From: Octopus sinensis
Taxonomy: Eukaryota
Assembly: GCF_006345805.1 (NCBI RefSeq)
Contig: NC_043004.1
Coordinates: 46,872,001-46,936,000 of the forward strand
Direction: 5' to 3'
DNA length: 64,000 nucleotides
Of this stretch, positions 1 to 64,000 are shown one piece after another. The notes under the pieces were generated by a model, which did not search any database, was not told where the DNA came from, and saw only the letters and a program-made list of their open reading frames with translations. Numbering within the stretch: the stretch's first letter is position 1; each line of letters begins with the position of its first letter. Both the position numbers and the translations under genes were made by a program.

Positions 1-434
1 TAAACGTAGAGGAGACAAACAAGGACAGACAAGCGGATTAAGTCGATTATATCGACCCCAGTGCATAACTGGTACTTATTTAATCGACCCCGAAAGTGGA
101 CCTCGGTGGAATTTGAACTCAGAACGTAACGGCAGGCGAAATACCTATTTCTTTACTACCCACAAGGGGCTAAACATAGAGGGGACAAACAAGGACAGAC
201 ATAGGTATTAAGTCGATTACATCGACCCCAGTGCGTAACTGGTGCTTAATTTATCGACCCCGAAAGGATGAAAGGCAAAGTCGACCTCGGCGGAATTTGA
301 ACTCAGAACGTAACGGCAGACGAAATACCGCAAAGCATTTCGCCCGGCGTGCTAACTCTTCTTCCAGCTCGCCGCCTTAAATACCGTTAAGCATTTCGAC
401 CGGCGCGCAAACGTTTCTGCCAGCTCACAGCCTT
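1..434 (-). mobile_element. tRNA-derived SINE (family S1) with a second S1 copy nested inside
   Basis: Inner copy 145-378 is flanked by AAATAC at 139-144 and 379-384; the outer copy resumes after it. Family head GGCGGCGAGCTGGCAGAA, B-box-like GAGTTCAAATTCC, central GTCGACTTTGCCTTTCATCC (resembles the Meta/Sauria-type central domain). Confidence 0.85.
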
Positions 435-522
435 GTCAGAAGATAAATATTACCACATCTTTCCCTCTGTCTAACTCTCCTTCTCTCTTTTCCCTCTCTC
501 TCTCGTTTCTCCCAATTGTATA

Positions 523-584
<62 letters not shown>

Positions 585-701
585 CATACATACATATATA
601 AAAATATATATAAATATATATATAAATAAATATATATACATATATATATATATATACACATATATATATATATACATACATATATAAATATATATAAATA
701 A

Positions 702-733
<32 letters not shown>

Positions 734-735
734 GT

Positions 736-1240
736 ATATATATGAAAAACAAAATAAGGAATGGAATAAGAACGTAACAGTCGACAGGAAAATCAAGTAC
801 GGGTCATTTGGAGCTTTCAACCTTCAGTCGAGTACCAGATCGTCTTTGCAGTTTCGGTTTGTTAATCTTCAGACTATCCTAATCTGGCCGACCCCAAGAA
901 AATTTAAGTTAAGTGTACTAGATTCTTTGGTAGAAAGCAAACGAATGTGTACGAAAACAAGGAAAAAAATAAAATAGAGAAATGGTACGCTATTACATGT
1001 AGAAACGACGGGGCATTAATAGGACGAAATAAATTAAGCTGGTGTGTGGAAGTGATGCCTTACCGCAGGAACATTGAAGATGAAAGTCATGGGAAGGAAT
1101 ATCAGAAATGCTACATGTATGGTAGTCGTACCATTCTTGTAGTCCTTTACATGTCTGATCCCTCAGGCTGTGGCCATGTTACAGCACCACCAGTGAATAC
1201 GAATTGAGCACCTCCAGGGAGTATACGCATAATTTATAAG
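736..1240 (-). mobile_element. Probable PLE-derived repeat with a decayed HHR-like motif at ~836-885
   Basis: Minus strand GGATAGT-CTGAAGA-ttaacaaacc-GAAA-ctgcaaag-ACGATCT: core present, stem I partly paired, stems II and III broken. Confidence 0.35.
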
Positions 1241-1911
1241 CCTTTGTGTGTGTGTGGTGTAAATATTTGTATATAAGTCTCTCTCTTTTTTTTTCTCTGT
1301 ATGACTCTCTCTCTCTCTCTCTCTCTCAATTGATTGATCGACGTTTACTCTTTTCGGAGGACAGAGCCCATTCGGCCAACAAGGGTTTTCATGAAAAAGC
1401 CAACATTAATCACTCAATCTCCAGGTATTTTTCTAACTCTATAGAAGAACGAAAAACCGACACGCTTTCCAAAACCAGTTGCCGTTTAATCATTTATCAA
1501 ATACTTAGTATACATAACAATTTTCATGCATCATGTAAGAAAATAAGAAAATAATGCTGAGTAAAAAAAATGACTTCTTATGAATTTAAATAATTTTGCT
1601 GCCCTCCTTAACTCTTGTTGCTTGGGCATGAAATGGAGGATGATAGAAAATTTCATCAGTTTTATTATGAGTGGAGAATAGGACATGATGTTGTAAAAAG
1701 AACTAGTCGCTATGTCCACCGAGCATTTACACAGACAATCATTAAGGAAATTATGTTTACAACTCTTTCAAATGTTGTATAGTGAAGAGGGGAGACATGC
1801 AGTTGAAGTTTATGGCAAACATGGTTTGGCGGTTGTTATGGACATTTCTAGACCATTTTCGAAAGGTTCAATGGAAAACATTTGGAGAGTTTGAAAAAAA
1901 CTAAACATTGA

Positions 1912-2114
1912 TTTCAAATTTGTGGCAAAAGGCCAGCAATTTCGGGGGATTGGTTAAGTCGATTACATCACTCAAGTGGTAATTATTTTTATCGATTTCG
2001 AAAGATGAAAGACAAAGTCGACCACGGCGGGATTTGAAATCAGAACGTACACACTGACGAATACCAGTAAGCATTTTGCCCAGCTTGCTAACATTTCTCC
2101 CAGATCACCGTCTT
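1912..2114 (-). mobile_element. SINE family S1, diverged
   Basis: Same central domain and tRNA-like head as 145-378. Confidence 0.8.
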
Positions 2115-2529
2115 CACTAAGTGCTAAATATTAGATAGCTTTATCACGTTTGCCCTCCATTAGAATATCGAAGAAGCTTCACAGATATATTCCTCAAGTA
2201 TTGAAGCAAAGTTGAAATTAAACGCATATGACTCTTGCTCTGTGTTATATAGATGCAAAGTAGAAAGCCTCACAAAACTTTCATTACATTTTTTTAATAT
2301 GAAGCAACTTTAGACCAAGTAGCGGATAGAGTGAGAGGTAACTACAAAACTCTTTACTTGATCGATATTGCATCAAAAGAAATATGTTTTCGAAGAAGGC
2401 TTGTGTTTGACAAATCGAAACATCAAATATTATTTAGATCCTGGGGAAAGAATCAGGAAACATACATATTACTTTCAAATTTTGGAACAAGGTTAGCAGT
2501 TTTGGAGGGAACAGAACGCAACAGCTACT

Positions 2530-2643
2530 TACATTATCGACATTGAAAGGCTGAAAGGCAACATCGACCTCAGCAGGATTTTGAACTCAGACGGTCAAAT
2601 GGCGCTGAGTATCTTACCCGGCGCACTAATGATTCTGCCAGCG
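2530..2643 (-). mobile_element. SINE family S1, partial
   Basis: atcgacattgaaaggctgaaaggcaacatcgacctcagcaggattttgaactcag matches S1. Confidence 0.7.
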
Positions 2644-2989
2644 TAATTCCTCTAGTTATAATATTGCCAAGACCGAAAATATGCACACAGAAAGAGGGAA
2701 ATGTATAGAACCTACATTCGCCATAGTCAATTACAAATATTTTTTTTTATATGACGACATTTTTGTATATTACAATGTGTATATAGGATGAAGGAAACAA
2801 GGATATTCTTTCTCAACGGTTTATTAGGAAATAAACTACTAATATATTTGTCAAACTAGCTGACTATATTAAAATACTATGACTATAGTAAGCTTTCAAT
2901 GCACACCTATAAACAAAATTACCCACTCATAATTACCCATACGTAATATTCAGAAATATATGTGAGCATATTTGTGTGTATGTATATAT

Positions 2990-3195
2990 ATAGTTAATCT
3001 AAACATGAAAGCACAAAGAGAAAACACAAGAATGCGAGGACATGGAGCAAATATAGTATTATTGGAAGGATAGGAAGAAGGAGGGTTTAACGTTTCGAGC
3101 GGATCTCTTCGTCGGAAACATAGGAGAAGGAAAGATCCAAAGGGAAGACAGAGGAAAAAAATGCCAACGGTACACACGCGGTCACATTTTGAATC
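2990..3195 (-). mobile_element. PLE-type tail, family A, with HHR-like motif at 3086-3118 (core mutated to CCGACGA)
   Basis: Reverse-complement homolog of 14804-15018. Confidence 0.65.
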
Positions 3196-3234
3196 GCTAG
3201 TGCGCTGGGGAAAATACCCAGCGCCATTTGACCG

Positions 3235-3269
<35 letters not shown>

Positions 3270-3817
3270 TATATATATACAGATAGAAAGATAATATACA
3301 TGTACATATGTATACACACACACACATATATATATATATATATGTATGTGCATATATATATATATATGTGATATGTATGTATGTATATATGTATTTATGT
3401 ACATATGTTTGTATGTATGTGCAATTCCGTATGAACTGACAGCATTAAAATATTTCTATTTTCCTGTATAAAGCGCTGTTTCCTTTTTACCTTCACTGCT
3501 TGGCACCATGTCAGATCTCATCTACTATAACCCTTTGCCATACTAATGTGTTTTGAAGGAAGTTGATATATGTTTTCTATAAGCAGACCATTACGTATCT
3601 GTGTGCATGAGTGTGTCTTTGTGTTGATTATGTTTACATCGCTTGACAACTAAGATCTTAGTGTTTCGGCAGACATAGAGAATAAACAGTATACTTTTGG
3701 AACATGTGGACGTGTATCAATATATCCGACTGTGCCTAAGGTACATGTTGAAGAAATTAAATCCGTAAAAATGTAAAAGACATATGCATAAATACTATGC
3801 ATGCTGGTTTCCATGTA

Positions 3818-4498
3818 TACGAGGGGTCACAGAAACGGATACGGAAATGTTCTCTGTGGGACAAGCCCGTTGTAGTTCAGGATTCCGCCGCTAGAAGAAA
3901 ATTGATTTAACCCTAAGGCATCGGTCTGTTGACCAGAGTTGTACGGTGCGGTCACACTGCACGTTGTCCATCTTTGTTTTCAGTGTTCGTCGATTTTTGC
4001 GTGAAATTCTGTTTTCTGCTGGGGAAATCAGCGACCGAAACATTTGTCATGCTTCAAACAGCTTACAAGGAGGTACACTGGCCTGAGTAAAGCACATGTT
4101 TACGAGTGGTATTCACACTCTAGGAGTGGCCACTTGTCGCCTGACGACGACTACGTTCAGGGCAACCATCGTACTCCCGAACGAATGAAATCATCATGAA
4201 AATTCCTGAACTGATCTTGGAGGACCGTCACCGAACAATTGACAAATATATTGTTATGACTGGTTTGTCCTGGAGCTTGTGCTACGCAATTTGCAGATGT
4301 GTAAGAGATGTAGAAAATAAGGACGGGGCATCATTTCGCAAGAGTTCCAGCATTGCTTCTAACAGTGTAAAACGCGTCTGGACCGATGCATTGCTTCAAA
4401 TGGGAAGTACTTTGTAGGCGATAAAAGTTTAAACATGTAAAACTATACGAATAAAATAATATTGCAAACTTCCAGTTTCTTTTGCGTACCCCCTCGTA
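3818..4498 (+). mobile_element. Internally deleted mariner transposon
   Basis: TA-CGAGGGG...CCCCTCG-TA ends. Broken N-terminal HTH (KFCFLLGKSATETFVMLQTAYK; IPELILEDRHRTID) joined to the C-terminus (QEFQHCF*QCKTRLDRCIASNGKYFVGD). Confidence 0.85.
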
Positions 4499-4555
4499 TG
4501 TGCGTGCATGTATGTTACTATATTTACATATATATATGTTACTATGTTGACATAC

Positions 4556-4965
4556 AGGGGCAGGAGTGGCTCTGTGGTAAGTAGCTTGCTTACCAATCAC
4601 ATGGATCCGGGTTCAGTCCAACTGCGTGGCACTTTGAGCAATTGTCTTCTACTATAGCCTCAGGCCGACCAAGGCTTGTAAGTGGATTTGGTAGACGGAA
4701 ACTGAAAGACGCCCGTCGTATATATGTATATGTGTGCGTGTGTGTGTTTGTATGTGTGTGTGTGTGTCCCCAACACCCCTTGGCAACCGATGTTGGTGTG
4801 ATTACGTCCCCGTAACTTAGTGGCTCGACAAAAAGAGACCGGTAGAATAAATACTAGGCTTACAAAGAATAAGTCCTGGGGTCGATTTGCTCGACTAAAG
4901 GCGGTGCTCCAGCATTGCTGCAGTCAAATAACTGTAACAAGTAAAAGAGTAAAAAAGTAAAAGAG
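4556..4965 (+). mobile_element. CORE-type SINE (family S2, octopus OR-like)
   Basis: tRNA-like head GGAGTGGCT.TGTGGTAAG, CORE-like GGCAC(C)TTGGGCAAGTG region, internal (GT)n, AGTAAAAG repeat tail. Confidence 0.8.
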
Positions 4966-5479
4966 ATATTTGTATGTGCGAATGAATGTACAGATATATA
5001 TGGGCGCTAATCAATACGTCACGAACGGAAAGCTTCAATAAAAGCGAACACATTCAACAGAGATCAAAATTCGAAAGGAAATTAAAAGTGTATCTCAATA
5101 TATTCTAAACACATTACGTATTGTTAATAAAGTTTATCGGATATATTGATGGTAAGAAAAATATTCCGATGAAAAACATTTAGGAATGACTAACCGTGTT
5201 TCTCCTTAGCCAATTTGAATGTGCTTCAAATGTATAACAGCAGTGCAAATTAAAATACATACTATAAAAATACATATTCACAGACAAATATATACTCACA
5301 CACATATTCACGCACATGACCACACGCACATGACCACACGCACTAGCACTTGTATATTCTAAACGTATTGTATTACATCGCACCTTATTGATAACAAATT
5401 TATAACTACGACTCGCCAACCTCTTCTAATACACACATATGCTTCTGTACGTACGAATGAAAATTTGAATGCGTACATA

Positions 5480-5497
5480 TGTGTATGAATATATATA

Positions 5498-5571
<74 letters not shown>

Positions 5572-5597
5572 ATGTGTGTGTGTATATATATATATAC

Positions 5598-5683
<86 letters not shown>

Positions 5684-5706
5684 CACACATATATATAGAT
5701 ATATAA

Positions 5707-5749
<43 letters not shown>

Positions 5750-5790
5750 ATATTATATACATACAGATATATGTATACATATTTGTGTGT
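5480..5790. repeat. (AT)n-rich compound microsatellite, representative of dozens in the window
   Basis: Similar tracts at ~500-740, 9630, 11150, 16370, 19930, 21780, 33360, 57430, 57860, 61880 and 62660. They produce the YIYI/CVCV ORFs in the track. Confidence 0.95.
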
Positions 5791-6446
5791 ATGTATGTAC
5801 ACATTCATGCATATATTCGGGCATACGTACTTATGTAAGGAAAGAGAAATCAAAACTGCTGGAGACGCAATGCAGTAGTGTATTAATTTAACCAATATAT
5901 GTCCATATGTCAAAATCTATAGGTAATAAATAACCCAAATAACTGTATACGTATACGAATACATGTGTATATAGATCACATGAGCATCTTTGGAGTCTGT
6001 TCCGTGATACATGTGAATGTGAGTGTGTGTGTATTTGTATGCGCAAGTATGTACTTGTATGCATATTGTGTATGTGTGTGTGTATGTCTGCGCGTGCGTG
6101 TGGGTGTGTGTGTGTGTGTGTATATGTTATGCTTTCCTTCCTGCGTTTTGTATTTTGTTATATGAATACGAGCTTTGGGAATTTTACTGATTGCATGATG
6201 TTCTAATTTTACAACATTATAGAATAAATAATCCGAAGAAAACACCTAGACAATTTTTTCTTCAAAATATCAATTAGTGAAGTAACTTTAACGAAAAATT
6301 TTGGAGAATAAATAATGTATGTATGTAGGTATGTATGTACGTATGTATGTATGTATGTATGTATGTATGTATGTATGTATGTATGTATGTATGTATGTAT
6401 GTATGTATGTATGTTTGTACGTTTATATGTATGTGTATATACATAT

Positions 6447-6678
6447 AAGGCAGCGAGCTGGCAGAATCGTTAGCACGCCGGGCGAAATGCTTAGCAGTAT
6501 TTCGTCTGCTGTTACGTTCTGAGTTCAAATTCCGCTGAGGTCGACTTTGCCTTTCATCCTTTTGGGTCGATAAATTAAGTACCAGTTATGCACTGGGGTC
6601 GATGTAATCTACTTAATCCGTTTGTCTATCTTTGTTTGTCCTCTCTGTGTTTAGCCCCTTGTGGGTAGTAAAGAAATA
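6447..6678 (+). mobile_element. SINE family S1, near full length
   Basis: AAGGCAGCGAGCTGGCAGAATCGTTAGC...GTGGGTAGTAAAGAAAT. Confidence 0.9.
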
Positions 6679-6695
6679 TATATACATATACATAT

Positions 6696-6751
<56 letters not shown>

Positions 6752-8579
6752 GTGTGTGTGTGTGTGTGTGTGTGTACATGTTATTATATATATATACTCG
6801 TATATCTGTGTGAATATATATCTGTGTGCGAGGGTGAGAGAGTGTCCATATGTATGTTTGTTCGTATGTGACAATTTAAAGTTGAACATTAAATTCAAAT
6901 TTGCTCGGTCGATACTATATATGAAATTTAATAGACCATCATTCTATACAAGGAAACCATAAGGTGATATCAAAATATTGATAATTTGAATAATGTAAGA
7001 TATATTTAATTGAATCGTCTTTATTGCTTTACTTTTACTGAAAATGAAGGGTTTTGTTGAATTAATAGATTTTAGTATAAATCAATTATTTAAGTAGTCA
7101 GATTCGGACAAATGAAATGTAAAGTTACATCCGGTTTGGTTAGAGATGACACAAGAGATACAAAAGTTATTCATAAGTCATGCGTCTCAACATATTAATA
7201 TTCCTTGACTTTATTATTCAGAAAAAAGGAAAGGGGCTTATTATAGCTCTAATATTAATTACATTTCGATGCTATTTCACTTTGCGTACTAAGACAACAT
7301 ATTTGAAGAATATATTGATATAACAGCTTATAAATTATTTCCTAAAATAGAGCGTAATTATGAGTATTACAATAATGAAATTATTGCGTGTGCAGTAGAG
7401 CAATTCAAATAAATTGGTCGATTTTAATGATCACTTGAAGCATTAGACATCTTGAAGTGATGTTTATCGCGACTTATATGTATAAATACTTTAAAATTCA
7501 GTGTTACAAATATACAATTTATTTTCGTTGTCCTTAGCATTCAAATAAAGACAAAGAAACAACTGAACAGAAAGCACGTGAGAATAGAATGTATAATTTA
7601 AATATTTTATTCCAATTTTCTAGTACGATGATCCGTTTCACTTATTCAGGTCATTTATTTCTCAAACGGTATATAACAGTTACGTCATTCTCATTATATT
7701 CACTTCAAATTTTAATGGGGTGGGAAACGAAGAGTAATTCTTAAATTCAATTATTTACTACAATCATTATTTGCATTTCTGACACAAAAGAAGCATTAAA
7801 CAGAGAATCGTAACTGCGTTATTATGTAGACCATTACTCTTGAATATTTTGTAGCTCACTGATCTCTACTCGGAATGTATTTTAAACAGCTTTCTTCCCA
7901 TATTTTCCGAAAGAAGGAGCATATAATTTTAATCAGTCGGAAGATAGTTTTCCCAGTAGTTTAACATTCATATTTTCTTAACACAGGGTCCAGTATATGC
8001 CCTCTTATTTTATATATATTTGTATAGTTTGCGATCCCACCGATGCCCATTGTTAAAATGCTATGGGAATTAAATAAAAAACGAAATTATATGTAAGGAA
8101 ATTATTTTGAATTCAATTATGCTGAAAATTGATACACAATAAATTCATTCTTTCTTTAGTAAAAATGTGTTTAAGATATAAGTACTGTGCTCGGCTTAAA
8201 TGTTTTGTTTATAAAAACATGATTAAAAGCGCATTAAAGGAGATGCAGTTGACAACGCCACACAAGGAACACTTATCAATCATTCATTTTCGTTATCCTC
8301 AATTTCATAGTAACATATCTAATATGGCTTGACAATTCTCCTTGTTGTGCACTTGTGTTATATGTTGAACTCTTCTGTATACCCTGATATATTTTACGCT
8401 AGCCCAATCCTCGTAATTATTCATAGTACAGATTACGTTTTATTGAAAAAGAAACCTCTAACCAGCTTTTCTCGGATTATTGAAAACAACTTTAACTCCT
8501 CTAAAGACGTACATGATAAGTGTTCAAGGAGTAACTTCAACACATAAAAATCAAAGCGGAAAATCTAAACAAGCTATGC

Positions 8580-8870
8580 CGGCATCAAAGAAACAGAAGG
8601 AGCGTTTGCCAACATGAGTGTTTAAGCTGTGATCAGTATCGCAGAGACAATCACTGACCGGCGTCTAGACGCTGGGTTTCAGCACCTGAGATTGTTTCTT
8701 GGCAAAAACCAGATTTACGCAACTCTAAACTTGGGGAACGTTGTTTCTTCAACCTTAAAGTAGTGGATAGCCTTGCCGACAGAGAAGGACACGTTTACAA
8801 GAATATACCTAGAGAATAACATACCTAAGACAAGGAACAAATTAACAAATGTCCAGATAATATTTTTGTC
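8580..8870 (+). mobile_element. Decayed GIY-YIG endonuclease remnant (Penelope-like)
   Basis: Across frameshifts: SVCQHECLSCDQY / IAETITDRRLDAGFQHLR / SKLGE / EKDTFTRIYLENNIPKTRNKLTN, resembling the VY.I.C..C...YIGET.R.L..R..EH...R..LE...I.....LN pattern. Confidence 0.45.
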
Positions 8871-9628
8871 ATCATCTAGAAGAACCTCTCTTCCACAAAC
8901 ATCAGTAAATTTAAGTGTCGAAATTTATAAAGAAAATATACAACAGCAATCTCAGAGACTACAATTATTCAAATCCCAAGGGAAGGGTGATAATGTTCCG
9001 TCTCAGAACTATCTAATTATTATACTCCCAAAACAGATTCATAAATCTAAATTTCTATAATTTTTAATAGAAATTTCTCTGATATTCATCCCACCCTACG
9101 GACAGAACCTAGCAGCTTTCGTAAATATAGTTCGTTGTTAAAAGAGACTTGAATCACGAAACAAAACGCATTAATTGAAACTGTATGTTTCCCCAACCAT
9201 GTGCATAATCACTTGAAATATGGATTCACGATGGAGTCACCATCAGGGGCAAAATCTGTCAAGTTTTATGCAAAGAGCAAATTATAAAACTAATGATATT
9301 GTAACAACAGTAGGAATTCATTGGGGTGACAAGTTAGATACTTTAGTGTAACTATCGTCGAATACATGTTTTCGCGAAGTCTTATATTCATCGAGTCAAA
9401 AAGTTAATCTCGGTTCCGGTGTGGATCATATATGTAATGTGAAAAGAAAGATAACATCTCAGATGAAAAAACGACTGCTTACAGTTAATTTTTAGTATTA
9501 CCACCTTTGCTTCACGTTGCATTCACACTAAATTATACTGTCATTAATCTCAGTATGAGAAACGCCTAAGTGATCATATCGCCAGGTTTTTGTTTGATGA
9601 ACAGTTATGCACATCACTACCCTCACAC

Positions 9629-9699
<71 letters not shown>

Positions 9700-11225
9700 G
9701 AGAGAGATATAATTTTTTGAGTAATGAGATAAAAAATCAAATATATATATATATATATACGAAGAGAGAGTAAGAGATTGAGATACAGAAAGACAGACTG
9801 ACAGAGAATAATGTAAATGTATATTTAGGAAATTTAGTATATAATCTATTTGGTATGGATTCCCGGCTATCTGCTGCATGCAACTGATATTTAAAATTGT
9901 GATTAAAAATTATTGAAAATATTGATCATAAAACATGTAAATCTAATTATATGTCCCGTATAGAACACATTGTCATATGTAATCGCTGATTAAAATAGAA
10001 GATAACGACGAAGATATAAGTATCTAAGATAATTATTTGAAGACGCTTCACAGGAGAATGCATTTTCTCATTGCTTCAAACGCGTGTAATGTATATAGGC
10101 CATATGTAATTTATCACACATAATCACTATAGTGTGATAAAATATTTGTAGCCGATATTAAAGTTCTGTTGTACTTCCACATTCTTATATATATATGCCT
10201 CTCTTTGAATGTTTCTATACGTATTTATGCGTGAATTGCAGTTGCTTATATGTGCTTGTGGGTTTTGCGCATTTGTCTACCCGGTGTATTAGTGTGTTAA
10301 TCCTCTTAAGTGAAATTACCAGTTGTAAACAATACAGATGAATATATTTGGATTGCAATAGGATGTGTTGTGATAGGTCGATTCATTATTCGTATAAGTT
10401 TTGGATAAATCGTCTCAATTCCCCAGACAGTTGATAATGTAGAATCGGCAACAAAAACGACTATCCAATACAATATCATATTACTAAATACATTATTCTA
10501 TGATTCATTTGGTAGAAATTGCTGTCAATTACACACGAATAATATTGACTGAAACACCTAAAACTACAAACAAATCTTTCGATCTGTATAATAGTGTATG
10601 ATAATATTAATGATTAAATCTAATCGTAAATCGTTTTAAAGTGACTTTCCAGACAAATGATATTAAACAGTAATCACACAGTCTTATGTACATGTTTTAT
10701 AATTTATTTAGTACACAGTTTATCACCCGATTTCAGGACATGTTCTACAAAGCCCCTAACACTCGTTCCATGCATGTGTATTTGCATCCAAATACTGTCA
10801 CACACAGAGCGCACATATACACACTCATTATCTGACATATATATATTTGTGTGTTTGTGTGTGTATGCGTAAGCGTTGTGTGCATGTGTGTGTGCATGCG
10901 CGTGTATGTATGTGTGCATGTGGGCATATTTGCCTGTGTGCGTGGAACATGATACTCAAGTATAACGCGTACATTGACCTCCGGAGAAATAACTGATACA
11001 TATATATATATTTATATATGTTCCAGAAATGTTTGAACATCATGCGAATATGATAATGCATTTGGTAACGCGACCTACAACAATTTCCACAATAAGACCT
11101 TTTAAACTCACATACACAAGCGTACATACACATGCAAACACACACAAATTATATATGTTTATATACATACATATATATATATATATACATGCATATATAT
11201 GTATATATATATATGTATATATATG

Positions 11226-11281
<56 letters not shown>

Positions 11282-11314
11282 TGTATGTATGTATACACAG
11301 AGACAGGAGTTTCA

Positions 11315-11720
11315 GTTGTTGATTGGGAGAGCGAGGCACAAGACAGAGATGGATGGAAGAAGAGAGTGCACAGTAGTTATTAGAGGTTTGAAAGAGAGAA
11401 TGTGAAGCACAATAAAGATGAAAAGAAAGCTTAGAAGAAATTAACTTGTGGAGAATGAGGAAGTGTTACTTTTTGTGCGTGTGATATGTTGGTGGGGGTG
11501 CTTGAGTGGTACGGGCCTGGTCAGCCATCTGAAGACTCACAGGAATCGACCGATGGTAAATTGTGAGATGACCTCTAAGTTGGAGGATTGAGAAGGTGTG
11601 TCAAAAGAGTTCATACTGTGGCACTTCTTTCTTCTCACAGCCAGCACAACTGTACACTATGTAACACAATGTGCAAATCTTTCACCAGGCTCAAGAGATA
11701 TACAGTGGCGCCACATTACA
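11315..11720 (+). mobile_element. RTE-clade LINE, C-terminal remnant
   Basis: [28 protein letters not shown] (RTE W...A.DR..W motif) followed by two decayed C2H2 fingers (ICWWGCLSGTGLVSHLKTH; CTLCNTMCKSFTRLKR). Confidence 0.7.
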
Positions 11721-13389
11721 TAACAATGATTCATTTCAGTTATTCCTTCTAGCAATAGCTTTGTTAGTATACGAGAAAGCAGCTCAGATAGACACACACA
11801 CACACACATAAACACACACACATACACATAAACACACATACACACGCATATATGTATACCTTCATGTGTCTTTGTGTTGTGCGTCTGTCTGATCATATTC
11901 ATATTTGGGAGACGGTTGCATATACGTGTGCAATATATATATTGTGGCAGTGATTGTGTCTCTTGCTTCTATAATATTTATTTAGTTTGTGCAGTTTTCA
12001 AAATATTGCATACGTATAATTTGTGGTACACGCTCAAACCATTCTTACCGACATTATAAATAAATACCAGCCTCCCATACTGTGATGAAATGAGCATACC
12101 AATTTTAGTGAAACAATATTTATACGCGACAGATCAACAGCTTAAAGATGACATTTAAAAAATTGGATTAAGACACGCACTCAACACCAGAGCTGAAGAC
12201 ACCTCCGAAAGCGGGGTCCCCGCCACGTCAAAACGGTAGAGGAGTAGGGGCCGAAACGGGACGTGGTTCCTCCTGATGATGTCTTGAGCTAACTGGATCC
12301 TATAAAGGAGCTGTTGTGGTAGCAGACCACGAAACACGTTGTTATTCCTTCCTAAGAAAAACAAGATATGATAGCCCATTCGAAAATCACAGGCAATGAA
12401 AGATATACATGACAAATAAAGCTCATGTGTGTGTGTGTGTTTGGCGGTATGCAGACACAGACAGAAATACATTTTATCAAAAAGAGGATGTGCAAAGGAA
12501 ATCGGCAGATAGCGAAACGACAAATATTAAATTGAATGCTATCACACAGCAAGGATAAAATAAATTGTATATGACGTGAACTGAAATGCCTAGGCTAAAA
12601 TAGAAGCAAAATCATAGTTAGAAACGATTTGATAATGTCGGTTTGACGTGCGAAGTCCATGGCTGATAAAAAAAGTATATGATAGTTACGAATATTACTG
12701 CCCTTACAAGTGCAGATGTGATTAGCGAGCGATACTCTACGCTATTTTTTATTATCCCTAGTCAAACTAAAGGCTGGATTTACAGTTATTCTTTCTTTAA
12801 GCTATAAAGTACTTATTACAACATGTGAAGGACACAAGACAGTCTACTGCTATTTCAGATCGTATTTGCTAGCAGGTGGTGTTATGAAGAACATTCAAAT
12901 GCGGGAACACGAACACGCATACACACGCTTACATGCACACATACATATATATATTCATGCGTGTGTGTGCGTGTAAAGAAAAAAGTGGCAGTTAGAATTT
13001 TGGACAACAAGTTATTCAGATCTTTCATTTTCTTTTAGAGAATGACCAGAGTTTATAAATTACAGAAAGGTTATGCTTGTAATATATATGTTAGCTTCTT
13101 GCAAAAACTGGAGTTGAATGGAGAAAACAATATAAAAGGACTATATTTTCTCCCAAACAGGATAGAGCGCTACGTTATCAATTTATACACAATTAATACC
13201 ACCGCCATCCTCTTAATATGTAAAATATGTACACATTTCACACAATATACACATATACACAAATACAAACACAAAGACACACATATATGTGTTAGTGTAT
13301 ATATGTGTGTGTATATGTATGTCAGTATGTATATGTACATATATATATATATATATATATTGGAAGGTTTGGAGATGATGCACAGGTAT

Positions 13390-13693
13390 TATATATTAGA
13401 AGAAATGAGGTAATCAGAAGATCGGATGGTTCATATTTATAGATATTTATTTATATATTACATTTTTTACATATATATATCATATCATTCAGATCATATC
13501 ATTCGGATTATTAGCGCTTTCTCCCATTCCAGTGGGGTTTTCAAATCAAATTGAAAACCCCACTGGAATGGGAGAAAGCGCTAATAATCCAAATGATATG
13601 ATCTGAATGATATGATATATATATGTAAAAAATGTAATATATAAATAAATATCTATAAATATGAACCATCCGATCTTCTGATTACCTCATTTC

Positions 13694-13705
<12 letters not shown>
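13390..13705. repeat. Near-perfect palindrome, ~155-bp arms, 6-nt spacer ATCAAA (13545-13550); probably a PLE tail
   Basis: Direct reading shows one mismatch. Each arm starts with the HHR-like TTGAAAA-CCCA(ctggaa)TGGG-AGAAA-GCGC-TA. Confidence 0.9.
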
Positions 13706-13749
<44 letters not shown>

Positions 13750-13849
13750 CATAAATATAAGAGAGTGACCACCATGTGGTCTACTCTAGCACTAAAAATA
13801 GATCCGCAAGGTTTCAGCCACAAAAGAAATATATATATATTATATATAT

Positions 13850-14047
13850 ATATATATGGGGAAAGTTTACGAAAAAATCTAAAAACGAAAGGCAGGTGAT
13901 GTACAAAACAAACAGATGTATTAGTATAACGCTCAGGAATGGAAAAAGTCTTTTACGTTTCGAGCCTACGTTCTTCTACAGAAAGGGACACAGAAAAAAA
14001 CAAGGAGAGAAAAAATATGTGTAGTGGCTAATGATCTATCATGGCGA
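13850..14047 (-). mobile_element. PLE-type tail, family B, HHR-like motif at 13946-13990
   Basis: Reverse-complement homolog of 16185-16352. Confidence 0.65.
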
Positions 14048-14803
14048 CTATATATATATATATATCTTTACGTATACAAATCTTTATATGTGTGCGCGTG
14101 TGTATTAATAATTATACAGAAAATACACCGAATTTTTATACTCATATATATATTTATGAAATGATATCTTTGTATATAACCGGTTTTCATTTTCTAAGAA
14201 ATTATTAACGTGTGCTACAAAATTTCCACCAAATTTGTGTATACCCCTTTTATGTCTGCGCAGTGGAACAACATGCGTTTAATGAAAAGACTACAATTAT
14301 TGAAAAAATATCAACCCTGCCTAAATATGAACAAGTAATCAATTTTGATTACAATTTTATTCGATCAATTCGATCCAATTAATTATAATTATGCATAAAT
14401 TAATCGGCATGTAATTAATTCACTTTACCATCACAAAATGAGGAAGTACCAACCATATTTTTGATAACAACAATTATTGATTACTCCCCTAAAATTTTAT
14501 TTATTTAAGGCGTATGCTATCATACTCGAAAAACAACTAATTATGGTAGTATTAAATTATAACATCGTCACTAATTACTTAATCATGAATAACTTACAAA
14601 AGCAAACCGGTGCCTTTTATAAACATTTTATTTCAAAAAGCTTTCTTAATCTTTCAAAGCATCTCAATGTTTTTTATTTCGATTCTGGAGGTTTTCCTTA
14701 CACATACATACATACATACATACATACATACATACATACATACATACATACATACATACACAGTCATATATATATACATTTATATATGTATATATATATA
14801 TAT

Positions 14804-15018
14804 ATTCAAAATGTGACCGCGTGTGTATCGTTGACGATTTTTCCTCCGTATTCTCTTCCTTGGATCTTTCCTTTTCCTATGTTTCTGACGAAGAGCACCG
14901 CTCGAAACGTTAAATCCGGCTTCTTTCTTTCCTTTCCTTAGCGTCCAATAAAACTATACTTGTTCCACGTCCTCGCGTTGACGTGCTTTCTCTTTGTGTG
15001 TTCATGTTTGGATTAACT
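14804..15018 (+). mobile_element. PLE-type tail, family A, HHR-like motif at 14882-14914
   Basis: TTT-CTGACGA-A-GAGC(acc)GCTC-GAAA-CGT-T-AAA. Confidence 0.7.
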
Positions 15019-15121
15019 ATATATATATATATATATATATAAAACAACTTAACCATATTCTTGAAGTCTGCCAGTAAATTTTAACTCCTATTTTTCTTAC
15101 ACACACACATACACACACACG

Positions 15122-15217
<96 letters not shown>

Positions 15218-15504
15218 ATATTATAAAGAAAAATATATAAGTTGAATACCTAGCGTAATAAGTAATTCTATATATATATCACAAAGGAAAAGGAAATTAT
15301 ATATTGACTATCATTGACGTAGCTGTTTCTGCTATAAGGTACTTGTAGTTGACGTATGCCTCCGTCGGTTTTGAAGCATGTGTGTATGTAGTGCTAAGAC
15401 ATGGATATTAGTATCCTTACATCTAAGTGAAGTGTACGTATGTGTGTATGTGTGCGTGTGTGCGCGCGCGTGTGTACATACATACATACATATAAATACA
15501 TATG

Positions 15505-15665
15505 TAGATGTCTTTGTGGTTAAAGCTTTAGCCACATGTCGACGGAGTTTCAGACTACATGTCCCAGCGCACAACATTGGGTAATTCACATTTACTATAC
15601 CCCAGGCCAACCGATGTGTATACGAACTATGTTTACAAACAACTATGCCGAAACACGACGTTACT
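15505..15665 (+). mobile_element. Degraded CORE-type SINE (S2)
   Basis: gtggttaaagc...gtcccagcgcacaacattgggtaa...tactataccccaggccaacc follows the S2 head and CORE region. Confidence 0.5.
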
Positions 15666-15698
15666 ACATATATGCGGGAGAATGTGTGCATGTCTAGG

Positions 15699-16075
15699 TG
15701 GCACACCGTCGGTTATGACGACGAGGGTTCCAGTTGATCTGATCAACGGAACAGCCGGCTCGTGAAATTAACGTACAAGTAGCTGAGCACTCCACAGGTA
15801 CGTGTACCCTTAACGTAGTTCAGGGGCAGATTCAGCGAGACACAGAGTGTAACAAGGATGGCCCTTTGACATACAGGTACAACAGAAACAGGAAGAAAGT
15901 GTGGGAGAAATTTGTGGTGAAATAGTACAGCAGGGTTCACAACCACCCCTGCCGGAGCCTCGTGGAGCTTTAGGTGTTTTCGCTCAATAAGAACTCACAA
16001 AACCCGGTCTGGGAATCGAAACCATGATCCGACCATCGGGAGTCCACTGCCTTACCACTTGGCCATTGCCCTCCG
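15699..16075 (-). mobile_element. tRNA-derived SINE (family S3)
   Basis: Minus strand GGAGGGCAATGGCCAAGTGGTAAGG...GTTTCGATTCCCAGACCGGG head; tail GAACTACGTTAAGGGTACACG...GGAACCCTCGTCGTC. Confidence 0.8.
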
Positions 16076-16184
16076 TGTGTATGCATATTTTAATACACAA
16101 AACTGTTATTATTGTCATTACTTTATTTTTATATTTATTTTTATACTTTCTAAACTTTCCTGTGACCCTTCTGTCCGGTACTAG

Positions 16185-16352
16185 TCGCCATGATACATCG
16201 TTAGCCACTACCCACAAGTCCTTTTCTGTAGAAGAGCGTAGGCTCGAAACGTAAAATACTTTTTCTGTTCCTGAGCATTATACTAATACATCTGTTTGTT
16301 TTGTACACTACCTGTCTTTTGCTTCTTGCGTAAACTCTCCCTACATATATAT
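16185..16352 (+). mobile_element. PLE-type tail, family B, HHR-like motif at 16216-16260
   Basis: CTTTT-CTGTAGA-A-GAGC(gtag)GCTC-GAAA-CGT-A-AAA. Confidence 0.65.
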
Positions 16353-16382
16353 ATATTATGAAAGTTGTATATATATGTATAT

Positions 16383-16447
<65 letters not shown>

Positions 16448-17829
16448 AAGTTTGTATATGTGTATGCGTTACCATTTGCGTTAGTATTTCAAAGGGATTC
16501 AAGATGTCATCACCTCTCACTATTAATCTGTAATATGCTTATATTGTATTTAAATATTACCCTTTCTGCTCCACATCCTTAGAGGTGCATTGCTTTAAAG
16601 ACTGTTTTTTAATGAAGTCGTTATTTTGAAATGATAAACCAGCTGCTAGAATATATAGTAAAGAAAGGGGAAAGCGATGATTCAATTGCTACATTTCAAT
16701 TATTGCACTTAATGTGCCTTATAGAATCCCAACTTTATGTCATCAAGGAAATTTATAGAACTTCAAATTTAGATAACTTTTGCTGAAAGTAATACTGCAA
16801 ACGCAGGAATCACATTTATCTTAGCAGTGGTATCAGTGGAATTTAGTGGTCGAACGCTAATTAATAACCTTGCAAGCTTGATTAGTAATCCGGTCATCAT
16901 TCACCTGGTCTTAACAGTAACTGATTGATCTCAATTTTAGTGACACTTAATTAGTTTAGATATCTCCATTTATTTCGTTACGCAAAATCAGTCGATGTAT
17001 AATTTATGCCCATCGCTTCGTTTAAGAGCTTGCAGTGAAGCTCTTCCTAAAAGTCTTTGAAAGTCATCTTATGCCAACTGCTCAAATTTCTCACTCGAAA
17101 TGTTAGTGCACCTGGAATTATAATTAAACATTTCAGTAAAATCTAATCATAGTATTATATACAAGTCGGAAAATTAATCCCAAAGGGTAAATGATATTTC
17201 GACTGAAATATTTGAAAGTAAGAATCTTACTAGCTAAATATAATTAAAATCCTATTCTTCATTGTAATGTATACAGTGTTATCAAAGGGCTTTTCAACAC
17301 ACCTTGTTTTCGTTGTTTTTTCTATGTTAAAACTAAATAGATAGAAAAAAAGAACACCCCAAAGCATACATATTATATGAAAGTGTTACTTACCTATGAA
17401 TATTAGGGCAATTTTATACAAGAATCGCATTCAAGGTTTTGCCTGAGGATCTCAGAATATGTTGGATATTGATTTCTTTATTTTTGTCTTTTCGAAATAC
17501 CTTCAAACCCTTAAGTGACACTCTGAAAGTTTTCTATCATTAGTGTACCTTTTTCAACGATGTTGGTGACTTCCCATATTACAACATCAAGTCCCGTAAA
17601 GTTTATCTAAATCATGTATAAAATTCTCTATTAATATTGTCTTTGCATCGCTTCAGTTTTGCAGGGTTTGCCATATTAAAAAGCAAATATCAGTATATTT
17701 ACTTATGAAAGCAACTTTTATTATTTACGCTCTTTGGTAAATGACATGGCGATAGTTTCTTTTTTAACAAACCTACCTCCTGCACTATATATACCCATTA
17801 TCTATATGGTATGCTTAATTTATATGTTT

Positions 17830-18085
17830 GTGTGAAGGCACGTGCCGTAGTGAGCAGGATGTTGCACACAGATTTCAATCTCTGACTGGGCGATGCTTGC
17901 ATTCTTGACCGAACACTTCAGTTCCCGTTGATCCAATCCCTCTTCCGATCACGGGTGGGGGAATATCGGCCTGCTGGGGCTCACCAGCAGGGTGACATTA
18001 TTTGACGTCTAAAACAGTGCAAAAGAGTATTGTGACCAGTGATGTGTAACATCATCCGATATCTGGCCGATAACGCGATAAATAT
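17830..18085 (+). mobile_element. Diverged tRNA-derived SINE
   Basis: tRNA-like head gtgtgaaggcacgtgccgtagtg...ttcaatctctgactgggcg and a repeat-like 3' part. Confidence 0.5.
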
Positions 18086-18103
18086 ATATATATATGTATA
18101 TAT

Positions 18104-18176
<73 letters not shown>

Positions 18177-19922
18177 CAGATACATTACCAAAATGTTGTA
18201 CTTAATGATGAGAGACTGTTATATGTGAATAGTTTATGCTAAAGGATAATTGCTATACAATCTATGACAGTGAATTGAAAATATTAATACGAAAGTGAAC
18301 TTTTGAAAATATTTTTAGTAGTAGCATTTAAACAGAATATTAGTTATGTGCATGTAAGGCAATTGTCAAAACATTCATGGGCTTCAAGCACCAGTAAATC
18401 TTACAAGTATGGTTTCATATCCAAGCGATATAAAACGTGGTGGCTATTACTATATAGTAACTATAATAAGTAGACGTTCGTTAGGCTTCCAATGATACAA
18501 TTGTACTTATTGTAATTATGTCAGAATTGTATGACTATAAAGATTCTCCAGTTGAAAAGAAAACTCGGTAATATTGAATGACGAGAGTTTTAACGGGCTT
18601 TGCCTACTTCAAATCAAACTTAATTTACTAGATTAATGATAATGTAGCAATAAATTAAGTTGGAATAATTTAAATGGATTCTTGCTAAAACCTTAAGTGT
18701 CCGTCGCAGGTTCTCGCAGATTTCTTTCAAGTCAATGTTATTTTGATTGCTCTATATCTATAAAACATCGTGTGTGATTCAAGAAATCAAACCTAAACTG
18801 CACTTGTTGCCGCATCGGAAAGATTTGTTTTTCTATATCAATCACGGTTAATTATGCTAAAACCTGATAGGGCGTGAATATTGGCCTGGCTCATATTATT
18901 ACGACCGTTAAAAACACTCATTTTTCTCAAGTCCATTAAGCTGTTTGAATACAAATCTCGAAATTGCAAATTTGATGAGATATTTTTTTTTTGTGTGTGT
19001 GTGATACAATTTAGTGCCCTTTCGAAAATGGTTTCATTTTAATCTGAAATCTGCTGGGACACTATGATTGCAAAATGGAGACGAATATCCAATTTTGAGA
19101 ATATTATAAAATGCTCATAATCGAAGTGATTGAAAGGTCATTACAAATTGTTGAAAATTCATTTCAGGCACAATACAATTTAGAGCAGTTAACGGAACAT
19201 ACAAGCAATTAGTTAACGCGTTATTTACGCAATCAATTCCCTTCAAATATATTGAGAAACATGTGTAACATAGTAGCTGACAAGTAAATCGTAGTAAATA
19301 CAATAATCTTTTCTTTAATTTGTAAAGAGTCTAATATCCAGGAGAAACTAAAGATTTAAAAGAAAATAGTGTAATTCTATTTATTCTTTGTTTACAAAGG
19401 ATTGACTTGGATGTCTTTCTTTAATACTGTATTGCAAGCTGTATTCTAATCGTAGTCAAATGATATTACTTAAATTTTTACAAACTTTTATCTCTACGAA
19501 AACAAACTAACGTAGGCACATTACAAACTAAATATCAACTTCTCACCAAATCAATTTTCATATGAAAACTGATGTTAGTTCATATTTTTCATACCTGAAA
19601 TCGTGGGGAAACTCTACCAGACTCCAATCGATATAATGAGCGATGCGGTGTCAATACTTTACACCTATGTTATCCTCTTCACAACGAAGCAAATACATTT
19701 ATTGCCCGCTATAAAACTAGCTGACATATTCAATAAATAAAAAGCTATAATATTTCTTTACAACGTATTCTCATAGATATATTATTATCAGTAGGTTAAC
19801 TGCGACTTCTGTGACCCACAATTTCTTTAATATTGTTTATTTCGTATTTTGCATTAACTTGTGAAAATATTTACGTCTTTGTTTCATTTTGAATTTGTTA
19901 ATATATCGATTATGCATGGTTT

Positions 19923-19981
<59 letters not shown>

Positions 19982-19984
19982 TTA

Positions 19985-20263
19985 AGGGTAGAAATTGATA
20001 TTTATCAATTAAGACCAGTGGTCTAGCATATTAAAAAAGAATCCGAAGATTAAAATATTTATATATACCAATTAAGGACTGAACACGAAAAGTGGACAGT
20101 CAACATGCTAGATATAGACGTCAAATCGCCATTCACCACAAAGATTTATTGCTATGGTTTTGTGTTGAGTTTGATCTGAGAACATAATCTTTTGTGGTGA
20201 ATGGCGATTTGACGTCTATATCTAGCATGTTGACTGTCCACTTTTCGTGTTCAGTCCTTAATT

Positions 20264-20272
<9 letters not shown>
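19985..20272. repeat. PLE-type tail fragment with inverted duplication (arms 20061-20145 and 20187-20272, ~41-bp spacer)
   Basis: Arms are reverse complements except for a 1-nt indel. Confidence 0.8.
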
Positions 20273-20294
<22 letters not shown>

Positions 20295-20301
<7 letters not shown>

Positions 20302-21453
20302 TTAGCAAAAATTTTAATTCAGATGAATATGGTTCTTAAGTTGAGGCTTCAGGATTTAGTACGGTATTATCGATACAATTTCAAAATAAGTTGATTAGAA
20401 TAAAAATAAGCAACAAGGATATGCAGTACGATCGTTTCATGTTTCATGCAACCACATTTAATTGAACAATGCAACAATTACATCACTTTCAATGCAGATC
20501 AATTCTCAGCTGTTCAAAAACATTAAATTTAATTAAAATTAAAACAATACTGGTACATTCACTACTTAAAATAAACTGCTTATATTATAATTAAATTAAT
20601 ATATGGTTAGCATGTTATTTTACCTCTGTACACCTATATTAAATACCAGTAATATCAATTGATCAATATTCACTTATACCATCTGATAAGTTAGTATTTA
20701 AGTTTATAATATGTATAAATATTAAACTATTTCTGGGTAATTTCTTTTCCTCTCTCTTTTGTGGTAAAAGTTTGGTATATACTCAAAAGGTATACATAAA
20801 ACCTTTTATCCTTTTGTTATAATTCTTCTGAATAGTTCTAAACTTTAACTTTATACAATATAGCAGTATTGCTTAAAATATTAACTATAGTACTACATGA
20901 TCAGATTTTCCCTGTTTCATTAAGAATGACCTGCTAGTGGCCAGTCCCCTGAATTGCCAGCTAACATCTTGATTTAATTTTTCCTTTACCAAATCTCATG
21001 ATATTGTTTCAAAAAAATCTTGATTTTTATGATTATACCCACTAGGATTTCTGTCGACTCCCTCAGCCATACCCCATACAGGCACTGTACTGTTCTCTCG
21101 GCCTTAGATATACAAGGTTTTGATAAAAAATAGTCTATTAATTAAAACTGACACCATAAAACAGATGACAAGCACAATCTGTAACAAGTCTTTCTTCCTG
21201 ATACCTTAGTAGCTTCTAAGTGAAAGTGAAAGCAGCATGTTCTTTGTCTATCTCCTTAAGTTCTTGGATATTTTAGACAAAATTCTACTAATGTGTTCGT
21301 TTGCTTTAATTTAATTTAATCCTATGTCTTTATGTAGCTGAGGGTTGTTCTGCATTTAAATAGATGTAATGGAGGCATTGTTCAATTAAATGGAGTTGCG
21401 TGAAACGATCGTACTGCATTACGTCTGGATATCCTTGTTGCTTATTTTGATCA

Positions 21454-21460
<7 letters not shown>
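20295..21460 (-). mobile_element. Old 5'-truncated Penelope-like element with an inverted terminal copy
   Basis: ~20400-20530 and ~21300-21450 are diverged inverted copies (aagcaacaaggatat...cagtacgatcgtttca versus tgaaacgatcgtactg...atatccttgttgctt). The interior has only weak GIY-YIG-like traces. Confidence 0.55.
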
Positions 21461-21511
<51 letters not shown>

Positions 21512-21773
21512 TATTTATTTATTTATTTATTTATTTATATAAACCATTCTGCTTAAATAATGGAACTGTAGATACAATATACATACATAAACTTTTATTT
21601 CATTCCTCCACTTCACTCTGTATTTCATATCTTCTCAATAATAACTTTCAAACATTTTCTTGCACCATCTCTGATAAAGGGATATATAAAATATCCCTGA
21701 AACAGCTGCAAGACCTTCTCTTTATAAATATTCTTAAAACTTTCACAACCTTGGATTTCTATCACATTCTGTT

Positions 21774-21814
<41 letters not shown>

Positions 21815-21817
21815 ATG

Positions 21818-21881
<64 letters not shown>

Positions 21882-21903
21882 TATATATATAAATGTATGT
21901 GTA

Positions 21904-21967
<64 letters not shown>

Positions 21968-23744
21968 GCGTTATTACTACAAGTTAATATCTCAGCTGTA
22001 ATGGGACTCTAATAAATGTATTTATATTTAATGGAAAAATTATATATTTGGTATTAATTTGTTCCTCAATTGGTTTTTCAGGCTGGCTACTTCATAAATT
22101 CTTATACAAATTTTATCCGTATACTTCAATAAAAAATTAAACTGAAATATATTTAGTGCTGAATTATTCCTACTATACATATACACGTGTGACGGAGATG
22201 GACTTGTTAATTCTGAGTTTTTCATGGATATATAAGTGCGAACATTTGTATATGCTCTATTAGATACGTTTGTTGTTTGCTTGGTTTCGATGCTTATATT
22301 TATATGTTCTGATTATATCGTTCTGACTGTTGGAGAGTATTTTATACATGCTGATCAGGAAATCGTTAATGATATGCGACTAAATCCGTTTCTAAAAGAT
22401 ACCCTCCATGTTTCATTCCCTCGCTTTCGGTGACGTGTATATTTATTGAAGTAGTTTGACTTAAGAGTTCCATTACTGCGTGAAGCATTTACTTATAGTA
22501 ATAGGTCTTGTTATAATTAATGTATTTATATTTAAAAGAAATATATACTTTGTATTATTTTTTCTAAATTGTTTTTTTTTGCGTTGGCTACTTAATAATT
22601 TTTTATATAGATTTTATCCTCATATTCTATATGTGTGTGTGTGTTTGTATATGTGTGTATGTGTATGGGCTTACAGATAGATAGATATACATAAACGTAC
22701 ATAAAGATATTTATGTATATATATAGACATAGAGAGAGAGAGCCCGAGTAAGGAATAGATTGATACGTGTGCACGTACACAACCATACCCAGACACATAT
22801 ACACACACTCATGCACACACGCGCACACATATATGTGTTAGTGTGTGTGCGTGAGTGTGTATGACTAAGAGAAAATGGATTGGACAGCATTCTTTATCTC
22901 AAATCATTACAATTGTTTCCACGCATCGTTATGGATTTTGTAGATTGGTGATATGATATAACTAGCATATTATGCAATCACTCATATCAATCAACGATGT
23001 AAATTGTGTTTCTTGAGGTGATGATTTTTCAGTAATTACTACATTAGATCATATACTCCGTACAAATATGAGTACCCAAACGCAGCATGCTATTTTAAGC
23101 AATCCACAGACAAATCTGGGTGTTTCAATCGTTGTTGTCAGTGTGTAACTGCTATTCTTTAGTATCACCTGTCCATGTTCGAATGGAAGTCTGAAATTTA
23201 AATGATGAGAATCAGATGTCTTTCATTTTGTCATTTCTTTCAGTAGGTAATGACATTTCAGCATATATACATTCAATGCATCGTGTTTATCTAGAAGGTA
23301 ATGGAAAAGAAAATACCTTAGTTTCATCGTCAAAAACCTTTAACAAATGTGTTCCAAGTTCAAATTCGGTAGGTGTCGGCAAACTTTTCATACTTCCAGA
23401 AACAGGTCGAGGAATATGATTTAAATGGTGGAAGAATATAATCGAGTATACACCTTCCCGAAATGTGAAACTTGCTGCCTATATAAGATATCATTCATAT
23501 GATTCTTAGGATGCGTTTTGAATTACTTCTCATAATTAATATTGTAGCGTAAACTGCGAATGTGAGCAAAGCACAAATATTACGAGGATGTAGGTTTACA
23601 CAAAGGGCATTGACTTTAGATAAAACTTTAGGAATCATCAAGGACAATATATGTGTGATTTTTTATAAGAATAAACAAGAAATAAGGCAAATGATCTAAG
23701 ATAAGAGAGAGAAGAAATGGGGATGATAATAGTTGATATTTGTT

Positions 23745-24338
23745 TTTCGAGAGCATTGATCACAATGTCTGGTCGGTTGGAGTCACTTTTTCTCTCTGTT
23801 TGTAATGGTAAGATTGAAAGGATGTTGACGCCCTCCCCATTTACTGCATATTCTGGATGGTGCCTGTACCACATATCATGGGATTTAATTTTGTAGTGTT
23901 TACAATTATTCCAGTGGATGCACTTCCCTAATCTGTCATGTCTTATGAGGTACTCCTTTTCAGCGAGGACTGGTAAACCAGAAATAACATGATTAATTCT
24001 CTGTGAAATTTCCGTAAATTCTGCACGAGGGGTCAGATCCGTCTTTAAAGACGTTTGCATGGTAGTTTCTGGCAGGTAATCTCCGATCTTGCGCTGCAAT
24101 AAAAAAAAACCTTGTGTTTCCCCTTTCAGACATATCCCTTGTAGCCATTGGTGTGTTAGATCAATATCTGGCTTGAACAGGCAGTTTAGCGTATGTCCCA
24201 TGTAGGAGTGTACCTTTCCAGTTGTCCTCGATATTATTCATGCAAGCCATCTTTACATTTTCTTTGATGTGTTTTGCATCAGTGATAAGTTTGTCGCTAT
24301 TTGGGTGTCTTTTGTTCATTCTTACTGCTACATTTTAG
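23745..24338 (-). mobile_element. R4/Dong-like RLE LINE remnant (CCHC region)
   Basis: HQWLQG..LKGETQGF; LAEKEYLIRHDRLGKCIHW; WYRHHPE; RPDIVI. Confidence 0.85.
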
Positions 24339-24361
24339 GCCATCATCATCATAATCATCAT

Positions 24362-24409
<48 letters not shown>

Positions 24410-24431
24410 TATTATTATTATTATTATTATT
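24339..24431. repeat. (CAT)n(TAT)n microsatellite
   Basis: Direct reading. Confidence 0.95.
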
Positions 24432-24812
24432 CAGTAGTTTTATTTTTATAACGTGCTTTCACATCACTACCGAGCGCAGATCTGTGTGCCTTGGGTATGT
24501 GCTGTAGTTTGCAGTGATGCTCTTATAGTTACTGTAGGAATGTGTTTTGCGTAGGAAGTGTGCTGTGCCCAGTAGTGCAATTTTCTGTATATTATATATA
24601 TTTGTAAGTCCTGGTGATTTTGTTATGTATTTGTCTGAACATTTTTTATCATACTTAATGCGCCGACTATGATAGGAATTGTTTCCGTTTCTAGATTCCA
24701 CATTCAAGTTTCCAGGTTTTGTATTCTGAAAGTTTCTCCATTGCTTTTAGAGATACGTTGTCATCTGCTGGTATTGATACATCAATTAGAAAGCATTCTT
24801 TTTCTTCATGAT
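24432..24812 (-). mobile_element. R4/Dong-like 3' remnant (RLE second half and 3' UTR)
   Basis: FLIDVSIPADDNVSL; IQKIALLGTAHFLRKT; ends at a (TAA)n/(TGA)n array. Confidence 0.85.
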
Positions 24813-25497
24813 CTGTGCTACCCAACAGCAATAATTAAGAGCTAGTTACATCAAATATAGAATAGACAAGATATCAGAAATTGATAAGTGGAGAATGCGT
24901 GGGCAAAATACTGAAACAGTATGACATAATACAATTCAATGTACGCCACTAGCCCAGAAATAATAAAAGAGACGTCATGACTATATAGCAAGGATTGTCC
25001 ATTTGAGACTTTGCAAGATGTAGGGACTTGAGAGAGCAAAAAAGCCGCACGTACATAAAACCGAAGACATCATCGAAGATGATAACGCAAAGATCATATC
25101 GGATTTTATGATTCGGTGCGACCATGAAATAGAGAATAGGAAACCAGACATAGTTTTACTTGAGAAAGGAAGTAAACGAGGCTAGATCATACATATAGCA
25201 TGTCCAGCTCACAACAAGGTATACGGTTAGGAAGGAAAAAAGGCGATAGATATAACAGGTTAGCTTGGGTAATTTTACCAATAATTGCCGAAGCCCCGGG
25301 AACAGTGTGTAAAAACCTTGGAACAAATAGGTACTGCAATAAGAGTGGAATACTTCCAGAAAACAGCACTGCTTGGAACGCTCGCAATCTCCGGTAGCTG
25401 CTCGAAAAAGAAGTTGTACTACGGTAGTTCACATGTAGTGAACAACTGATAGTGTAGTACATATCCAGCATTAGAAGCTGTGCAAAGGCAATAAACA
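24813..25497 (+). mobile_element. R4/Dong-like remnant, different subfamily
   Basis: LRASYIKYRIDK..; ETV*H; PLAQK**KRRHDYIARIVH; DFMIRCDHEIENRKPDIV; QKTALLGT; followed by (CTA)n(TAA)n. Confidence 0.8.
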
Positions 25498-25498
25498 A

Positions 25499-25509
25499 TA
25501 CTACTACTT

Positions 25510-25564
<55 letters not shown>

Positions 25565-25605
25565 AACTACTACTACTACTACTACTACTACTAATAATAA
25601 TAATA

Positions 25606-25650
<45 letters not shown>

Positions 25651-25667
25651 TAATAATAATAATAATG
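25499..25667. repeat. (CTA)n(TAA)n microsatellite
   Basis: Direct reading. Confidence 0.95.
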
Positions 25668-26845
25668 ATATACAAAACAACCACAATTGGACTGGCAAAA
25701 TATATTGAAATAACGAATGATTCGATGCTAAAGCTCGTGGAAAATCACGAGAGACGAAAGAAGCTTCATTCTATCATAAAGGAAAACAAAAAATTTGCTA
25801 TTGATCTCGTGCAGGATACCCAAACAGAACAACCCGAGGGATGTACGGCAACTATTGTTGCAAAGAAGGTGAAAAAAATGGCAACGAAAAAAGTGCACGA
25901 GCAATTGGCTGATAGGTGGGAGGAGAAACCTCTGCACGGCAAATATGTGGCCCGCAGCAAACAAGCTGATGTTGACCAGAAGCAAACCCATCAGTGGCTA
26001 CGGAGCTCAGGGCTAAGAGCAGAGAGCGAAGGTTTCATCCTGGCCGCTCAAGATCAAAGCCTATTAACCCGGAACTACCAGGCCAATGTAATGAAAAATG
26101 GAGCAGACCCAAAATGCCGATTCTGCAATGACATGATTGAAACAGTGGACCACCTAATCTCTGGATGTAAAGTCTTAGCACCAGTGGAGTATAAATTAAG
26201 ACATGACAGAGTTGCCAAATATCTACACTGGCTAATAAGTCGGCATTACAATATCAAAATTGCCGACAAGTGGTATAATCACCACCCTGAAGCTGTAACT
26301 GAAGGAGAAAGTGTAACGATTCTGTGGGACTTTCCAGTACATACAGACCGAACCATCAAAGCCAATAAACCAGATATTGTTGTGAAAGACAAAAATAATA
26401 AAGTTTGCTTATTGATTGACATGAGCATCCCCTGTGATCATAATATCTCGGCGAAAGAGTTTGACAAGCTCAGAAAATATAAAGACCTGCTCATTGAAAT
26501 TGAGAAAATGTGGCATCTCAAGGCGGTTACAATACCAGTGATCGTAGGAGCACTAGGAATGATCAAGAAGGGAACCGAAAATTATATGAGAATGATCCCT
26601 TGCTTACCATCCCTGCAAGAAGTGCAAAAGATTGTCTTAACTGGTACGTCACACGTATTGAGAAGAGCATTGTCGATGTGAGAATTATTACTACCCATGT
26701 ATTTTAATTTAACTTAAAAAAAAAATTAACGAACTATTGAGTTTAGTTTAATGGCCTACCAATGTATACTATGAGTTTCTTTGCCCTAGGAGTCGGGAAG
26801 ACACTCGGCAAGAAACGGAAGCAAATTTGAAAGAAGAAGAAAAAA
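25668..26845 (+). mobile_element. 5'-truncated R4/Dong-like LINE with an uninterrupted ~337-codon C-terminal ORF (CCHC + PD-(D/E)xK RLE) and 3' UTR
   Basis: ORF 25647..26681: CRFC..MIETVDHLISGC zinc knuckle, RHD, KPDIV...LIDMSIP...KYKDL. Flanked by (TAA)n on both sides. Confidence 0.95.
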
Positions 26846-26862
26846 TAATAATAATAATAATA

Positions 26863-26936
<74 letters not shown>

Positions 26937-26945
26937 AACAACAAC

Positions 26946-26979
<34 letters not shown>

Positions 26980-26997
26980 TTAATAATAATAATAATA
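26846..26997. repeat. (TAA)n(TGA)n(CAA)(TAA)n compound microsatellite
   Basis: Direct reading. Confidence 0.95.
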
Positions 26998-27110
26998 AAA
27001 TGTACTGAAACCTATTTGAAAATGATTCTATGCTTACCATCCCTAAAGGAAGTGCAAAAAATCGTGTTAACTCGAACGGCTTATGTACTGAGAAGAGCAT
27101 TATTGCTGTG
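26998..27110 (+). mobile_element. Very short 3'-end copy of the same R4/Dong family
   Basis: TETYLKMILCLPSLKEVQKIVLTRTAYVLRRAL* versus TENYMRMIPCLPSLQEVQKIVLTGTSHVLRRAL at the end of the 25647 ORF; preceded by (TAA)n. Confidence 0.85.
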
Positions 27111-28570
27111 AAAACAACATTCATCTATGAATTTATTTATTAATTAATTTTTAAATACATATTTTACCTGTGAATTTGCGCGTGTAATCTGGGAATGCAT
27201 ACAATGAGCCTATCTGGCCTAGGTGTAGGCGAGAAATGGAAGAAAATTTGAAGAAAGAAGGAAGAAACATAATAATGCTAATAATAAGTCATAATGATGA
27301 TAATCTTTATACCGTCCATATATTTAAGATCTACAAAGTTAGATGTATAATTTATAATGATATAATTTATAATGATATAATCATCTTCAATATACAGTAT
27401 TTTGCCAATCACATTTGTATCATTTTCCTTCTTGCTTTTATTTAGCTTCGTAGAAGAAGATTGCTTGCTGCATTTACTTCTATATTTCTATCTTATTTCT
27501 ATCTTTATTTTCACGACATTTACTATTAATTTGAAACGTATCTAATATTCTATCATTTCCGGATATTTTATTATTATTTTGATTCTGGGTATAGCAAAAC
27601 TTAAAATTAATGCGCAGGTATAGTAATATTAATTGTATTTAAATGATTCCTCATTAGCCGAAAGTCACGATATACGAACAAATATATTGTTAATGATAGA
27701 ATTTATGATGTTTCGTGAATGATTAGTATTACTATTCATATGCCTTAAGCACTCATTTGGTTTATAGTTTCTGAGAGTTACTTTTGTATGTGTCCGTCTA
27801 CTGGAAATATTGCCTATGTTCACTTTGAATTTAAACAATTCTAGATTACCTTGAAAACGTTGAGTTAGCATGTATTTTTGGATTTATTAATTTCAAAGAT
27901 ATTTCCTGTCTTAATATATTAAGCAGAAACTATTGTCGACTTTATAGCGTGAATTCTACGTTTAAAGATGTGATTGGCTATGCGTTTTATTGTCCCTCTC
28001 TCATATATACATATATATTCACCCAAACACAGAGACATATACATGTATACGTGCGTGTAGTATGTTTTCGTGCCTTTCTGTTTGCACGTTTAGGAATGTG
28101 TATGTCTATTTCACCTTATGTCTTGCTGGTCTACGTACCATATCCAAAACTAAGTACTATTATAGTAGAAGACGATACTGAAACCCGACTGCATCCAGCT
28201 GACCGAAAGTAGAGACGAAGAATTGCCATGATTAATTCCCTTCAATCTATATTCGTTCATTATTATTCTGATATGATATCCTAACGGTAAAACCTTGAGG
28301 TAGAGCAGTATATTATTAAAGTCCACAATTCCTGCGCAGGAATTTGCATTTTAAATGCCTGTACAAGACGATGGATACAAAAAATAAGAAAGGCGTCAGA
28401 CACTTAATCAGCTGCTTATATAGTTTTGCTGATCGAGGGTAACAATGAAAACATAGCAATGAAAATCAAGAGAACCATCTGTAGAGTATTTCTCGTTGCA
28501 AACGATATATATATATATGTGTGGGTGTGTATTTGTGACTGAAGTGTATACGTATTGTAGATCTTATTAC

Positions 28571-28804
28571 TATTTCTTTACTACCCACAAGGGGCTAAAC
28601 ACAGAAGGGACAAACAAGGACAGACAAACGGATTAAGTAGATTACAATGACCCCCAGTGCGTAACTAGTAGTTATTTAATCGACCCAGAAAGGATGAAAG
28701 GCAAAGTTGACCTCGGCGGAATTTGAACTCAGAACGTAACGGCAGACAAAATACGGCTACCCATTTCGCCCGGCGTGCTAACGTTTCTCCCAGCTCACCG
28801 CCTT
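28571..28804 (-). mobile_element. SINE family S1
   Basis: Full S1 motif set. Confidence 0.9.
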
Positions 28805-30139
28805 TCTTCTTACCGTCATATACTGAAGGGTGTTATTCGTGGTATATATGAATTGATTGCGTCTGTGTATCCTATAGCTAGGTACACAATGATTACTATA
28901 AAGGGAGGTAATTTGTGCTACAGGGATACACCCCATTTTTGTTTTCTTCTATAGGCCTTCAATGTTTCACCAAAAATATCGAAAATTAGAGTAAACATCG
29001 GTATAAACAATTTCTAAAATAGTCTAAGGTTACGTTAATTTTATTCTTACTCTAGTTTTCTGTTTATCCTGAATCAGTGAAATTCAAAAGTAATACTATC
29101 TGAGCAGTTTTAGTTACAAGTTTCAAAGGATCTGCAAAATAATATGCAAGGATACATAATCTATTACATTATACAAAAGAGAAGCAAACAACTTTTCCTC
29201 AAACTCTATACATCAAATTTTCCCACAGTTATTCCTATTTTTGTAGAGGCGGCAAAAATGTTGAGGAGATATGTCTTAGATATTGCTTATATTAAAGTTA
29301 ACCAGCTCCATAAATATCTCCTGCAACTGTTACTCTTATTTATGTAGAAGAAAAAATGAAATCGTAGACTACCGAAAATTTGGTTTCCCCAAACATGAAG
29401 AAAGGTAATATTATCAGGATTTTTCCCCAGTAAAAAGTAAGTAATATAAGGATAACATATTTCGAAAGAGTATCAATTATCTTACGGATGCCTTTGCATA
29501 TATTACCTTTTTTATATTCAAACTGAATATTAGTAATAAAATATAGATATATGAACGTTTCATATATTGTCAAATTAAGTAAATGTTACTGTTATTTTTA
29601 ATCAAACTGTATTATATAACAAATAGTTTGTTATCGGAAGAAGAATCTAAAGTGATCTGTATTCTTATAAGATAACTCACATCATATGGGAAAATGCAAA
29701 AGCAAATAAATGTTATAAAGAATTTGTTTTTCCCGACACATTGCTACATGTTTTGAAATCTGTAATTGAAGGAATTTGAAAAACTTTGATTTAAAGTTAT
29801 TTTTGTGAAATATTTATGTATTGTTCTTAATTCTGTATTCTCCTGAGTTTCTATTACAAATAAACTTATTTTACGTTAGAGTCTCGATCTAAATAACCTG
29901 GTTGATAACACTGCTTATAAAGACTGAAAAATTTACAAAACATAATTGTATCAACTATTATATATGAACATAGTAGTTGCCTGCGTATTTCATTAAAAAA
30001 ATGATGTTAGAACGATATATCTTCTGAAGAATATGTAGTCAACGGAAATTGCCATGACTTAATGCGAATGTCACATGTTTACACATTGATTGAAATCAGT
30101 TTGAACATGGAAATACATGATTAACGTCTAACACGAGAT

Positions 30140-32520
30140 ACACTATTTCAATATTTTGTAAATACAAGTTCAAGTTAATACTAAGAAAGTGATACCTTAT
30201 GTCATATAAATCATTAGAAGAACGAGATAATTGGTTTGATGCTCACGACTGATCGTTGACCGATTCATAAAGATAGAAAATATTTAACATGCTCAAATGA
30301 AAATCAAAGCAACGTAATAATAATCTATAGTCTTCTCATCCAATTTCATTTGAAATACAATTTATTTTGAATAATCTAGTTTATGCATACTGGGAGAAAA
30401 TAAGCACTTCGTAAAAATATATGCATTTGATGACTTATTTCTATGAATGAATTCAGAAATAAAGGTAAAAAATTAACATTTACAGATATGGCGAGTAGCA
30501 ATATAATTTTAAACTATATAAAAGCTCTAATCAGAAAGAAAAAAAAAACATAAAGAAGCATGAGCAGAATTTAGGCTAGTTGAAATGTTTGTGACATATT
30601 TCAACTGCGAAAAGACAAATACATTGCAGCTACCGTGGAAAATAAATCTGTTATAGTAGATAGGTGTGAAAAAGACCGATTCCTTTAGTGTCGCCCTCTA
30701 TTAGGAATCTCAGACAGCGATTTTTCAAGCTATTTTGGCTCTTGTCAAAGCGATGTACCTCAGAGAGGCAACTCAATGAACTTAGAAAGCTATAGCTTTA
30801 TGTATAATCCGGTCAGTACATTGACTGATTTGCGCTAGTCGATCGCTCGATCGAGGTAAACAGCAATGTATTGATTAGATGATACATCAGGCTAGAGCTT
30901 TCTAAGTTTGTTCAGAGATGCCTCTCTTAGTTACCAAAATAGCTTGAGGCGTCAATGTCTGAGATTCCTAATAGAGAGTGACACTGAACGAACCGATATT
31001 TTCACACCCTTTTACCACAAGAAAGATTTATTCTCCGTGGTAACTACAGAGTATTTGCCTTTTAGCAATTGAAATGTCAGAAACTTTTCAACTAGCTTAC
31101 ATTCTACTCATACCTAAACAGTACTTCGCGCTAACGCTTCTCTTTTTAAAGAAGCATTTTTTTTTACACAAAGTACTTGCCAAACCAACATTTCACTAAA
31201 ACCGATTTGTGAACTGCTTTTGATGCCCTAAAACACGAATAAAACGTCTGATACAATAGAGTTCCGGTTTACTAAAAGCAACTAAAACATATTGGCTTGG
31301 AAGATATCAAGTTGTGATTTCATAATTTTTCATGTTTTGGCAGCAATTACCTATATATTACAAATTATATCATTGATAATTTCTAGATGGCAAATTTACT
31401 AATGTATTTTGCATCCGAATTGTGTACCAAAGTGCACCCTGAAAATGCATGTTATGGTTTTAGACGATGATATACCAAGATACAATTAAATATACGAACG
31501 TTTCAGTAGCCACATTTGGAATACTTTTTATGATCTTGTTACATCAGGTTTCACTTTATCCTGAATGACATTGTAGTCAGGTTATATAATTTCTGCAAAT
31601 TGAAACATTGCTTTGGTGTACTTATTGTTTTTTTTTATAACACTTTCTATCGAAAGTGTAATATGACTCTTTCGAGATACAGGGCCACCTTTCCAAACAA
31701 ACGATATCACATTTTTGTTATATGAAATGAATATTTCCACAATATCCTAATATAAGGCACAAAAAGAATAAATCTTTCTTGTGGTAAAAGGTGACAAGAA
31801 CCAAAATAGCTTGAAAAATCGCTGTCTGAGATTCCTAATAGAGAGTGACACTAAAGGCACCGGTCTTTTTCACACCTATTTACCAAAGGCACTGATCGGA
31901 TTATACATATTCAGAGATGCCAGACACAACAGAATATCCTAATATAAATTATATCATATACGAAAACTGTAGCCTTAATGGGTACAGTGTTCCAGTTGAA
32001 ATATTAATATTATTTGTTTCATTATCATTAACTATAAATCCAGTTCCCTGTTAATTATAATAATGTGCATGCTGGGTTTTCTGATTTATGTTTTGGAGTT
32101 TTATATCTTATATATTGAGTTACAACCATCATTCGATCTTCAGCAGCGCCGCTGTACTTTATGTTTATTCATTAAAATAAATTACCTATACACACTAGCA
32201 CAACACACACACACACACAAACGAAAACAAATGCATGTATTTTTCTAAAGTGTTTTTTTCCTCTCAGTATGCATAAACTAGATTTTCCAACATAAATTGT
32301 ATTTCAAATAAAATTGGATGTGAAGACTATAGATTATTGTTACGTTGTTTTGATTTTCTTTTGGGCATGTTAAATGTTTTCCATCTTTATGAGACGGTCA
32401 CTGATCAGCTGTGAGCATCAAACCACTTATCTCGTTCTACTAATGATTTATATGACAAGCTATCGCTTTCATATTATTAACTTGAAAGCTTTGTTACTTT
32501 TCTTATATTGAAAACCATAA
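30140..32520. repeat. Large degenerate foldback (arms ~30140-30650 and ~31950-32520)
   Basis: For example ctatagtcttctcatccaatttcatttgaaatacaattt (30.3 kb) versus aaattgtatttcaaataaaattggatgtgaagactatag (32.3 kb); similarity continues over hundreds of bp. Confidence 0.8.
30661..31008. mobile_element. Palindromic MITE-like element
   Basis: Inverted ends 30661-30738 and 30934-31008, plus internal inverted segments (gaacttagaaagctatagc / gctagagctttctaagtt). Confidence 0.6.
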
Positions 32521-33385
32521 GGAATTTGTTCATATGGCAATACTACTCGTCCACAGATTAATGTTCAGTTGTAGGAGACATATATTTCTTGAAATTATAA
32601 TGCAGATAAAGATCCCACACTATGCTCAATAAAACAAATAATATTTTACTTGTCATTAAGTTGCAGTGCACAAATGTGTATTATTGTCATTAAAAAAATT
32701 ACCTTTTTCTTTACATTTTCCAAAGTAACAGAAGCCCCTTAGGAGAAACCCATTTACATATTCGAGCAATATAGCATTCAAATCAATTTCCAATCACAAC
32801 CAATTCTTTAGGCAACGAAACGCAATAGTTGAAACGCGCACATATAGATTCTCACAAAGAGATAGAGTAGAAATGGTGGGCACGCGGCACATGATAGGTA
32901 AATATATATTATTTTAGGGCACCACATTGACCCATAAATAGTGACAATTCAAATAAGATTTTAACAAAATCTTAATTTGGTGAGTCTAGCGATGTTAATT
33001 TAAAGATAGGCTACAAAAGTAGTTTCAGTATATAGTTCAAGATCTCTGATAGTATGAATAAATGTAGCATGAATATACACGGGGCCGAACAATACACTTA
33101 CTACTTCGCCAACTAAATATATTACAATGAACTGTTTATATATTTATGTTGCGTGTTTACTATAGATGCGTATTATACACTTATGCTTTTACTGTTGATC
33201 ATAATGAAAGAATCTCAATGTGCATATGCATTTGCATTAAGCAAAATACACAGGCATAATGGATGTTGGTCAACATAAACAGTTACTGAAAATAGGTCGC
33301 TTACAACCTGTAAATGTATATATCACACTCATACATACACGCACACACATTCCATACATATATACATACATATATATATATATAA

Positions 33386-33458
<73 letters not shown>

Positions 33459-33565
33459 ATATATATAATATATATATATATACATACGTATATATATACA
33501 TATATATACATATATATATACATACATATATACATATATATACATATATATATATACATATATAC

Positions 33566-33597
<32 letters not shown>

Positions 33598-34179
33598 TCT
33601 ATCATATAAAGTGTATACAGATGAAATAGTGATATTTCTTCGGTTAAATTGTATTTGCACATCGCAGGAGATGCAATGTCAATATTGATAATCAAGTGAT
33701 TGCTTATCGATTTTTAGCAAAACGGCTGTCTAAAACTAAGACATCAGTATAAATAAGTTATATTTGTTAATCGAATATATTTTCTGTTTACAAGGCAGCT
33801 TCAAATGATGTCAAAAGTCACGTGTTTACTGAAGAACATGATACTATCAACTATTGGTTTGAAACATTAATTTCAAAGTGCAAACTTCACGCGTGTATGC
33901 TATGAAACAAAGTCAAATGTAAAAAGAATCAATTTCTGAAAATAATGTGACTTTAGACACTTGAAGAAGACACAGAAGTGTTTTAAGGTAATAAAACTAA
34001 TAACACACACACGCACACACACACATACACACACACACACTCACGCACACACACACCCACGCACACGCACACACAAATATATACAAACCTACACAAGCAT
34101 AAATGGATCGAAATGGCGGCCGTCAAGTACAGCGACACAATTACATGACTTACTTTGTTGTCTTCATTCTGGCAGTATG

Positions 34180-34318
34180 AAACATTTTGACCTACTTATT
34201 TATCGACGCCGAAAGCAAGAAATGCGAAGTCGACCTCGGTGGAATTCAAACACAGACAGACAAAATACTGCTAAAACAAATTTTCCGATGTCCTAACAAC
34301 TGTTCCAGAACGCCGTGT
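34180..34318 (-). mobile_element. SINE family S1, degraded
   Basis: atttatcgacgccgaaag...aagtcgacctcggtggaattcaaac. Confidence 0.6.
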
Positions 34319-34744
34319 TTATAATAATGACGCAGAACTTATAGTTTATGAGGTGTTAGATTTTGGCGTATTCCAGCGTGAGCCAGAAAAGAACTGAAAA
34401 TAAGATGTTTCAAAATAAAATATACATGATCATATTTTTGATACCATTCGCTTGTGCAATTTTTCATATAATGTATGGAAATGAATTCAAATCTAAAGAT
34501 GTTAAAAAGGGAACTGGCTAAGATTTCAAACTAAGTGAGCGGATCCATAAACTCAGGATGATGACGATAAGTGTCTTTCAGTTATAATGTAATAAATATT
34601 ATTCCTCGTTTACATTGTGTGTTCTTCAAATACATCAATTCTCAGTGAACCAACAGGATTATTTGCATATATATATGCATGTACGTATGTATGTATATAT
34701 ACATGCATACATACATAATACACACACACACCACACACACACAT

Positions 34745-34780
<36 letters not shown>

Positions 34781-35250
34781 TAGCTGTCTACAGGCCGCCT
34801 CTTGCCGACCCCCAGGACGATGCTCATTTACTCGAAGCGATAAGATTCGTTTCAGCTTCGCATGACTGTTTGGTACTAGGAGACTTCAACGCTCCCACGA
34901 TCGATTGGCCCGCATCAATTTGTACAACATCTTCCCGGTTCGGCCAGGCTCTCCTTGACGTGGCTGAAGATTGTTTTCTATCGCAACATGTTGAATATCC
35001 TACAAGGCATCGGTCTGGGCAGCAGCCATCTATGCTAGATCTGGTATTCTCCCGCTATCCAAGATCAGTGTCAGACGTATCTGTGTGCGCCCCTCTTGCC
35101 AAGAGTGATCATGCGGTCCTGAAGTTCGTCATGCACACAACTTTTTCTACGCCCACGACTACTTCGCTGCCACGTAGAGTCTTCTCTGCAATTAATCTTG
35201 AAATTCTAACCGAGGCTTCCGCGCTTCTGGACTGGACTCACCCAACAAGA
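34781..35250 (+). mobile_element. AP-endonuclease (APE) domain fragment of a CR1/L2-group LINE, open frame
   Basis: AVYRPP, LVLGDFNAPTIDW, LSQHVEYPTRHRSGQQPSMLDLVFS, SDH; no stop codons over ~155 codons; GC about 50% by eye. Confidence 0.9.
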
Positions 35251-35849
35251 ACTCACTACTTGAACAAAATTTGACTTAAACAAAACTTGACTTAAACAGG
35301 CTTCGAATAATCCTATCAGGTGGTGCTATTAAGTTAGACATGGTCTGGACCAATCTTTGGTCGAAACATATCTACGTTATTCTAAGTTATATATATAGGG
35401 TGTATATGTTTGTATTTCAATGATGTTTTAGTCTGTTTATCCATCTACGCCTAGTATTGCGCCTTATTCATATTACCCATGCAAATATATGCAAAATTCA
35501 CAAAGATATTGTCCTACGATGTCAGTACAAGTACAGGAAATAATTATTGGTATTTCCAATTCAGTTAATCACAGGCGTATTTCATGCGATTACGTCACTA
35601 ATAGTTATGTAATCAATGACCTTCTTTCATTAGGACCACATAATTCGTTTGTACTGAAACACAGACAGATGTATATGTTAAGGTCTGTTCCAAGAGACGG
35701 ATATAGACTCCATGTAGTATATCTTAACATCAAACAAATCATTTATATTTATAAGCATGATGGATCTGAACCATGTATTGTTACTTTTGAAATAACTGAA
35801 ATGATTTTCAAATTTCGGCAGATGTCCAGAAGGTTTGGGAGAAGGGGAA

Positions 35850-36015
35850 TGTGTTACTTTGGCGCTAGTACTTGTGTGGTACTTGTTTTTATCTTTGTCG
35901 AAAGAATAAAAATACTAATTCGACCTCGTCGACATTTGAACTCAGAATGTAAGACAGATGATATGCCGCAAAGCATTTTCTCCGGGGTACTAATATTTCT
36001 GTCAGCTCGCCGTCC
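35850..36015 (-). mobile_element. SINE family S1, degraded
   Basis: cgacctcgtcgacatttgaactcagaatg...agcattttctccgggg...cagctcgccgtc. Confidence 0.65.
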
Positions 36016-37219
36016 TCAAATGAAAGAATAGATATAACACCATAACATCTATCTTGCAAACACAACATATATTTGTAGGGGTAGACGCTTGTAAACGCGC
36101 GTGAGAATTGGGTCATATATTTATGTATGATTTCTCATACGTACATCTGCTAAGATATATAATGGAAACAGAACAATAAAATATTATTGAAGCTCGTTTC
36201 CTAATCATCCATTCAGGTCGTGGATGAGAACATGTTAATACATTAATAATTTCAGAACGGTTCTTTTCACTTGATAACAACATACAGACAATTCCAGTAA
36301 GTTTACCAAGAAGTGATTGAATAAATAGGTACATCATACAAAAAGTTCCTGAGAATGTAATTTTTCATAAACTTTATTGCAAAATATACATAAATGAGTT
36401 TCAATTTGGAAATTTATCAGAATTTACTGATTTTATTTGTTAATGCTACATTTTTCTTAACATTTATTTTTATTCTTTTAAACTCTTTGAAACTCTTCCG
36501 CTAGTAGAAGAAATGCATGGTGTTTATAGTCGCGAAAAAGGAAAAAAATCGAAGCGAAATTATACTTAAATATATAATATATAAAACTGAGTGGTAATAT
36601 GAATTTAGAAAGTACCCATCAACTCTATATATCTGAGATAATAGCAAATTCATTGACAATGAATTGCTGTCAAGTAAACAAAGACATTTCTGTCGATGAG
36701 ATATTAAATATTCAAATCTTTCTCAATTACTGATGTTCTTGTACATTTAAGGCATTTGAATGTGACTTCCGGAAGGAGGACTTTTCAGATAACTTTAGAA
36801 AATGAAATAATGACTTAATTTTACATTATGACACTCACCAGGAGAAAATCTTGCAATATTTGATTCCCTCCTCTCTTTATGTGTTTAAAGCGAGAGAAAG
36901 ATAGAGAGATAAAAAAGAAGTCTTTAGACGGGAAAATTTACAAAGAAAAACAATAAGAAGAATTGAAGTGAATTAAAAATGTATCAATGTTAAAATATAA
37001 TCACATCTTTTATGAGTCATTTCACAATCCAACAAAGAAGTAATAATTAAATAAACTGTCCAAAGTCTTTTCCGGTAGTGAGTGAACTGTTTCGTTAAGG
37101 ATACGGAACGAGATTGAGCGGAACACAAACAGACAAAAGTGCCTTCCTTCCACTCTAACGGCACACATGCAGATACACATTAAAATTCATACACATGTAC
37201 ATAAATATATATAGAGAGA

Positions 37220-37288
<69 letters not shown>

Positions 37289-37399
37289 CATGCATACATG
37301 TAAATGTATATATATAATGTAACAGACTCATAGATGATTAAACGAAATATATATATCCAAACACACTTTATGCGTGTGTGTTCCCATATTTTTCAACTG

Positions 37400-37685
37400 A
37401 TTTTCTCCAAACTGGGAACATGCATCACTTACGTTACATGGATGGTTTTATACTCTTAAACATTTTCACATAATGAGTATCGGGCCCCATGTGTTCGACT
37501 CTGTCCAACGCTTTACTGAAGTCATCAGATTTCAAACCTGAATCCAAGTCGTTAAGGACATCATTGATGTTAGACAGCCCCTGTCTATCAGTATATAACC
37601 TGAGTCTAAAGACTCCAGAGATGTGTTAGAGGGATTGCAAGTTGGTGTCTACATTCCTTCAGGATACTACATCGTAAGATTAAAC
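37400..37685 (-). mobile_element. CR1-like reverse transcriptase remnant with internal deletions
   Basis: ILKECRHQLAIPLTHLW and INDVLNDLDSG...DFSKALDRVEH (compare DFSKAFDRV.H). Confidence 0.7.
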
Positions 37686-37834
37686 TGTTGAAATCTCTTT
37701 ATATATATATATGACTACTGGAGTATATATGTAAATAAATCTATTTAAAGACAACTACATAGATTTTAAATTCATGTTTGCATTGAACACCTACTCCAAA
37801 TTCTCCTATCTATCTATCTATCTATCTATCTATC

Positions 37835-37891
<57 letters not shown>

Positions 37892-38084
37892 TTAACTATT
37901 CTACCTATCTCTCCCTTCCTTTCTTTCTCTCGCTCTCTTTCTCTCGTACAGGAAGCCACACATGGACGGAAAGGATCGCTGGAGGGGTGACAGGTATATG
38001 ACGAAAGCTTTCCTGTTAATGGTTATAACGTAAAATATGAACAATAATAAGCGAGTGAAAAGGAATAATGGTGCGTGTGTTTAT

Positions 38085-38295
38085 TTTATTCTTTCATTCT
38101 TTAATTGTTTCAGTCATTTGACATTGGCTGTGGTAGAGCACCGTCACTAGTTGAACAAATCGACCCCAGGACTTATTCTTTGTAAATGTAGTACTTATTA
38201 TATCGGCCTCTTCTGCCGAACCGATTTCGGGGACGTAAACTAGGCTACATCAGTTGGTGGAAAGCACATAGACACGTACCCACACATACACTCAC

Positions 38296-38330
<35 letters not shown>

Positions 38331-38354
38331 CATACATATATATTATATATATAT

Positions 38355-38402
<48 letters not shown>

Positions 38403-38553
38403 ATATGATGGACTTCTTCCAGTTCCCTACAAATCCATACACAAGGCTTTGGTAGGCCCGAGGCTATAGAACACACATGACCAAGGTGCTACGCAGAGGG
38501 GCCGAACCCGGAAACGTGGTTGGGGAGCAAGCTACTTACTACACAGCCACTAC
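38085..38553 (-). mobile_element. CORE-type SINE (S2) with expanded internal microsatellite
   Basis: S2 head and tail flanking (CA)n(AT)n. Confidence 0.8.
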
Positions 38554-39030
38554 TATTTGTAAAAAAAATGAAACATGTCAATCCCGAAATATAACAAGGT
38601 AAATGTGTTGTGGGTTTCTATATATTAATTACCTTGTATTGGTTAAATTCCTGAATTTAACGACGAATATGCGAAAGGTATATTGCAATCATACGATCGA
38701 TATTCCAAGCGGCTTGTAGCTTTCGTTAATGAATTTAAATTAAATGTTTCAATTATGTACGAGTGTATATGTCATGAATCTACTTCGATTTCTGTGACAC
38801 ACGCAGATATCATAAGAATTTATCTCTTTCGTTATAGCCTAAAGAATCCAGTCTTCAAGATTTACTGTGTCAACAGATAATTCCAGAGAAAGAAATACTT
38901 TCTAAAACGAGTCGACAAAAGTTAACGATTTCACATGCTCCATTGTATAGCACAGGAATGTATATCACCGTAGGCTTTTTGTACTTTTAAACTTTAAAAT
39001 TCGCCTACTTCATTTGGAAATGACAACGGA

Positions 39031-39126
<96 letters not shown>

Positions 39127-40072
39127 GATAGATAGATAGATAGATAGATGATAGATAGATAGATAGATAGATAGAAGGATAGATAGATAGATAGATAGAT
39201 AATATTATATTACATTAATATACATTCTGATGTTTAAAATAGATTTTTTATCTTCAACTTTAGTCAGAAAAAATATAATTGACTTTTCTATAAATATTTG
39301 AAAAGATTCATTGGAGTGATTATATTTGCTTCTTCAAATTTACCTCTTCTAGAGAAAGTAGCAACTGATTGAGACAATAGCATATGATGCTCGCTATACT
39401 ATAACTGTTTTTTAACATTTCCTTCTTTCCAAAGTTTTGTTGCGTATTCTGTACAAAAAAAGTTGAATTCTGTGAGACAGATATGTACTTAGCAATCCAG
39501 ACTGTTGGCTTTTTAATGTGTTAGCTGTGTAATTCTTGTAATATATCCAGATTAAGTTAAGCAAATGTTTATCACATTTATATTATTTATATTGCAATTG
39601 AATTATGAAACACACCGGTTATGTAACTGGATAGGAAATATTGGAAGCTAAATCATTTGATAATATTAAATTTTTGACTTGATTTGTCTGAGATGCACCA
39701 AATCTGGATTCTTTAGATTCAACCTATTATGTCGCTTATGCCTTAGAACCGAGTTTTGGACAAATGTAGATTGGTGGAAATATCAATAGGAAATAATAGC
39801 AAGTGTAAAATATTAACAATCATGCATTTCTGCCTTCATTAGAGGAACAGTGGCTATAAGAAGATTTAAAATTCTGCAGATATGTACCTTCAAAACACGG
39901 TAAATATTGATATCTTGAAAATGGGAAATCAACTAAAAATTGAATGTTGCATATTTTATCTTATTGTGTTTGTGTACATGTATAGAAAAGAAAGAGTGTC
40001 TGTGTTTATCGGAAATGTTTCCTTCTTCCTCTGATAACTTTGTAAATTAATTTCTACAGAAAAATAAACTAG

Positions 40073-40491
40073 TAGGCGCAGGAGTGGCTGTGTGGTAAGT
40101 AGCTTTGTTTACCAGCCACGTGGTTCCGTGTTCAGTCCCACTGCGTGGCACCTTGGGCAAGTGTCTTCTACTATAGCCTCGGGCCGACCAAAGCCTTGTG
40201 AGTGGATTTGGCAGACGGAAACTGAAAGAAGCCCGTCGTATATATGCATAGATATGTTTATGCGTGTGTGTGTTTGTGTATCTGTGTTTGTCCTCCTAGC
40301 ATTGCTTGACAACCGATGCTGGTTTGTTTATATCCCCGTTACTAGCGGTTCGGCAAAAGAGACCGATAGAATAAGTACTGGGCTTACAAAAGAATAAGTC
40401 CCGGGATCGAGTTACTCGATTAAAGGCGGTGCTCCGGCATGGCCGCAGTCAAATGACTGAAACAAGTAAAAGAGTAAAAGAGTAAAAGAGT
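40073..40491 (+). mobile_element. CORE-type SINE (S2), full length
   Basis: GGCGCAGGAGTGGCTGTGTGGTAAG...GGCACCTTGGGCAAGTG...(AGTAAAAG)3. Confidence 0.9.
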
Positions 40492-41448
40492 AGTATTTGG
40501 AGCTAACGCGAGTGCCTCTCTTCGGCCGCTAAACATCCAATAAATCACAGAGTAACCTCTTCAAAACTCTCAATTGGGATATTTTGTGGTTTGAAACTAG
40601 AATATATGTATTTATTTGAAAATGATTTTTGTCCTTATGTAGTCTCATGCCCGGTCTGCACTGATAAATGACTAACAAGCCACAGCAAAGCTTAACATGA
40701 TAAGTGAATGACTGTTCCAACTACAGTAGTATTCGTGTTACAAAATAATATGCTATCGCAAATCATTTTGGCTTAATAAAATATCACATATATCAGATGA
40801 AACTTTAGTTGCTATAAAACAATATCACTATACCATACAAAAATCAAATTCCCCATCATAACAAAGTTAATTATTATTCAAATGCAGCCGTCCTCCGGAA
40901 TTTAGGAAACCTGGAAACACAAACTTTATCTCTCACCGTTCCCGTCTTCTAAGAACCAAAAAAAAATCATCCAGGACAGACTACAGTAACATGGAATTTT
41001 CCTTCTTCCTGGAAGATAAAACACGTCGCCTGGTCCAAGATACAAACTTGCTAACTAGTTGTTGTGAGTCCAGCAGCAGTGTTTTATTTACGATTCTCCG
41101 ATCACAGTGTATGTTCATCATCCATGGATTCGCAAGAATAAGAGATTCCAAAATCTATATCTGCTTCAAACTTGCATTATATTTCATTTGTAGCTCCTTT
41201 CAATTCAGTATCGCATGATAAAAGATTCTAAGCGGAATAGAAACGGTTGCATGCAAACCGGATGGAAATTTATATTCACAGTTGAACGATGAAATATTTA
41301 CATACATTTGGAATTCTACATGATATCATGATACATTCAAATAATCTATGCAATTTGTATAAGGGAGAAATTATTTCATAAATAGACTGGAATACCGTAC
41401 TAATTTGTATATGTTTTCAGGCATATTTTTTCCGTAATGTGCACCGTT

Positions 41449-41680
41449 AGGGCGGCGAGCTGGCAGAAATGTTAGCACACCGGACGAAATGCGTAGCCGT
41501 ATTTCGTCTGCCGTTACATTCTGAGTTCAAATTCCGCCGAGGTCGACTTTGCCTTTCATCCTTTCTAGGTCGATTAAATAAGTACCAGTTACGCACTGGG
41601 GTCGATATAATCGACTTGATCCGTTTGTTTGTCCTTGTTTGTCCTCTCTGCGTTTAGCCCCTTGTGGGTAGTAAAGAAAT
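41449..41680 (+). mobile_element. SINE family S1, full length
   Basis: GGCGGCGAGCTGGCAGAA...GTAGTAAAGAAAT. Confidence 0.9.
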
Positions 41681-42410
41681 TGTTATTGCAAAAACTTTCA
41701 GAGTAACAGTCGACAACATTGGATTAGAAGGAGGATTCTAAGAAAATGTTCTATAATTTGGAATAATGCTGTATTATAATAACAACATTCTATTATCTAT
41801 TGTCACTAGCTATACCATTCGAATGTTTAATCAACGGTCAATTAATATCTTTACATAATTCTGCTACTTCCATTCATTTAACTACGGATAGGGTGAATGT
41901 TCCACTCTTGCTTATATTACATTAAATGATGCTGTTCGGTGTTGAAAGTGTGGATCTTGAAATGACATAAAGCAAAATGTACCTGGTTAACTTTCTGGAC
42001 GCACATTTTAATGGAGCAAATGAGTTTAATCTAAATTCGACACCCTAATTTCTCTATCGCACCTGCTAATTATAATATATTATGCGTGGGTGAAGGAGTG
42101 TATGTGTCCTTGTGTGTGTGTCAGTTTGGTGTATATTTACATCAATTTTAATTATTTACTTTAGAATCGGATACTCACTGTCTGTTTCTATTGACCCTTC
42201 TCTAATAAATGGGTTTAGTTACATTGTCCTTAATGCATATTTTGATGTAATTGTTGATGTTGCGTCAGGTCTCTTAATGCAATGGCCTGCTATTATTAGA
42301 GCATATTTTAAAATTCATTTAGTTATCAAACGATCACCTCTTTATATTTTCAATTTACTCCTCTCGAGGAAACTATTTTCAGTCACTGTTTTTCAATATT
42401 CAATAAAGAA

Positions 42411-42620
42411 TTAGGCACCGAGAATAGTTAGCATGCTGGGCAAAATGCTTAGCATTATTTCGTCTGTAAGCTTCTTCTGGGTTCGAATTCATCCGAGGTC
42501 AAATTTGCCTTTCATCGTTTCGTGGGTCGATAAATTAAGTAGCAACTGTACGCAGGAGTCGATGTAATCGATTATCATCTTCCACCAAAATTGCTGGCCT
42601 TGTACCAAAAGTTGAAACTG
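42411..42620 (+). mobile_element. SINE family S1 variant, diverged
   Basis: tRNA-like head plus tttgcctttcatc and the ccaaaattgctggccttgtacc tail shared with 1912-2114. Confidence 0.7.
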
Positions 42621-44129
42621 ATATTGAATACGGAATATTTTTGCTTCGTTTTTCAACGAAAGCTGTAATCTATGTCAGAAGTTATGATTTTTATGGAATA
42701 TTCTGACCCACTGATGAATCGCATTATGTGACATATTTCATATTTCGATAGCTATATCTACCTCAACTCTTACGGTTCTTATGTTTATATTCTGCACTTC
42801 CATTAAATCTAATAATCATATTAGTTTGTGTAATTTTACTTTATATACATTTTTCAATATTAATAAATGATTTCTATTTATTCATCACATTCTTCATCGC
42901 TGTTTTAATGTTTACCGAGGCTTGGGAAAAAATGAAGACAATAGAAAAGCCATAGGGCAATTGTTTGAAATATTATTCCAATACACGCTACTGAAATATA
43001 GACACATTTTTAACACAAGAAATACATGTGGCTATTCATGAAGACAATAGCATGTCAGATAAACGCCAACGAACGAATGCTCGTAGTATTTAGGTGAATC
43101 ATTTGTGAATTCTTCCGAAACGTGTTTGTGTATACGTGCGTGAATGTGTGTTTATTAAAGTTCACACTAATCTCCAATATAATATTTTTATATATATAAT
43201 GTCAATATGCGATTTCTAGAAGTATTTCTGCTAAAGTCAAAAACATTCTTCCTGATGTTTTCGCTTGTTTTCTACTCTGATTTCCTATATTCAAGGTAGG
43301 AATAAATAATGAAAAGGCATATGCTGTCTTCATAATTGTTGATCTTAGGCTGATAATATAATGTTTATCTTCATTTCCTAATTATAATAAAGACTGAAAT
43401 TAGATGGTACCGAATGCTGTTGATTTTGTGGAGTTATTCTGCAATTACTTGTTGTTAAATACTAAAGGTACACAAGCAATGTTTTCCTATTTTTAGGGGG
43501 TCATTAATGTAAGTGTTCCCCACGGCATTTTTAGTAATTTATATATCTTTCCATATGTCCAAAGTAAGTCATCTTGTGTGTTGCATTATTTTACTACATC
43601 ACATTAGAAAATAAGAAATTCTGCCGGTTTTGCTTCATATAAAAGTTAGCCATTCATCTATACTTCAATAAAACAAGTATTAAATGTACGCTACAGATTG
43701 AACCAGCAATAATGGCTTCTTAGGGAACTCAAGCATTGTCTCTAAGGAAATACAATCAGTCATTCGACATTCTATATACAGTGAGGTAGAGAATGTCACG
43801 TGTAATTATATTGACTTTCCCATAAAACCAAACTGGTGCTGCTTAAAATATACGTACCACAAGTAATTCTCCCCTTAACATGATATGTAGGTTCTTAGAA
43901 AAAATTACACGTTTTTGAATTTTATAAACAAAAATCGAATATAGCAACCTTTATGTTGTTATAAATTTCAAGTTTCCCAATATAAGTATAGCTTTTATGC
44001 TTCCATTTTATATAATTACTAGTTTGGATTGAATTTGAATGAATTGCTCTGATACCCCAAATCTGGCTATATGCGCGATAAATAGCTAAAGATATTGTCA
44101 TAATCAACGTTTTTGAAAGATCATTGATA

Positions 44130-44290
44130 TGCCGTATAATATGTTTAGGTTCTTTCTGTCGGGTTTTACGTCCTATACCGATATTCGCGCCGAGGTCACC
44201 TTTGCCTTTCACCCTTTTGGATTCCATAAGTACCTTTTTGAGATTGGAGATTAATGTAATCTATTAATCCTTCCCCCAATGTAGAAACAA
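44130..44290 (+). mobile_element. SINE family S1, partial and degraded
   Basis: cgccgaggtcacctttgcctttcacccttttgg...ataagtacc. Confidence 0.5.
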
Positions 44291-44889
44291 ATGATCTAAA
44301 GTATCAGCTATAATAAAATTCTTGTTCATTACTGTATCAATAATCTGTATTGCCCCGGTGAGTCAACGTTATTATGATGTAGAATATTTTTTTACGTATC
44401 CCTATTGTTTAGTATAACGAACTATAATTGAAAAATGCGGTGAAGGTTAAGATACACAGTTTTATGCTCGACAAATATGTTCACATAGTATGATTTCCAA
44501 TTTAATCGATTATATCCACAAACATATCAACATGGCACTTTTGTGTAGTAAATTAAATATCAATATTGACAGAAATCTCACCATTCAGATCAAATTATGT
44601 TACAAATTTATATCTGAAGGTGGAATTTTTTGCTAAGAATGAAATATAATTTTTAAATGATATCAAAGGTAGCGTACACACATATTTTCATCTCCTGATA
44701 CTGAAAGATATTTGAAGAGTCACATGCTAACTGGTCGTGAAGAAAGCGTGTTGTCTGCTTAAAAGCAAGCCAACTATGTGTGTGTATGTGTGTGTTTTAG
44801 CTTTTACTTATTTCAGACTCTGGCCATGCTAGGACACCACGTTGGAGATATTGGCATGTAACGACCCCCTTTTTTATGTTTAAAGGCTG

Positions 44890-44929
<40 letters not shown>

Positions 44930-45015
44930 TATTAGAGACAAAACCACTATTTTGCAAAACAAACAAGGAAAGACTTAATCAATACATAAAATTTTAATAA
45001 TAGTCAAAAAAACCG

Positions 45016-45058
45016 CCACTACAATCGTTTCTTGTCTTGATCGACAATCTTCAGGTGG
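45016..45058 (-). ncRNA. Minimal type I hammerhead ribozyme motif (inverted copy)
   Basis: Exact reverse complement of 45724-45766. Confidence 0.85.
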
Positions 45059-45062
45059 ACTT

Positions 45063-45278
45063 CCAATCAGTACTCTGGTGGTTAGATATATAGATGACGT
45101 TTTCGATTTATTAAAGATGCATCCACATCACCATAGAGATGAAGCTCGGTACCTGAGTAAGTCTCGAAGAAAAACAAGACCAGCCGCTGGTATATCCCCA
45201 CATTGTGTCATCGCCAATCTGGTAAATGCGATGTGGTAAGGCGGCACTTAGGGCCCTCCATGCTCCCCAGACGGCCAG
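45063..45278 (-). pseudogene. AGPAT5: Inverted partial duplicate of the AGPAT5-like fragment (LAVWGAW to DW)
   Basis: Reverse complement of 45500-45719 with a few single-base deletions; ORF 45111..45329 reads LAVWGAWRALSAALPHRIYQIGDDTMWG. Confidence 0.88.
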
Positions 45279-45418
45279 CCTCTCCTCTTCATTGACGTTC
45301 AATAACAACTCAATTTCCTCTCTTCTCATCTTTGTCTGTCTATCTGTTTATCTATCTATCTATCTAACTCGGTTTCCCCACCTATCTTTTTGGGCTTCTC
45401 CGACTGGAGTGGACAATT

Positions 45419-45719
45419 ATGCTCTCAGTGGTCATTAATCTACACCATTTCAGATGGATTGTTCCAGGCTTCGTGATTGTGGGGACGGCACCCTGTTATC
45501 TGGCCGTCTGGGGAGCATGGAGGGCCCTAAGTGCCGCCTTACCACATCGCATTTACCAGATTGGCGATGACACAATGTGGGGCATATACCAGCGGCTGGT
45601 CTTGTTTTTCTTCGAGACTTACTCAGGTACCGAGCTTCATCTCTATGGTGATGTGGATGCACTCTTTAATAAATCCGAAAAACGTCATCTATATATCTAA
45701 CCACCAGAGTACTGATTGG
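45419..45719 (+). pseudogene. AGPAT5: Truncated, apparently intronless copy of the N-terminal ~100 codons of a 1-acylglycerol-3-phosphate O-acyltransferase 5-like gene
   Basis: Translation MLSVVINLHHFRWIVPGFVIVGTAPCYLAVWGAWRALSAALPHRIYQIGDDTMWGIYQRLVLFFFETYSGTELHLYGDVDALFNKS, then after a +1 A in the run at 45678-45682 (E)NVIYISNHQSTDW. This closely matches the vertebrate AGPAT5 N-terminus as I recall it (GTAPTY..WG.WR.LSA.LP.R.YQ..DD....YQ..VLFFFE.Y.G...LYGD...KENIIY.ANHQSTVDW). Homology stops at the HX4D motif and runs straight into repeat sequence. Confidence 0.9.
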
Positions 45720-45723
45720 AAGT

Positions 45724-45766
45724 CCACCTGAAGATTGTCGATCAAGACAAGAAACGATTGTAGTGG
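45724..45766 (+). ncRNA. Minimal type I hammerhead ribozyme motif
   Basis: CCAC-CTGAAGA-TTGTC(gatcaa)GACAA-GAAA-C(GATT)G-TA-GTGG: stem I CCAC/GTGG, intact CUGANGA and GAAA core, 5-bp stem II, short self-complementary stem III, GUA cleavage triplet (cut after 45762). Confidence 0.85.
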
Positions 45767-45938
45767 CGGTTTTTTTGACTATTTATTAAAATTTTATGTA
45801 TTGATTAAGTCTTTCCTTGTTTGTTTTGCAAAATAGTGGTTTTGTCTCTAATAATATTTTATAATATTTTACTATTAAATTGGATTTAATCCTAGATCTG
45901 ATTTTTTCCCTGTAAATTTGGATTTATTCCCTAATATT

Positions 45939-45990
<52 letters not shown>

Positions 45991-47276
45991 GTATATATAA
46001 ACATACATACATAATACATACATACATACATACATACATACATACATACATACATACATGCATAACTTTTCCGACTAGATCGGTATTCAAAATTACTATA
46101 TATTGAAATAGGGATTTCTGATTCTAATATGGAAATACGCTACATAGAATCACATATTCTTCGCTTCATTCAACAATTTTCATCGCATACAACTTTTACT
46201 ACAAACTTTTAAAACTATTTTGTCCAACGTATATATTGACATTTAATTTGGCAATGGAATCATTAATTTTCTTTTATTTGTACCATTGTACTCTGAATTG
46301 TCTGCGTAAATCGAATTTGGTTGTTTGAAGACTTTTTCTTTTCCCGGCAATTGACTAAACAGTCAGAAGTGGATACGATATTTACTCTAGCTATTCGTAA
46401 ATCTTTACATTATCACCTTTCTTTTCCCTCATCTTTCAGTGATATTTCATGTAAACAAATTCACTTTATTTCTTTCACCTATTCTTGTTAATATGATATA
46501 TTTATTTTCTAATTTTTTTCTTATTAGTTTTATCTGTTGTGTGACCTAGTACATTCTCTTCTCATATCTTTCCTTACACCCGTCTTCTTGTCATACTTCT
46601 ACCAGTTCTCCTTGATCTTCACCTCCTTTAGCTTCTTAAACATTTCTTATGCTTCTTATCCGTGCACGTTTTAAATTTTCTTTGTTTATTCTACCGTTGA
46701 TATTTATCGTCTCCATCAATTTCAACTACTTCATTTCCGTTGATTTCTTGTCTGTTTTTTTCGTGATGTATGCAGATATTTATTTATCTGATCCTTTTCA
46801 CATATATCTCTATCTCTTTGTCAATTTATTTTTTAATCGTATGTCGCTCTGATTTTATTAGTTATATAAACGAAACCTGATTATTGATCTGTATTATGCT
46901 TTTTACATCATTGTTCGTATTTTAATTTTTTTTATTTCAACAAGAAGATTTATTTATTCGATATATTATTTCTACCTTTAGTGCAGTCATATTTGTAAAT
47001 ATTCTCTTAATCTATTTTTACTGCTTTTAACATTTTTCCATCATAATATATGATGGGTCTATGAGCTTGAAGAGACCATGGATGTGTAAATTAAATGTTT
47101 GTAAGCAGTTAAATTTTGAACATTCAGTCTGCAATACAACCACGAATATATGATACAAAACGCGATGCAGTAAGTTCCATATCACCTAATTCAGTTTTGA
47201 TTTAGTTTGTACTCCTTCACCACAATTTTGTATTTCCAATTCAATTTCCTGTTTTTAATCATACAATCTTAGAAAT

Positions 47277-47620
47277 GCGTGGGATACGCGACAGAAACCG
47301 GAATTTTGCAATATCATTTTATTCACTTAGATTTACATGTTTACACTTATATCGACTGTAAAATATACACAATTTGAATCAGTTTATCGGTCCAGACACG
47401 TTTCCAATGTTCAAAGCAGTGTTGCGATGCCTGCGAAGTGATGCTTTTTAGCCTTTGCTTCGTTTTTGGCTTTACATCTTCCACATCTGCAAATTACGTA
47501 GCACCGCATTCATCAGCGGTAATTGGCAGAGGTTTTCTCTCCCTCAGCAGGGAATATTTAGGAAATAAAAGAAACACTTATACATAACCACAGAAAAGTG
47601 GACGCTGTATCCCAAGTATA
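47277..47620 (-). mobile_element. Mariner 3' remnant, same family as 3818-4498
   Basis: ADVEDVKPKTKQRLKSITSQASQHCFEHWKRVW; the 3' UTR and terminal repeat align with 4370-4498. Confidence 0.75.
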
Positions 47621-48796
47621 TTCATAGCAAGACTCGACACAAGTGTAGCCGTCAAGAATAGTACATATATGGCTAGACTCTCGCGAAGTGAGTGTGAATT
47701 AATTCAATGATATGAAAGGATAAAACTGTTAAACATCTCATTATTGGTCAGCATATAAAAATATAGGACTATTACGGTGAAATCATAAATACAATTATAA
47801 TCAAGGATTAATTAACTATGAAACTGCACAGCGAGGAATTTTGCCAATTTATTTTAATTCAAATTTATACCCTTAACCAGTTTAACATTTTAATTGTTTT
47901 AACAGTCGTGAATGTTGAGGAATTTGGAACTTGGTTGAAAATGTATAATTTCTGGTATATTACACACATATACACACATACATGACACACAGGCACATAT
48001 ACACACACAAAAGTGCGCACACATATATGGATGAATATGAATATCTTTATTTTGCTATGTTTACAATTATTATCTGTGTTTCCTATTGCTTAGCTTTATT
48101 TATATATTGTGATTTTATAGTAGTTTGCTTCCTTTGTATTTTCAAGATATTGTAGTGTATATTCTTTGAAAGTCATACAAAGCCGTTATCTGTTACCATG
48201 CGAAATCCGTGATATAGCTTTTAACCTGAATGTGGAATAACATATTAATGACCAGTTAAAAATGTCTTGTTTACTTTTGTCATTGACACAGGAAATATGC
48301 TCAAGTTCACTTACATATAAAAATGCAAACACTTATAAATATGTACTTTAAACTGCAGTGACAAAATAAGCATACAATTAAATATATACCGGCAATTACA
48401 TGAATACGAAACTGAAGAGCAAACAGGATTTTACAGATAAAATTGTACCATGTATTAAGACAAGAATATATACAATCCTTTCATACGTGCATTAAGCCTA
48501 TTGAAGTATCTGTTTCATAAAAGTAGTGAGCGTGTATATATGTATATATAAATACATATTTACATATATATCCATGTACACATAATGCCAAATAGATTCA
48601 CTTATATATAGGAATGTGTGTATGTACATGTACATTTAATAATACATACACCTACGTGCGTAGGCTTCTCTCCACGTATGTATAACAAAATCAATTTAAG
48701 GAAGATAACACAGAGTTACTAGAGGTATACTGAGTAAGCAGTGATATGAAATATTATTCATTTATTTAAGTTAAGTCCACTTCCAGATATTCTATG

Positions 48797-49205
48797 CTCT
48801 TTTACTCTTTTACTAGTTTCAGTCATTTCACTGTGGCCAAGCTGGAGCACCGCCTTTAGTCGAGCATATCGACCCCCAGGACTTATTCTTTGTAAGCCTA
48901 GTACTTATTCTAGTATATTTTGCCGAACCGCTAAGTTACGGGAACGTAAACACACCAGCATCGGTTGTCAAGCGATGTTGGGAGCGGGGAAAAACAATGA
49001 CACACAAACACACATACATATATATATATATAAATATATATGACGGGCTTCTCTCAGGTTCCGTCTACCAAATCCACTCATAAGGCTTTGGTCGGCCCGA
49101 GGCTATAGTAGAAGACTCTTGCCCAAGGTGCCACGCAGTGTGGCGGAACCCAGGACCATGTGATTGGTAAGCAAGCTACTTACCACACAGCCACCCCTGC
49201 ACCTA
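48797..49205 (-). mobile_element. CORE-type SINE (S2)
   Basis: Full S2 motif set in reverse. Confidence 0.88.
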
Positions 49206-50739
49206 CTGTAGATATTGTCTGTGGTTATTATTACCAAATCGAAACACGAAGCGATGGTAATGTAATCGATGAAAATCTTTTAAAATTAACATACCAAACT
49301 GAATGTCTAATGTCATGATGGCAGTTACAATTTGGTTTTTGGTATCAAATGGTCCATGCAACATTTGCTCTACCCTGTCTCCAGCAACGACATACAAACA
49401 GAGACATGCATTTTTGTTTTAGACGATTGCCATATTTAGGAGAAATGTGAGCTAAGGAAACTAACGTCCCTCTAGAAATCGAAGCCTCTATACTAATTAA
49501 AATTTACTTCTATCTCAATACATAATCATTCCTTTTAATCTTTTCTTAGTTTTAACCATTTAGTCATGGTGGCGCATCATTTAAATGAAAGATGAAATAT
49601 GATCTCATAACCGCTATTTGAAAAAGAAGACTAACACTTAACTCACATGGACATCAAATATCAAAGAAAATTAAGAAATAAAATTCCATAATAAATTTAG
49701 ATGCTGAGAAGAATATGAGACATTTGAGACTCGTGGGTAATAGTGTAACCATGTTTGTTGTAACTACTTGAACGTTAACAAGGAATAATCTTTTTCCATT
49801 CTACTTTATTTTTCCTATATAGATATAGGTTAATTGTCTATATCAGTTGCGATTAGACGAAGCTATACCGATAGAGTCCAATAAAAGTGAGACTATCTCC
49901 TTGTGCGATATGGCATTTGGACAAAACAATGTTTAGTTGAAATAACTGTAAAGAATGTTCATGTTATTTGTACCGGTCAAATAAGAATTTCTATTGTCAA
50001 AGTATATTTAAGTCCATCGAATTCGTAAGTTTATATGCCGTACCTACATTAAAGACGGTAAAAGAAGGGGAACCTGGCTAATCATCTTTTTTCTCCACGA
50101 ATATGTTGTGTATGCAAAGTGATTGTAACTCTCTATGCAAATAGTTCCGGTGAAAAATATTTATATATTTTATTCTACAGTACAGCATTGACAAAACAAA
50201 ACGGCACGTGTCTACGCGTTTGTGTGCGTGTGTATATGCCTACATGTATTTCTAAATGGATACTTATTCATAAGTATAAACCCTAATGTATATATACATA
50301 TATAACATATAACGTATATAAAGATTCATGTTTGCACGCAGAAAATTTTACAATAAAAGGAAATACAATATTTTTCTCCAAAATATATTTTGAAAAGGAA
50401 ACTACACAAAGTCCATTGAATTTATACTTACTTTTGGAAGAATAGGAAAACAGATTTAGTTATAAACAGCCCTCCGTTATTTCATCCTAATGGCAGTAAG
50501 CCTTTGTATTAGCAGCCACATATTATCCACTGTATACGTATATAGTATCGAGTTTATGAAATGGGAACAAATAAATCAATATGCAACATATGAGGGAATA
50601 TATAAAATGAGGCAGAAATAATTATTTACAGCAGAAAACAATATTATCGACACGCAGGTTTTAATACAGCATTCCGCGTAGTTTTACCTAGAAAAGTAAG
50701 TTAAATATCGTAAATATCGTAATAATAATCCTGTTGGTT

Positions 50740-50770
50740 TTAATAATAATAATGATAATAATAATAATAT

Positions 50771-50812
<42 letters not shown>
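50740..50812. repeat. (TAA)n microsatellite
   Basis: Direct reading. Confidence 0.95.
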
Positions 50813-50814
<2 letters not shown>

Positions 50815-52830
50815 TGAGGAACTGGATGGGAAAGAAAAACCGTGTCAGATGCTGAAGAAAGTAAAAGATTTTGGTTAAAAATATGGTCTCGGGAGAAACA
50901 ACACGAAACTGAAGTAGAGTGGTTAAAGTCCCTCAAAGAGGAAAGTGGGGAGTATGAGCCGGAGGAATTGATAATAACTAAGGGGATGATTAGAGATCAG
51001 TGCAGGAAAATTCCTAACTAGAAAGCGCCAGAATCCAGGTGAGATTCATGACTTTTGACTTCAATACTTGACAGCTTTGCACAGGAGAATTACAAGAAAG
51101 CTGGACTAAATACTGAGTAGTGAAATTCAATTACCGGCTTGGATGCAAAAGGAAGAAGGGTACTATGCCAGAAGGACCCAAGTAAAGGGAATGCGGCTGC
51201 AAATTTCCGACCAATATCTCGTTTGCCACTGATGTGGAACCTGATGACGGGCATTATATCAGACAGCACCTATAAGTACCTAGAAAGGAACGATCTGCTG
51301 ACAATAGAACAAAATGGGTGTAGACGTAAGGTCAGAGGAACGAAGGATCACTTACTAATGGATGTCTATTCTGGCTGATGGCAAGAAGAGACAAAAATTT
51401 GGCGATGGCATGGGTGGACTACATGGAAGCATATGGTATGACCCCACACACATGGATTATTGAATGCCTTAAACTATTTAATGTCTCACACAATACCCTG
51501 AACTGATTCAAAACTCAATGACAATGTGGTGAACTGAACTCACAACATGGGGAGTTAATCTGAGAGAGGTAAATATCAAAAGAGGAATTTGTCAAGGGGA
51601 CACTCTGTCACCTCTTATTTGTTGTCTGTATTCTGCCAGTAACGAGTGTTTTAAGAATGATGCCTGTGGGACACATGCTAGGCAGGATGAAAGTAAACAA
51701 TCTGTTGTTTATGGATGACCTAAAGCTATTCGCAAAGACGGAGAAAGAAATGTAGAGTTTGACGGAAACTGTGCAGATGATTAGCAAATATATTGGCGTG
51801 GAATTTGGGATCGAGAAATTTGGTGTAATGAACCACAAAAGGGAGGAAATCACAAAAATCTATGGGATCAAGCTGGAAAGTGGTGAAACAATAAGGGACG
51901 TAGGAGAGGAAGGATTAATTACCTGGGTATCATTTAAAGAGAGAAGATGAATGAACACAAGATGAAAGAAATGTACAGAAAAGAGTATTTTAGGAGATTT
52001 CGGCTTGTGCTCCAATCGAAACTAAATGACCGCTATAAGATTAGGGGAATTAACACGTGGGCCGTTGCTTTGGGGAGATATGGGGCAGAAATAATATTTT
52101 GGAAGAAGCGTGAATTACAAGAGATAGACCGGAGAACACATAAATTAATGACAATGAACAAGAATCTACACCCCAAGAGTAATTTGTCAAGATTGTATGT
52201 AAAGAGAAGGAAGAGAAGACGGGAGTAGTGTGCTGTGAAGTTTGTGTGAAGGGGAAAGAGAATAGCCTGGCTTGTGAAGGGGAGTAAAGAAGAAATTATT
52301 GAAGCAGTGAAAATGCACGGTACCTTAAATGTTAGCGAAGCCGTAGATCTAACACAATTTAAGAAGGACCAGAAAGAGATGAAGAAAATTTGTCAGGAAA
52401 AGAAAATGCACAGTCAGTTCTTGAAGAATAAAGATGAGATTGATTGGAATAGAAACTGGCAATAGCTTCAGAAAGGAGACGTAAAACAATCCACTGGAGC
52501 ATTAGTGTCTAGCGCTCAAGAACAAGCTCTCAGAACAAACTAATCCAAATATCACAGTTTAGGATTTGCTGTCAGAATGAAGAAATTATAAGCCTTATTG
52601 TTAGTGACAGCTGTAAGCTCGAACGACGCGAATACAAATTAGACACGACAATGTGACTAGATATGCCCACTGGCTTTTGTGCGGTAAAGCAAACCTCGAG
52701 AGAGCCAATCAACGGTATTAACACAAGCCAGAGGGACGAATGGGAAACGAACGTTACAAAATACTCTAGGATTTTAACTTGTAGTGCGACTAAGTCATAG
52801 AGGAGGCGAGACAACCAGATATCGTGCTCA
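50813..52830 (+). mobile_element. Decayed R4/Dong-like LINE including the RT domain
   Basis: Starts right after (TAA)n. DAEESKRFW; [24 protein letters not shown]; [17 protein letters not shown]; RGICQGDTLSP; LFMDDLKLF; continues into a broken CCHC/RLE. Confidence 0.92.
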
Positions 52831-52839
52831 TCCATAAAG

Positions 52840-54295
52840 GTGAAAATCAAGTAAAGTATAATTTGAGAAGAGGCCAGGGAAAATTAAACCTCTTGCTATT
52901 CATGGACGACCTGAAGCTATTCACAAAATCTGGACAGCCTAGACCAGTCGGTGCTGATTTTCCAATGATATTAAGAAGGGGTGTGGACACTCAAAATATG
53001 CTACGATTGTGATGTGACGAGGAAAGCTTGCCAGGACAGAAATCATATGGCAGCCATATGGTGAAGTGATGAAGGAAATTCAACCACGATCCAGTTATAA
53101 ATACCTGGGTATACTTGAAGCAGATGGAATCAAACACCACGACATGAAGGAAACGACAAAAAGAGAGTGATGTGAGTGAGAAAAAAATTGACTTTAAAGC
53201 TGGATGCCAGAAATATAATTTCGGCATTAAACGCACGCGTCCATCGCGGTAGAACGGTACGGCGCTGAAATCCTGACGTGGACAGGGAAGAAGCTAAAGG
53301 AGATGGACAGGAAGTCAAGAAAGTTCCTAAGATGCATGGGGCACATCATCTATGTGTAGATACTGATCGCCTAGAGAAGGAAGACTGACATTTGTGGAAG
53401 AATGCACGCGTATGGAATTCGAGATCTTAATCTGATACCTAGCTCAAACTTGAGGAAACCTTGCTAGTGAGAGTTAAGAACGAGGGAGTATTGAAAATAA
53501 AAAGAAGGGAAAGTAAGAAGTAAGAAGTACAGAAAGGACATGAAGAACAATTACGCAACAAGGGTCTAAACAATCACTTCTGTGTAGCCACAATTGAAGT
53601 TGCTGAAAAATAGGTAGGGACCCTAAAATAAGAGACCGAGAGCATTCTACTGGCAGCGCAGAACCAAGCATTGGGCGCGAAGAATGAGCAAGTGTCTCTA
53701 TTGTGCAGCATCTGCAACAGAGTGGATAAAACCATTGCCCATATCATGAAAGAATGCCCCAGACTTGTCCAAAACCATAACAAGTTGTGGCGAAAGGCCC
53801 AGGTAGCGAAAATGCTACACTGGAAATTATGCGAAAATTGAGGACTAAAGAGAGACAAGCCGCGGTGTGAACACAATAGCGGATCACACACAAGCAAAAT
53901 TTTCTGGGATTTCCCTATCCAAAGTGATCAGAAGCTAGAGCATAACAGACCACAGGACCACGAATTTTGAAGAAAGAAGACGAAAAGATAGATACAACCG
54001 TTTTAAGTTCGCAACGGCTCGGCTATGGAAGATGAAGAAGGGAAAGATAGTGCCAGTTATTGTTGGGTTCAGTATCAGTAGGCATCCAGATGAATATAAA
54101 GGAAATTGGGATAGAGTGCCCAATAGAACTGTTACAAAATGTTTGTCGCTAAGGCATCGCCAGAATTCTCAGAAAAGTATTAGATAGTTGAAAAGAACGA
54201 TTAGCATGGTACTATAGACTATAGGTAGTAAGCCCGCTACGCATGCCAGAATCCAGGAGCTCCAACAATACTTGTTATAAAGAGAAAATGATAAT
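52840..54295 (+). mobile_element. Second, tandem R4/Dong-like fragment (RT C-half to RLE end)
   Basis: KYNLRRGQGKLNLLLFMDDLKLF; ETESILLAAQNQAL; CSICNRVDKTIAHIMKEC; FWDFPIQSDQKLEHNRP; ends near short TAA repeats. Confidence 0.88.
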
Positions 54296-54455
54296 AATAA
54301 TGAAAATAAATTATTTTCCTATTGCTTTCCATTTAACCGTACACAATTTTATAAAAATATTTTTTTTAGATACAGAATGGGAGAAAATAATGAGTAGCAC
54401 ACAAACATTGATAAGTGTAGAATTATTAGATCTGTTATCAAAGTGTTATTAGGAA

Positions 54456-54751
54456 TTGTTGTTTGTTCCTTCTCAAGCCATACCTAACTCATAGGGCCCG
54501 TTCCCCAGTTTTTTGGCGTATAGGTTCCCCAACTGGACGGGACGCCGGTCCATCGCAGGTGAGCTGCAAGATGCAGTAGGAAAGAGTGAGAGAAAGTTGT
54601 GGCGAAAGAGTCAGCAGAAGTTTCGCCATTACCTTCTGCCGGAGCCGCGTGGAGCTTAGGTGTTTCTCTCATAAACACACATCGCCCGGTCTGAGATTCG
54701 AACCCGCGATTCCTTGACCGCTGCTCTAACCACTAGGCCATGTGCCTCCAC
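54456..54751 (-). mobile_element. tRNA-derived SINE with the S3 head and a different, V-SINE-like 3' part
   Basis: Minus strand GTGGAGGCACATGGCCTAGTGGTTAG head, middle shared with 15699-16075, then GCGATGGACCGGCGTCCCGTCCAG and an AACAAACAAC tail. Confidence 0.75.
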
Positions 54752-55216
54752 TTATAAGGAATTAAACAACATAAATGTATGAATGCAGTATGGAGTGAAT
54801 AAAATGTTAAGGTATTGTGCGGAAATTAATAGTTATACCGGTTTGTGTTCAAGCATGTTCGGTTTCATTCTTCAGAGAACCAGTGCATGAATTAACTATT
54901 GGAAGACGTCATCAATTGATGCTTCATAAATTTTACACGGATACAGCTATCACCAAAGGAAACAAATATTTGAGGGAATTTTCGACGATGATGTTGTGCT
55001 AAAGTTTTAAAATTATTATAGTTTTTTGTCCTTGTCTAAAGTGAAAATAAATATAAAAATTCCCTTTAGGAAAAAGGCCAGTTTTGTTTTTGCGCACGCA
55101 TTCATGGAATGCGTATGCCGAGCATTTCACGACATTCTTAGATAATAGGTTGTATCTTAATTATCACCTCTCAATTACGTGACATTCGCGTATTTTTGAT
55201 TATTAGAAGACAGAAA

Positions 55217-55430
55217 GGCCGCAAGCCGGCAAAATAGTTATCAAGCCGGCAAAATGTTTAGCAGCATTTCGTCCGACTTTTCGTTGTAAGTTAAAGAGCC
55301 ACCGCGGTCAACTTTGTTAATCAATCTCTCGAGATCGATAAAATAAGTAACGGCTGAGGATTGTGGTTGATGTAATCGACTCACCTCCAGCTCTGAACTT
55401 GCTAACCTTGTACTAAAATTTGAAAGCAAT
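55217..55430 (-). mobile_element. SINE family S1 variant, degraded
   Basis: gcagcatttcgtccgac...ggtcaactttg...gatgtaatcgactc. Confidence 0.55.
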
Positions 55431-56384
55431 GTTAGAAGATAGACATAGAAAACTCCAATTGACAGATTGAACCCCAAAACCGTATAAATAGAATATGTAA
55501 TGAGTGAAATGAATTTTATAAATATTCGGTTCATATGTTGACAACTCTTACGCGCTCTAAAAATAATTTCCTTACTTGAGCATATCGCCGAACTAGCAAC
55601 CAGAGTTTATGCTCAACTTTCAATTATTTGGATGGTATGTGGTACAAAATGTTTGTTATTTTGGGTTTTTTTATCCGCGAAATGTATTTTATCTTACCCT
55701 AAAAATCTTTAAATCCAAAGGATTACAGTAGACTTGTTAATTCCTTGTCCAATTCGTACATAAATTATGCATACCGTTAACAATCTATAGAAATGAGAAG
55801 CACAAGCAATCACATTAGTCAGCGAGGGAACGATAGATTATTAGAATGGAGTTTGTACAAAACAAAGTACTCACCACAATTTGCTCTCATATATTTTGTT
55901 GCCAAAAATAATTTGCGTGTCAAAGAAACAATACTAATTATTGTATTGATTCGGCTTTGAATTTAACCGAAACAGTTCACACAACCATAGATTCAACGAA
56001 ATATAATTGGTTTTAGGGACTACACTTTATTAATAACTTTTATTAGTTTTTGTTGTATTTAGGAATGATCATTTTGCCAGTTTAGCCAATAAAAACACAC
56101 GCACTATATATTTGGTGTTACTTTGCTTCAGCGTTATATTTTTTACATTAATCTTAATATTATTTCGGCCAGAGTTCTTTCGTCACACTCCTGTGACCGC
56201 ATCAGTGGTCCTTTGCTTTCTTCTTTCTTATTTGTGTGTTTTTCCTTACTAACGGTCAGCCATTTTGTATTTCTGTTCTTCATTTGCGCATGCGTATACC
56301 TCTATGTGTGTCTATGTTTAGTTAGTGGGGGAGGAGGAAGTGCCTGTAATATTTACAATTACTAATAATCTACACGTCGATAAA

Positions 56385-56500
56385 GATAATTCTTAGCCCG
56401 CCGGGTAAAATATTTAGCGACTATTCATTCCTGTTAACCTTCTTATTTCGAATTCTCATGGGGTTGACTTTGCCTTTCACCCTCTCGGTTTCGTAAGCAA
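56385..56500 (+). mobile_element. SINE family S1, partial
   Basis: gggttgactttgcctttcaccctctcgg. Confidence 0.5.
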
Positions 56501-57421
56501 ATGAGTAACTGTCAGTCTGGATACGCACAGATTTACAGAAAAGAAATCAGTCGACTCGCACATTGCAAATACAGTCTGTAAAACTATGCAAAACTTTTCT
56601 CAGATTTAAAATGTGGCATCATTTTTGTTATCTACATTCCAATGATGGAACTTTATATGTATGTTAGGAAGCAGCTCCTTCAGAGGAAGAACTTAAATGC
56701 TTAAAATTAGAAGAGAAACGTATGTCCATCCATCCATCAATCCATCCATCCATCCATACATACATACACGTCTGCAATATAAGACGTATATATGTATGCA
56801 ACACTAGATGAAAAACGCTAAACATAAAATAATTTCTAGTGAACATGCAAGTATAATTTAAATCTTAGACACCATTAGAGAAAAACAAGTGCATAGAAGT
56901 GAAAGGTACGAATAAAAATATTCAATACCTTTCCATGTTAATTTCGCTTTTGAAAAGACAGGCGAATATCGTGTCATTTCCTTTTTTTTTTATTTTGCGA
57001 CCGAATCCAAAATATCTTATGATGCGTACAGTAATGTATTGCTATGAAAGATGAGTAAAAAGCTAGTATGAAGTAGCGTGTCGGTTTCGCTTGGTGACTT
57101 GAATTAGTATAAAAATTTTTTTCTTACTCACGCTTACTTTCTTGCTTTCACTTCTAGATTTTCTTTATTTCTTTCTTTGTACTTTTCTTCACCTTCTGTG
57201 TGTCCATTAGTATATAGCTTTTGTTTTGAAATCTTTTTTTTTTCCTCCCTTTCCTCATGTGTTACCTTTTTTCTCTACTTCATCTGCAACTTCACTGTGA
57301 CACATTTTCAGATAGTGTAACTACATTCCTCTACATGCAATTTGGCTCAAAGAAACGATTCGCTGGACACGTATGTTACGATGTACTTACTCCGTGTGTG
57401 CGCGTATACATACATACAAAC

Positions 57422-57489
<68 letters not shown>

Positions 57490-57490
57490 C

Positions 57491-57531
<41 letters not shown>

Positions 57532-57856
57532 TGTACGTGGGAGAGTATGTATATAAATATATACATCATTTATACATCAACACATATAGGTGTCCATGTG
57601 CATCAACATATATATGCATGTCTATATTCATCAACATGTTTATATTTGTGCATACTCTATATGTGTACTAGCATGTCTGAACGTGCATCTATTGCTAAAG
57701 AAATCTAAGTAGAATATTCTAACGAAATGCATATACAAAGGCGTTTACACAATTATTCTGAAGGCATCCATATCTGATCATCATTTTGAAAATGATTTAA
57801 CATATTCTAGGATCGGAAATGAGAGTAAAAAATATATACACACATACTTTATATAA

Positions 57857-57984
<128 letters not shown>

Positions 57985-58769
57985 TTATATAAACAAACAC
58001 ACACATATATAGACACACGCACATATATATAGACACGCACACATATATATGTGTATATATACATATTTGTGTGTGTGCGTATGTTTGCGCGTGTGTGTGC
58101 CCGTGTTTGATGCATATTTGTATGTACATGTACTACACGATTCATCTTGTTCTGAAGGGAACCAAAGTTCATCTTATTTATTCCAAACGTTGTTTATCTT
58201 TTTTACAAACAAAGGATATGTTTTACGATGTTCAGTGGTAGTAAACTTACACTAATTAATATCATTAATCATCCACAGAATAATAAAAAAAATTGTAATT
58301 AACATTTTTATGCAAAACATTCTTATAATTTTTTTTGTATTCATCCACCTTCCAGTTTTTAATATTTCTGACGTAAAGGGACAGGGAAAACAGTAAAATA
58401 AATGTCAGTTATTGATATATCTCGTTTCTCACTGTCGTACGGCATATTCAATACACCATAACGTTTACGTAACCTTCTCGCGGAACTGAGACACGACTTT
58501 AATATATGAACGTTGACCAATCAATCACTATGTTATCGGACATCGTTTAGAGTCTTATTTCCGAATAGCAGCAGAACTTGTGAAATACCGATAGCTGTGG
58601 TCCCCGTTCACTTCCGGGAAGTTTTCGTGTTTTCTAGGCTTCTTGATTTGAATAATATACGTCCTTAAAGGGACCATCTTTAAACGAAATACTCTAACTA
58701 AACATTTAACCACACGTGCACATGATGTCTATGACGTTTCATTTCCAAACGATAGTAAAGCTTGACATG

Positions 58770-59140
58770 GTAAGCATCATCGTGGACGGAATGCAAATCT
58801 CAGAAACAGGAGATTAATATAAAGTATTGTCTCTAAATCCATCAAACTTTACTGCAAAATTGACCACAAAGTAAAACAACCGCATTGCCAATCTACTCTC
58901 AGACTAAACCAAACTAAACGAATTAATCGTGAGCTCCATAACTCTTAATAGCGTGGAGGGGGTGGTATTGCCGAACATTCCGTGGGTCAGATCAACATTG
59001 TTAAAAGGTAAATTGACATAGAGACTATCAAATTTGGTCGATAATTCCATGGAACAACGTCATCTCTGATGAATCTTCATTCACTCTTTCCTCCACGCAT
59101 TTTGGAGTTATAATTGGGGAACCATTTCCCTTTTCCCTCA
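58770..59140 (+). mobile_element. Tc1-like transposase remnant
   Basis: GKHHRGRNANL..RR...IVSK; RRELH-like segment; WNNVI-SDESSFTL (first D of the DDE triad). Confidence 0.65.
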
Positions 59141-60779
59141 CCGATTAAAGAATTATGACAAAATAGGTTAAGCTTCCCGTACCAACCGCTGATAACATGC
59201 TAGAGTAAAGTTTTTCGCGTATTAAATCTGTGGTTGATGCTTAAGATTAAACAATCAGTTACTGAGCATCCCCTTCCTTATTCACCACGGAGACGTAGCA
59301 TCTTATCAAATCATACAAAATTGCTTTTAATAACGTAATTCCAATATTTTGCCCAAACCGTGCATCTGCCTGTACATGTGTGCTCGTGTGAGTACGTGTT
59401 TTTATGTGTGTACGTGATGTTTATTAGTGTGTGTATGTGTTTAAGAGCACCATTTTAGATATAAATTTGTGGAAACTTCTGCTGAATATATGACTCAAAA
59501 TACGGCATATACAAAATTCAGAGTACCTGCTTATACTGTCTGTTGGTTGAATGATCGATTTGATCAGTTTATTTAGAAATTGTAGTTAATTGAAGTCGAA
59601 GGTCACTATGCACAACTTTAGACTACATAAATATTTTCCGAGCAATTTATATTACGAACCAGATTAGTATTCAGAGTGTAAGTCATGAAATTGCTGATAG
59701 CATACCAATAATCTGTGTATACGAAGAGTAGATGAATAAAGTAAGTTATATTAAATAGTATGTTATAGATCAGCTGCAGTCTTCTACTAGTATTAGTAGC
59801 TTGTTAGTATAAATATACATTTAGTCTCTTAAATATTTATTTAGCATTGCATTATTTAATGTCTTCCATTTACGTGTAGGGTTAGGAAGCCAAAACTAAC
59901 GAAGTTCTCCAAGAAGTTTTTAATCAAGTTATAATACACGTTACAACTTTAAACCTCCGGTATTTCTAGCGTGTATTTCCGGATGGTGGGCTGCGCGAAA
60001 AAGGATGATAATAAATTCTTTGCTCACTATGCAATCTATTCTGAAATAAAAAGAGAAATCCTGCAATATGGCAATCCTGAGATCATAATCAACCCTCAAC
60101 AGAATAAAACTACTGCACTTATATTAGAGTGACACATATAGCGCCCCAACAACCAAAACCGCAATAATATCTATTATCTAAAAATTAATAATAGCAAATT
60201 ATATCTTCAAAATGCAGGATACATACATATATACATACACAAATACATCACCATCCATATGTTCACAACCTTTCAGCCTGCAGTTTATTTACATACTTCC
60301 AAGCTGCACTTCTCCATAACATTATGGTTTCGGTAATGTGCAATGCATGTGATACATCAACATTGTTTTCAGCGTGCGAGATTCCAGTTGTCACTGGATT
60401 TATAAATGAGATTTGAGAGCAAACAAACATGAATTTCTGTTCACTAAAGAGCATTACATTTCAGTGCCACGACTGACTACATACAAAATATATTCAACGT
60501 TACTAATGAATGATACATCATGTTAAGCAATGGATCCCGCAATAGCCATAATTTAAAAATTGAGTTGGACGTGTACAGATAAGAGCCTACCCCCAGCAAT
60601 CAATAATCGAAACTTATAGTAGAGAAACAGAAACAATTTAAGAACCTTTGCATTATAAGGCTTCCAATTTCAGTGAAAGACCGGCATCCATCAACAAGGC
60701 AAAGCGGATATAAAGTAATAAATCCCTGAGAGAAAATATTGAGTTAGTGAAGTAAAGGCAGACAGACAAACACACAAAC

Positions 60780-60783
60780 AGAC

Positions 60784-60871
<88 letters not shown>

Positions 60872-60903
60872 TGGTAGATAGATAGATAGATAGATAGATA
60901 GAC

Positions 60904-60967
<64 letters not shown>

Positions 60968-60970
60968 TGG

Positions 60971-61002
<32 letters not shown>

Positions 61003-61003
61003 C

Positions 61004-61067
<64 letters not shown>
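60780..61067. repeat. Long (GATA)n array with an internal ~100-bp duplication
   Basis: Variant units TTGG (60871, 60967) and GACA (60901, 61001) recur in the same order. Other GATA arrays lie at ~18105-18180, 37805-37890 and 39086-39200. Confidence 0.9.
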
Positions 61068-61068
<1 letters not shown>

Positions 61069-61996
61069 TGTTAGTAGGTAGGCAGGCAGGCAGGTAGGGA
61101 GGCACGTACCGTATAGGCAGATTTGTATACAGAGAGATATACAAACAGAAGAATACGTTGATGCATAAAAACAAAGTAAGCAAACAAAAACCGGAGAGTG
61201 TTCAATATTTTTTTCATTGAATATTGGTGCGAAAATTTCAGAGACAAAAGTCCATCTTTACGTGTGCCATTTATTTTTCGCTTAATGCCTCGACAAGTAG
61301 GTAGTCCAGGCACTGTTAATGTATATGAATTTGATGATAGATAATCCATTGGTGTCTGAGGACAACTAAGTCTGTGTTCTCAGTGGTGAGAGCGCACGTA
61401 CCTGAACATTCCATATACACGCGCGCGCACACACACCCATATTCGTATATGCTGATAAGGATAACGTATTTTGTTCTTGAATCATAGTATACTCGCAAGA
61501 ACATTAAAAGATTATAACTCAATACAGTATCCTAAGTTTCGAGTTAACAATGGATTTAATTAACTCTGTGTTATCTCTTCTAATTTCCTATAGGATTTAG
61601 AGCCAACACTGAAAGTTTAGATGATTCACGCTGTTTACATAGATGTGTTCGTATACGTAATGTCATAACTTTTTTACTGTTTCTAAATTCTATAGAAAAT
61701 CTGTAGAAATAACATATATGATTCTCTGTCAAACTATTTTCTTATAGGAATTTTTTTCACATCTATCCAATATGGACAATTTCGAGATTCCTCTTACGGA
61801 ATGAAACATGTGTAATGGTGAATAACTGACTGGAAAAAATAGTCATATATATATAGAGAGAGAGGGATAGATAGATATAGATATATATATACATACATAT
61901 ATATATACATATATATATACATATATATATATATTCATATATATATATATATATAATATACTAACAATGCACTCTTCTCTCTCAGTATGAGTGTAT

Positions 61997-62076
<80 letters not shown>

Positions 62077-62666
62077 ATGTATATGAATATCTGTTTATAT
62101 ACGTGTCAGTCCGGGTGTGTTTTTGTGTGTTTGTGAATGCGTATCTTTATATGTTTGGACATATATCTGTGTGACTGTTGGGACATTATACAGAGAAAAC
62201 AATTGGGAGAAGTATGGCATAGATTGAACGGAAAGAATTAATATGCCAGACTGAACAATTTGCTTGACTATAGTCTAAATTGTATTACAGATATACAACT
62301 TACTTTTTATTTTTGCTTTTTCGAAACAATACTACTATTCAATTAGTTTCTTGGGAATCAAACTGAAATTAACAATTGACACGCACCCAAATATTTCAAT
62401 CTATATCACGGTGTCTGTTTTTGGCTTTCCTTTGTACATTTCCAGTCATGAAGAATGGACACTAGTTCTTGCGCAATGTTAAATATAAGTGTATTATACC
62501 ACGCTGTTCTATTTCTACAACATTAATTACAAATACGTATTCACGTTAATCTATGTATCTTTCTATCTCTCAACCTTTTTACTATCTTTCTCTCTTTCGC
62601 TCTCTTTCACTCCCTCTCTCTTTCTCTCTGCCTCTGTTTATCCGCCTCTCTCTCTCTCTCTCTCTG

Positions 62667-62737
<71 letters not shown>

Positions 62738-62855
62738 ATATACAAACATTTATATATGTGTATGTGTTCGTGAATGTATGTATGCATGTATGTACATTTA
62801 CACACACACTCGTACACACATATGAATATATGTATATATATTATATAAATATATA

Positions 62856-62905
<50 letters not shown>

Positions 62906-63654
62906 CATATAAAATGCATACACGATTATTTAGTACGTTTAAAATTTAGATTGCGTGACAAATCACGAATATTTAGAACTACGTATGTATTCCTGTATAT
63001 CCAAACGTAAAACTGCTAGGGAAGTTGTGTAGATTTATTTTACTCATATGTATGTGTTGGATATACGAGCAGGCGCCTGTATGAGAGAGAAAGAGTATGT
63101 GTGCGTGTGGGTCTGTGTATATATGTGTGTGTTTACGAAACCAGATATAAAGAAATATTATATGCTCTTTATTTATTATCTATTCATGAAATTCTATACA
63201 ATCTACGATATTGTAGATGGGACTGTTTTGTATATTACCATATTACTTTCTCCATTGTATAGATGCTTAAGAGTTGCGTGAGATTTACCTTATTTTGAAT
63301 TCTTACTGGCAACTTGTAATTTCATTATGCTTTTAACCACATTATAATTTCATCTGATATATTATGCTATTTACTTGAAGCAAAAAAAAAATACTTCTAG
63401 TACTGAAATTTTTCCCGTTGTTGGTAGTAATAGATGTCAACGATTGTCTAAGCGTTTATAAATGTATATATTTGATAGGTTCAGTATTCCGTCCAGCATA
63501 ACATATTTCAGTCTGCTCTGCTATATTATCATATTTAGTAGCTTCGTATATGCTCATCTCATTTATGTTGCATGATATCACGTTACGTTTGTTCGTTATT
63601 CCTTCTCAGTGGACACTAGTTCTTGCGCAATGTTAAATATAAGTGTATTATACC

Positions 63655-63900
63655 GGCATCTGCACGGGGGTCACTTCTCGGAACCGTTTCGGATTACCCG
63701 AACTGTCCGTCAACGTAGCCCCCTCTCCTCTCTCCTGTACATATTGACTCTTGAGCCTTTACTGCGGAAGCTGGAGCTGCTGTGACGCATCCCGCTCGAT
63801 TAGGACGCAGAATTGGTAGGCATATCATAGGAAGAAGATGAGAAGTTGATGGGAGCAAATCTTAACCTCTATGAAGAACTGTATCGAAAAAGCTTCACAC
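63655..63900 (+). mobile_element. L1/Tx1-like reverse transcriptase fragment
   Basis: SEPFRITRTVRQRSPLSSLLYILTLEPLLRKLE (compare F.I.RSVRQGCPLSPLLY.L.LEPLLR.L). Confidence 0.75.
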
Positions 63901-64000
63901 ATAATATATATTATTTTCTGAAATTTTAGATTCTATTTCATTTATTTTCATTCGATGATTCACATTTTGAAAGTCTTTGTCCCCGTATTACCTCCTTTGT

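What the first reader, a model, noticed from the sequence alone, without database searches (positions are those of the whole stretch)
44920..45863. Host AGPAT5 mRNA 5' end fused to a hammerhead-bearing Penelope-type tail and inverted-duplicated
Seen: a short 5' leader plus ATG and ~100 uninterrupted AGPAT5-like codons (45419-45719) stop at the catalytic NHQST-D motif. A complete type I HHR starts 4 nt later (45724-45766), followed by an AT-rich tail. A 5'-truncated copy of the same unit lies inverted upstream. Known: PLEs carry minimal type I HHRs and often insert with an inverted truncated copy, whereas ordinary LINE retrocopies keep the mRNA 3' end and poly(A). This copy instead keeps the 5' end and has no poly(A). 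Inference: either PLE reverse transcriptase copied its own tail through the HHR and switched template onto AGPAT5 mRNA, or an AGPAT5 transcript spliced into an intronic PLE tail and the chimera was mobilised. Either would be a ribozyme-associated route for capturing gene 5' ends, which I do not know to be described in cephalopods.
Basis: partly seen in the sequence, partly recalled or inferred. Interest (0 to 1): 0.9.

Follow-up and report, generated by a model that had tools for sequence, protein, structure and literature searches.

The report
Spliced AGPAT5 exons fused to ribozyme tail
A cephalopod genome carries an intron-less copy of the first two exons of the lipid-synthesis gene AGPAT5, joined exactly at the exon-2 splice donor to a short hammerhead-motif tail and inserted as a head-to-head inverted pair in a TA repeat; this looks like a Penelope-type retroelement trapping and copying a host gene's 5' end, an unusual but probably non-functional relic.

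Summary
The inverted repeat is real: 44920-45278 (-) mirrors 45500-45863 (+) around a 221-nt loop that holds a leader and the ATG. The arms differ only by five single-base indels.

The coding part is AGPAT5, 85% identical to the Argonauta hians protein.
- The ORF is frameshifted (A5 run, 45678-45682).
- Homology ends at 45714, not 45719.

In Argonauta, and at the same phase in the coral Porites, 45714 is the last base of exon 2. Intron 1 is also absent. The copy is therefore exons 1+2 of a spliced mRNA, joined to foreign sequence at the exon-2 donor. This favours splicing into the tail and argues against a reverse-transcriptase template switch.

The hammerhead motif (45724-45766) fits a type I descriptor that found nothing in 300 shuffles. 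It has U10.1-A11.1 instead of G-C and no Rfam hit, but Rfam also misses a canonical minimal hammerhead at 14881-14915.

The inverted 5'-truncated copy, the TA-repeat target, the one-sided 3' extension and the end about 100 nt past the cut site match published Penelope-like insertions. The tail's copy number and its autonomous element could not be tested.

Verdict: partly supported, a new variant of known host-exon capture, moderate interest.

The parts
44894..44923 (.). Left (TA)n microsatellite that abuts the unit. It is the presumed insertion target, and its last 4 nt overlap the inverted repeat.
   Evidence: Sequence read; repeats.
44920..45278 (-). Inverted, 5'-truncated copy. It holds the reverse complement of the tail (44920-45067), of AGPAT5 exon 2 (45068-45144) and of the 3' part of exon 1 (45145-45278). 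It lacks the leader, the first 81 nt of the CDS and the 77-nt 3' extension.
   Evidence: about 98% identical to 45500-45863, and all differences are single-base indels.
45016..45058 (-). Hammerhead-type motif in the inverted copy.
   Evidence: Descriptor scan; pattern search.
45279..45418 (+). 140-nt leader, presumed to be the AGPAT5 5' UTR. It contains a (CTAT)n run and forms the first part of the loop between the arms. Its 5' end coincides with the junction to the inverted copy.
   Evidence: There is no detectable similarity to the upstream regions of Argonauta or L001 beyond microsatellite, so its identity as a UTR is inferred.
45419..45634 (+). AGPAT5 exon 1 equivalent (Met1-Glu72).
   Evidence: 79% DNA identity to Argonauta exon 1. 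It ends where L001 and Argonauta have the …AG|GTAA donor.
45635..45714 (+). AGPAT5 exon 2 equivalent, joined to exon 1 without an intron. An extra A in the run 45678-45682 shifts the frame. The last base, 45714, equals the last base of Argonauta exon 2 (…AACCACCAGAGTACTG|gtaagt).
   Evidence: 60/80 identity, 19/20 at the 3' end. The same phase-1 intron occurs in Porites.
45715..45863 (+). Foreign AT-rich tail shared by both arms. It is not AGPAT5 exon 3 and is not found in the Argonauta AGPAT5 locus.
   Evidence: Shuffle-controlled DNA and protein alignments; BLASTN against L004.
45724..45766 (+). Type I minimal hammerhead-shaped motif: CCAC / CUGAAGA / UUGUC-GAUCAA-GACAA / GAAA / C-GAUU-G / UA|GUGG. 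The predicted cut lies between 45762 and 45763.
   Evidence: Descriptor: 0 hits in 300 dinucleotide shuffles of the window. The dimer MFE is the double-hammerhead fold. No Rfam hit. The 10.1-11.1 pair is U-A.
45864..45940 (+). 77-nt extension present only beside the direct copy, running up to the right (TA)n. It contains two copies of TTGGATTTA. It is either the one-sided PLE 'tail' extension or target DNA.
   Evidence: The same 9-mer class closes the independent HHR element at 15008-15016.
45943..46063 (.). Right (TA)n followed by (CATA)n microsatellite.
   Evidence: The Rfam 'mir-297' hits here are low-complexity artefacts.

Best explanation
The unit is a chimeric processed retrocopy.

A transcript of the cephalopod AGPAT5 gene was spliced normally from exon 1 to exon 2. 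Its exon-2 donor was then spliced to an acceptor lying just upstream of the hammerhead motif of a Penelope-like element, or of a non-autonomous hammerhead element. That element most plausibly sits in sense orientation in intron 2 or downstream.

The element's reverse transcriptase recognised its own 3' module on this hybrid RNA and started copying about 100-180 nt downstream of the ribozyme. It therefore copied only what lay upstream: the hammerhead, exon 2, exon 1 and the leader.

Insertion into a (TA)n microsatellite was primed on both DNA strands, or the first cDNA snapped back on itself. This gave one full copy and one inverted 5'-truncated copy placed head to head.

Shown here: intron 1 is absent; the junction sits exactly at the exon-2 donor; the tail is foreign; the hammerhead-shaped motif is present; the inverted architecture and the TA-repeat flanks are present.

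Inferred: the tail is PLE-derived; an acceptor was used; a PLE enzyme did the copying.

The product encodes at most a 103-residue fragment lacking the NHX4D aspartate at the right spacing. It is probably a non-functional relic.
For: - Intron 1 is missing. L001 (a second cephalopod) reads …GGCACAGAG|gtaaac where the window runs straight on. Argonauta has a 4.8-kb intron there. More than 100 genomic ORF fragments in the representative library stop at query residues 73-75.
- The junction is on the exon-2 donor. Argonauta exon 2 ends …AACCACCAGAGTACTG|gtaagt and exon 3 starts cag|TTGACTGG. The window matches 19/20 nt up to 45714 and then diverges. Porites has the same phase-1 intron.
- The tail resembles exon 3 no more than shuffles do.
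- No other AGPAT5 exon is present in the 64 kb.
- Hammerhead descriptor: 0 hits in 300 shuffles. The real window has this motif in both arms plus an independent canonical minimal hammerhead at 14881-14915. The dimer MFE gives the double-hammerhead fold with an 8-bp intermolecular helix III.
- PLE hallmarks from the literature are met:
  - an inverted 5'-truncated copy at the 5' end, a one-sided extension and a (TA)n target bias (PMC8557442);
  - paired minimal hammerheads 100-700 bp apart on opposite strands, and in D. virilis Penelope an intron acceptor at the 5' end of helix I (PMC4209133);
  - both DNA strands cut and extended, with RT starting internally 85-92 nt 3' of the ribozyme cut (PMC11167929). 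Here the distance is 101 nt, and 106 nt in the independent element at 14808-15017.
- There is precedent for PLEs moving host genes in trans (PMC3846280).
Against: - No RT or GIY-YIG ORF, and no second copy of the tail, occurs in the window.
- The tail was not found in the 5.8-billion-protein collection by six-frame peptides or in metagenome contigs. Neither collection is suited to cephalopod non-coding DNA, so copy number remains unknown.
- The motif lacks the G10.1-C11.1 pair and the bulged base that characterise PLE minimal hammerheads (PMC4209133). It has no Rfam hit.
- The extension is 77 nt, against the usual 30-40 nt.
- The five bases after the junction happen to read 'D W'. If they came from exon 3 with a 3-nt deletion, the junction would lie 6 nt further on and would not be at a splice site.
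- Two unrelated palindromes flanked by (TA)n in the same window show that inverted duplication next to TA repeats is not specific to this unit.
Confidence: 0.55

Rival explanations
1. The retrocopy is the same chimeric, spliced product, but the tail is not Penelope-derived. It would be an alternative terminal exon of AGPAT5 or a piece of some other repeat. The hammerhead-shaped motif would be fortuitous or inactive, and another reverse transcriptase, such as an APE-type LINE of the kind present in the window, made the copy with a snap-back.
For: - No hammerhead hit in Rfam.
- The 10.1-11.1 pair is U-A and there is no bulge.
- No PLE ORF is in the window, whereas APE-LINE fragments are.
- The tail is an orphan in every search.
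Against: - The descriptor gives 0 hits in 300 shuffled windows, so a chance motif inside a given 230-nt tail is of the order of 1e-5.
- Rfam also misses the canonical minimal hammerhead at 14881-14915, so its silence is uninformative.
- From general knowledge, LINE 5' inversions (twin priming) invert a different segment rather than duplicating the same one.
- The TA-repeat target, the one-sided extension and the ~100-nt distance from cut site to 3' end all fit PLEs.
Confidence: 0.17
2. Template switch: the reader's first route. A PLE reverse transcriptase copied its own 3' end through the hammerhead and then jumped onto a mature AGPAT5 mRNA. It happened to land at or within a few bases of the exon 2/3 junction.
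For: - PLE literature invokes template jumps and self-priming (PMC3846280).
- The bases ATTGGA after 45714 could be read as exon-3 sequence (GAYTGGA) with a 3-nt deletion, which would put the break 6 nt inside exon 3.
Against: - The break coincides to the base with a conserved phase-1 donor. For a random landing site on a ~1.1-kb CDS this is a coincidence of about 1e-3.
- The alternative reading needs an unexplained 3-nt deletion exactly at the exon junction, removing a Val that all compared AGPAT5 proteins keep.
- The switch is not at the ribozyme cut site (45762/45763), where a cleaved template would end.
Confidence: 0.07
3. The retrocopy itself is real, but the inverted partner arose later at the DNA level or is an assembly artefact. 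Possible causes are fold-back repair or replication template switching near the cruciform-prone (TA)n, a MITE-like hairpin process, or chimeric long reads.
For: - The arms differ only by single-base indels, mostly in short runs, and by no substitutions. This is the error profile of long-read consensus.
- Two other near-perfect palindromes flanked by (TA)n lie at 13390-13705 and 20055-20278.
Against: - From general knowledge, missed-adapter palindromes have no 221-nt unique loop and would not sit 45 kb inside a contig.
- The geometry is exactly that reported for PLE insertions: the inverted copy is 5'-truncated, head to head, and lacks the 3' extension.
- Independent cDNAs with RT slippage would also give indel-only differences.
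Confidence: 0.15
4. This is the native AGPAT5 5' end in a lineage that lost intron 1, and the tail is simply intron 2.
For: The window's own species could not be searched for a second AGPAT5 locus.
Against: - The sequence after 45714 starts ATTGGA, not GT.
- No downstream exon lies within 18 kb, or anywhere in the window.
- The frame is broken in both arms.
- The unit is bracketed by (TA)n like an insertion.
- Intron 1 is conserved from coral to cephalopods.
Confidence: 0.03

Closest known systems
Penelope-like element insertions (pLTR with minimal hammerhead, inverted 5'-truncated copy, one-sided 'tail'); Craig et al. 2021 PMC8557442, Cervera & de la Pena 2014 PMC4209133, Frangieh et al. 2024 PMC11167929
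   Same: - Head-to-head inverted 5'-truncated copy.
- AT-rich/(TA)n target.
- An extension on one side only.
- A type I minimal hammerhead on each arm, about 700 bp apart on opposite strands.
- The 3' end lies about 100 nt past the predicted ribozyme cut.
- The ribozyme is copied uncleaved.
   Different: - There is no RT/GIY-YIG ORF. The body is host mRNA.
- The hammerhead has U10.1-A11.1 and no bulged base.
- The extension is 77 nt rather than 30-40 nt.
- The link between the tail and an autonomous PLE is unproven.
Penelope-mediated mobilisation of host genes in trans in Adineta vaga (Arkhipova et al. 2013, PMC3846280)
   Same: A host gene sequence carried with PLE terminal sequences to a new site, with an inverted terminal copy.
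   Different: - In the rotifer, whole intron-containing genes sit between two direct pLTRs.
- Here only exons 1-2 are present, the introns are removed, PLE-like sequence lies on the 3' side only, and the fusion is at a splice donor.
SVA_F1 / MAST2 exon trapping in hominids (Hancks et al. 2009; summarised in PMC10681720)
   Same: The first exon(s) of a host gene were joined by splicing to an acceptor inside a non-autonomous retroelement. The hybrid RNA was then retrotransposed. This is the same logic of 5'-exon capture.
   Different: - SVA is moved by LINE-1, ends in poly(A), has target-site duplications and founded an active subfamily.
- Here the presumed enzyme is PLE-type, there is no poly(A), an inverted duplicate is present, and only one copy is known.
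Ordinary LINE-mediated processed pseudogene
   Same: It is intron-less and derived from mRNA.
   Different: - It keeps the 5' end instead of the 3' end and has no poly(A).
- It ends in a foreign tail.
- It has an inverted duplicate rather than a simple 5' truncation or a twin-priming inversion.

Membership tests
Hammerhead ribozyme, type I minimal (PLE-type) | Core boxes CUGANGA … GAAA … UH in type I order | tested here: met
   CUGAAGA at 45728-45734, GAAA at 45751-45754, U-A|G at 45761-45763.
Hammerhead ribozyme, type I minimal (PLE-type) | Helices I and II formed by flanking and internal complementary bases | tested here: met
   Helix I is CCAC/GUGG (4 bp). Helix II is UUGUC/GACAA (5 bp, 6-nt loop). 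The monomer MFE keeps both helices. The descriptor gave 0 hits in 300 shuffles.
Hammerhead ribozyme, type I minimal (PLE-type) | Highly conserved G10.1-C11.1 pair, and an unpaired base between positions 9 and 10.1 (PMC4209133) | tested here: not met
   The pair is U10.1-A11.1 and there is no bulge (with strictGC finds only the 14881-14915 motif).
Hammerhead ribozyme, type I minimal (PLE-type) | Short palindromic helix III/loop 3 that allows a dimeric active form | tested here: met
   ACGAUUGU is self-complementary if G.U pairs are allowed. The cofold MFE of two copies (-21.4 kcal/mol) is the double-hammerhead fold.
Hammerhead ribozyme, type I minimal (PLE-type) | Covariance-model match (Rfam Hammerhead families) | tested here: inconclusive
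   No hit at E<=10. The canonical minimal hammerhead at 14881-14915 is also missed.
Hammerhead ribozyme, type I minimal (PLE-type) | Compensatory changes among family members; self-cleavage | not testable with these tools
   The only two copies are the identical arms. No wet assay is available.
Penelope-like element insertion | ORF with telomerase-like RT and GIY-YIG endonuclease | tested here: not met
   No such ORF is in the unit. Pfam hits among the ten ORFs tested (nine of the longer window ORFs plus the AGPAT5 fragment) are APE-LINE types only. At most this is a product made in trans.
Penelope-like element insertion | Inverted 5'-truncated copy adjacent to the 5' end | tested here: met
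Penelope-like element insertion | Optional extension ('tail') at one end only | tested here: inconclusive
   77 nt (45864-45940) lie only beside the direct copy. This is longer than the published 30-40 bp and could be target DNA.
Penelope-like element insertion | AT-rich or microsatellite target | tested here: met
   (TA)n lies on both sides.
Penelope-like element insertion | Terminal sequence shared with an autonomous element of the same genome | not testable with these tools
   No cephalopod genome can be searched by DNA. The indirect searches were empty.
Processed retrocopy | Lacks introns at positions occupied in the orthologous gene | tested here: met
   Intron 1 is absent.
Processed retrocopy | 3' poly(A) and target-site duplication | tested here: not met
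   There is no A-run. The flanks are (TA)n, so any duplication cannot be read.
Exon-trapping chimeric retroelement (SVA_F1-like) | Host part ends exactly at a canonical splice donor | tested here: met
   45714 equals the last base of exon 2 in Argonauta. Porites has the same intron.
Exon-trapping chimeric retroelement (SVA_F1-like) | Element part begins at an acceptor inside the element; the hybrid founds further copies | not testable with these tools
   The source element is unknown. No further copy is in the window.

The most novel reading that the evidence does not exclude
A cephalopod Penelope-type family carries a working splice acceptor just upstream of its hammerhead. Through it the family would repeatedly trap the 5' exons of genes it sits in. 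Because its reverse transcriptase starts internally and primes on both DNA strands, it would disperse those exons as long perfect hairpins (here a 360-bp stem). Once transcribed, the hairpins would give double-stranded RNA against the parent gene, that is, substrates for small-RNA or ADAR pathways. That would be a systematic, ribozyme-marked route from host exons to regulatory hairpin loci.
Probability: 0.06. Interest if true: 0.8.

Novelty: new variant of a known kind. Interest (0 to 1): 0.45.

Why it matters
Penelope-like elements are the least understood major class of retrotransposons, and almost all mechanistic knowledge comes from one in-vitro system.

A natural product in which about 150-230 nt of hammerhead-bearing 3' sequence was enough to carry spliced host exons would support three ideas from an independent lineage:
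- the cis-acting signal is a short 3' module;
- reverse transcription starts internally, downstream of the ribozyme;
- the uncleaved RNA is the template.

It would also add PLEs to the short list of retroelements that capture host 5' exons by splicing, so far exemplified by SVA/MAST2.

For the host, the locus is most likely a dead fragment. Its only plausible activity would be as a hairpin RNA.

Tried and rejected
- Rfam, at E<=10 on 5 kb and on 111 nt: no hammerhead. A control on the canonical minimal hammerhead at 14881-14915 was also negative, so Rfam cannot decide the question.
- Tail as degenerate AGPAT5 exon 3. tblastn extended alignments to 45791. Shuffle-controlled tests showed no signal: protein score 27 against a shuffle mean of 27.5, and DNA scores at the shuffle mean.
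- Tail inside the Argonauta AGPAT5 locus, including intron 2: nothing.
- Similarity of 45730-45747 to L001 918-935 (17/18) and to the 'EVQKIVL' end of the LINE ORF at about 26625: not above shuffles.
- Other tail copies:
  - within the window: none;
  - six-frame tail peptides against 5.8 billion proteins: none;
  - two exact-pattern scans of metagenome contigs: none.
- Exact look-ups of the window's ORFs in the assembly collection: not on record, so the source contig and species could not be recovered.
- Hammerhead descriptor on loci L001-L004: no hits.
- Shared 3' motif TTGGATTWA between the extension and element 14808-15017: 6 hits in the window against 3.2 expected, which is only weak support.
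- Intron retention: rejected because the base after 45714 is A, not GT.
- NAGNAG alternative acceptor as an explanation for the missing Val: rejected because Argonauta exon 3 starts cag|TTG.
Full report
**The observation**

44920-45278 is the reverse complement of 45500-45863. The two are separated by a 221-nt unique loop, 45279-45499. A three-way alignment shows that the arms differ at five single-base indels and at no substitution.

The ORF from the ATG at 45419 translates to 93 residues and then meets TAA at 45698. The NHQST codons lie in another frame. The cause is an A5 run at 45678-45682, which is A4 in the left arm. The left arm in turn has three other one-base deletions in the coding part. 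Taking the in-frame variant at each site gives MLSVV…LYGDVDALFNKSENVIYISNHQST.

Indel-only differences fit either long-read consensus error or slippage in two independent cDNAs. The sequence alone cannot separate these.

**What the coding part is**

- A full HMMER scan of 1.84 billion representatives found 193 hits. The named ones are 1-acyl-sn-glycerol-3-phosphate acyltransferase epsilon, that is AGPAT5.
- A later search recovered the Argonauta hians protein (P0176) and a second cephalopod sequence (P0177). They are 85% and 84% identical to the window fragment. The next named relatives, gastropods, are about 51% identical.
- Exon-1 DNA is 79% identical to Argonauta and 72% to the second species.
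- The window therefore comes from a coleoid cephalopod, nearer to octopods. The species could not be recovered.

**It is RNA-derived**

- The second cephalopod's genomic contig L001 reads …GGCACAGAG|gtaaac after Glu72. The Argonauta gene (L004) has a 4.8-kb intron at the same place. Coral and sea-urchin genes do too.
- More than a hundred genomic ORF fragments stop at residues 73-75.
- The window runs straight across this point.
- No other AGPAT5 exon exists anywhere in the 64 kb.

**Where the homology ends**

This is the key result.

- Argonauta exon 2 ends …TCTAACCACCAGAGTACTG|gtaagt. Exon 3 begins …cccgcag|TTGACTGGATAGTG, so the Val codon of NHQST-V-DW is split in phase 1.
- The coral Porites lutea has the identical intron, …CATCAAAGCTCAG|gtagta … acag|TTGATTGG. 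The position is therefore ancient, although the sea urchin has lost it.
- The window matches Argonauta at 19 of the last 20 exon-2 bases up to 45714. It then reads ATTGGAAGTCCACC….
It lacks the Val that every compared AGPAT5 keeps.
- Everything after it is no more similar to exon 3 than shuffled sequence, at the protein level or the DNA level.
- The base after the junction is not GT, so this is not intron retention.
- The tail is absent from the Argonauta locus, including intron 2.

A fusion exactly at a conserved donor is what splicing into a foreign acceptor predicts. A reverse-transcriptase jump would hit it by chance about once in a thousand.

A residual caveat is that ATTGGA resembles exon-3 bases 4-9. 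That reading needs a 3-nt deletion precisely at the exon junction, and I judge it much less likely.

**The hammerhead**

- By eye, and by a descriptor I wrote (core boxes, helices I and II of at least 4 bp, a 0-3 bp helix III, UH), the motif 45724-45766 qualifies. So does its mirror at 45016-45058.
- The same descriptor found nothing in 300 dinucleotide shuffles of the whole window. The descriptor's ranges were set after seeing the motif, so the true chance level is somewhat higher. It remains very small for one 230-nt stretch.
- Two copies cofold into the double-hammerhead with an 8-bp intermolecular helix III. This is the mode proposed for metazoan minimal hammerheads (PMC4209133).
- Against membership: the 10.1-11.1 pair is U-A, not the 'highly conserved' G-C, and there is no bulged base.
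- Rfam reports nothing. It is equally blind to a textbook minimal hammerhead elsewhere in the window, so its silence carries no weight.

**Independent hammerhead elements in the same window**

- The descriptor also found GUUU-CUGACGA-A-GAGC·ACC·GCUC-GAAA-CGUU|AAAU at 14881-14915. It has the bulge, the G-C pair and the ACGU palindrome.
- It lies in a ~210-nt element (14808-15017) that abuts (TA)n on both sides. A decayed copy, 80% identical, lies at 2990-3192 on the other strand.
- That element ends 106 nt after its predicted cut. The AGPAT5 tail shared by both arms ends 101 nt after its own.
- In the one PLE studied in vitro, reverse transcription starts 85-92 nt after the cut (PMC11167929).
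- The two families share no alignable sequence beyond a TTGGATTWA 9-mer near their 3' ends, which is only weakly significant.

**Fit to Penelope-like insertions**

Published descriptions match the unit point by point:
- Dual minimal hammerheads 100-700 bp apart on opposite strands (PMC4209133).
- Cleavage and extension of both DNA strands, internal initiation, and no need for ribozyme cleavage (PMC11167929).
- In D. virilis Penelope, an element intron whose acceptor maps to the 5' end of helix I. This is a ready-made acceptor at the place where, 9 nt upstream of helix I, the AGPAT5 exon is joined here.

Because both sides of the predicted cut were copied, the template RNA was uncleaved. The ribozyme marks the element but played no demonstrable part in the capture.

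**What is missing**

- No RT/GIY-YIG ORF is in the window. The recognisable reverse-transcriptase-related fragments are APE-type LINE pieces.
- The tail has no second copy in the window.
- It was not found by six-frame peptides in the protein collection or by two metagenome pattern scans. None of these collections is suited to cephalopod non-coding DNA.
- The PLE identity of the tail therefore rests on the motif and the architecture.

**A caution**

The window holds two other near-perfect palindromes bracketed by (TA)n, at 13390-13705 and 20055-20278. Some general process, or some assembly behaviour, makes hairpins next to TA repeats in this genome. The inverted copy here could in principle be secondary. 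That would not affect the conclusion about the spliced chimeric retrocopy.

**Comparison with what is known**

- PLEs moving host genes in trans are documented in the rotifer Adineta vaga. Those are whole, intron-containing genes between two pLTRs (PMC3846280).
- Capture of a host first exon by splicing into a retroelement, followed by retrotransposition, is documented for SVA_F1/MAST2 (PMC10681720).
- Hammerheads and PLEs are already reported in cephalopod genomes (PMC6962438; PMC8557442).
- The present case combines these: spliced host 5' exons, the donor-to-element junction, and a PLE-type insertion signature.
- I rate it a new variant of a known kind.

**Verdict**

The locus is probably non-functional. 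Interest is 0.45.

Noticed in passing
window 14808-15017 (+), hammerhead at 14881-14915; second copy at 2990-3192 (-): A ~210-nt element carries a canonical minimal type I hammerhead (bulged A, G10.1-C11.1, ACGU palindrome). It abuts (TA)n and ends 106 nt past the predicted cut. The second copy is 80% identical, has a mutated core (CCGACGA) and has more 5' sequence. It looks like a 5'-truncating non-autonomous PLE or retrozyme-type family. Rfam does not detect it.
   Followed up: partly
window 13390-13705 and 20055-20278: Two unrelated near-perfect palindromes, each flanked by TA repeats and single-copy in the window. The first has 155-nt arms with a 6-nt loop; the second has 95-nt arms with a 34-nt loop. 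They could be MITE-like elements, snap-back retrocopies or an assembly effect; this was not resolved.
   Followed up: partly
window 44920-45278 versus 45500-45863: All differences between the arms are single-base indels, mostly in short runs, and there are no substitutions. This suggests uncorrected long-read errors in this assembly. Apparent frameshifts elsewhere in the window should be read with that in mind.
   Followed up: partly
window 25647-26681 (+), 34615-35274 (+), 23638-24201 (-), 51947-52228 (+): These ORFs look like fragments of APE-type LINEs, but only the first two have Pfam support: zf-RVT (20.4 bits, below the 27.5-bit gathering threshold) and Exo_endo_phos_2. 23638-24201 and 51947-52228 gave no Pfam hit. 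LINE 3' ends run into (AAT)n/(GAT)n tails near 26850-26960. No Penelope-type ORF was seen.
   Followed up: partly
window 30200-30429 and 32228-32457: 230-nt inverted repeats, 88% complementary and 1.8 kb apart. This may be a DNA transposon or another inverted retroelement pair.
   Followed up: no
window 45943-46063: The Rfam 'mir-297', 'mir-1277' and 'mir-3149' matches here are (TA)n/(CATA)n microsatellite, all far below their gathering scores.
   Followed up: yes
L004 (Argonauta hians AGPAT5), L002 (Porites lutea), L003 (Lytechinus): The phase-1 intron that splits the Val codon of NHQS(T/S)-V-DW is shared by an octopod and a coral but is absent in a sea urchin. Intron 1, after residue 72, is shared by all three.
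   Followed up: yes
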